Shown here: piece by piece, positions 1-39,174 of the stretch
How positions within the stretch are numbered: the first letter of the stretch is position 1
How the letters are laid out: every line of letters starts with the position of its first letter
DNA from: a virus
Taxonomy: Duplodnaviria > Caudoviricetes
DNA: 39,174 nucleotides
Strand: one strand, 5' to 3'
Virus record (IMG/VR): IMGVR_UViG_3300010052_000201
Coordinates: 1-39,174 of that record
Made by a program: the position numbers and the translations under genes
The notes under the pieces: generated by a model
Seen by the model: the letters and a program-made list of their open reading frames with translations, nothing else
Database searches by the model: none
What the model was told of the DNA's origin: nothing

Positions 1-1749
1 TTAAGTTTGCAGATACGCCTTAAGCTGCTCAAGCAAAGCGGAATCAGGCACGTCATTAAATCGAATCGTCGCGCCTTCATAGCCACGCCAGCTATACCCG
101 CCGCTAAACGATGACGAGTGCTTTTGCTGGTCATCCATCTCGTCAAAGCCATAGATTGCCGCAGCCGGGAAAGCCGATGTTGCGGAGGAATCAACGCCGT
201 TGATGTAGCATTCCACGTTGCCGGGGGCATACGTCCAAGTGACGATATACGCGGTGTTGGCTGATGGGGCTGAATTTGCGTAGTAGCTCGCATCAAAACC
301 AGCACTATCGCTGCGCAGTCGATACGCCCAACGCTGGGCCGTAATGACGCCGATGTAAAGCACGCCGGGCATTTGGTAATCGCTTACATCGTTGGAGTAG
401 AGCGAGTAGCCAAATATCTCATTGATTCCAGTGGGGACCGCACTGGGCTTAACCTGCGTGAGAATCCCGCCCGATGTTGTTGTGTAAGGAACTGGGGCCG
501 CTTCACCGTCCAGTGCGGCGTGCGATACCCACGCCTCGGCGGCATCAATCGAGCTATTCCAACCAGCGTATTTGCCCGTCTTGAATACATCGGCCACACG
601 CACCGGCCCGTCACCGAGCTTGCCAGAAAGCACCTTTCCTGATGCTCGGCAGGTTCGCTGATAGACCACGGTTTCGGTTGTTGGACTGTTAACCGGAGTC
701 AGCACCGCCCCGCTAACATCACAGGTTGTCTTAGCAGTCTCCCAGTTGCGTAGCAAGTCCGTGGTGATGCCCGCGCTTGCGTCCTCAAGGTCAGCGTATA
801 GCACAGGTGTCTTGCGGTTCTGCGTCAACGCTAGTGCTTCCGATGCAGTCAAGGCACGATTCCAAATTCTCGCACAGTGCCAAGTGTAGTTGCCGTAGCG
901 ATACCCGCTCCCGATTCGCAACAGTGAAGAACCGCTTGGCAGAGTCGATGCCAGATCATTGCTGGTCAGTGTGACTTCCACGCCATCCAACCACATGCGC
1001 ACCGTGCCATTGTCGAACGTCATCAAATGGCTTGTTGCGTTCGATCCGCCGTTGTAGGCCGCGCGTTTGTACGTCGAGTTGCTGACGTTGGTCAGCAGCG
1101 TCAAGCCGTTCCACTCGTAATCATATGACGACAGGACAAAGCCACTGCCCGCCGAGTAGCCGCCGAGTGCCGCACCACCTTGGCCGATGAATCCTTGCTC
1201 GTTGCTTGCCGAGTAACTGTATTGCGGACCACGCCAAAACTCGATTGTCATTGCACTCGCACCGTCTAACTCGCTGATGTGCGGGCTGGTGTGGTACTGC
1301 GATGATGCGGCATCGTAGCGAATACCCGCCATCGTCTCGGTCGATTCCGGTTCCCAATCGTAATAGGTGATGACGTTGGGCAATTCCCACGGCTCGGGGG
1401 TTGTTGCCTGGGCGATGTTGCTGGTAGCCAATAAGACAGCACCGGAGTCTTTGGCCTTGACGCGAAAGTAGTTCGCGGCCCCTAACAGAACCCCGTCGCT
1501 GCCGTCATAGGTTCCGGTGAGCGTGGCATCATCAATGCCCGTTGCAATGGTTGACCAGTTGACGCGATCCGCCGAGCGTTCCACGGTCCAAGTGCCGCTA
1601 GGGTCAATGGCGGTGAGGTTGTAGCCTGACCAGTTGACCGTGACAGTGCCGTCGCCGTTGTCGATGGCGCGGGCGGTTAGGCCGTTCCGATCAATCGCCA
1701 GCGCCGAAAGCCGACGTCGCCCCATCGTGATGCCGGGTTTGATTTCCAT
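1..1749 (-). CDS. Putative virion tail-tip/receptor-binding protein with FN3-like and LamG (ConA-like) domains
   Basis: N-terminal 'VTVNWS...WTVERS...NYFRVKA' FN3-like; 'MTIEFW...HLMTFDNGTVRMWLDG...RIWNRALTASE' LamG-like; S/T/G-rich; at end of tail module. Confidence 0.6.
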   Translation of the reverse strand: MEIKPGITMGRRRLSALAIDRNGLTARAIDNGDGTVTVNWSGYNLTAIDPSGTWTVERSADRVNWSTIATGIDDATLTGTYDGSDGVLLGAANYFRVKAKDSGAVLLATSNIAQATTPEPWELPNVITYYDWEPESTETMAGIRYDAASSQYHTSPHISELDGASAMTIEFWRGPQYSYSASNEQGFIGQGGAALGGYSAGSGFVLSSYDYEWNGLTLLTNVSNSTYKRAAYNGGSNATSHLMTFDNGTVRMWLDGVEVTLTSNDLASTLPSGSSLLRIGSGYRYGNYTWHCARIWNRALTASEALALTQNRKTPVLYADLEDASAGITTDLLRNWETAKTTCDVSGAVLTPVNSPTTETVVYQRTCRASGKVLSGKLGDGPVRVADVFKTGKYAGWNSSIDAAEAWVSHAALDGEAAPVPYTTTSGGILTQVKPSAVPTGINEIFGYSLYSNDVSDYQMPGVLYIGVITAQRWAYRLRSDSAGFDASYYANSAPSANTAYIVTWTYAPGNVECYINGVDSSATSAFPAAAIYGFDEMDDQQKHSSSFSGGYSWRGYEGATIRFNDVPDSALLEQLKAYLQT

Positions 1750-1829
1750 GGTTCGCTTACTCCGCTTGAATTGCTCTAGTACCTTGCGGCATTGTCTTGG
1801 GGCGTCGCCGGGAAAAAATGCGGTGACTT

Positions 1830-2240
1830 TCAGGCATAAACAATCGTCGCTTGTCCCGTCTTGTCATCGCCGCCGATTCTGATGCTCATCCCGCCGATTC
1901 GCTCGCGTTTGATCGCCGGATCGTAGGGGATGAAATAGTGACGGCCCTTCGGAGAATCGAATTGATGAACCGGCGTGATATTTCGCTCGGCCAGCCATTG
2001 CTCGGCCGTCTCGATCGAAAATGGCCCGTCGCAATCAAGATCGATCAGTTTGCTCTGCGGCCCCAGCAAGACACCGACGCGGGCACCGGGCAGTTGCTCA
2101 AACCACTGGCGGATCTTGGCCTCGTCGGTCGTTGCTTCAAGGTGCCAGTTCGATACGATTGGCCGCTTGGCTGTTGGATGAAACGGGACAACCAGCCAGC
2201 CGCGGGACGCACACCACAGAGCTAGGTCAATTTGCGGCAT
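1830..2240 (-). CDS. Stand-alone bifunctional DNA primase/polymerase (Prim-Pol) N-terminal domain protein
   Basis: 'ASRGWLVVP...KRP...WHLEATTDEAKIRQWF...VGVLLG...LIDLDCD...SPKGRHYF' matches Prim-Pol motifs; start overlaps upstream stop by 14 nt. Confidence 0.8.
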   Translation of the reverse strand: MPQIDLALWCASRGWLVVPFHPTAKRPIVSNWHLEATTDEAKIRQWFEQLPGARVGVLLGPQSKLIDLDCDGPFSIETAEQWLAERNITPVHQFDSPKGRHYFIPYDPAIKRERIGGMSIRIGGDDKTGQATIVYA

Positions 2241-3486
2241 TGTCGATCCTTTCGAGGAAGAACACGCCGATAGACTTCGGCCGGCTGTTGGCCTCAGTAA
2301 TTGTTATGTCCGTGACGCTTGCAACGTGAACGGCGTTTGTCGTGCTACCAGCAACAGTATCGATGACGTTTACCGTCGAGTCGTCCAGATTGTTATCAAC
2401 GGCCTGCAGTGTTAGCGCGTGGTCATCAATCGCAGCAGCAACGTCAGCGGCCGGGATCGTAATTCCACCCGCGAACGTGTCCATGTACGAGCCGTTACCC
2501 CAAGGGAATCGGCCAGTCATATCAATGGCCGCACCAGTCGCTGTCTTATCTGTGTCTTGCGTTCCGTCGCACACGGCCCAGCCGGTTGGCACTCTCGGGG
2601 CAGAGTCGGCAAATTGCATCTCTACAGTGCCAATCGCCCGGTCTACATAGCCCTCGCCAACGACTTCGTAATAAGGCAAGCCGGAATCTAGCGGGTCTGT
2701 TTGGCCTGGCACTTCGACAAAGGTTACATACTGATCTTCAACGACATTCGGGTCGCCGCTGCCAACGCCCGCAACTCCGTCTCGAATCACGGTCGGAATG
2801 TAAACGCGAAACTCCGTGGCGGAATCTTCGCCGATAACGCGGTCCACTTCCACATAGCCAAACTCGCGCGGGTTAAGTTGTGTTAGTAACGCACTTGGCC
2901 AGTTGCCAATGCCCGGCGTTTGCTTTTTCCAGTTGGCTTTTGCTTGGCCGTGCTTGATCGGGTTGGCTGTTTCCACACTGAGCAAGATCGGCTTGAGCCC
3001 CGCGCTAGATCCAGAATCGTTGACTTGCAGCGTGACGCTACTCCCAAGAACCTTGCCAATTGCAAAATCTCCCGAGTCCGCGGCGTCCCAAGAATCCTCT
3101 TTTGCATAAACCGTATCTCCTTGAACTACCGTATCCGGCAGCTTCGCCAGCGCGTGCCCAAACAAAATGCACTGACCGATCTCGCCGTTGGCAACCCCGG
3201 TCGAGCCGTTGATCGCGTAGAAGTTCCCGCGAGTGTCGTCAGGCCGCTCGCCGTGCAATCGCCAGCTTGTATCCGTGCTGTCGGCTTCATAATCGATGAT
3301 CTTGATAACACCGCCAGGCGGGCAAGTCGAGCCGCCGTAGTTCTTCCATTCGATTTCGCGGGGGAACTGTTCGAACAACTCGTGTGGCGTCATCACGCCA
3401 TTAGCCCGGCGCGCGGCATGGCGATCGCGCTGCAGAGAGGCAGCGACTTTGCGACGGTCATTATCATTGAGTCCGTAAATGCTCAT
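2227..3486 (-). CDS. Tail protein with C-terminal tail-collar-like domain
   Basis: 'IGTVEMQF...VPTGWAVCDG...IDMTGRFPWG' is the tail collar signature; two genes after tape measure. Confidence 0.65.
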   Translation of the reverse strand: MSIYGLNDNDRRKVAASLQRDRHAARRANGVMTPHELFEQFPREIEWKNYGGSTCPPGGVIKIIDYEADSTDTSWRLHGERPDDTRGNFYAINGSTGVANGEIGQCILFGHALAKLPDTVVQGDTVYAKEDSWDAADSGDFAIGKVLGSSVTLQVNDSGSSAGLKPILLSVETANPIKHGQAKANWKKQTPGIGNWPSALLTQLNPREFGYVEVDRVIGEDSATEFRVYIPTVIRDGVAGVGSGDPNVVEDQYVTFVEVPGQTDPLDSGLPYYEVVGEGYVDRAIGTVEMQFADSAPRVPTGWAVCDGTQDTDKTATGAAIDMTGRFPWGNGSYMDTFAGGITIPAADVAAAIDDHALTLQAVDNNLDDSTVNVIDTVAGSTTNAVHVASVTDITITEANSRPKSIGVFFLERIDNAAN

Positions 3487-3489
3487 GCT

Positions 3490-4362
3490 TTACCAGAGGT
3501 CGCTAAAGGTTGCTGTGCCGCGAACTTGGATGATACGGATATATGGCTCTGCCAGTGTCGGCGCGGTAGGTTGGGGCCGGATCGCTTCGCCGTCGGCGTC
3601 TAGCCACCACGGCTCGGTAATCTTTTGCCCCTTGTCGTCCTTGATATGCACAAGCAACCCGGTCGAGAGATCGGAAAAGCCACGATTAAGAATCTTCTCG
3701 TCCCACGTATCGCGATTGATCAGCACTTCAAGCGTTCGCTTATAGAACAGCACTCCGTCAACGCGTTCCTCTTCCTCTTGAATGTCGGTCAAGAGAGCCT
3801 TGCAGGCCGTGTGCCCCTTCCAGGTTGCGTTATTCACCTTGAATAAATGCGTATTCCATAGACCGCTTCCAGCGCCATCATCGGCACTCGTCGCAGACCA
3901 GAGCGTATAGCGGTACATTAAGCCGCCTTGTTCGAGGTCAATTCCTTCGGTGAACGGCGCGCCAGCCGTGTTTACGATCAGGTTGTTGTCTTTGTCGTAA
4001 ATCGTGTTCTTCGTGTACTTCCAAGTGCCGCGAAACCAGATCGGCCGGCGCGTTGTCGGATCAGCCGGATCTGGCGGGTCTTCGCCGTCTTCGTTTTCTT
4101 CGGGAACCGCATAGTCTACAGAGACAGTCCAGTAAACCGGGTTGTTTTCGCTTTGGTCCGCGCTCTTTTCCAATGCGAATCGCCCGCCGCCGTCTGGATC
4201 GGCATCGTAGATCGCTGGAATGCCAGTCGCGTTATACGCTTCCGCTGGGGTAGCGTAGCGGGTATCCATCTTGACCAAATAACGGGCGCGCCGCTTTCCT
4301 TGCAGCTTGCTATTTGTGCTGCCGGAACGCCCGCGCAATTCAGTGACTGAGACTACTGCCAT
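3490..4362 (-). CDS. Putative distal tail/tail-tip protein
   Basis: Position directly after tape measure, TAATG coupling; no family recognised. Confidence 0.45.
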   Translation of the reverse strand: MAVVSVTELRGRSGSTNSKLQGKRRARYLVKMDTRYATPAEAYNATGIPAIYDADPDGGGRFALEKSADQSENNPVYWTVSVDYAVPEENEDGEDPPDPADPTTRRPIWFRGTWKYTKNTIYDKDNNLIVNTAGAPFTEGIDLEQGGLMYRYTLWSATSADDGAGSGLWNTHLFKVNNATWKGHTACKALLTDIQEEEERVDGVLFYKRTLEVLINRDTWDEKILNRGFSDLSTGLLVHIKDDKGQKITEPWWLDADGEAIRPQPTAPTLAEPYIRIIQVRGTATFSDLW

Positions 4363-5705
4363 TAGAAGTTCGCTGGTTGAAGTGCGGTCAGTTGTTTCTT
4401 GGTGTTGTCGCCAATCTGCTGCAAGAGTTTGATTTGCTCGTCGCTCTGTTGGACCAATTCCTTAAGCGGCCGATCTTCTGGCTTCACATTCGGTAACATC
4501 GAGGCCAGAATCGCCCGGCTTGCTTCGGCTGTGTTGGCTCGCACGAGACCTGCGAATTGTGGCTGAACCATCGGCAAGGCCGCATCGAGACGCTGGCGAG
4601 CAACACCGCGCAGGATATTTGCGTTTTCTTCAAGCAAGCCAAGGCCGTTGATGCGCTGCATTTCGTTTTCGAACATCTTGGCCGGACTAAGCGCGTCTAA
4701 CTCGGCCTTGTTGGCCATTTGTTTGTCTGCCCAAGCCTGAGCCTGATTTGCCCCCTTTTCGAGTTGCGCGGCAAAATCGTTGACCTTCATCGTCGCCATA
4801 TCCCATTGACGCATCGCCTCGCCGGCAATCGGGTTCGTTCCCTGTCGCTGAATGACTTCGCCAAACTTAGAAAAGACGAGCATCAACTCAGCAGAGGCAT
4901 TGGCTTGTCGCAATTCCTGCGCGCGAGCAAGGCCGTTCGCGATGTTTTCTTCGATCTTTTTGCCGAATTCATTTGCAGCACGGTTGAAATCGTTTTGCTG
5001 GCCAAATGTTGGTCCACCAACCCGGACGCCAGCGAACCTGCCGGGGCGAACATTGGGGTCAAACCCCGCTTCGCGCATGGCCTGATCGCGCGCGTCTTTG
5101 ATGTTTCCAGCTTTCCACATACGCGCAAGGTTTGCGTCTCGCTCCAATACTGCCGCCTCTTGACGCGCTGCAATGATTTTTTTCGCGGCATCGTCCCCCA
5201 CTAACTTGGCAATGCTCAATTGCCGTGGGTTGACTTCTGGGGTTTGCGGCTTGATGGATTCGAGCAACTTGCCGGTCCGCTCCATATCGGCCTTAGCCTT
5301 GGTGTCAATCGCAATGCCGCGATCTTTGAGCGATACGGTCCCCTTCGTGAGTTTGTCGATCTGCGATTGCTTGATGCGAGTCGAGATTTCCCCAATGACC
5401 GGAATCAGTTCACGGCCAGCAGCAACAGCCGCCGCGATAGGCAGAGACCACGCCCCCAGCGCAACACCGATGCCGCCGATCTTGCCGATCAAGTCGCCCG
5501 ATGATGCGATCTGCTTAATGCCGGTGAACAGCCCTTTGTTGCCCATCAAGACTTCAAGGCGACTACTGAAATTACGGCCGCTCTTTTCGATCTCTCGAAA
5601 ATTGCTATTTGCCACATCCGTAGCACGGCGCATCCCGCGCTCAAACTCGGTGACGTTCGCCGACATGGCGACAACCATACTCGCAACTTTGATGCTGTCA
5701 GCCAT
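4362..5705 (-). CDS. Tail tape measure protein (short, 447 aa)
   Basis: N-terminus 'IKVASMVVAMSANVTEFERGMRRA'; A/Q-rich helical; follows tail chaperones. Confidence 0.75.
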   Translation of the reverse strand: MADSIKVASMVVAMSANVTEFERGMRRATDVANSNFREIEKSGRNFSSRLEVLMGNKGLFTGIKQIASSGDLIGKIGGIGVALGAWSLPIAAAVAAGRELIPVIGEISTRIKQSQIDKLTKGTVSLKDRGIAIDTKAKADMERTGKLLESIKPQTPEVNPRQLSIAKLVGDDAAKKIIAARQEAAVLERDANLARMWKAGNIKDARDQAMREAGFDPNVRPGRFAGVRVGGPTFGQQNDFNRAANEFGKKIEENIANGLARAQELRQANASAELMLVFSKFGEVIQRQGTNPIAGEAMRQWDMATMKVNDFAAQLEKGANQAQAWADKQMANKAELDALSPAKMFENEMQRINGLGLLEENANILRGVARQRLDAALPMVQPQFAGLVRANTAEASRAILASMLPNVKPEDRPLKELVQQSDEQIKLLQQIGDNTKKQLTALQPANF

Positions 5706-6021
5706 GCTTTTTACTCATTGCGGCGTTGTGTCGTTTGGCCCATAAATCCCAGTCTTCGCCCGTTGCTTGGCGTGGCTTTTCAAACCGCACAAGGCAATCT
5801 CGGAAACTGACTTTTCCACCTTGAACGCTTGCCAGAATGTGCGTCTGCTTTGCCGTCGCAAAGTTCAGCAAATCCCACGGCCAGGGCTCTACGGCGTAAT
5901 ACTGCTGCCAGCGTGTGAACTCGCTCGACGTGATGTTGTCGAGCAGTTCGCTTTCGGTCTTGTGCAATGCGCGAGCAAGCTTCGTTACAAACAGTCCGCT
6001 TGCCCGCTCGATGCGTTTTTT
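5698..6021 (-). CDS. Tail assembly chaperone T segment, reached by -1 frameshift (G-T fusion)
   Basis: The -1 frame from A AAA AAC reads KRIERASGLFVTKLARALHKTESELL...EPW and joins ORF 5698-5967. Confidence 0.8.
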   Translation of the reverse strand, partial: KKRIERASGLFVTKLARALHKTESELLDNITSSEFTRWQQYYAVEPWPWDLLNFATAKQTHILASVQGGKVSFRDCLVRFEKPRQATGEDWDLWAKRHNAAMSKKHG

Positions 6022-6455
6022 CCTGTGAGACCTGCCAAGTGCGGGTCATCGTCGGCGTCAACGTCGAGCGTTGCGTCTTCGCTTTCCTCGTCGTCGCGCT
6101 CGGCTTGCTGGGTCGTGTAAATGCCAGCAACCAGCCCGATCTCCCGGGCTAGGTGCTCGATTAACTGAGACGAGAGCGTGTCGCAAATCTCCTTGTGATC
6201 TTCCGGCTTATCGAAGATCTGCGCGCCGTCCTCATCCACGAGGCCCAGTTGCACGAGCTTGGCGGCCACGGCCGTCGAACTCGTCAACCGCCCTTGATCG
6301 TCAAGTTGCTTGTGCATGAACTTTTCGAACTCGATCCGCTGGCGGCCTGTCAAGTCGCTGGCAAAGACTTGTTGCTCTTCGCCGTCGAGCATGATCTTGA
6401 GCCCAACGCGGGCCAACTCTTTGCCGGACGCCAGGAACTTCTCTCGCAAACCCAT
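5985..6455 (-). CDS. Tail assembly chaperone G
   Basis: Between tail tube and tape measure; 'LVQLGLVDEDGAQIF'; ends with GKN slippery codons. Confidence 0.8.
   Translation of the reverse strand: MGLREKFLASGKELARVGLKIMLDGEEQQVFASDLTGRQRIEFEKFMHKQLDDQGRLTSSTAVAAKLVQLGLVDEDGAQIFDKPEDHKEICDTLSSQLIEHLAREIGLVAGIYTTQQAERDDEESEDATLDVDADDDPHLAGLTGKNASSGQADCL
6015..6021 (-). other. -1 ribosomal frameshift heptamer A AAA AAC
   Basis: GGA AAA AAC in G frame; -1 frame open to 5698. Confidence 0.8.
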
Positions 6456-6510
6456 GAGGATGAAACCTTGTGACAGAGTGAGGGGGAATCGAAACAGCGA
6501 TCAGCCAGCT

Positions 6511-6924
6511 TTAGGCGATGCTGGCCACGGCGATTGCACCGATCGGTTGCAGGCCGAAGCTCTTCTTGTGGATCGCCTTCACGTCCACGCTCTCGGCGTT
6601 CCACTGGGCAACATACGCGCTAAACGTGTATTTCTTGCCGCTCGTGGGGTGATGAATTTCGCAAGCCGCCGACGCGCCAGACATTGCCAGGGCTTCGAGG
6701 TCTTCATGCACCGAGTTGGCCGGGTCGAAGTTCAAGATGCCGGTGATCGGCGCCGGATCGGGAATGGTGCTGTCGCATTCCATCCAAGTCGAATCCAGAT
6801 CGGTCGTATCGACCTTGTCGTTCGTCCAACCTGGGGGAACGAGCGAGACGACTTGCGGAATCGCGGTGAGAACGGAATCGAGCGTGACCTTGAGGACGGT
6901 CCCCTTGCCTTTAACGTGTGCCAT
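6511..6924 (-). CDS. Major tail tube protein
   Basis: 'KGTVLKV...VDTTDLDS...DPAPITGILNFDP...YTFSAYV' lambda gpV-like tube pattern; position. Confidence 0.8.
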   Translation of the reverse strand: MAHVKGKGTVLKVTLDSVLTAIPQVVSLVPPGWTNDKVDTTDLDSTWMECDSTIPDPAPITGILNFDPANSVHEDLEALAMSGASAACEIHHPTSGKKYTFSAYVAQWNAESVDVKAIHKKSFGLQPIGAIAVASIA

Positions 6925-6934
6925 GGTTCAACCC

Positions 6935-7396
6935 TTATTTGGAAGCGAGAACGAAAAACAAAGTCGAGCGGTAGTAAGTGCGCTGATCGGATGCGTCTGG
7001 CGGATCGCCGGCGTCGGTCGTCGTGTCTTCGGCAACAATCGCGTCTATGTTGCGTGTGCCGTACACCGTGACGTTGTCGGCTCCATAGCAAGTCACGGTC
7101 CCGGTATGTTGCGTTAGGCACGGATCGGCATCAGTGCCGCGTATCATTTGGTCGAGCAAATAGGCTTCGTTGTAGGATGCCGCATAGCAATCGACCGCGA
7201 TGCGTGAATTGATGTGCGTTTCGTCGTTGTCAATGTCCGGGTCGTCGCCGTACTCTTGCAGCCGAATCACGATCGAGGGTAATGCCTCGCCCTGAGGCCG
7301 GTTCTGCAAGTGGATACGTGTATCGACCAGGTCCACAATGTTGGCGACATTGCGGAGCAATTGGGCGATGCAGGTTTCGACACTTGGCGACGACAT
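6935..7396 (-). CDS. Tail terminator/completion protein (DUF3168-like)
   Basis: 'LVDTRIH...PQGEALPSIV...RIAVDCYAASYNEA'; position. Confidence 0.7.
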   Translation of the reverse strand: MSSPSVETCIAQLLRNVANIVDLVDTRIHLQNRPQGEALPSIVIRLQEYGDDPDIDNDETHINSRIAVDCYAASYNEAYLLDQMIRGTDADPCLTQHTGTVTCYGADNVTVYGTRNIDAIVAEDTTTDAGDPPDASDQRTYYRSTLFFVLASK

Positions 7397-7398
7397 GG

Positions 7399-7989
7399 TT
7401 ATTTCTTGGGTGTTGCGGCTTTCACCGCGGCGGCTCTCAGTTCCTCTTTGATCGACTTCACTAAATCGGCTTTGATCGCTTCGGCATTGTCGTTAAAGGC
7501 GTTTCGCAGGAAGTGCTTTGGCTTGACGACTCGGGTTTTATCGCGGGCAATCGTCAGCTTTGCGGCGGTGATCTTCTTGCGAAAAATCAGCGGGACCGCT
7601 CCGCTCTTGCCAATCTCTTGTTTCTCGCGTCGCAGCCACTTTTGAGCAGTGCGAATTGCGCCGGACTGCCGGTGTCGTCCCGTTGGTCGCCAGCCGTATT
7701 CCTGAAACCCGCCGTAAAACGTCTGCCCCTTGTAATCGCCCGCAGCAGTTCCCACGGTGAAACCGACAACGGCCTTGCGCGTTCTTTTGAATGCACGAAC
7801 TTTCAGCGTCTTGATCAGCAAGCCGCTCTTGCGCGGTGCCCGGAACTTCGCCCCGCGGAGCACCGTCTTGGCCGACTCTCGCAGCGACTTCCGCAACGCG
7901 CCCTTGACCAACTTGGCCGGCAAGGTGCGCAGCAGTTCCAGCGTTTCGACGTCGCCCGCAAGGCTCACTTGGACTTTGATTTGTGCCAT
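7399..7989 (-). CDS. HK97 gp10-family tail/neck component
   Basis: 'ALRKSLRESAKTV...AKFRAPRKSGLL...FYGGFQEYG...PKHFLRNAF'. Confidence 0.8.
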   Translation of the reverse strand: MAQIKVQVSLAGDVETLELLRTLPAKLVKGALRKSLRESAKTVLRGAKFRAPRKSGLLIKTLKVRAFKRTRKAVVGFTVGTAAGDYKGQTFYGGFQEYGWRPTGRHRQSGAIRTAQKWLRREKQEIGKSGAVPLIFRKKITAAKLTIARDKTRVVKPKHFLRNAFNDNAEAIKADLVKSIKEELRAAAVKAATPKK

Positions 7990-7995
7990 GAGTCA

Positions 7996-8322
7996 CTAGG
8001 TCGTCTCCCGGCAAACGAGGATCGCCGTGCGATTTCGCTCATCCATGTTCGTGATCGAATCGATGTGCAGCACGCGCGAGCCCCAAAGCAGCCGCCAGCC
8101 GCTCGTGATCGACTCGCCCAAAGGCCAGCGGAGCGTAACGCGGTGTTGCGTCTCGCTCTGTACGCTGGCATCATCGACGTATTCACGACCGGCAAACGGC
8201 TCGATCTTTGCCCAGTAAGTTGCTTGCGTCGTCCAACCACTGATAACGGTCTGCCCGCCGTCGTCGCGGCTATACGTCGGCGATTGCAGTGCTACGCGGT
8301 GCCGTAGTTCGCCGGATTTCAC
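7996..8322 (-). CDS. Head closure / head-tail adaptor (SPP1 gp16-like)
   Basis: 'SGELRHRVALQ...DDGG...WAKIEPFAGREY'; GTG start overlaps upstream TGA. Confidence 0.85.
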   Translation of the reverse strand: MKSGELRHRVALQSPTYSRDDGGQTVISGWTTQATYWAKIEPFAGREYVDDASVQSETQHRVTLRWPLGESITSGWRLLWGSRVLHIDSITNMDERNRTAILVCRETT

Positions 8323-8933
8323 TTGTCGGCCTCCGACATTGGCTCGTACTGGCGGAAGTCGTCGCCCACGCAATAAGGTCTCAGGAGATCGTGAAACCCG
8401 ACGGCGATCTTGGTCGTGCTCGCCTCGCTGAGGTTTTCGCGGAACTCGTACAAAGCCCCGACCTGCAGCAAGATCGCTTGCTTGATCAGGGCCGGGACCG
8501 CCGCGGCGTTAGCGTAGCCCGCTTGGTACGGAATCGTGATCGGCAGCGGCCGCTGATCGTCAACCGTCGGCCACAGCGCATAGCGGGCCGGCACAATCAT
8601 CGGCTCTTCGCCGGCTTGCTCGATCAAGTCCGCCACGAGGATCGACTCTGAATCACCCGCGAGGTCGTAATAGGTGATCGCCGTTTCGATGTTCACGAGC
8701 GGCGGTCGCGGCAACAGCAACGGATCGCGGCCAACTGGGAACTCTTTGAGCTTGAGCGTATGCAGCCGCTTTTCGATGCTGCGACCCATGAAGACTTCGG
8801 CTTGATCCGTCGCGGCGTAAATGAGCCGGGTGATCAAAGCGTCTTCGTCGCTATGGTCAACGCGCAAGTGCAGCTTGGCCTCGGCGAGCGAGACTTGCAG
8901 CGTCGAGAGTGCGGCAATTGAAAGCGAGTACAT
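8319..8933 (-). CDS. Head-tail connector (HK97 gp6-like)
   Basis: 'VSLAEAKLHLRVDHSDEDALI...VPALIKQAILLQVGALYEFRE'. Confidence 0.9.
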   Translation of the reverse strand: MYSLSIAALSTLQVSLAEAKLHLRVDHSDEDALITRLIYAATDQAEVFMGRSIEKRLHTLKLKEFPVGRDPLLLPRPPLVNIETAITYYDLAGDSESILVADLIEQAGEEPMIVPARYALWPTVDDQRPLPITIPYQAGYANAAAVPALIKQAILLQVGALYEFRENLSEASTTKIAVGFHDLLRPYCVGDDFRQYEPMSEADK

Positions 8934-8950
8934 AGCGGCGCGGTGTAAGG

Positions 8951-8982
8951 AAAAAGCCCGGCGCGGCGAGCGCGTCCGGGCT
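8951..8982 (-). terminator. Intrinsic terminator after capsid operon
   Basis: Minus strand AGCCCGG...CCGGGCT hairpin followed by a T-run. Confidence 0.65.
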
Positions 8983-9007
8983 GAGGATCAAGACAACAGC
9001 CCAGTGA

Positions 9008-9427
9008 TTAAGTCTTCTGGGTGTTCTGCGGCAAGCTGCGAGGATTCGTCAGCGCCCAGACAACGCAAACCGGGACGTTACCCGAGTTAGACGCCGGCGT
9101 GATCGTGAGTTTGAGATACTGCTTTTGGCCCTTGTAAAAGAGCTTGAACGTCTTGCCGTCGTCACTGAACAGCGGATTAGCCCCAGCTTCCGTGCCGATC
9201 ATGTCGGCATCGGCAACCGCGGTGTAAGTTCCGCCAGAGGTGTCGCACTCTTCCAGCAACGTGGTAAAGGTTGCGTCCGTGTCGGCGATTGTTCCATAGG
9301 AAATGATCGCCATTGCACCGGTAAAACCGGCGCAGTTGAGCACGTCCGTTACGAGAGCCGTGTTGTCGGTCGCCACGCGAGGCGTGAGGCCCGCGACTAG
9401 CTTGATCCGAGAGTTGATATCGTTCAT
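9008..9427 (-). CDS. Putative capsid decoration/cement protein
   Basis: Beta-rich 139 aa two genes after capsid, 'QYLKLTITP'; function by position and resemblance only. Confidence 0.4.
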   Translation of the reverse strand: MNDINSRIKLVAGLTPRVATDNTALVTDVLNCAGFTGAMAIISYGTIADTDATFTTLLEECDTSGGTYTAVADADMIGTEAGANPLFSDDGKTFKLFYKGQKQYLKLTITPASNSGNVPVCVVWALTNPRSLPQNTQKT

Positions 9428-9651
9428 GGTGAATTCCGCTTGCGCGGCCTTTGAGTGGTTTTGCGTTGGTGATCCGCCACGTTGTCGGCGGCGGTCTCGA
9501 CTTGCACGGTGCGCGGCGGATCGTCGAACAATTCCGTCGCCCGTTCGTTCTCGACTAGCTCCCGGGCTAGCTCTGCTGGCAGGTCATAGACCTGGCCAGC
9601 GAGAAGCGTGCGCCCGGGGCGAATCGAAAACTGATTTACAAGAACTCGCAT
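9424..9651 (-). CDS. Small head-associated hypothetical protein
   Basis: 'GQVYDLPAELARELVE' type of small gene often following capsid; ATGA overlap. Confidence 0.5.
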   Translation of the reverse strand: MRVLVNQFSIRPGRTLLAGQVYDLPAELARELVENERATELFDDPPRTVQVETAADNVADHQRKTTQRPRKRNSP

Positions 9652-9671
9652 TGCTCACGAGGTTAAAGGAA

Positions 9672-11078
9672 CTAGCTGGAGGTCACGTTCAGGTACTTGA
9701 CCGGCGCGGTGCCTGCGTTGAGCAAGCCGCCGTCGCAGCGAGTGAACGCCGTGAAGCCGGTTTGGTCTTCGGGTCGGTAACGCTCGTCCATGCGATAGAA
9801 ACGCATTGGACCCGCGCGGCGGATTTTGTACTTCGACAAGTCGCCGAAGAGGACAACCTTATTGCCAGCGGTGATTGTCGAGTCCATATCGTTGTTGATA
9901 AAGACTGGCTTTCCTTCGATCTTGTCGGGGGTCTGTGCGTCAGCACCGGCCTTCCAGACGTACTGGTTATCGACCTTCAGTTTGCGGATCGAAGCCGCGA
10001 TCAGGTCGTGAAACATCCAGCCGACACCAGGGGCGTTGCGATAAGCAACGTCAACCGAGTGAAAGAGGTCGATCAGCAGATCGTAGGTGATCGCAAGGCC
10101 GGCCGTATTTGGGCCGGCGCTAGCGGCACCGACGATGCCTTGCACGGTGTTCCCGCCGTTGCCGGTCGTGAACTTGGTGTTCTCGATGCGGCCAAGACGT
10201 TCGCCGATCGCTTCGGCCAAGATCGGGATAATGTCGATCGTGGCATCCTGCATCAACTCTTCGTTGACCTTCAAGACGCCAGAGCGGAACTTGAAAGCTC
10301 CTAGAACCAAGCCGCCCATCGACGGATCAGTGTCGTCAGCCGCGGCCGCCGCTTCACCGACTTGCGAACCGGTGTTCGCGGTGTCGTCGAACGTCGGCCA
10401 GGTCAGATTGCCGCCGTCGCCGGTGACCATCGTGTCGGAAGTAACCAACATCGGGCCGTAATAGAGCATGTTGACTTCGATCATTCGAAGTAAGCTCTGC
10501 GGAACGAGGACACCGCCCTTTGCCAGCGCAATCGATTCGAGAGCGCGGCATTCGGCTTCAAGCCGTTGCGAGCGACCGTCGGCATTGCCGTTACGCGCGG
10601 CCTTTTGCAGCCGGCGATAGTTCTTGGTCGTGTCGAATGGCAGGTGAAGCCGTTTCGAACGCTCCAAGCCGCAAGCCTTCATCGCCTTCCGGCCTTCACG
10701 AGAGACCGGGATTCCGGCCATCTTGCGAACAACTGCATTAAAAGCAGCTTCGCGAAGCTCTTCCGTGATGGTTTGAGCACCGTCTTGACCTTGGCGGCGT
10801 TGGCCAGGATCGCGGCCAGCGTCATCGCGGCCAATCCCGCGAGTGTTGGTCGTTTGACGACCTTGCTCGTCGATTTGAGCGAGCCGATCCGCGATGCTTT
10901 TGCTGCGGTTTTCGGCTTCAATTTCGACCATGACAGCGTCATAGTCCTTGTTGAGTTGGTTCCAATTGGCTTCTTCGCCGTCTTGCCACTTGTTGCCAGC
11001 GGCTTGATAGGCGTCGGCCTTGGCCCGGATTTCTGCGGCCAGCTTTTCGCGCTTGGCCTGTTTTTCTTGAAGAGTCAT
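9672..11078 (-). CDS. Major capsid protein, HK97 fold, with N-terminal delta domain
   Basis: Coiled N-terminus; 'GGVLVPQ', 'VNEELMQD', 'VLFGDLSKYKIR', 'GFTAFTRCDG'. Confidence 0.95.
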   Translation of the reverse strand: MTLQEKQAKREKLAAEIRAKADAYQAAGNKWQDGEEANWNQLNKDYDAVMVEIEAENRSKSIADRLAQIDEQGRQTTNTRGIGRDDAGRDPGQRRQGQDGAQTITEELREAAFNAVVRKMAGIPVSREGRKAMKACGLERSKRLHLPFDTTKNYRRLQKAARNGNADGRSQRLEAECRALESIALAKGGVLVPQSLLRMIEVNMLYYGPMLVTSDTMVTGDGGNLTWPTFDDTANTGSQVGEAAAAADDTDPSMGGLVLGAFKFRSGVLKVNEELMQDATIDIIPILAEAIGERLGRIENTKFTTGNGGNTVQGIVGAASAGPNTAGLAITYDLLIDLFHSVDVAYRNAPGVGWMFHDLIAASIRKLKVDNQYVWKAGADAQTPDKIEGKPVFINNDMDSTITAGNKVVLFGDLSKYKIRRAGPMRFYRMDERYRPEDQTGFTAFTRCDGGLLNAGTAPVKYLNVTSS

Positions 11079-11194
11079 GTTTGATCCCGCGAAAAAATCG
11101 AGTGATGGATTTCGCGGTTTCAAGCTCTTCGCCGATCAACCGCTTCGTTGCGGCTGAATCTGCGAAAAAATATCTGGGAAAAAATGCGCCAAAC

Positions 11195-11839
11195 TTACGC
11201 AACCCGGAAACGGTCGCGGTCGAGATCGAGCATGCGCAGCCGGACCTTGAGGGCCTCGTCCGCTTCGGCATCCCGTTTCGCGCGGAGTTTCTCGATCTCG
11301 CGCTGTATTGCCGCCCGTTCCGAGTCGCTGCGGATCGCGGTGCTCGTGGCCTCGTAAGCCGGGATCGTGACGGGGCAAACGTCGTACAGATCGCAGTCGG
11401 TGATCTCGCGAATGACAACGTCGCCGACTTCGGTGTAGGTCCAAGACTTCGCGATAAACGCGAACGAACTGCCGCGCAGGTCCCCGCGTTCGATCTTGGC
11501 CGCGACGCTCACGGCTTCGGGATCTTGCTCGTTGACGTCGATCTCGTACCGCAAGCCCACGGCGTCAACCTGCAGCCGGACCGTGCCGTTCGCCGTTCGG
11601 CCCAGCAATACGCCGTCATCGTGGTTAAAACACCCGACAACGTCTTGCGCTTCGGCAATGGCGCGGTTAAACGCCCCGGGCGCGATGCGCTCGTAAACCG
11701 TGTCCCACAGTTGGTACTCGGTCCCCGGGTTGCCCGCGTCGTAAAACACGGCGGCATAGCCACTGATAACCCGGGCGCCGTCGGCGCGCTTCGAGAGAGA
11801 GACCGGACGGTTGCGGGTGATTAAGCGGGACCGAGACAT
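11195..11839 (-). CDS. Prohead maturation protease (HK97 family)
   Basis: 'ISGYAAVF...ERIAPGAF...FNHD...LGRT...GSSFAF...LYDVCPVTIPAY'; GGAGG RBS. Confidence 0.95.
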   Translation of the reverse strand: MSRSRLITRNRPVSLSKRADGARVISGYAAVFYDAGNPGTEYQLWDTVYERIAPGAFNRAIAEAQDVVGCFNHDDGVLLGRTANGTVRLQVDAVGLRYEIDVNEQDPEAVSVAAKIERGDLRGSSFAFIAKSWTYTEVGDVVIREITDCDLYDVCPVTIPAYEATSTAIRSDSERAAIQREIEKLRAKRDAEADEALKVRLRMLDLDRDRFRVA

Positions 11840-13443
11840 TGATCCTCCAATTCGGCACAGAGCCGATCAACGGTTGCGGGGAGTGTTTCAGGAGATTTGC
11901 AGGCTTCGGCCAGCTTCGCGCGGAACTCGCCGCAAAAGCCTTCGGGGAGTCCCGCGGCTTTCGCTTCGGCTTCGAACTGCGGCCAACCGGTTCGCGTCCA
12001 CTGCTCGAGCGAGTGCGGCTTCTCGGCCTTGTGCCGGGCTTGCCGCGCGAGAGCGAAGATCAGCGAGACGCCAGCGCGAGAGTGCTTTGGCTCGACCAGA
12101 TCGCGAAGCTCGTGAATGATCTGGCCTTCGTTGCGGATCGCGTTGGGATCGACAGCCGAATCGACGTTGCCGATCTTCTGGTTGTCCGCGCTGCCCTGTT
12201 GCCCGTAGCCGGCGAGGTTCGTCTGCTGAAAATAGTCGTCGCCCTTGCCGTCGGCCCGCGCGTTGAGATTCCACCAAGAGCGGATTTCGTTGGGACTGAA
12301 GACGCCGATACGAGCACCCAAGGCCCCGATCTGCATTTGCGTCATGGGGTCCATGAAGATCGCCGCGCGGCTGTTGTATTCGAAGTAATAGCCGTCGGCC
12401 TTTTCCTTGGCCGTAAGCAGCTTGCGGCGGCACTCTTGCGCGATCTGGAACAGGTCCGGCATCAGAGCCGAATCGAGGTACGCGGCATCGTCGGCGGCTT
12501 TGCTGTTGTACGAGACCGAGCCGGTGACGCCGAGTCGCGAGCATGGGATCCCGTAGAACCGCGCGGCGTCTTTGACTTCGTATTCCCGCGTCTCAGTCAT
12601 CTGCCCTTCGTTGGGCGGGATCGTCAACTGCTGAAACTTCACGCCGTCGCGAAGCACGAGCATCTTGAGCGCGTACTTTGGATCGCTGATTTTCTTTTGA
12701 AAGTCCGCGTCGAGCCGGTCGCCCGCTTGCTTGCTCATGCCTTCCGGCAGCGTCAGCACCCCGCCCGCGCGGGCCCCGTTCTTGAAGAACTTCGAGGCGA
12801 AATTCCCCGCGGCTAAAGATCGCCCGGCGGTTTCTCGAGCCGCGTCCAAGATCGCCATTCCCTCGACGGTATCAAGCCCGATACCGCGAAGGTGAATCAC
12901 ATCGGCCGCGTCGGCGTATTCGATCTTGCCATTGACTTCCGTGGCAAAGTAGAGCGTCCCCTTGATCCGCTTCGGCGCCGTACGATCTGAGAGCAGCGGC
13001 AACAGCGACAGCGGCCGGCCTGCGGTGTCGCGTTCGATGAAAATATACGCGTTCCCCCAGATTTTTAGCTGCGAGACAACGAACTGCCAGAACACAAACG
13101 CCGACATTTCCTCGTTCGGTTCGTTGCGGACCAACTCGAAAACCGGGTGATCGGTTGCCTTTTCGCGGTCTTGCGGCCCCTTGCGCAGATAGAGATCGAG
13201 CGGAAGCTTGGCAATGTCCCGCGAGATCATCGAGACGCATTGCCAGATCGCGGCCACGCTGAGAAACTTCTTAGGCGTGACGGTCTGCCCAGACTCGCTT
13301 GATCCGCCCCCACTGTTGCCTTCAAAAAGAGCATCGATCGTGCGGGGATCGCTCAGAGAATACGAGGGGTTTTCTAAGACGGAGCGCGTTTGCACCCCAG
13401 CAGAAGAAACGATAATCGCGGTGTTTTCCGGTGTTTTACCCAT
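11821..13443 (-). CDS. Portal protein (HK97 family)
   Basis: 'ISRDIAKLPL', 'PNEEMSAFVFW', 'GNAY', 'VIHLRG', 'FFKNGA', 'SPNEIR'. Confidence 0.95.
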   Translation of the reverse strand: MGKTPENTAIIVSSAGVQTRSVLENPSYSLSDPRTIDALFEGNSGGGSSESGQTVTPKKFLSVAAIWQCVSMISRDIAKLPLDLYLRKGPQDREKATDHPVFELVRNEPNEEMSAFVFWQFVVSQLKIWGNAYIFIERDTAGRPLSLLPLLSDRTAPKRIKGTLYFATEVNGKIEYADAADVIHLRGIGLDTVEGMAILDAARETAGRSLAAGNFASKFFKNGARAGGVLTLPEGMSKQAGDRLDADFQKKISDPKYALKMLVLRDGVKFQQLTIPPNEGQMTETREYEVKDAARFYGIPCSRLGVTGSVSYNSKAADDAAYLDSALMPDLFQIAQECRRKLLTAKEKADGYYFEYNSRAAIFMDPMTQMQIGALGARIGVFSPNEIRSWWNLNARADGKGDDYFQQTNLAGYGQQGSADNQKIGNVDSAVDPNAIRNEGQIIHELRDLVEPKHSRAGVSLIFALARQARHKAEKPHSLEQWTRTGWPQFEAEAKAAGLPEGFCGEFRAKLAEACKSPETLPATVDRLCAELEDQCLGPA

Positions 13444-13511
13444 GCGAAAAATTTCTTAGATTTTTCGCGGGAAAAAATGCGCCGGATTACGGCAAGGGGT
13501 ATAATTCGGGC

Positions 13512-13748
13512 ATGACTACCAACTACGAAACATACTTTGACTCGATCGCGCAACAGAGCGTAACCCGCGCATTTGTCGAAATTGACGGCCAAATTTATGG
13601 CCACGAAGAGTTAGGCCAAGACTCTGAGCAATTGCGAAAAAAGGCAGAGCAGTATCTGCGATACAACTTGGCGTGGGAGTTTGATCGAAAATGGTCTAAA
13701 TCACTTCGATCTCCGCGTCTTCTGCATCATAAAAACTTCTGTTGTTGA
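13512..13748 (+). CDS. Small antisense moron-like hypothetical protein
   Basis: Fills TerL-portal gap; TATAAT (13500-13505) 6 nt before ATG. Confidence 0.45.
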   Translation: MTTNYETYFDSIAQQSVTRAFVEIDGQIYGHEELGQDSEQLRKKAEQYLRYNLAWEFDRKWSKSLRSPRLLHHKNFCC

Positions 13749-15384
13749 TTGGTTCCATCGCCCCAGCCAGTGCCATAACTGCAGCCGCGGGGCCGTCAAC
13801 CTTGCGATAGTCCCCGCGCTTAGGCTTGCAGATCTTGATGTTGCCGTTGCTGTCGGTCTTGGTTCTGGCGTTCGACACCTGCCAGTCCATACACTTGTTT
13901 CCCGGGTGCTCAATCCGGTTCGCGATGATCAGCCGCTCGAATTCCTTTGTCGGCTCGTTCAGGTTCGTGTAAGTCTGCGGGCATTCTTCGATCGTCAGCC
14001 CGTCGGCCTCGAGATCGTGCGCAAATTGACTCGCGTTGTACGGATCATAAAGCAGCTTGCGCAGGTCGAAACGCTCGCGAATCTCGGCGATCTTGTTGCG
14101 AATGTAGCCGTAATCGGTCACAGCACCGGGTGTCAGATCGATAAACCCCGCCTTGCTCCATTGCTCGTAAGGGACCTTATCACGCATCGCGGCGGCCGCA
14201 TCTTTGGGCAACCAGAAAAACGAGACGATTGCGATTCGCTCGCCTGGCTCTTGCGGCGGAAAACACAACACAAGCGAGGTCGTGTCGGTCGTCTTGGCCA
14301 AGTCGAGACCCGCATAGCATTCGCGTCCAGCGAGGCGTTCGAACAATTGCTCGCTGTCAACCGTCGCCGCATTCCAGAGATCAACGCGCAGCCACGGATC
14401 GACGCCGCCTTGCCAGATGTTCAAGCGGTACATTTTGAAAAGCGATAGCTCGTGCGCAGACTTGCAGCTTTGGTGATAGTCCGACAGGATTTCAATCAAG
14501 TCGATAGTGTGCCCCAGCGATGGGTTCGCCATGCGGATATATTTCTCGGGATGAGCCGCGAGATCGGCATCGCTCAGGTTCTGCGGAGCGTGGTAACTCT
14601 TATGGTAGTGCGTGATGTTCTCTAATGTCCCGGCGATAATTTGCTCGCCCATTTCCCATTGCTCGTGGCCGTAGGACGTGGGATCGTCGCCGGCCGTAGA
14701 TAGGCCGAGAATGATCGGCTCGCTACGGGAAATTCCCATGCGGCTAATACGATTCATAGCCCCACGGTCAACAACGTGAACTTCGTCGATTAAACCATTT
14801 CCGTTCAATCCTTCCTTGCTTTTTTGGCTTCGAGTGTCGCCGGTTGACATTGGCAACAAAATGGAATTTGTCTCTAGGTCTGTTATCTGGTACTTGCTTT
14901 TATTCACTGACCCAGCTTCGCAAAGTTCGGGTGATGACTCAAACATTTTTATCGCGTGCTCGCCAGCAATTGCTCGAGCCTGGCTGCCGTCTTTTGCGAA
15001 GAAGAAATTTTTACCGCCTTGTTCGCCGTCGCCAAACGTCAAATAGAGCCCGTACCATGCGAGGGTTGGGGACTTCTTGCTCTTCTTTGGGATCCAAACA
15101 TTAGCAGACCTGAAACGTCGCACCCAACGCTTCCAACGCTCAGACCACACAACCCAGCCGAAGATTTGCATAGTGTCTTCGACTTGCCAATCGTGCGGTA
15201 TCAATGGTTCGCCGGCGCAGTCACCTTCATAGAGAACAAGGTGCTCTTTTGCGAATTCTATTACAATCTCGCCTCGCTCTGGATCAAAACGGCACCCTCT
15301 CTCAAGTGCCAATTCGTCGGCCTTGTTCCGCACCCATTTCTCTGATTGCTTGCGGGTTAGTGGCCCGCGCTGTGCTTTGCTCAT
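13696..15384 (-). CDS. terL: Terminase large subunit
   Basis: 'RRFR...IPKKSKKS', Walker B 'LIDEVH', 'LSTAG', nuclease 'AGLDLAKTTD', 'KVDGPAAAVMA'. Confidence 0.95.
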   Translation of the reverse strand: MSKAQRGPLTRKQSEKWVRNKADELALERGCRFDPERGEIVIEFAKEHLVLYEGDCAGEPLIPHDWQVEDTMQIFGWVVWSERWKRWVRRFRSANVWIPKKSKKSPTLAWYGLYLTFGDGEQGGKNFFFAKDGSQARAIAGEHAIKMFESSPELCEAGSVNKSKYQITDLETNSILLPMSTGDTRSQKSKEGLNGNGLIDEVHVVDRGAMNRISRMGISRSEPIILGLSTAGDDPTSYGHEQWEMGEQIIAGTLENITHYHKSYHAPQNLSDADLAAHPEKYIRMANPSLGHTIDLIEILSDYHQSCKSAHELSLFKMYRLNIWQGGVDPWLRVDLWNAATVDSEQLFERLAGRECYAGLDLAKTTDTTSLVLCFPPQEPGERIAIVSFFWLPKDAAAAMRDKVPYEQWSKAGFIDLTPGAVTDYGYIRNKIAEIRERFDLRKLLYDPYNASQFAHDLEADGLTIEECPQTYTNLNEPTKEFERLIIANRIEHPGNKCMDWQVSNARTKTDSNGNIKICKPKRGDYRKVDGPAAAVMALAGAMEPINNRSFYDAEDAEIEVI

Positions 15385-15809
15385 CGCACTCTACGGATGA
15401 TCTTCTTACTGCTGCCGCGCGGTGCACCGATGATCTTGGCCCGGGCCGTCGGGGACAAGCCAAGCTCTTGCGTCAGCTTGATTGCGATCTCGATAAACCG
15501 CTTCGAGAGACTGATCCAAGGGGATTCGTAAGACCCACCCTTGACCGTGAGCACCATGCCGCCGCGGGCTTCGACTTCTTTTTCAGCCTCACGCCAACGG
15601 CCGTAGGCGACGCAGAACATTTCAACGAGGGTCAGATCAGATTCGGCCAGCGTTCCGAGTTGCGAGAGGATCGGCATGATTGAACGCCACTTTGCGGCCG
15701 CGATCTTTCCAAGGTGCTTCGGCGGCGGCGGGTTACGAATTGCCACAGACTCGCCGACACTGCCGGCGATCTTGAGCGAAATCGGTTTTGGCTTGCGGCC
15801 TTTACTCAT
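15381..15809 (-). CDS. terS: Terminase small subunit (P27 family)
   Basis: 'GRKPKP...PPKHL...W...ELGLSPTARAKI'; ATGA overlaps on both sides. Confidence 0.9.
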   Translation of the reverse strand: MSKGRKPKPISLKIAGSVGESVAIRNPPPPKHLGKIAAAKWRSIMPILSQLGTLAESDLTLVEMFCVAYGRWREAEKEVEARGGMVLTVKGGSYESPWISLSKRFIEIAIKLTQELGLSPTARAKIIGAPRGSSKKIIRRVR

Positions 15810-16048
15810 TCCGAGAAACACCACTTAAGGAACTCGATCAACAACACGGCGGGAACGACGTAGAGCGCGGCCAGAACCCAGAACCATGGAAAGATAAACA
15901 CCAAGAACCCTGTCCAAGCGTAGGCCGACAGATCGCCCGCATCATACGCCGCGCGAGACTTCGCGAACTCGCTGGCCAGGAAGTGACAACCCAGCGCGAG
16001 CCACGCGAGAGCGTAAAGACGAAAACGAATTGCACTCAGAAAATCCAT
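15806..16048 (-). CDS. Small membrane protein
   Basis: Two or three hydrophobic segments; stop overlaps terS ATG. Confidence 0.5.
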   Translation of the reverse strand: MDFLSAIRFRLYALAWLALGCHFLASEFAKSRAAYDAGDLSAYAWTGFLVFIFPWFWVLAALYVVPAVLLIEFLKWCFSE

Positions 16049-16139
16049 TTGCTTTTGTCTTTCGAGTCATCCAAAAAAAGAATTGCGAGAAAAAGCGTCA
16101 AAGCGGTTGCAAGAATCTTAAACAAGGTTGCTAGCCGCA

Positions 16140-16260
16140 TAGGCGACCACCCGGGGGGGTCAAATTTTTAAAAAAATGTGCGCGTAGGGCCGACGGTCTT
16201 GGCCGACTTGCCTACCCAGATTATCTGCCACCTTGGCAGTCAGCCTGTTTTCGCATCGGT
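16140..16260. other. Putative cos/packaging region
   Basis: Non-coding gap between HNH and terS with G7 run, A/T tracts and AGACCG (minus), where HK97-like cos sites usually lie; cut site not determinable. Confidence 0.4.
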
Positions 16261-16280
16261 TTCCGCCTGTTTTTGCCGCA

Positions 16281-16571
16281 TCACTCGCCGCGCCGCGTTT
16301 TCTCCGAGTGGTGCCGCTTGCATAGTCCTTGCCAGTTGGTCACATCCCAGAACAGTGTATGATCGCCTCGATGCGGCTTGATGTGATCAACCTCTGTTGC
16401 GAGTTGCAACTCTCCTGCGGCCTCACACACACGACACAAGCGGTTTGCTGGCTTGGCCAGGAACGCCAGCGCTGCGAGTCGCCAGCGGTTGCCGTACATT
16501 CGTTTGACTGAGCTTGGACGATGCTCTCGACGGTGCCACGGCGGGCGATAGGTCTTGCGTTTGTCCGGCAT
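16281..16571 (-). CDS. Packaging-associated HNH endonuclease (HK97 gp74-like)
   Basis: 'LCRVC...ATEVDHIKPHRGD..LFWDVTNWQGLCKRHHSEKT'; upstream of terS. Confidence 0.9.
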   Translation of the reverse strand: MPDKRKTYRPPWHRREHRPSSVKRMYGNRWRLAALAFLAKPANRLCRVCEAAGELQLATEVDHIKPHRGDHTLFWDVTNWQGLCKRHHSEKTRRGE

Positions 16572-16849
16572 CAATAGCAAAGCACATCGAGTGTCGCGTC
16601 GGTCGAGTCCTGGCGGATCGCCTTGAGTTTGTACACATCGCCGTCGAACCAAATGGTGTCGCCGTCAACGAGGGGAAAGCCGACGCTCGAAGTCGGGGCA
16701 GTGCCGTCATCGCGAATGCGAACGTCAGCGCCCGAGCAGCGGATCAGACAGCGCTGAACATTCTCGGGGATCGTGGGCGTTGCATCCGCAAGACTGACAG
16801 CGCTACTGCTTACGGTTAGCGTTAGATAACCTTTTGCTTCTAGTGCCAT
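16571..16849 (-). CDS. Hypothetical beta-rich protein
   Basis: ORF coupled (TGATG) to HNH. Confidence 0.6.
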   Translation of the reverse strand: MALEAKGYLTLTVSSSAVSLADATPTIPENVQRCLIRCSGADVRIRDDGTAPTSSVGFPLVDGDTIWFDGDVYKLKAIRQDSTDATLDVLCY

Positions 16850-16893
16850 GGCTCACCTGTTCTCTGAGTATTGAGGAAAGTTGGTTTGTTGTT

Positions 16894-17199
16894 CTACTCT
16901 TGCTCTTCGGGGTACTCGCGTTCGATCAGCAGTTGCAGGTAATGCATCGCCTTTTCGAGGTCTTGCTTGCCGTTCTTGTCTCGGTGTCGAACGACGTACT
17001 TGATCACGTTGCCCTCGAGAAACGTCAGCCCGTTTTCCTCAATGAAGTCCACTGGCTGAATCGTCATCTTGGCATAGTGATTACCGCCTACCTGTCTGTC
17101 GCGTGCGCTCTTGCTTTGCGCCGCAAGTTGCTGTTGGAATCGCTCGCGGACGTTTGGCTTGCTGGTTTGTTCTGTCGATCCGTTCACCGTGTCGATCAT
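16894..17199 (-). CDS. DUF3310 family protein
   Basis: 'QVGGNHY...IQPVDFI...FLEGNVIKYVVR...KNGKQDLEKAMHYL'. Confidence 0.85.
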   Translation of the reverse strand: MIDTVNGSTEQTSKPNVRERFQQQLAAQSKSARDRQVGGNHYAKMTIQPVDFIEENGLTFLEGNVIKYVVRHRDKNGKQDLEKAMHYLQLLIEREYPEEQE

Positions 17200-17235
17200 G
17201 GTACGTCATCCAGGTTGTGTGATTAAGTTCAACAA

Positions 17236-18282
17236 TCAATCGCAAAAGAGCTTCTTGACGCAGACCATGCCGCGTTCGTGGTCCATCAAACAAAACGATT
17301 GCAGCGGTTCTTGGTATTCAAAGCCCTTGAACTCCGCATAAGTCGAGTAGCCGATCATGCTGCCGTTGCAATGCCAATTCAGGCCAGGCGTAAACGTGTG
17401 CTTGTCTCCAATAATGTCGTAGTGTGATTTCCTAGGGCCAACGTTACGTCGCAAAATCGACTTCATGACCGGCACTGTGATTCCGCCAACACCACCTTGA
17501 AACTTGATACTGTCGCCGTGCATGAAGCGGACTCGCTGCTTTCCGATCTCGGCGTAAGCGACATAGCCCTCGCCATGGTCCCATGTAATCCGCGGATCGT
17601 CGCCAATGAACTTGGCAATGTTCCGGTACATGAGGTATTCATAGCTCGTCTCGTTTCGATTTGCGGCTTGTGTCTTGTGGGTTGTTCTGCCGTGATTGCC
17701 AACGCAAGTGACGACATGTACTCGTTTGCAGCGGCTTTGATCCAACAGCGTTCGCAGACTTCGCTCGAGTAACTCCGATGCGTAAAACACTTCCATCGGC
17801 GGGGCCAGAGCGTTTGTCTGCGCTAACTCTTCATGGATCCATCCGGTGATAAAGTCGCCAAGCAGAGCCACAACCAGCGTGTCAACCGTGGCCAGCCCGC
17901 GTGAATCCTCGATCATGGCCAGGGCTCGCCGCGTTACTGCCTCGCTCCGCCGCTTGGCTATATCCAAGTTGTACTCGTTCAGATAACTAACCTTGCGCGG
18001 GTCAACCGTCTCGCCGACATGCCAATCGCTAAACACCACGATAGCTGTGGCGTGCGGCTTTTGGCCTCTCTGTTGCTTCGGATTGATCGGCTTGACTGGG
18101 TTTCGCGTGTTCAACGCTTCCAATATCGACAGCCGCTTCTCCGTCGCTTCCTTGTCCTTCAATGCCTGTTCGTATTTCTTCGCTAGCTGCTTTTGCTTGA
18201 CTTGCTCTTGCTTGGCGCGGGCATCGTTTCGGATTGCCTCGCTCGCATCGAATTTCAAGTTTTTGAGCAGCTTATTTGCCAT
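17236..18282 (-). CDS. Calcineurin-like metallophosphoesterase with N-terminal coiled coil
   Basis: Motifs SDWH, GDFI, GNHGR, HGD, GDKH. Confidence 0.85.
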   Translation of the reverse strand: MANKLLKNLKFDASEAIRNDARAKQEQVKQKQLAKKYEQALKDKEATEKRLSILEALNTRNPVKPINPKQQRGQKPHATAIVVFSDWHVGETVDPRKVSYLNEYNLDIAKRRSEAVTRRALAMIEDSRGLATVDTLVVALLGDFITGWIHEELAQTNALAPPMEVFYASELLERSLRTLLDQSRCKRVHVVTCVGNHGRTTHKTQAANRNETSYEYLMYRNIAKFIGDDPRITWDHGEGYVAYAEIGKQRVRFMHGDSIKFQGGVGGITVPVMKSILRRNVGPRKSHYDIIGDKHTFTPGLNWHCNGSMIGYSTYAEFKGFEYQEPLQSFCLMDHERGMVCVKKLFCD

Positions 18283-18499
18283 TCATCCACCTGCGAAATA
18301 CGTCAATGCTTCCAAGTTGCGGAAGTTGCTTGCAAAGTGCGTCATGCATGTCTCGAAGCGAGCAAATAAATTCGCCGGCCCTATACTTCTCTCGCACTTC
18401 CAGCAGATCCTTTTGGACCGCTGGCGGTAACTTGCCAAACCAGTTGATCTTGGCTTTGGGCTTGATTGTTTTGATCGCCGCAATCAGCTTGTTTGCCAT
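18272..18499 (-). CDS. Hypothetical protein
   Basis: ORF overlapping start of phosphoesterase; possibly small DNA-binding. Confidence 0.55.
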   Translation of the reverse strand: MANKLIAAIKTIKPKAKINWFGKLPPAVQKDLLEVREKYRAGEFICSLRDMHDALCKQLPQLGSIDVFRRWMNGK

Positions 18500-18508
18500 C
18501 ACTTTTCC

Positions 18509-18781
18509 CTACTCGTTGATACGCTCAAAGATCGGTTCTGAGTGCAACACGGCTGCGATTCTCCTGGCTAGTGACTCGACTGCCTCTTCTCGCCATTTCG
18601 GTTCCTCGGCGTGTAGGCATTCGTGAATCACCCTGTCCGTCAGCAACTCACCTCGTAAGCAATCAGCAATCGCAATCTCGCATTTCTTGTCATCGAAATA
18701 ACCGTCCGAAACAACCAATTGGCGAGTGAACCGAAATGGAACGATGATCCCGTTTTCAAGTTTGAAATAGGGGCCGTTCAT
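18509..18781 (-). CDS. Small HExxH zincin-like protein
   Basis: 'VIHECLHA....W.EEAVE'. Confidence 0.6.
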   Translation of the reverse strand: MNGPYFKLENGIIVPFRFTRQLVVSDGYFDDKKCEIAIADCLRGELLTDRVIHECLHAEEPKWREEAVESLARRIAAVLHSEPIFERINE

Positions 18782-18853
18782 CAAACACTACCCAGTCAAG
18801 GAAGTAGGAATCATCAAAGCCTTCGTCGTCTGGTAAAGATGCGTCAATTTTGC

Positions 18854-19102
18854 TTACCCCTTGATCCATAATGCCTTGATCGGAATAACCCGAATGCCGG
18901 GCGTATCTTCGCCCTCTTGATTGCGGTCATACTCAAACGTGTGTGTACCTCGTCGGCCTCTGTGTCGGTCGCTCGCGTCTCGTCTGCGGGCTTTTTCTAA
19001 GCACCGCTCGCAACACGGCGGGCCGTTCCAATCGGCAGCAATCGGCGCTTCGCAGCGGGTGCAGCGTGTTTGCGGCTCGATGATTCCGGTTTGTGCGGCC
19101 AT
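18854..19102 (-). CDS. Hypothetical zinc-binding protein
   Basis: CTRC...CERC. Confidence 0.45.
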   Translation of the reverse strand: MAAQTGIIEPQTRCTRCEAPIAADWNGPPCCERCLEKARRRDASDRHRGRRGTHTFEYDRNQEGEDTPGIRVIPIKALWIKG

Positions 19103-19155
19103 AGTTCTAAAAGCAACAGCCCCGCCCGATGGGGAGTGAGGGGAGGTTAGAAGGG

Positions 19156-19311
19156 TCAGGGCTGTTGCGATTCGGGGTTCTTTATCTGCCTTACTTCATC
19201 AGCGATTCTTCGCTGCTTGTCTTGTTCAACCAACGTCGCGAGGCCATGGCAGCGAATCGCAAGCGCGGTCGCTACCAGAGCCAAGACGACGATTATCAGG
19301 TCGGAAACCAT
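19156..19311 (-). CDS. 51-aa single-pass membrane protein (not in ORF track)
   Basis: MVSDLIIVVLALVATALAIRCHG...; TAATG coupling to upstream gene. Confidence 0.55.
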   Translation of the reverse strand: MVSDLIIVVLALVATALAIRCHGLATLVEQDKQRRIADEVRQIKNPESQQP

Positions 19312-20648
19312 TACTTGTTCAAAGCCTTGGCGACAGCGTCCTCGATCATCTTGAGCAGCTTGCCCTCGCCAAACTTCAACTCAGGATCGGCCGGCGCTGG
19401 GGCATTCGGATCAACCGGTGTTGCCGGTGCCGCTGGATTCTGCTTTTGCTTCTTCCAGGCACGGAACACAACGAAAACAGCGAGACCAACGACGCCCCAT
19501 TGCGCCCAAGGCACAACAGCACCCAGCGCGGCCAAGAGTTTCGCGGCCGTTTGCAACTCGGGTTGATCCTTGAGAAGTTCGTCGAGGATCGCTTGCGGGA
19601 TCTGGGTCAACAGCTTGCCGCCACTCGTGAGAATGACTTGCGGCTTGGTTGTATCCAGGCTCGGAAACTCGAGCTTGGCTTGCTCGGGATTGATCAGCCG
19701 CGGCTCGGCTTGCGGATACTTTTCACGGAGCAGCGTCAGCAATCGCTTGATGCCGGCCCGCTTCTCTTCGCTCGACGAAAGCAACTCGGGATCGACCACC
19801 ACGCACAACGAATCGGGCTTCTTGAGAACGCTCGGCAGTTCCTTTTCGGGCGCTGGCGTTGGCTGAGCATCGGGGTTCACAGCGTCGGGAATGACCAGCG
19901 GCGGCGGGGTTGCCGGGCTTGGCGCGTTGGGGTTCGGCACATTGAACGGCGGCGGGCCTTGAATCGGAAACTGCCCCCAAGTGCCAGCAACCGGATCGGT
20001 TCGTGTATCGCCACCATGCTCGCAGTATTCGATCGCTTGAAACCCGCCAGACTTCGGACTCGCGGGCTTTTGAATCGCTAGCGTCGAACGGTGTTGCGCG
20101 AGTTTGGCGACGTAAGTTTTCATGCCGGCAGACATTTTCGCGGCCAACTCTTCCGGCTTGCCGTTGTACCCGGTCTTTTGAAATACCACGGTCGAGGGAT
20201 CGCCGTACTGCTTGGTCCGCGGCGGCTGAATCAAGATCGTTGGATAGCCGCTGATCTTGAGATTCTTTTGCCACCAGGCGTGGGTCTCGTTTTCAACGTC
20301 ATAGAAATTGATGTGAGCCCAAGAGTTTTTCTGATCGCCTGGAATTGCAAACGCCCTCAGGTGCTGCGAGGTTTGCCAGTCGGCCTTGAGTTGATTGCAG
20401 GGCCCGCAGTTTTTCATCGTCAACACGGTGATAAACCACTTGTGCGAGTCGTCGGCGGGCGGGGCCGTGACTTCTCCCCATGCGGCATCGGCTTCGGACT
20501 GTATGCCGTCAACGTGTTCGACGTGATCCCCACGGCGAATGACAGCGGCCGTATCGACCTCAGGGCCATTGAGCATCGCTTGGCCAAAGAGTGAGACCGA
20601 CGGAACGAGGATAAGCCCCAGCAGCAGCAAGGCTTTCAGGGATCGCAT
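19311..20648 (-). CDS. Exported thioredoxin-like (CGPC) protein with Pro-rich linker and C-terminal membrane anchor
   Basis: Signal peptide MRSLKALLLLGLIL; 'NCGPCNQLKADW', cis-Pro loop 'ISGYPTILIQ'; TM 'WAQWGVVGLAVFVVFRAW'. Confidence 0.75.
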   Translation of the reverse strand: MRSLKALLLLGLILVPSVSLFGQAMLNGPEVDTAAVIRRGDHVEHVDGIQSEADAAWGEVTAPPADDSHKWFITVLTMKNCGPCNQLKADWQTSQHLRAFAIPGDQKNSWAHINFYDVENETHAWWQKNLKISGYPTILIQPPRTKQYGDPSTVVFQKTGYNGKPEELAAKMSAGMKTYVAKLAQHRSTLAIQKPASPKSGGFQAIEYCEHGGDTRTDPVAGTWGQFPIQGPPPFNVPNPNAPSPATPPPLVIPDAVNPDAQPTPAPEKELPSVLKKPDSLCVVVDPELLSSSEEKRAGIKRLLTLLREKYPQAEPRLINPEQAKLEFPSLDTTKPQVILTSGGKLLTQIPQAILDELLKDQPELQTAAKLLAALGAVVPWAQWGVVGLAVFVVFRAWKKQKQNPAAPATPVDPNAPAPADPELKFGEGKLLKMIEDAVAKALNK

Positions 20649-20650
20649 GA

Positions 20651-21229
20651 TTACCACCATTGAACGTATTGAGGAACCGGGGGTTGCCCTGGCGCGTCGA
20701 TGATGACGCACCATTGACCAGAGGCAAGATGCAGACGGCGAAATTGGGACCAAGTGTAAGAGTCGATCTTGTGGGTCGAGTTGTTGTTGCAGACGTACCA
20801 GGTGTCGTCGTCAAGATCGTCGGGCGTGTTGTTGTCGTCGTACCCGTACAACGTCTGGAAGTGATTACCGCCCGCGCCAATTGCCGCGAATCGCCCGGTC
20901 TTTCCGGCCCAGCGCATCCACTCCCAAGTTGTCGAACCGGTCACATTCCAGATCGGGACTTGCAGCCGCGAGGCATAGCCCGAAACGCGCTGCGGCCATG
21001 ATCCGCCGCGGACCTTGGGGCCGTACGGCGTGTCCCACAAGAGGCAAGCGAACTCGGGGACACCGGACCAACAGCCGCACATCCCGAGCGAGCATTGCAC
21101 ACACGAGCCGTCGGGGTTGCGGTACCATGCCCGGACATTGTCGGGGAGTTGCATGCGGTCTTCGCGTGCGTCGGCAATCGGGCTAAAGAGAGCAAGGCAA
21201 ATCGCGGCGATCAAGATTTTCGGAATCAT
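20651..21229 (-). CDS. Secreted papain-fold (C39-like) cysteine peptidase
   Basis: Signal peptide MIPKILIAAICLALFSPIADA; Cys 'GSCVQCS', His 'NHFQTLYGYD', Asn 'YVCNNN'. Confidence 0.6.
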   Translation of the reverse strand: MIPKILIAAICLALFSPIADAREDRMQLPDNVRAWYRNPDGSCVQCSLGMCGCWSGVPEFACLLWDTPYGPKVRGGSWPQRVSGYASRLQVPIWNVTGSTTWEWMRWAGKTGRFAAIGAGGNHFQTLYGYDDNNTPDDLDDDTWYVCNNNSTHKIDSYTWSQFRRLHLASGQWCVIIDAPGQPPVPQYVQWW

Positions 21230-21423
21230 GGTTGTCGCTTTCGGCGTAACGCCGCGTTTAGATCTTCGCAAATGAGGTCCGCACAAAGACGGGACTTCCA
21301 AAACCAGCCGTAGAATTTGCCGTTTTCCCAGCTTTTAAACCCTTGCCGATCAACGAATTTCCCGTCGTCCAACAGGACGCACTGATACAAGTCGCCGACG
21401 GCTTGGACTTCCCATCGAAGCAT
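21226..21423 (-). CDS. Hypothetical protein, first gene of presumed late operon
   Basis: ATGA overlap with peptidase gene. Confidence 0.55.
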   Translation of the reverse strand: MLRWEVQAVGDLYQCVLLDDGKFVDRQGFKSWENGKFYGWFWKSRLCADLICEDLNAALRRKRQP

Positions 21424-21468
21424 GACGGGAATCTTTTCAGAAATTATTCAAAACAAAAATGCGCCAAA

Positions 21469-21720
21469 TCACCGCAAAGCCATTTCTTTGGCCGCGCATG
21501 CCGGGCACGGCAAAACCTCGATAACGCCGCGACATTTCGGGCAGAGCACCTTTTCGGGGAGTTTCATCGTTCCGAGCGGTGCACGAGCGAGAACCTTGCC
21601 CACGGTGTTGTAAGACGCGCCAATTCGCCGCGCGATCAACTTCTGAGAAAGCCCTAATTTTGCGAGGCGCAAGATATGGCGGGCGACTTCGGTTGGTAGG
21701 CTGCGGCGTCCTCGGCGCAT
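21469..21720 (-). CDS. HTH + C4 zinc-finger protein, candidate late-gene activator
   Basis: 'ILRLAKLGLSQKLIARRIGASYNTVGKVL' HTH; 'CPKC......PCPAC'; Q/Ogr-like position. Confidence 0.65.
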   Translation of the reverse strand: MRRGRRSLPTEVARHILRLAKLGLSQKLIARRIGASYNTVGKVLARAPLGTMKLPEKVLCPKCRGVIEVLPCPACAAKEMALR

Positions 21721-22292
21721 TTTTTTCCCGTCCAGATGAGAGATTCGGGCAAAGAATTTCGGAATGAGTCCGAACGCAAAAGACCGCCAGCGGCTTCGTA
21801 GGGGTATCTTACCCGCACCCCATGCGATTCGGCGAGAGCCAACAACGCCGGCTCGGTGAGTGAGTACAAGAACCCCAACGTGAGCGGGCCAGCACAGTCG
21901 ATCGACCAGATCGCTTGCTGCTCGTCGCGCGATGGATACCACATCGCAACCATCGATAGCACAAACCGCAGCGGCAGAAAATCTCGAACGCCAATCCGCG
22001 GATCGAAGAGCAGATCGCAAGCGACGGCGCGCTGCCAGACCGCTTCGTAGTCCGTGGCGTACTCGATTGGCGGCTGCTTGACGATTCGCCCGCTGGCAAA
22101 TCGGGTAAGTTGGCACTGAGCGACGCCGTAAAAGTAAAAAATACACTGGGCGACGCGTGGGTTGTGGTCGCCGTCGTGAATCGAACGCCATAAAAAATAC
22201 TTCCAGACGTCATGGCGAAGCAGATTGAGCCGGGTTTCGCTCTCGACCTCGTCTTGCGCGGGGCGTCGCCAATAGCGGATTTGCTTGGTCAT
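21654..22292 (-). CDS. Hypothetical protein
   Basis: ATGA-coupled to rusA. Confidence 0.55.
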   Translation of the reverse strand: MTKQIRYWRRPAQDEVESETRLNLLRHDVWKYFLWRSIHDGDHNPRVAQCIFYFYGVAQCQLTRFASGRIVKQPPIEYATDYEAVWQRAVACDLLFDPRIGVRDFLPLRFVLSMVAMWYPSRDEQQAIWSIDCAGPLTLGFLYSLTEPALLALAESHGVRVRYPYEAAGGLLRSDSFRNSLPESLIWTGKKCAEDAAAYQPKSPAISCASQN

Positions 22293-22735
22293 GCAATCGC
22301 TCCCTCGAGTGTCTTCACGACGATCCGAGTCGCCGGCGCCTCATCGCCCGCCACAACGTACCGAGTCACAACCGCGCGCCACACTTGCGAATCATCTTTC
22401 CACAAAACGCCGTTCAGCGCATCGCAGATCGCTTTGCTGAGATTGTCCCAGTCCGGCTTGCCTGTTTTGGGCTCTCGCGGCATAGGCTTCGTTTTCCACG
22501 TTCTCGCTGCGGGTCGGGCAAACGTGGCTGTTATCTCGATTTCGACCGGGGACGCGATTAGCGGGCCAGCGTGGGCCATTCTCGCGGCCATTTGGATCGC
22601 AGCCTTGAACACGTTCACCGGATGCTTGCCCGGGGTGTAGTTCTGCGCGATCGCCTTGCCAGCGAATTGCATCACGCGCGTTCGCTGGCGAGGTTGCGCG
22701 ATTGCTTCGCCAGGTACTGAGAATTCGATTTTCAT
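22289..22735 (-). CDS. rusA: RusA-family Holliday junction resolvase
   Basis: 'KPDWDNLSKAICDALNGVLWKDDSQV'. Confidence 0.9.
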   Translation of the reverse strand: MKIEFSVPGEAIAQPRQRTRVMQFAGKAIAQNYTPGKHPVNVFKAAIQMAARMAHAGPLIASPVEIEITATFARPAARTWKTKPMPREPKTGKPDWDNLSKAICDALNGVLWKDDSQVWRAVVTRYVVAGDEAPATRIVVKTLEGAIA

Positions 22736-23232
22736 ACTTCCTGATACTCCTCTCGGTGTTCGTGGCTTCGCTTGCTTGCAACGTGCGCGTCGTACTCGGC
22801 AAGGATAGCTTTGTGCTCTGCCTTTGCCTCTTCGAGCGTGATTGAACCAAAGCCGTTGTCATATCGCCGCGCAACTTCGTGCATTCGATCCGCGAACTGC
22901 CGGAACTCCGAGTCTTGGCTTGGGCGGTATGCTGGCTTTTGCCAATCCTGAATTGGCTTTGGCCGACGAAAAACAACCTCCTTGCGAATCGTTCCGGGCA
23001 AGTCCTGCCAAGATGCTGGCGCGGGAATGTCCCTTGACGCAATTCGCTTGATAACCTCGCGGCACTCCATTGGCGTTGCATCGCCAAGCAGTTCCGCCCA
23101 GGCCGTGTGAATCGTTTCCCGTCCGGGATTGGATGCCTTTTGCGAAACGGCTTGATCTTTCAACCACGAGGCCGTACTTGGCATGAAGATCTCGAGGGTC
23201 GCAACAAAATCGATGTAATCTTCTCGCGTCAT
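22732..23232 (-). CDS. Putative helicase loader/inhibitor-like replication protein
   Basis: Directly after initiator; 'MTRED...AWAELLGD' resembles G39P-like proteins. Confidence 0.4.
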   Translation of the reverse strand: MTREDYIDFVATLEIFMPSTASWLKDQAVSQKASNPGRETIHTAWAELLGDATPMECREVIKRIASRDIPAPASWQDLPGTIRKEVVFRRPKPIQDWQKPAYRPSQDSEFRQFADRMHEVARRYDNGFGSITLEEAKAEHKAILAEYDAHVASKRSHEHREEYQEV

Positions 23233-23235
23233 GAC

Positions 23236-24054
23236 TTAAAACCTCTTTTCGAATTCGCTGCCAACAGATTCGGCGGCGGTGATGAACTTGCGTTTCGGTT
23301 TCCCGCCTTGCGGCTTGTCTTGTGGTTTGTCTGCGAGCTTGATCCAGCCGGCCTCGATGCTCGCCTCGATGCGTTGTATCGCTACAATCGGCCCATCGCG
23401 GGCCATGCTGATCAACTGGGCCTCGGCGGTTCCTTGCGCGAAGCGAGTTTCTTTCTCGACGGTCAAGTACCGATGCCACTTGGCCCAGGCTTCGAGGAAC
23501 CGCGGAACTCGAAGAACGTCCGGGATCGCGATCATGAGCGGATCGAACGAATGCCGCTCTGCAGCGAACGGCGGCGGCTCTTGAATTGGTTTTTGTTCTT
23601 CTGGTTTCGCTTCGCCCCTAAACCCTGTATTTAATTCTTTCTTTCTTAAATTCTTTCTTTCTTCTTCTGTGTCCGCTGGCTGTTCATTCGTTGTTCGCTC
23701 GCTGTCCGCTGGCTGTTCACTTGCTGTTCGCGCAGGCTCCTTGCGAGATTGGTAAGTCTCCCATTTGCATATAGTTACGGTTGTCCAATAGCTGTTCGCT
23801 TCGGCCTTAATGCAACCGATTTCAACAAGCTTTTGCATGCCGCGATACCACTTCGACGGCGATACGTGAAGCTGCTCAGCGGCGGCCGTTCTGCCGGTCA
23901 CAAATTGGCCTGGCGCTAGTGTCTCATTCTTGAAGCGAGAGGGCTTGGTATTGGCTTTTAAGAGGCACCACACCCACAGGCGGCAAAGCCAATCGTCATC
24001 CATGATCGGATGATCGAGCATCATTCTGTGTATTTTGACCCAACCGTCTTTCAT
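23236..24054 (-). CDS. Phage replication initiator
   Basis: 'GWVKIHR...W...LLKAN...GQFVTGR..AEQL' N-terminal domain; internal iterons; AAGGAG RBS. Confidence 0.85.
   Translation of the reverse strand: MKDGWVKIHRMMLDHPIMDDDWLCRLWVWCLLKANTKPSRFKNETLAPGQFVTGRTAAAEQLHVSPSKWYRGMQKLVEIGCIKAEANSYWTTVTICKWETYQSRKEPARTASEQPADSERTTNEQPADTEEERKNLRKKELNTGFRGEAKPEEQKPIQEPPPFAAERHSFDPLMIAIPDVLRVPRFLEAWAKWHRYLTVEKETRFAQGTAEAQLISMARDGPIVAIQRIEASIEAGWIKLADKPQDKPQGGKPKRKFITAAESVGSEFEKRF
23625..23735. repeat. Replication origin: six tandem 11-bp iterons plus adjacent AT/purine-rich tract
   Basis: tgtccgctggc tgttcattcgt tgttcgctcgc tgtccgctggc tgttcacttgc tgttcgcgcag (23670-23735) next to CT-rich 23625-23669. 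Confidence 0.75.
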
Positions 24055-24101
24055 GCGCCTTGATCTCCTTAAATCCGTGGCGTTGTAGATCCGTTCAAAT
24101 C

Positions 24102-24338
24102 TCAATCCAACAGCTTGCCGCAGTCTTTGCAGCGTCGATCAAAGTGGGAGAGTTGGTACTCGGTGACGCTCTCGGGATGCGGGCAGTCGCCTTGCAAATA
24201 TTCCAAGCAAGTCGCGACGGTGACGGTGCCGCGGTTGAACTCTCGGCGGTAGTGTGCGGCCGATTCGGCGATAGCCGCGCGGCGTCGGCGGATTTCTTCG
24301 CGGGTGGGTGGGGCTTCGGTTTTTGGTTCGGTCCTCAT
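24102..24338 (-). CDS. Hypothetical protein
   Basis: ORF in operon, GGGAG RBS, CPH...CKDC. Confidence 0.55.
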   Translation of the reverse strand: MRTEPKTEAPPTREEIRRRRAAIAESAAHYRREFNRGTVTVATCLEYLQGDCPHPESVTEYQLSHFDRRCKDCGKLLD

Positions 24339-24341
24339 CGC

Positions 24342-24680
24342 TCACTCCCTTTCGTTGGTGTTGATGTTCAGTGCTTTGGCGAGACGCATCATCAGCCGGT
24401 CCCGCTCCGCAACCATGTTGTGCTTTTCCACGGCATAGGCTGATGCTGAATTGATACCTTCGTTAATCGCGTCGTAAATATCCTCGTAAAGCTGCTTTCG
24501 CTCCCCGTCCGCGTCGTGGTGTTCGGAGAGGTAGGCGTCAATGATGGTTTCGCGGTCAAGTTCGTATTGGCGATATGGAAGCGGGCCGAAATCAGCGTAA
24601 ACGACTTTGACTCTGCCGCCGCTGTAAATGCTTTGCACTCGTTCAGCCGCCGCGCGTATCTCAGGTGGTGTCGGTGTCAT
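24342..24680 (-). CDS. Hypothetical protein
   Basis: ATGA coupling. Confidence 0.55.
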   Translation of the reverse strand: MTPTPPEIRAAAERVQSIYSGGRVKVVYADFGPLPYRQYELDRETIIDAYLSEHHDADGERKQLYEDIYDAINEGINSASAYAVEKHNMVAERDRLMMRLAKALNINTNERE

Positions 24681-25051
24681 GGGGTTCCTTTCGTTTGATG
24701 CTTCTTTGATATGTAAAGCTCCCACAACGATTCTTCATCGTGTGGAAACACTAGCGTTTGCTCGTCTGGGTCAGGTGGGTCATCTTTGCCAAGCTGCTTC
24801 CATTGACGACCACCGAGATGAACAGCCCTGACTTTTCTTGGAGGCAGCAACTCCCACTGGCATACACCGTCAACCACCTTTTCGCCTTGAACTAACCAAC
24901 AATAAAACGGAATCCAAAATGGGTGTCTTGGCGATTCTGGTTGATTCCTGACGGCGTTGGTTTTCGGATTCACAAACCAAGGTCCGCCTGTGTAATCGCG
25001 TTCAAAGTGATATGTCTTTCCATTGGCTATGAGTTTGTACGTCTCACTCAT
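24677..25051 (-). CDS. Hypothetical protein
   Basis: ATGA coupling. Confidence 0.55.
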   Translation of the reverse strand: MSETYKLIANGKTYHFERDYTGGPWFVNPKTNAVRNQPESPRHPFWIPFYCWLVQGEKVVDGVCQWELLPPRKVRAVHLGGRQWKQLGKDDPPDPDEQTLVFPHDEESLWELYISKKHQTKGTP

Positions 25052-26058
25052 ACGCTCCCGCCTTTCCGCACTCGGCAGTAACAAAATCGCGTCAATACAT
25101 TGCTGTTGCTAACAGTGATGAATGGATGCGACCCATCACGAACCGCAATCAATTTGTGGAAACTTTCCCAATTGTGATGGGTATGGTCCCGAACCTCGCA
25201 CTCCGGCCTCTGCTTGGCGTCCTCGTCCGTGGGTGTGATCCACTCCTCCGGCTCCGGCTGCTTGGGCTTGGCTAGTTTCAGCAAACGTCGTCGCGTCGAT
25301 TCCCAAGGTTCACTTGCAACGCCGCGCGCGTCATCTTTGCCGTCAAGAATCTCATTGACCTTTTGGCAAAATACGGCTGTTGTGTGGTCATGCCCTCGCC
25401 ACCACGCTGGATGTGCAAAGTCAGTCCCGTCTGCATCTGGGTAATCTTTCGCCTTGGCGAGTTCGGCGGTGAGTTCATTGCACTTTTCTGTGAGCCAATC
25501 ATTGCGACTTGAACGCATGTGGGCCTGTGTCTCCAACTCCACCACCTTCGCCGCGAGTTGGTCCCGCTCTTTCAAAAGCGAATCCGCTTCTTCCTTTCGC
25601 TGTTTGCTAACGCGAAGTAACGCCGCATTCGCCTTGCGCAACTCCTCAACCTCATGCCTCACCACATCGCACTGCGGGGCTGGGTCTTGGTGGGGGTCGG
25701 GCCATTCAGAGATAATGTCAATTGGACATGGTTCTTTGTATGCCATGCCATTGTCTCTATATGTTTCAATTCCACACGCCCAGGGATAGTTGAGGCTTGT
25801 TGAGCGAATCATCGGCCCAACTTTTTCACCCTTGCGGTTCTTGTAATAGCAACCTTCGACAATCTGCACCTCCCCCTCCTTCGCCTCGGCGGGGGGGTTC
25901 TTGAGAGAGATGCGGTAAGTCGCACGATGCTCCGCTGTCACCGTATCTTCGCCACACATGCGCATTCCAATCGTTTTCAATGGGGTCACGAAAATATCTC
26001 CTGGCTGAATCTTCTCGCCAACTTCAAGCCTGCGAATCGTGAACTGCTGCGTGGTCAT
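25048..26058 (-). CDS. Hypothetical mosaic protein with central coiled coil
   Basis: 336-aa ORF in early operon. Confidence 0.65.
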   Translation of the reverse strand: MTTQQFTIRRLEVGEKIQPGDIFVTPLKTIGMRMCGEDTVTAEHRATYRISLKNPPAEAKEGEVQIVEGCYYKNRKGEKVGPMIRSTSLNYPWACGIETYRDNGMAYKEPCPIDIISEWPDPHQDPAPQCDVVRHEVEELRKANAALLRVSKQRKEEADSLLKERDQLAAKVVELETQAHMRSSRNDWLTEKCNELTAELAKAKDYPDADGTDFAHPAWWRGHDHTTAVFCQKVNEILDGKDDARGVASEPWESTRRRLLKLAKPKQPEPEEWITPTDEDAKQRPECEVRDHTHHNWESFHKLIAVRDGSHPFITVSNSNVLTRFCYCRVRKGGSV

Positions 26059-26129
26059 GGTCGTGCCTGTGGTTAGGGGTTAGGGTTAAAAGGTTGCTAT
26101 CAGGAGCCACGGTCGCATTCACTGGGGCT

Positions 26130-26369
26130 TTAGCCTTGATTCAACAACTCTATGAGCTGCTGAAGTTCGCCTTCGGTTTTCAGGGTGCAAAGGTAGTTTT
26201 CGTTTGTGCCAGACATGGATCTCGCAGTAATTGCCGCCTCGCCGTCGCCAACGCAAACATAAAGCCGCAACGTGCCGGGGAGAACGATAATCCACTCTCG
26301 ATCATCAACGATGCGTCCGTTGTAAACGGCTTTCAGTCGCCTCATCGTTTCAGCAGTAATTGGTGTCAT
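26130..26369 (-). CDS. Hypothetical protein
   Basis: ORF in operon orientation. Confidence 0.5.
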   Translation of the reverse strand: MTPITAETMRRLKAVYNGRIVDDREWIIVLPGTLRLYVCVGDGEAAITARSMSGTNENYLCTLKTEGELQQLIELLNQG

Positions 26370-26433
26370 CGCTCATAGCTCCGGTGCATTTGTCCGTGGG
26401 TCAGGGTAAATCGGTCTTGGTCACCGAAGGGTT

Positions 26434-27297
26434 CTAGTTCTTGACGATCAAGACTTCCGGGGCATCGCACTGGCCAACGCCGCGGCGATTTTGAACGTGC
26501 AGATTTTTTTGCATGGTGCAATCAACAAACTCCCAGCTCTTGTAAAGAGCCCGAACAGTTGGGCAATCGTAGTAGCTGACGACAACGCGAGCATTCTCGA
26601 ATCGATTCAACTGCTCTGCTAACAAAACGTGCTGGTCTCGCTCGCCAGTGATCGGGAGATCGATCTCGCTAAAATCGTGCAAATAATCCGAACCGCCGCC
26701 GCTCGCCCGGCTGCCGCGGACATAAGGAGGATCCGCATAGATTGCAACTCCGCGAACGTCTGCAATCTTGGGGATGATCTCAAAGGCATCGCCGCCGATA
26801 AACTGCGCATTTCTCAATCGATCGTGCCAATCTGGGATTGATTCGACCGCGTTTCGCCATCGCGTTGATGTGGATCCGCCGCCGGGAGTAAACCGAATGG
26901 CCGGAGCGTAGTTTGTTCTACGCGTGCCGGCCGTACCGTTCCTACCCATCCAGGACAAAATCAGAAAATTTAAAGCGCGCTCTAGCGGATCCGCCGGCGC
27001 AGCTAGAGCCATTTCTTCACGGTAAAGATCGGTAGAGCAAAGTACTCGCGAGGCTCGCGCGTAGAGTTGCACCGCCAAATCTTCGGACTTGAGCACTCGG
27101 GCCAGGTTAATCAGATCCCCATGCAGGTCGATCAGTGTCTCTTGCGAACTAGGCGGCTTTGCAAATAGCACCGCGCAGGATCCGCAGAACAATTCCCAGT
27201 AGGCCGTGTGCTTGCCAAGTAACTCGACAACCTTGGGCGCAAGCGTACGTTTGCCGCCGAACCATGGAGCGATCGCTTTGATTTTTGCGTCTGTCAT
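26434..27297 (-). CDS. DNA adenine methyltransferase (D12/Dam class)
   Basis: 'PWFGGK', 'ELFCGS', 'YADPPY'. Confidence 0.9.
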   Translation of the reverse strand: MTDAKIKAIAPWFGGKRTLAPKVVELLGKHTAYWELFCGSCAVLFAKPPSSQETLIDLHGDLINLARVLKSEDLAVQLYARASRVLCSTDLYREEMALAAPADPLERALNFLILSWMGRNGTAGTRRTNYAPAIRFTPGGGSTSTRWRNAVESIPDWHDRLRNAQFIGGDAFEIIPKIADVRGVAIYADPPYVRGSRASGGGSDYLHDFSEIDLPITGERDQHVLLAEQLNRFENARVVVSYYDCPTVRALYKSWEFVDCTMQKNLHVQNRRGVGQCDAPEVLIVKN

Positions 27298-27351
27298 TTT
27301 ATGAAGGGTTAAAGTGTTGTTCGGTCATCACAACCGATGTTGGGTTATGGC

Positions 27352-27528
27352 TTAGTGTTTGACATACAGATTGAAAAACTGCTCATGCAACTTGGGATCA
27401 TCGCGCAACATTTCAAGATGCTTATTCAGTTCCAGAAGCATGAACGCATAGTCTTTTGCGTCTCTCGTTTTCTGTAGCCGCTCGGCTGCTCTGGCAAGCA
27501 CACCGGACAAGCTGATTGTCATGCTCAT
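27352..27528 (-). CDS. 58-aa hypothetical protein (not in ORF track)
   Basis: MSMTISLSGVLARAAERL...; GGGAG upstream. Confidence 0.4.
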   Translation of the reverse strand: MSMTISLSGVLARAAERLQKTRDAKDYAFMLLELNKHLEMLRDDPKLHEQFFNLYVKH

Positions 27529-27564
27529 CGCTCGTTTCTCCCGCCTCGCGGCTGTTAGGTGGTG

Positions 27565-27744
27565 TTAGTGCGTCGCTAGTTGTCGATCTTGCACAATCGC
27601 TGCAAGACATTTCACCTTGTCAGCGATCATGCTCAGTTCGCCCGCAGTCAGAGGCATCCCCAGAGCCGCAGCGTAATTCCGCAACTCCTTGAGCGCCTCG
27701 ACTGCTTGCAATTCAGCGGTTTGGATTGGATCAGCGGTGATCAT
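27565..27744 (-). CDS. 59-aa hypothetical protein (not in ORF track)
   Basis: MITADPIQTAELQAVEALKEL...; starts immediately after ATPase stop. Confidence 0.45.
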   Translation of the reverse strand: MITADPIQTAELQAVEALKELRNYAAALGMPLTAGELSMIADKVKCLAAIVQDRQLATH

Positions 27745-29232
27745 TTAGCCCTCGAATACTTCGGATCGGAGTTCGCCGTCGTCGGCTTGCGCGGTCAACA
27801 TGACAACGCCAGTTCCCTTCAAATGCTCATTGATCAGACGACGATTCGCCGGCTGCAAAGATTCCCACGCTTCCTGAACCACCGTGATCAGCCCGCCCTT
27901 GCCAACGGCTTCAATCGCAATGTCGAGAGCGATCTTCCAGCGTTCGCCGTGGCTCAGATCCGCGAAGTACGTCAAGCCGCGTTTGGTCGTGAGCACAAGT
28001 CGCCCGGCTTCGACGCGTAGCAACTTGCTCGACTTGGCAACCACGCTCGACAAAACGTCGTCAGTCCCGCGCGCCGCATTGCGTAACCGCTCGGCGCTCT
28101 TGCGATGCTCGGCGGCTGCTTTCGCCGAAATGTCCGCTTTGGCCAGGGCCTCTTTTGCAGCCCGAACCTTGCTCCCTTGTTCCGCGGCTGCGTGCGCTTC
28201 GGCCAGGGCTTCGGCAGCGGTCAAGACTTCGTCAGTCGTCGGCGCTGGCGGGATCGACGCGGCCAGGGTCTTTTGCCACTCGGCAAGACTGCGCTCGTGG
28301 GCTTCGGCTTGCTTGCGGGCCCGGATCGCGGCGGCTTCGTTGGCCGTCTTGGCTTCGTAGTCTGCGCGGGCTTCGGCCAACTTGCGCTCGCACTCCAAAA
28401 CGTGCTCCCGCGCGGCGGTCGTAAACTCGCGGGCCGCTTGCTCGTGAGCCTGCGCTTCGGCAAGGCTCGGGCCGTCGTATTCGAGACGCTGCTTGTCAAT
28501 CTTGGCTTGCGCTTCGCTCGCGGCGGCTTTGGCTCGGGCGTGTGCCGCTTGGGCAGATTTCAATTCGCTATCACGACGTACAGCGGCTTCGACCGCTCGC
28601 TGTAACACCGTGGCGTCGCTCTCGGCTGTCAGGTCAACACCTTCGATCGATTCGCGGCCGGCGCGGGCGTGGCCGTCGGCGTGGTTCGCTTGGTCTTCGG
28701 CGTCGCGGGCTTTGGCTTCGAGGTCCCGCTTAATCCGTGCGGCCATGGTGAGCAGGTCGGTAGCTTCGGCGGCACTGGCCGACACGAGACGATCAAATTC
28801 ATCGCGGCCCCCGCAAAGATCGTAAAACAGTTCGGGCGTTGCTTCGGTTTCCACGAGCGAGACAAGGGCCTTGATTCGCTTGGCATCGGCCGCGCCCGGG
28901 TCTTTAATGCCAGGATCGACCAGTTCAGCCACAGACAAACGGCCGTCGAGCGTGACGATCTCGGCTTGCAGTTCGCCCGTACGGCGCGGGTTGCGCGAGA
29001 CGTTCAGTGTGTAACCAAGTCCCTTGACCTTGCCATTTAGCTGGCCGTCGCGGACTTGGACGCTGCCTTTGTTGGTCAACAGCCGCTCGGTTGCTTCGAG
29101 GCCGGTTGATTTGCCGCTCCCGTTGGGGCCTCGCAGAACAGCGACGCCTCCCTCGTCGGGCAGGTTGATTGTCAGGCGCGGGATTGCTCCGACGTTTTCG
29201 ATTTCGATTTGCTTTGCGGTTGCGGTTGCCAT
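27745..29232 (-). CDS. SMC/SbcC-like ABC-type ATPase with coiled coil
   Basis: 'IEIENVGAI', Walker A GPNGSGKST, signature LSHGER, Walker B-like 'ITVVQEAW'. Confidence 0.8.
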   Translation of the reverse strand: MATATAKQIEIENVGAIPRLTINLPDEGGVAVLRGPNGSGKSTGLEATERLLTNKGSVQVRDGQLNGKVKGLGYTLNVSRNPRRTGELQAEIVTLDGRLSVAELVDPGIKDPGAADAKRIKALVSLVETEATPELFYDLCGGRDEFDRLVSASAAEATDLLTMAARIKRDLEAKARDAEDQANHADGHARAGRESIEGVDLTAESDATVLQRAVEAAVRRDSELKSAQAAHARAKAAASEAQAKIDKQRLEYDGPSLAEAQAHEQAAREFTTAAREHVLECERKLAEARADYEAKTANEAAAIRARKQAEAHERSLAEWQKTLAASIPPAPTTDEVLTAAEALAEAHAAAEQGSKVRAAKEALAKADISAKAAAEHRKSAERLRNAARGTDDVLSSVVAKSSKLLRVEAGRLVLTTKRGLTYFADLSHGERWKIALDIAIEAVGKGGLITVVQEAWESLQPANRRLINEHLKGTGVVMLTAQADDGELRSEVFEG

Positions 29233-29252
29233 TGGTTCCCCTTTGTGTGATG

Positions 29253-29279
29253 AAAGAAAAGTGCCGGTCTGTTCCCGGC
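29253..29279 (-). terminator. Terminator-like hairpin
   Basis: GCCGG-N7-CCGGC ACTTTTCTTT on minus. Confidence 0.4.
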
Positions 29280-29552
29280 TGTCACAGAGTTTTTTAGGCA
29301 GTGGCTGCTGAGGCTGCCGCACGTGTGAATCCGCGTCATGCTTTGCTGGACTTTGACCCAAGTTTCTAGGGGCCGATCAATTGGCTTTCGCCGCGAAGCT
29401 CGGCACGCTTCTTGCTCGTGATTCAAAAACTTGCGGGCATGGTCCGAGAGTATTTCATCCTCCTAAGAACCGAGTTTCCTCAGTCGGGTGGCCAACGTAT
29501 ACCATGCTCTTAGTGCCTGTTCGTCCGGCTTTCGCCGCCGCAAGCTGCGTAG

Positions 29553-30608
29553 TTACTTCGCTTTCTTAATCCTCGCCCGCGCGTGCGTGGCCATTGTCGT
29601 CAACTGCGTGCGCTCTTCGTCGGTCTCGGCCAGCGCGGTCTGCTTGTCGAACCAAGCCGAAACTTGCTCGACCGTCTCGCAGTCGAGAAACCCTTGCCCA
29701 GCGGCTTCGAGAAACTCGGGGCGGTAGTCGAGTTGCTGATCGCCGTCGTCGGCGAGCTCGCCTTGGTGGGATTCGTCTTCGATCAGCGATTTTTGTTCGG
29801 CGGGCTTTTCCGCTTGCTTTGCGGGCAATGCCGTTTGCTTTACAAAGTCCGATAGCTGATCAACCGTGCGGATCTGCTGCGGCGATTCGATATACGACTG
29901 CGGCGGCGGTTCGTGGTGCATTCGGTCAAGGTCGTCATCGGTCATAATGCCGAGCATCAACTCGGGACGGTGGCGGCGAGCCCACTTTGTAGCCCCGGTG
30001 TAAAACAGCTTTTGCTGCGGGTCCGTTATCCACATCTTGTTATCCGTCTTGGCTTGGCCAACGGTGATCCGAATGACTTTTACGCCAAGCATGGTCAAGT
30101 TTGTTTGCGCTTCCGAATCGGATTCGTCTTTCGCGTATCGATTCAAGAGCGGATAGGCTTCGCGAGGGATTTCCCTTTGCGATCCGTAGATTACGGCCGC
30201 GAGGTTGTCGCCTTTGCCGCCGTTGTAGATGACCCCCAGCGGCTCAGCGTTGCCGGCTCGAGCGTTAATCACGGCGGCGATCAGCTTGCCCTGGAATCCC
30301 AGTTTGTTCGCGACGACGTAGGTTTCTGGCGCGACAGCGAAGGGATCGAAGCCCCAGCGAAAAGCTTGGTTGACGATCAAGAGACAGTTGCCCGCGATTT
30401 GCTCGAACTCGAAGTAAGCTTTAGTCTTCATGTTCATGCAGAGGTGATCAGGGATCAGCGTTGCGCGGGCCATCGATTGCGCGATGCGCCACATCTGCTC
30501 ATACCTGGCCGTGTCCATAAGCTGGCTGCACTCGTCGCGAACGATCAGCCGTTCCTTTGGCGCCGGTTTCTTCTCTTGCTGCACTGGTGCTAGTTCTGCG
30601 GTTGACAT
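29553..30608 (-). CDS. RecT-like ssDNA annealing protein
   Basis: 'IPDHL...NCLLIVNQAFRWGFDPFAVAPETYVV..KLGFQGKLIAAVIN...DPQQKLFY...WARRHRPELMLG'; adjacent to YqaJ. Confidence 0.8.
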   Translation of the reverse strand: MSTAELAPVQQEKKPAPKERLIVRDECSQLMDTARYEQMWRIAQSMARATLIPDHLCMNMKTKAYFEFEQIAGNCLLIVNQAFRWGFDPFAVAPETYVVANKLGFQGKLIAAVINARAGNAEPLGVIYNGGKGDNLAAVIYGSQREIPREAYPLLNRYAKDESDSEAQTNLTMLGVKVIRITVGQAKTDNKMWITDPQQKLFYTGATKWARRHRPELMLGIMTDDDLDRMHHEPPPQSYIESPQQIRTVDQLSDFVKQTALPAKQAEKPAEQKSLIEDESHQGELADDGDQQLDYRPEFLEAAGQGFLDCETVEQVSAWFDKQTALAETDEERTQLTTMATHARARIKKAK

Positions 30609-30656
30609 ACTCAATCCCCTTGTGATGACGGACAAAAAAATAGTGAACGGTTTGAT

Positions 30657-31592
30657 TTACTTCATTCGCAGCAGCACGCGCGACACTCGCTCGTGAGCTT
30701 CAACGGCCTTGATCTGCGAGACTTGTTCTTTCCAGCGATAGCGACCGCCGCCAGGCAGTTCCCCAAACGTTGCTTCGCCGATCGCGGCCTTGATCTTGTT
30801 TTCCAAGAGTGTCTTCTTGGCTTCGGCTTCCTTGATCGTGAGCTTCACGGCGGCTAGTTCTCTGTCCCACTCGGTAGCCTCTAGGGGCAACTGAACCGCA
30901 ATACCGTTGTCGCGTGGGTAGAGCGTTTTGAGTGCTCTGGCCGTCGCTTCGCTGCCGTCTATCGGCGGCATTTCACCGCTCTTGACGTAGCCCCAAAACG
31001 ATTCGAGCGTTGGGAGCAATGTCTCGTTGATGAAACGCTCGTTTCGTTCGACGAGGATCGAGATCGGAGTATTGCCGCCCACGAGACCGAAGAGGTATGC
31101 GTGACTTGCCCCAGTGACCGCGAGTTGATGCTGTACTTGGATCTGGTACTTGAGCGGGCCGGTCCCCTCTTCCCATTCCTTGCGGTTGAAGTAATCGACG
31201 TTTTTCATTTCGACTGGGACCGGGCCGTAATCGTTATGCACTGCGAGGCCGTCGAGCGTGGCCCCCATAAACGGCAGATCGGGATGACGATAGATGCTGA
31301 ACTCGCCCGGGCTTTGGCATTCGATGCCGTGCTGATCGGCGAAGATCGCGCGGAGCGCCGGCTCGATCAGCTTGCCGATTCGCATGCGTTGGGTTTCTTG
31401 GAAGTCTTCCTCGCCGTGAACCTTGTTTGCCCACACGGTCAAAGGCGATTGGCTTGCGTAACCCAGACCGAAGATTGCCGCGCTCTCGCTGGCGCCGATG
31501 GAACGGCGGCGGGCTTCAAGCCACTCTTCGCGGTTCTTGCAGACAACGGGCGGGTAAGGCAGATAGCTGGCGATTGGTGCGGCGGTGACCAT
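30657..31592 (-). CDS. YqaJ-family exonuclease
   Basis: 'EWLEARRRSIGASE', 'ATLDG', 'VEMKN', 'YQIQVQHQLAVTG'. Confidence 0.9.
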   Translation of the reverse strand: MVTAAPIASYLPYPPVVCKNREEWLEARRRSIGASESAAIFGLGYASQSPLTVWANKVHGEEDFQETQRMRIGKLIEPALRAIFADQHGIECQSPGEFSIYRHPDLPFMGATLDGLAVHNDYGPVPVEMKNVDYFNRKEWEEGTGPLKYQIQVQHQLAVTGASHAYLFGLVGGNTPISILVERNERFINETLLPTLESFWGYVKSGEMPPIDGSEATARALKTLYPRDNGIAVQLPLEATEWDRELAAVKLTIKEAEAKKTLLENKIKAAIGEATFGELPGGGRYRWKEQVSQIKAVEAHERVSRVLLRMK

Positions 31593-31608
31593 GTGAACCC
31601 CAAGAGGA

Positions 31609-31646
31609 AAAAGGAAAAAAGTGCCGTGAATCCACCCCGTCACGGC
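31609..31646 (-). terminator. Terminator-like hairpin
   Basis: GCCGTGA-N10-TCACGGC ACTTTTTTCCTTTTT on minus. Confidence 0.55.
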
Positions 31647-31682
31647 GTCGGGTGACCTGCCAGCGCGACCAGACGGATATTG

Positions 31683-32333
31683 TCAATCGCTGGCTGTGGC
31701 TTCTTGCTGGGCTTGCTGTTGCCAAAAGTCTTCCATGCGAAGACCGATCTTTTCTGCGAGACCGGGGCCGATGCCCTTAATGTCGCTCAGCTTCTTGCCG
31801 CTCTCGTTGAACTCGAGCAAGTCCTCGACCGTCAAAAGCCCTGCGTCGGCGAGCTTCTGCGCGACCGTTGGCGTCATAAGGTTTTCGAGCAAGACGCGCT
31901 TCGCATCGTCGCTCACTCCATCGACCGGCAAGACGGGCTCTTTGCTTGCGTTGTCTTCGGCGAATTGCAGAATCGGGCGGTTGGCATCGTTGGCCGCGGC
32001 TACGATGCACTGGCGCAGACGATAGACAGCGTCGTCGTAATCGCCCTTGGCTGCCTTGGCCGCGCTCTTGGCGTCGAGGTAGCGGGCTTCGGCTTTGACG
32101 CAGTAGCCTTCCAACTCTTCGATCTGCTTGAGCAGTTGATCTGGCGTTAGCGGTTTGATCGGCGGCGATGGTTGCCACTGCTGCGGCTTGTCGGCGCCGT
32201 CGGCCGGGTCACTGTCAAGATCAGGGCCGTCATCAAGCTCCGTGCCTTCACCTTCGAGGTCTTCGTCGGCACTAATAACGCAATCATCTTGCTCTTCGTC
32301 TTGTTCAATTACGGCTGCGGCTTTACGTGGCAT
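31683..32333 (-). CDS. Acidic hypothetical protein with C-terminal helix-hairpin-helix
   Basis: 'KLADAGLLTVEDL...LSDIKGIGPGLAEKI'. Confidence 0.65.
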   Translation of the reverse strand: MPRKAAAVIEQDEEQDDCVISADEDLEGEGTELDDGPDLDSDPADGADKPQQWQPSPPIKPLTPDQLLKQIEELEGYCVKAEARYLDAKSAAKAAKGDYDDAVYRLRQCIVAAANDANRPILQFAEDNASKEPVLPVDGVSDDAKRVLLENLMTPTVAQKLADAGLLTVEDLLEFNESGKKLSDIKGIGPGLAEKIGLRMEDFWQQQAQQEATASD

Positions 32334-32378
32334 CGCACAAACTCCCCTGAGAAATGGCTTCGAGATAGAAAAGAAACG

Positions 32379-32723
32379 CTAAACGCAAACAGCTTCGCGA
32401 TCCGCAACCCACTCAAGAACCTTGGCCGCGCTCAGCGACCAACGCTCACGAGGGGCACCGGCCAGGAACTCACGAGCGAATCGCACGTAGTTGGCCAGCG
32501 CAAAATCATCGCCAGCGGCATCGGCGAGAATTGCCAGGGCTAGCTGCGCCGTGCCAGGGCTGTTGCGGCCCCAGTCGATGACCGGCGAGAGATTCAGGAG
32601 GTCTTGCCGGGTTGGCAAGTCTCGGTACGCACGGCCGTTGAAGATTTGGCCGTAGTGAACGCCGGCACGGAGCGGGCTGCGGCAGGCGTAGTATTCGGTT
32701 TGGCTTTGGCTTCCGTGTTGCAT
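32379..32723 (-). CDS. DUF6166-like protein
   Basis: 'SPVIDWGRNSPGTAQLALAILAD'. Confidence 0.6.
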   Translation of the reverse strand: MQHGSQSQTEYYACRSPLRAGVHYGQIFNGRAYRDLPTRQDLLNLSPVIDWGRNSPGTAQLALAILADAAGDDFALANYVRFAREFLAGAPRERWSLSAAKVLEWVADREAVCV

Positions 32724-32908
32724 GGCGTGATTTCCTTATCAAGAACTTCCGTGCGGTAAATTCGGTATGACTTCGGGGCTTCAAAGGCAAGTTTGACCTT
32801 CGGCCCCTTGTGGCTCTTGCGAACTTCTGAAATTGAGACCTCGATCTTGTCGCCGTTGGGGGCGGTAATCACGATGGTTTCGGGCAAATAGCGTGAAAGT
32901 ATCAACAT
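32594..32908 (-). CDS. csrA: CsrA/RsmA-family RNA-binding protein
   Basis: 'MLILSRYLPETIVI...IEVSISEV...VKLAFEAPKSYRIYRTEV'. Confidence 0.8.
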   Translation of the reverse strand: MLILSRYLPETIVITAPNGDKIEVSISEVRKSHKGPKVKLAFEAPKSYRIYRTEVLDKEITPCNTEAKAKPNTTPAAARSVPAFTTAKSSTAVRTETCQPGKTS

Positions 32909-33032
32909 GGTTTTCCTTCCGTGGTTAGGGATCAGCGGGGTACTTGGCGAAGTGCCGTTCCCCCGGTTGCGATCCTCGCTGCCCGCGTCGTGCGGGCCCA
33001 TCCGTTTTCGCTCTCCAACTCCTGACAAAAAA

Positions 33033-33245
33033 CTAAAGCGTTCGCGATCCAGTTACGACGACTTCTTTTTCCTTGCTAAAATTCACAAGGAAGCCGATCC
33101 AGAGCAAAGCAACGATCGTCCAAACTACGCCACACACCCAGCCGGCCGGATCGAAGCGATCAAGCAACAGCCAGACAATGATCGTTAGGTGAATTGGTGG
33201 GTATGAAGGTATGCTCTCTCGTGCGATCACGTACTTTGTTGACAT
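33033..33245 (-). CDS. Small two-TM membrane protein
   Basis: Hydrophobic 'LTIIVWLLL' and 'WVCGVVWTIVALLWIGFLV'. Confidence 0.55.
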   Translation of the reverse strand: MSTKYVIARESIPSYPPIHLTIIVWLLLDRFDPAGWVCGVVWTIVALLWIGFLVNFSKEKEVVVTGSRTL

Positions 33246-33259
33246 TCAATTGGCCCTTG

Positions 33260-33320
33260 AAAAAGAAAAAATCATCCGGCCTCGCGGGACGGGGGCGGGG
33301 TCATCACACGCGAGACCGGA
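33260..33320 (-). terminator. Terminator-like hairpin
   Basis: TCCGGTCTCGCG...CGCGAGGCCGGA then TGATTTTTTCTTTTT on minus. Confidence 0.55.
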
Positions 33321-33329
33321 CAATGCCGT

Positions 33330-33800
33330 TCACCCGGCTTGCTTCACTGGCTCTTGCTTACCCCTTTTTCTTGGTGCGCACTCTGAATGGGCAGGCTCGG
33401 TAATCGCTCGCTCTGCCGGCCACCCAAGACGCTTGACTCGATGAAACACGGCATAGCCAGGCACAACGCAACGCGGGTCTTTTCCCCACTCGCCAGCGCA
33501 CTTTGTTTCATTGAAAGCCGTGACAAGAAAGCTGTTTCGCTTGTTACCGTTTTGCTGCTCACGTGTTGCCCAGCGGCAGTTTTCCGGCTCGTAATTGCCA
33601 TTCGTGTCGATTCGATCAATGCTCGTCCCGGCAGGCCGTTCGCCCATGTCGTCAACAAAGTTTTCAAACGACTCAAGCCAGCGCTGGCAAACACGAATGC
33701 CGCGAGCGCCATAGGCTTGGTATCTCGGATCGTTGGCGTCATAGCATCGCTGTTTCATGCTGCGCCAAACGACATAAAGAGGGTGCTTCGTCCAGATCAT
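33330..33800 (-). CDS. Free-standing HNH (homing-type) endonuclease
   Basis: 'W.SMKQRC...YGARGIRVCQRW..F..F..DMGERP...SIDRIDTNGNYEPENCRWAT'. Confidence 0.85.
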   Translation of the reverse strand: MIWTKHPLYVVWRSMKQRCYDANDPRYQAYGARGIRVCQRWLESFENFVDDMGERPAGTSIDRIDTNGNYEPENCRWATREQQNGNKRNSFLVTAFNETKCAGEWGKDPRCVVPGYAVFHRVKRLGWPAERAITEPAHSECAPRKRGKQEPVKQAG

Positions 33801-34024
33801 GCCATTGCCCTTTCTTTGACTGGCTGCTTGCGAATCCAATCGTTTACCTCATCCCCCATGAACCGAAGTCGATTGCTGCCGGGAATCAGCCGCGGGGCGA
33901 CTCCATCGGCTCGCATGGCGTCTTGGGCGTCTTCGCCGATCCCGAGATTTCGCAGATCATCAATCGTGTAACTGCGACGATCATCGATCACGCCGTAGCG
34001 TCGTTTTGTGCGTGGCTTGCCCAT
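33797..34024 (-). CDS. Excisionase-like winged-HTH protein
   Basis: Small basic protein; 'YTIDDL...RLRFMGDEVNDWI'. Confidence 0.5.
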   Translation of the reverse strand: MGKPRTKRRYGVIDDRRSYTIDDLRNLGIGEDAQDAMRADGVAPRLIPGSNRLRFMGDEVNDWIRKQPVKERAMA

Positions 34025-34106
34025 GTTATGCTTGGTAAGTCTTGGCTCGCGCCGCCGTTTGCTTGGTGGCGATGACGACGCGAGCCGCAACTAAAAAGGG
34101 TGGTGT

Positions 34107-34307
34107 ATGGGTGCAATCAATCCGAAGGGGTGGTTTACGTTCAACGAGCGACAGGGGATGCGGATTACGACCAACTTGGACAAGGTCGTTTGTGTTAAGT
34201 CCGACTCCAAGGGGCTGCCGTCAATCACGTTAGTTGGTGGAACCACTTACAACGTCGATGACGGCTCGCTTACCGAAGTAATCACAATGCTTAGGGCGAC
34301 GGCTTAG
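34107..34307 (+). CDS. Small antisense protein, FlbD/SwrD-like pattern
   Basis: 'ITTNLDKVVCV...SITLVGGTTYNVDD.SLTEVITML'; purine-rich leader. Confidence 0.4.
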   Translation: MGAINPKGWFTFNERQGMRITTNLDKVVCVKSDSKGLPSITLVGGTTYNVDDGSLTEVITMLRATA

Positions 34308-34581
34308 CTTCATCGCAGACAACTTGCCCGTCCGCGTTGACGTATGGCGGACCGCGAAAAACTGAGGCCAGCGATTCCTCGTGCGACTCCACAAAGCGCA
34401 CGAAGCGAATCGCTTTTTTTATTTGCTTTTCCGCCGACTCATCGAATATGTCGCGCGGATCGAGGATGCTGAGATAAGTTGCCGTAGACTTGAAGCACAG
34501 CGGCATCAAACTCTTGAACAAATCGCCCTGCATCGCGGCGTAATTCGCACGCGCCTCGTCGATCTCTTGTTGCGTTGGCAT
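34291..34581 (-). CDS. Hypothetical protein (cII position)
   Basis: TGATG coupling to Cro-position gene. Confidence 0.55.
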   Translation of the reverse strand: MPTQQEIDEARANYAAMQGDLFKSLMPLCFKSTATYLSILDPRDIFDESAEKQIKKAIRFVRFVESHEESLASVFRGPPYVNADGQVVCDEAKPSP

Positions 34582-34880
34582 CAGCCCACCTCGCGAAAAG
34601 GATTTTGGGAACGAATTTGGCTTGCTTGACCGGACGGCAGGATAAGGCCGCGCTTGATGCAATCAGCCTCAAAACGAGCCTTGGATTGCAGGTCCGGCAT
34701 GCGGTAACGACGCTGATAAAACCGATTGCTGCACTTGTCGCAGAGGCCGCGTCTCTTGGCTGGATTTGGGCACAAGAGACACTTGCCTTGTTTGACAAGA
34801 GCCTCAATTGCTTTGGCCCGCTTTCGAGAAACATTGGCCATCTCAAACATCCCGATAAATCTTGAAATTTGGTCAATCAC
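34581..34880 (-). CDS. Zinc-finger protein at Cro position (start uncertain: 34880 GTG, 34850 or 34841)
   Basis: CLLC-x5-RRGLCDKC...LILPS...NPF; first gene of leftward lytic arm. Confidence 0.75.
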   Translation of the reverse strand: MIDQISRFIGMFEMANVSRKRAKAIEALVKQGKCLLCPNPAKRRGLCDKCSNRFYQRRYRMPDLQSKARFEADCIKRGLILPSGQASQIRSQNPFREVG

Positions 34881-34914
34881 TGGATGCTCCAAGTAAGGGC
34901 TGCATCCATGCCGT

Positions 34915-34970
34915 AACAGTTCTGTTGCATATTAGTGACTGTATCGGACTTGTCAACAGTTTTGTTGCAT
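34915..34970. promoter_or_regulatory. Twin palindromic operator candidates bracketing leftward sigma70-type promoter
   Basis: AACAGTTCTGTTGCAT (34915-34930) and AACAGTTTTGTTGCAT (34955-34970); minus-strand TTGACA (34956-34951)-N16-TAATAT (34934-34929). Confidence 0.7.
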
Positions 34971-35061
34971 TGTTTCGCAGTGTGTCAGCACCGTGTCAAC
35001 GCAAGTATCAGCCGCGTATCAGGTTAGTGCGGGAAATTATTTTTCTCGCTATGCTTTTGTG

Positions 35062-35415
35062 ATGAGCAAAAAAACAACAATTGCCGAGCCGCAAACGGGA
35101 ATGCTTGGCTCGTGCTTGATATGTGGCACTCGTGGCACTGCTACAGCGCCACTACGGAGAGGCATTTGCCCGGCGCATTACATGCAGTTTCAGCGAACAA
35201 TCGCGGGGCTTCCTGCGGACAAAAGGCAGGAATACGAAGACGAGTTGATTGAGAAGAAACTTATCTTGCCGTCTCGCGTTGGTAGGCCAGCAGAGGACAA
35301 CCCATTTGCCGAGATTGCGGAGAAGTATCTGCCTGATAGAGTTAGGAAAGACATTGAGGCCGGCAAACGCGCTGCCTCAAAGATGATCGAGGAACAAAAG
35401 AAAAAAGGGGGCTGA
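35062..35415 (+). CDS. Zinc-finger protein at CI position, paralog of 34581-34880
   Basis: CLIC-x10-RRGICPAH...LILPS...NPF; first gene of rightward lysogeny arm; TATGCT 6 nt before ATG. Confidence 0.75.
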   Translation: MSKKTTIAEPQTGMLGSCLICGTRGTATAPLRRGICPAHYMQFQRTIAGLPADKRQEYEDELIEKKLILPSRVGRPAEDNPFAEIAEKYLPDRVRKDIEAGKRAASKMIEEQKKKGG

Positions 35416-35416
35416 G

Positions 35417-35926
35417 ATGCAAGAGACTCCAGAGATCCGCGTTCCACCGAAAGCACCGCCGCCGCGATTGACAAAGATTGAATTGCCGGACGGAGTAGAC
35501 GCAAATCCGTACCCCAGTGCGACATCGAAAACTACCGCTAAGCAGCGTGAGATTGCGCCGCTAGACTTCGCCCTAAGACTGGTTGCGTTTTTTGCTATCG
35601 GCCTAATGCTTGGGAGTGCGTTTTTCAGTGTTTCCGGCATAGGGCTAGCCGTTGGCGTGTTGACTCTTACCACTTGGCCGAAACACCGACTAGAGATTAT
35701 AGGTTGCGGCGTTTCGATCTTTATCGCGCTCCTTGCCTTGGCTTATCCGTACTTGAACGAAATGCAGCAAAGGGCGCACAGGGAAAGAGTTAGTGAGCTA
35801 CTGAAAAAAGGCGGCATAGAGAAAACCTTGGCAGAGCAAGAGGCCGAACGGGAAGCCCGTAGAGCAGACGCCGACAGGGAAACGCAAAAATTGCTAGACA
35901 ACGCTAACAGAGCGTGGAACAACTGA
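35417..35926 (+). CDS. Membrane protein
   Basis: About three hydrophobic segments plus C-terminal coiled coil. Confidence 0.7.
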   Translation: MQETPEIRVPPKAPPPRLTKIELPDGVDANPYPSATSKTTAKQREIAPLDFALRLVAFFAIGLMLGSAFFSVSGIGLAVGVLTLTTWPKHRLEIIGCGVSIFIALLALAYPYLNEMQQRAHRERVSELLKKGGIEKTLAEQEAEREARRADADRETQKLLDNANRAWNN

Positions 35927-35935
35927 GGGCAAACA

Positions 35936-36364
35936 ATGATCTACCTAAAAACCGATGACGGCATAAGCGGTCCAATCCCGCTGGATCGATGGACGCAACT
36001 TGAATTCGGCGGCAAACTGCCGCGTAACGCCCAGCGCGCGGACTCGAAAGACGGGCCTTGGACTCCGGTGTATCACGGACCAACGGCCGAAGAGATCGAA
36101 GCCGAGCTAGCCGCAAAGGCCGAGCGCGAGCGATACGCTAGGGAAATGGATCAGGCTATTGCCGACAACCGTTCTAGGAACGCAAGGCAGACCGCCGGCA
36201 ATGCCGTAGGCCTCTCGCTGGCTGTTGTCGTATTCGCGATGACGGGAATTGCATCGGCTTTTGTGATAGGTCCATTTGCCGTCATCCCGGCTGCTATCCT
36301 TGGGTTTGTTGCCTACTCCTTTGCTTTTCGCGCAACGGCTGCCGAACACAAAGACGCCAATTAA
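35936..36364 (+). CDS. GYF_2 (DUF4339)-like domain membrane protein
   Basis: 'YLKTDDGISGPIPLD...GKL...GPWTPV' plus two C-terminal TMs. Confidence 0.55.
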   Translation: MIYLKTDDGISGPIPLDRWTQLEFGGKLPRNAQRADSKDGPWTPVYHGPTAEEIEAELAAKAERERYAREMDQAIADNRSRNARQTAGNAVGLSLAVVVFAMTGIASAFVIGPFAVIPAAILGFVAYSFAFRATAAEHKDAN

Positions 36365-36548
36365 CCGCCGCCGAGATCCGCGCCCGCGCCGAGGCCGAAC
36401 GCAAGGCCAGGGACGGGAAGTGAACCGGGGCCGCGGCCGAGCGGATTGGGGAGTTTTTTTGAGCGTGTTTCACTCCCGGGATTCTGTTAAAATGTTTGTC
36501 ACTTGAGCCGCTATTTCGGCGGCTGTTTTCATGCGCAGGAGCAGATCA

Positions 36549-37379
36549 ATGTCAACCGACCTTTCCCTCTTTCACTTCGATGATGGCCGGCAAAGCTTTG
36601 AGGATATGGGTAAGCCAAATGGCGTGACACGTTGGCACGAAAGCGTTCTGCGCGAGGCGTTGGGCTACCAGTCTGATGATGGCTTTAGTAAAGCGATCAA
36701 TCGCGCAATGCAAGCCTGTCTATCGATCAGCGTCGCGTGTGAAGACCACTTCCACCGCCAGTCTGATGGAACATATTTATTTACAAGGTTCGCTTGCTAT
36801 TTAATAGCGATGAACGCGAGCCCAAAGAAGCCGCAAGTCGCTGCAGCCCAAGCCTACTTTGCGGCAATTGCCGAGACTTTCCAGAGCCACTTAGAGCACT
36901 CAAACGCCATAGATCGCGTGCTAATTCGCGATAAAATCACGGACGGACAGCGCACGCTATCCGGGGTTGCGAAGGCGCATGGCGTTACGTGCTATGCGTT
37001 CTTTCTGGATCAAGGTTATCGAGGCATGTACAACATGAGCCTCAAAGAATTAACAAGATATAAGGGTGTTAAAAAGAATGAGCAATTAATTGACCGAATG
37101 GACAAAACCGAATTAGCAGCCCACCTTTTTCGAATCACGCAAACCGAAGCGAAGATTAAAAACGAAGGACTTCAAGGCCAAGTGAGTCTCGAGAAAGCCG
37201 CGCGATCTGTTGGAGCGAAAGTAAGAAGCACTGTCATTGAGATAAGCGGCAAAGCGCCAGAGAACCTGCCAATTGCCGAGAACATCAAAGACGTAAAGAA
37301 GAAACTTAAGGGAACGACCAAAACCATGAAGGCGATTGACGATAAAAAGAGGAAGCTACCAAAGCCGAAAGACAGCTAA
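36549..37379 (+). CDS. dinD: DinD-like (BRO-N related) protein
   Basis: 'FED...W....L...LGY...F.KAI.RA', 'TRFACYLIAMNASPKKPQVAAAQAYFA', 'GYRGMY', 'ELAAHLFRITQTEAKI'. Confidence 0.85.
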   Translation: MSTDLSLFHFDDGRQSFEDMGKPNGVTRWHESVLREALGYQSDDGFSKAINRAMQACLSISVACEDHFHRQSDGTYLFTRFACYLIAMNASPKKPQVAAAQAYFAAIAETFQSHLEHSNAIDRVLIRDKITDGQRTLSGVAKAHGVTCYAFFLDQGYRGMYNMSLKELTRYKGVKKNEQLIDRMDKTELAAHLFRITQTEAKIKNEGLQGQVSLEKAARSVGAKVRSTVIEISGKAPENLPIAENIKDVKKKLKGTTKTMKAIDDKKRKLPKPKDS

Positions 37380-37561
37380 CACCCTTTCCACACCCGCACA
37401 AAAACCCATCAAAATCTATCTCCATATAGCCCCTCACCTTGCAAATAATCAGCACATCTAGTGCTATCAAAAAACTTGCATACGAATTCATTTAGTGTAC
37501 AACAATACACCGATGGATGACTAAAGAACGGACGCGGCGACTTTTCGCGAGGGGTGTAATT

Positions 37562-38017
37562 ATGTTTGTTTCGGGGAGTGTTTTGCATTGTTCTTACCCA
37601 ACCGACAACCGTGTCGGGGCCAAGACTCGACTAGAGCCGCGGCGGATCGTGGTTCGTTCTGAGCGGGACCTGAGGGAGTTGCCGCTCGATCCGGTAACGC
37701 TGCGACTGCGACCAAAAGTGCGGCGCGGTCAATTGCTGATCGTTGGTTACGATCTCGACCGGCGCCGGACCCGCAAGTTCTATTTTGACTCGATGCGCTC
37801 GCTGCGGGTATCTGATCGGCCTTTGATGCGTCTCGGCATTTACAGCGCGTTTGGCGAAGACGAGCCGCGTTTGTTTGGCGGGCCGTTGACTGATTGCCGG
37901 GCAGATCAAGAGCACGCGCGGCGGGTGATCGAGGCCCTGAACCGCTGGCTATACGAGCAAGGGACCGGGAAGTGTGCCGGGCTGTTTCCTCTTGTGGCGA
38001 AAGCGAGGGCCGCGTGA
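37562..38017 (+). CDS. WYL-like domain protein (alt. start 37517)
   Basis: 'LIVGYDLDRRRTRKFYFDSMRSL' resembles WYL core; stop overlaps integrase GTG. Confidence 0.5.
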   Translation: MFVSGSVLHCSYPTDNRVGAKTRLEPRRIVVRSERDLRELPLDPVTLRLRPKVRRGQLLIVGYDLDRRRTRKFYFDSMRSLRVSDRPLMRLGIYSAFGEDEPRLFGGPLTDCRADQEHARRVIEALNRWLYEQGTGKCAGLFPLVAKARAA

Positions 38018-39174
38018 ACATCAAGGTCTATGTTCTGCGGCGCAAGGATCGCGCGGACTATCAACTTGCGTACAAGGATCCGGCCACAAGACGCCGGCAC
38101 ACGCGAAGCGCAAAGACTTCGAATCTCAAAGATGCCCGCGAGGCTGCAATCCGCTGGCAGATCGAACTAGAGCAGGGCGGGGCGGTTGCAGATCGAACAA
38201 CGTGGGAAGTCTTTCGGCATCGTTTCAGTGACGAGCATTTGATTACGCTCGCGCCAAAGACTCGAAAGGCATACAAAACGGCATTGAATCACTTCGAGCG
38301 ACTGATCGGCAAACCGGTCAATATGAACCTTGTCGATGCCGGCATGCTGAGCAAGTTCAAGGCGAAGCTGTTGGGCGAGGCAATTGTTACGACCACGGTT
38401 CGCAGCTATCTCAATTTTGTGATCTGCGCGCTCTCTTGGGCCAAGTCGGTCAACATCATGAAGGTTGCGCCAAAGATCAAGCTGCCGAAGCTGCAGCAAG
38501 ACGAAAAGGCCATGAGCGGCCGGCCCATCACCGACAAGGAATTCGAGCACCTGATCGCCACGGTAAAGAGTGTGCGGCCAAACGATCGAGCGAAGTACGA
38601 GCGGTTTATCCGCGGCTTGCGGCTCTCGGGACTGCGGATCGAAGAGGCCGAAAAGCTTGACTGGGAAAAGGGGCCCGTTCGGCTCGATCTGTACGGGGCC
38701 AGGCACCCCCGCATATTGCTGGGAGTCGAGGGCCACAAGGGACGGCGTAACGAGATACTGCCCATCACGCCAGACTTTGCGGAATTCATCGCTCAAACGC
38801 CTGAGAGCGAGCGTAAGGGCCGGGTGTTCAAGGTGAGCTCTAAAGCTCGCCGGATCGTGTCGGCAATCGGCAGAGCCTCAGGGATCATCATTAATGAGGC
38901 CGACGGCACTTACGTCTCGGCGAAGTATCTGCGCAAGACGTTTGCAACCTACTGGTCGTACCGAGTGCGGCCGATCATTCTCCAAAGACTCATGAGGCAC
39001 AAGGATATAAAAACAACGCTCAAGTTCTATGTTGCGCAAGAGGCCGACGACATTGGCGACGAATTGCAGCGGGCATACAATGTCCACCACTTTGTCCACC
39101 AAACCGAGTCAAAAAAAGAGGGTGCCCAAAAAACAGATAGCGAAAAGCCCGGGGAAAAGTACGCATCCGGGTAG
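38014..39174 (+). CDS. int: Tyrosine integrase
   Basis: N-terminal arm-binding region; 'SGLRIEEA', 'HKGRR', 'KYLRKTFAT', 'LMRHKDIKTTLKFY'. Confidence 0.92.
   Translation: MNIKVYVLRRKDRADYQLAYKDPATRRRHTRSAKTSNLKDAREAAIRWQIELEQGGAVADRTTWEVFRHRFSDEHLITLAPKTRKAYKTALNHFERLIGKPVNMNLVDAGMLSKFKAKLLGEAIVTTTVRSYLNFVICALSWAKSVNIMKVAPKIKLPKLQQDEKAMSGRPITDKEFEHLIATVKSVRPNDRAKYERFIRGLRLSGLRIEEAEKLDWEKGPVRLDLYGARHPRILLGVEGHKGRRNEILPITPDFAEFIAQTPESERKGRVFKVSSKARRIVSAIGRASGIIINEADGTYVSAKYLRKTFATYWSYRVRPIILQRLMRHKDIKTTLKFYVAQEADDIGDELQRAYNVHHFVHQTESKKEGAQKTDSEKPGEKYASG
39081..39100. repeat. Direct repeat TGTCCACC x2 (12-bp spacing), possible integrase arm-type sites
   Basis: tgtccaccactttgtccacc near 3' end of int. 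Confidence 0.35.

What the first reader, a model, noticed from the sequence alone, without database searches (positions are those of the whole stretch)
34581..35415. Lysis-lysogeny switch apparently built from two divergent paralogous zinc-finger proteins instead of HTH CI/Cro
Seen: at the point where transcription diverges, the two head-to-head genes align end to end. Left: GKCLLC-x5-RRGLCDKC..RF...KARFEADCIKRGLILPS...NPFRE. Right: GSCLIC-x10-RRGICPAH..QF...RQEYEDELIEKKLILPS...NPFAE. So a C4 finger faces a C3H finger. Neither has a recognisable HTH or S24 autopeptidase, and I see no other CI-like gene in the window. Established: lambdoid switches use XRE-HTH CI/Cro at this position. Inference: this is a distinct repressor/Cro pair using a treble-clef-like Zn finger to compete for shared operators. 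It would be induced by something other than RecA-stimulated self-cleavage, e.g. an antirepressor or Cys oxidation. I do not know of a described switch of this type.
Basis: partly seen in the sequence, partly recalled or inferred. Interest (0 to 1): 0.85.

Follow-up and report, generated by a model that had tools for sequence, protein, structure and literature searches.

The report
Zinc-finger lysis–lysogeny switch in Planctomycete phages
Two related small proteins with a predicted zinc finger sit back to back where this phage's growth genes and integrase-side genes diverge, the same layout recurs in many phage-like elements (those in named genomes all from Planctomycete bacteria), and they likely do the job of the classical phage repressor pair with a protein type not yet described for that role.

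Summary
Observation confirmed. The two head-to-head genes are paralogs (profile probability 99.8%) of a family of 481 clusters with no Pfam, PHROG or NCBIfam name. Wherever two copies lay in one locus they were a divergent left-type/right-type pair (42 of 42 loci, 26 distinct); 14 distinct singles with room lack the partner. Left genes head the early operon; right genes face the integrase side. No S24 peptidase was found in 10 virus records. The spacer has a conserved plan: a strong early promoter, an array of 11-bp repeats (z about 12), an IHF-like palindrome at a whole number of turns, and a promoter 5–8 nt before the right gene's ATG. Best reading (0.62, inferred): right = repressor, left = Cro-like antagonist. 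DNA binding is untested, and an Apl/Cox-like excisionase could own the repeats. The C4-versus-C3H contrast is not conserved, so a cysteine-oxidation trigger has no support. A conserved gene before the integrase carries candidate DNA-damage promoter boxes and may be the antirepressor (unshown). The scan noted this pair before on other DNA (e1-6274731).

The parts
34581..34880 (-). Left-type zinc-finger gene (99 aa), first gene of the early operon; likely Cro-like
   Evidence: translation; family; model pLDDT 90: helix, zinc knuckle, two helices
35062..35415 (+). Right-type zinc-finger gene (117 aa) with C-terminal helix pair and Lys-rich tail; likely lysogenic repressor
   Evidence: (model pLDDT 85)
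34929..34956 (-). Predicted early promoter (-35 TTGACA, 16 nt, -10 TAATAT)
   Evidence: same type at the same place in most homologous spacers
34952..35006 (.). Array of five degenerate 11-bp units from the early -35 into the palindrome; candidate operator array
   Evidence: lag-11 identity 0.42 here, 0.45 across 24 loci against 0.27 shuffled
34915..34930 (.). Second copy of the 16-nt repeat at 34955-34970, lying over the predicted early transcription start
   Evidence: 94% identity, spacing 40; seen in this window only
35000..35028 (.). Conserved 29-bp palindrome with YAA-N4-TTR halves, IHF-like, abutting the -35 of the right promoter; weak copy in this window
   Evidence: leave-one-out p<=0.04 in 24 of 26; same palindrome in host chromosomes; IHF consensus in PMC9820253
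35027..35055 (+). Predicted promoter of the right gene; -10 (TATGCT) ends 6 nt before the ATG, so the mRNA would be leaderless
   Evidence: 19 of 26 loci against 4.8 shuffled
33797..34024 (-). Excisionase-like small gene, second or third in the early operon; rival binder of the array
   Evidence: BLAST family 3, members with weak HTH_17 hits; 16 of 26 clusters
32594..32911 (-). CsrA-like gene in the early operon
   Evidence: Pfam CsrA E 4e-13; on the left side in 9 of 26 clusters
37496..37509 (+). Candidate LexA box over the predicted -10 of the gene before the integrase; the only such site in the window
37517..38017 (+). Conserved 166-aa gene of unknown fold (faint WYL resemblance), stop overlapping the integrase start; candidate antirepressor
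   Evidence: WYL only E 0.11 in 1 of 18
38014..39174 (+). Tyrosine integrase

Best explanation
The two genes form a conserved divergent pair at the point where early and integrase-side transcription separate, and likely act as this phage group's lysis-lysogeny switch, with the right protein predicted to be the lysogenic repressor and the left protein a Cro-like antagonist. Shown: pairing, orientation, gene context, a Cx2C-x(5-12)-RGLC-x2-H motif with invariant cysteines, a basic finger-plus-helix, and the spacer plan. Inferred steps: (1) the right protein is made at low level from a leaderless mRNA and binds head to tail along the 11-bp array that covers the -35 of the strong early promoter, shutting it; (2) the left protein, first product of the early operon, binds the same array with different preferences and turns down the right promoter; (3) a host IHF-like protein bends the DNA at the palindrome, which would explain why array length varies only in whole helical turns; (4) because neither protein has a self-cleaving domain, DNA damage would act through a separate promoter, LexA-boxed in some phages (this one) and carrying a DriD-like activator box in others, that drives a small conserved gene plus the integrase; that small protein is the candidate antirepressor. 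Step 4 is the weakest (about 0.25 on its own).
For: Family of 481 clusters splitting into left and right types. 42 of 42 two-hit loci divergent with one of each type, RG-to-RG distance 319-491 nt, 26 clusters at 70% core identity; 15 of 15 pairs in 13 genomes of an independent profile search. Integrase on the right side in 17 of 26 clusters and never on the left; excisionase-like gene behind the left gene in 16 of 26. S24 peptidase in 0 of 10 virus records. Early -35 to palindrome distance is 1 mod 11 in 20 of 26 and 0-2 mod 11 in 24 of 26; lag-11 identity z 11.7, lag-22 z 6.4 with promoter and palindrome removed. Leaderless-type -10 in 19 of 26 against a shuffled mean of 4.8. Finger-plus-helix net charge about +4, positive in over 90%. 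Cognate left/right share variable finger residues more than permuted pairs (116 against 99.5 identities, p 0.003). Damage boxes: candidate LexA box in 9 of 20 lexA promoters; second box 48 times in 5 host genomes against 3 for the control, before recA in 3 of 5 and before ribonucleotide reductase, PriA and other helicases; one or the other precedes the conserved gene in 27 of 45 cases against under 1 shuffled.
Against: No binding, expression or induction data. Tandem one-turn repeats between divergent promoters are exactly what the excisionase-regulator Apl binds (PMC7498355, abstract), an excisionase-like gene follows the left gene, and phage-specific repeats were weakly enriched near integrase ends (mean z 0.7-0.8, n 15). 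14 distinct single copies with upstream room have no partner, and in two of them (L092, L191) the left gene faces an unrelated protein. In this window the left and right proteins do not share the residues that drive the covariation signal, which also rests on eight related tests and ignores kinship. The candidate antirepressor occurs in 20 further loci with no finger gene above 30 bits within about 6-8 kb (one has a distant finger), some among housekeeping genes, and was not found in 9 of 26 pair clusters (several have short flanks).
Confidence: 0.62

Rival explanations
1. 186/P2-like division of labour: the 11-bp array belongs to the excisionase-like protein (Apl/Cox-type); the right finger protein is still the repressor but uses other sites, and the left finger protein is an auxiliary regulator rather than the Cro equivalent.
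For: Apl binds direct repeats one turn apart between pR and pL and at att (PMC7498355, abstract). Excisionase-like gene within 2.5 kb behind the left gene in 16 of 26 clusters, two more by eye. Weak excess of cognate repeats near integrase ends.
Against: The array is also strong in loci where no such gene was detected behind the left gene (L133, L137, L177), though L137 has HTH_17 genes on the other side and L177 looks decayed. The att-side signal is weak and confounded by base composition.
Confidence: 0.18
2. TP901-1-like switch: the left protein is an antirepressor that binds its paralog (poisoning its oligomer) rather than competing for DNA.
For: Same gene position as MOR (recalled); shared fold makes mixed oligomers plausible; left type has its own conserved N-terminal helices.
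Against: The left type keeps the invariant RG-C motif and a basic helix as strongly as the right type; some left genes face an unrelated protein.
Confidence: 0.1
3. The pair are activators, RNA-binding or polymerase-binding regulators (Ogr-, Com- or TraR-like zinc proteins) and lysogeny is held by something else, such as a host repressor.
For: Known phage zinc-finger regulators are mostly activators or RNA/polymerase binders (recalled; TraR/Orf73 in the listing of PMC9239242). The left leader is rich in CsrA-type motifs, so part of the control is post-transcriptional.
Against: No match to those families. The early promoter is near consensus and needs repression rather than activation; no LexA-like box lies in the spacer; no S24 repressor gene in 10 records.
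Confidence: 0.1

Closest known systems
Lambdoid CI/Cro switch (lambda, 434, N15)
   Same: Divergent first genes of lysogenic and early operons; paralogous DNA-binding domains as in 434; strong early promoter facing a weak promoter with a leaderless repressor mRNA as for lambda cI (recalled; leaderless pattern tested).
   Different: No HTH, no S24 self-cleavage; zinc-ligand motif; tandem 11-bp direct units rather than three palindromic operators; IHF-like site in the spacer.
Coliphage 186 CI/Apl and P2 C/Cox switches
   Same: Direct repeats one helical turn apart between the two promoters (PMC7498355, abstract); non-cleavable repressor induced by a LexA-controlled antirepressor (Tum, recalled).
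   Different: Promoters here are back to back, not convergent; both first genes are finger paralogs; the excisionase-like gene is separate and downstream.
SPbeta SroF/MrpR-Sar switch
   Same: A non-HTH-CI fold recruited as master repressor and inactivated by a small LexA-controlled antirepressor (10.1101/2025.11.27.690993, abstract and section list; PMC10516654, listing).
   Different: SroF has an integrase-like fold and no paralogous partner; unrelated in sequence.
ICEBs1-type immR-immA-int arrangement (recalled)
   Same: Gene order repressor, small conserved gene, integrase, with an excisionase gene on the other side.
   Different: The small gene here has no metalloprotease motif and the repressor is not an HTH.
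Treble-clef zinc fingers (A20, WRC/WRKY19, HNH-associated fingers); Ros/MucR, Ogr, Com as prokaryotic zinc regulators (recalled)
   Same: Knuckle plus helix geometry: A20 finger rmsd 1.4 A over 32 residues, Z 2.5; Zf_WRKY19 weak hits in 5 of 58.
   Different: All matches are below significance; the added helix, G-x-LL and NPF elements have no counterpart found.

Membership tests
Lambdoid CI/Cro switch | XRE/Cro helix-turn-helix domain by sequence profile | tested here: not met
   No HTH hit for either protein or 58 left-type members
Lambdoid CI/Cro switch | HTH fold by structure comparison | tested here: inconclusive
   Models show knuckle plus long helices; fold searches gave no significant match of any kind
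Lambdoid CI/Cro switch | S24 autopeptidase in the repressor | tested here: not met
   0 of 10 virus records; long right-type forms have no Pfam hit
Lambdoid CI/Cro switch | Divergent first genes between early and integrase-side operons | tested here: met
Lambdoid CI/Cro switch | Shared operators bound by both proteins | not testable with these tools
   Candidate array and weak residue covariation only
186/P2-type switch | One-turn direct repeats between the promoters | tested here: met
186/P2-type switch | Same repeats at the attachment site | tested here: inconclusive
   mean z 0.7-0.8 in 15 loci; att sites not mapped
186/P2-type switch | Convergent promoters; excisionase as first early gene | tested here: not met
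   Predicted promoters are back to back and the first early gene is the finger
Treble-clef zinc finger | Cx2C knuckle plus C-x2-C/H at a helix start, ligands conserved | tested here: met
   Three Cys 100%, fourth ligand H79/C12/D8 of 146; secondary structure
Treble-clef zinc finger | Zinc actually bound | not testable with these tools
   inferred from ligands only
WYL domain (gene 37517-38017) | Profile match to PF13280 | tested here: inconclusive
   E 0.11 in 1 of 18; hhalign to a host WYL protein E 0.22; no PDB sequence hit

The most novel reading that the evidence does not exclude
Pirellulaceae temperate phages run a complete lysis-lysogeny circuit with no helix-turn-helix repressor: two ancient paralogs of an undescribed zinc-finger DNA-binding fold compete along a phage-specific array of 11-bp units phased to an IHF site, and DNA damage enters through a conserved antirepressor wired interchangeably to LexA or to an undescribed DriD/PafBC-like host regulon.
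Probability: 0.25. Interest if true: 0.88.

Novelty: new variant of a known kind. Interest (0 to 1): 0.72.

Why it matters
If right, a textbook decision circuit has been rebuilt from an unrelated protein domain, which makes it a natural test of which features of the lambda switch are required by logic (paralogous competitors, leaderless repressor mRNA, damage-induced release) and which are accidents of the HTH family. It would add a compact prokaryotic zinc-finger DNA-binding family with 26 natural specificity variants paired to their own repeat arrays, give a marker for temperate Planctomycete phages that repressor profiles miss, and supply candidate LexA and SOS-independent damage boxes for Pirellulaceae. 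All of it is testable with two small proteins and a 170-bp spacer.

Tried and rejected
Word-index homolog searches found only the window's proteins; a search for longer fused forms scored 7993 candidates with none significant (weak evidence). Protein-pattern locus searches found no relatives; 80 terminase loci were not used further. ESM Atlas hits were unnamed and at or under 0.90. Fold searches gave no significant match: Foldseek PDB and viral none at E<=0.001, best Z 3.2 and 4.7; this does not show a new fold. PDB sequence searches were not significant. Complex prediction of the right protein with the candidate antirepressor gave no verdict (score 0.01). No RNA holder listed; the one DNA run agrees letter for letter over 30000-39174 but may be the source. 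Rejected: C4/C3H asymmetry or cysteine oxidation as trigger; the idea that hosts lack SOS (LexA in 59 of 61 genomes); the 29-bp palindrome as the finger operator (it recurs in host chromosomes with IHF-like halves, though it exceeded the reversed-pattern control in only 2 of 4 genomes); the DinD/BRO-like gene 36531-37379 as general antirepressor (not shared by other loci). The left/right tree is unfinished and weak (one change, support 44). Literature searches (listings only) showed no described finger-pair switch; subscription papers and bioRxiv supplements were not visible.

Full report
Setting. The window is a 39-kb provirus record with HK97-like head, siphovirus tail, replication and RecE/RecT genes on the minus strand and an integrase at the right end on the plus strand. 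Transcription diverges at 34880-35062.

Observation. Both genes are there and are homologous. Neither matches Pfam, PHROGs or NCBIfam. The left gene most likely starts at GTG 34880; the right at ATG 35062. Public gene calling truncates the right protein to 77 aa and removes its finger, one reason the pair is easy to miss.

Family. A profile of the two proteins found 481 clusters at E<=0.001 among 1.84 billion representatives. Of the 150 listed, plus the full right protein, I dropped five (a fragment and four repeat proteins) and aligned 146: 65 left-type (N-terminal helix, ending at NPF) and 81 right-type (helical, Lys-rich C-terminal extension). The shared core is Cx2C-x(5-12)-RG[LIV]C-x2-[H/C/D]-Y-x2-F-x-R ... 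FE-x3-I-x2-G-x-LL ... NPF; three cysteines and the glycine are invariant. AlphaFold2 models from alignments of 58 and 75 of these are confident (pLDDT 90 and 85) and show a knuckle followed by two long helices. The only informative structural likeness is a sub-significant match of residues 20-51 to an A20 treble-clef finger (Z 2.5, rmsd 1.4 A, 32 residues). The finger and first helix carry about +4 net charge in both types.

Recurrence. Degenerate DNA patterns gave 60 loci and a profile search of genomes gave 20 more regions. Of these 80 plus the window, 20 had no hit at 30 bits, 19 had one and 42 had two. All 42 were divergent with one left and one right gene; they include duplicates and collapse to 26 clusters. 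Of the 19 singles, 3 lack upstream sequence and 16 (14 distinct) do not: some are lone right-type genes in host-like context, and two left genes face an unrelated protein at the repressor position. In GTDB, 10 of 15 pattern hits were real and all ten records are titled Pirellulaceae, its genera or Planctomycetota. The profile hit 23 of 401 genomes of that family, 13 with pairs (15 of 15 divergent), and only the centre genome in a 401-genome phylum sample; only 12 candidates per genome were scored, so misses are likely.

Context. Left genes are followed, co-directionally, by excisionase-like (16 of 26), CsrA-like (9 of 26) and recombination genes; right genes by variable accessory genes, a conserved 140-165-aa gene (17 of 26) and an integrase (17 of 26, never on the left). 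No S24 peptidase was found in 10 of 10 virus records, two rated complete; HTH_3 had no hit over cut-off in 5 of 5. Hosts mostly have LexA (59 of 61).

Spacer. Across the 26 spacers I found a near-consensus promoter for the left operon, a 29-bp palindrome (leave-one-out p<=0.04 in 24 of 26) and, 30-34 nt further, the right ATG with a -10 element 5-8 nt upstream and no ribosome site (19 of 26; shuffled mean 4.8, maximum 11). The distance from the left -35 to the palindrome is 34, 45 or 56 in 20 of 26 and within one base of these in 24 (one palindrome, L136, re-picked by hand). The DNA between shows 11-bp periodicity (z 11.7 at lag 11, 6.4 at lag 22, nothing at 10 or 12; 24 loci, L138 and L174 left out for lack of a clear promoter), and the unit differs between phages. 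The palindrome halves read YAA-N4-TTR, part of the IHF consensus (PMC9820253, two passages), and similar palindromes lie in host chromosomes, so I assign it tentatively to a host bending protein. Cognate left and right proteins share variable finger residues more than permuted pairs (p 0.002-0.003 overall; 7 against 1.5 expected at the residue after RGLC), not corrected for kinship and not seen in this window's pair.

Induction. Upstream of the conserved pre-integrase gene lie two alternative boxes. One, TGTAC-N4-GTATA, is also in 9 of 20 host lexA promoters, over the -10; this window has a one-mismatch copy at 37496-37509, its only one. The other, TGAC-N7-GTCA, resembles the DriD site ATACGAC-N7-GTCGTAT (PMC10853764, passages), occurs 48 times in five host genomes against 3 for the control, precedes recA in 3 of 5, and in 12 sites examined preceded ribonucleotide reductase, PriA, two other helicases and a WYL protein (7 with Pfam hits, 5 without). 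In 45 dereplicated upstream regions, 23 carry the second box, 5 the first, 27 either (shuffled 0.2 and 0.5); the patterns were first read from 19 of these regions, so the host counts are the independent part. The operon is thus likely damage-inducible. That the small protein disables the repressor is a guess by analogy with Sar (10.1101/2025.11.27.690993, abstract and section list) and Tum (recalled); the gene also occurs away from finger pairs, so it may simply accompany integrase expression.

Mechanism and rivals. I commit to right = repressor, left = Cro-like competitor on the 11-bp array (0.62). The main rival gives the array to the excisionase-like protein, as for Apl (PMC7498355, abstract); a test for cognate repeats near integrase ends was weakly positive and inconclusive. 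Heteromeric antirepression and non-repressor roles are less likely.

Novelty. The circuit type is known; the parts are not. Five literature searches (listings only) showed no such switch. An earlier agent report on other DNA reached the same pairing conclusion (e1-6274731); I saw only its short summary, retested the recurrence myself, and do not count it as support. Verdict: real, recurrent, new variant of a known kind, interest 0.72.

Noticed in passing
window 34820-34925 (- strand leader) and 23 homologous leaders: The early leader is rich in ANGGA motifs (39 sense, 3 antisense, 13.4 shuffled), and the same operon often encodes a CsrA homolog: likely Csr-type translational control of the left gene.
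   Followed up: partly
L092:6180-6641, L191:1391-1813, L257:5028-5465 and L257:4587-4883: A different, helical, Lys-tailed protein type with no Pfam hit occupies the repressor position, facing either a left finger gene or another unknown small gene: possibly a second non-HTH switch module in these phages.
   Followed up: partly
host genomes G001, G453, G574, G624, G737: Candidate SOS-independent DNA-damage regulon box (GACC-N5-GTGTC) before recA, priA, ribonucleotide reductase and a small WYL gene; also abundant in G001, where no LexA was found. Its regulator was not sought.
   Followed up: partly
L195-L197, L228-L247: Candidate Pirellulaceae LexA box TGTAC-N4-GTATA over the lexA -10 in 9 of 20 promoters; four others share a different motif (TGGAC-N5-TTTAG).
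   Followed up: partly
proteins P0022, P0045, P0115; L192, L248:6321-6773: Related finger modules occur two or three times in one polypeptide, and a shorter variant exists, once with His and Cys swapped.
   Followed up: no
window 36531-37379: DinD-like/BRO-N gene (NF008573 E 1.5e-51, below cut-off) behind its own intergenic gap in the right operon; not shared by other loci.
   Followed up: partly
L119, L125, L178, L179, L180: Lone right-type genes in host-like surroundings, two forms extended to 314-400 aa without Pfam hits: possibly retained repressors of lost prophages.
   Followed up: no
right operons of L087, L091, L135, L176, L177, L186: Accessory slot between the right gene and the integrase holds HsdR_N, BRCT, TIR, nuclease and ion-channel genes, a likely defence or moron hotspot.
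   Followed up: no
window 21472-21696: Small HTH plus zinc-ribbon ORF at the end of the early region (HTH_3 below cut-off); candidate late-gene regulator.
   Followed up: no
window 33330-33800: HNH endonuclease inserted in the early operon.
   Followed up: no
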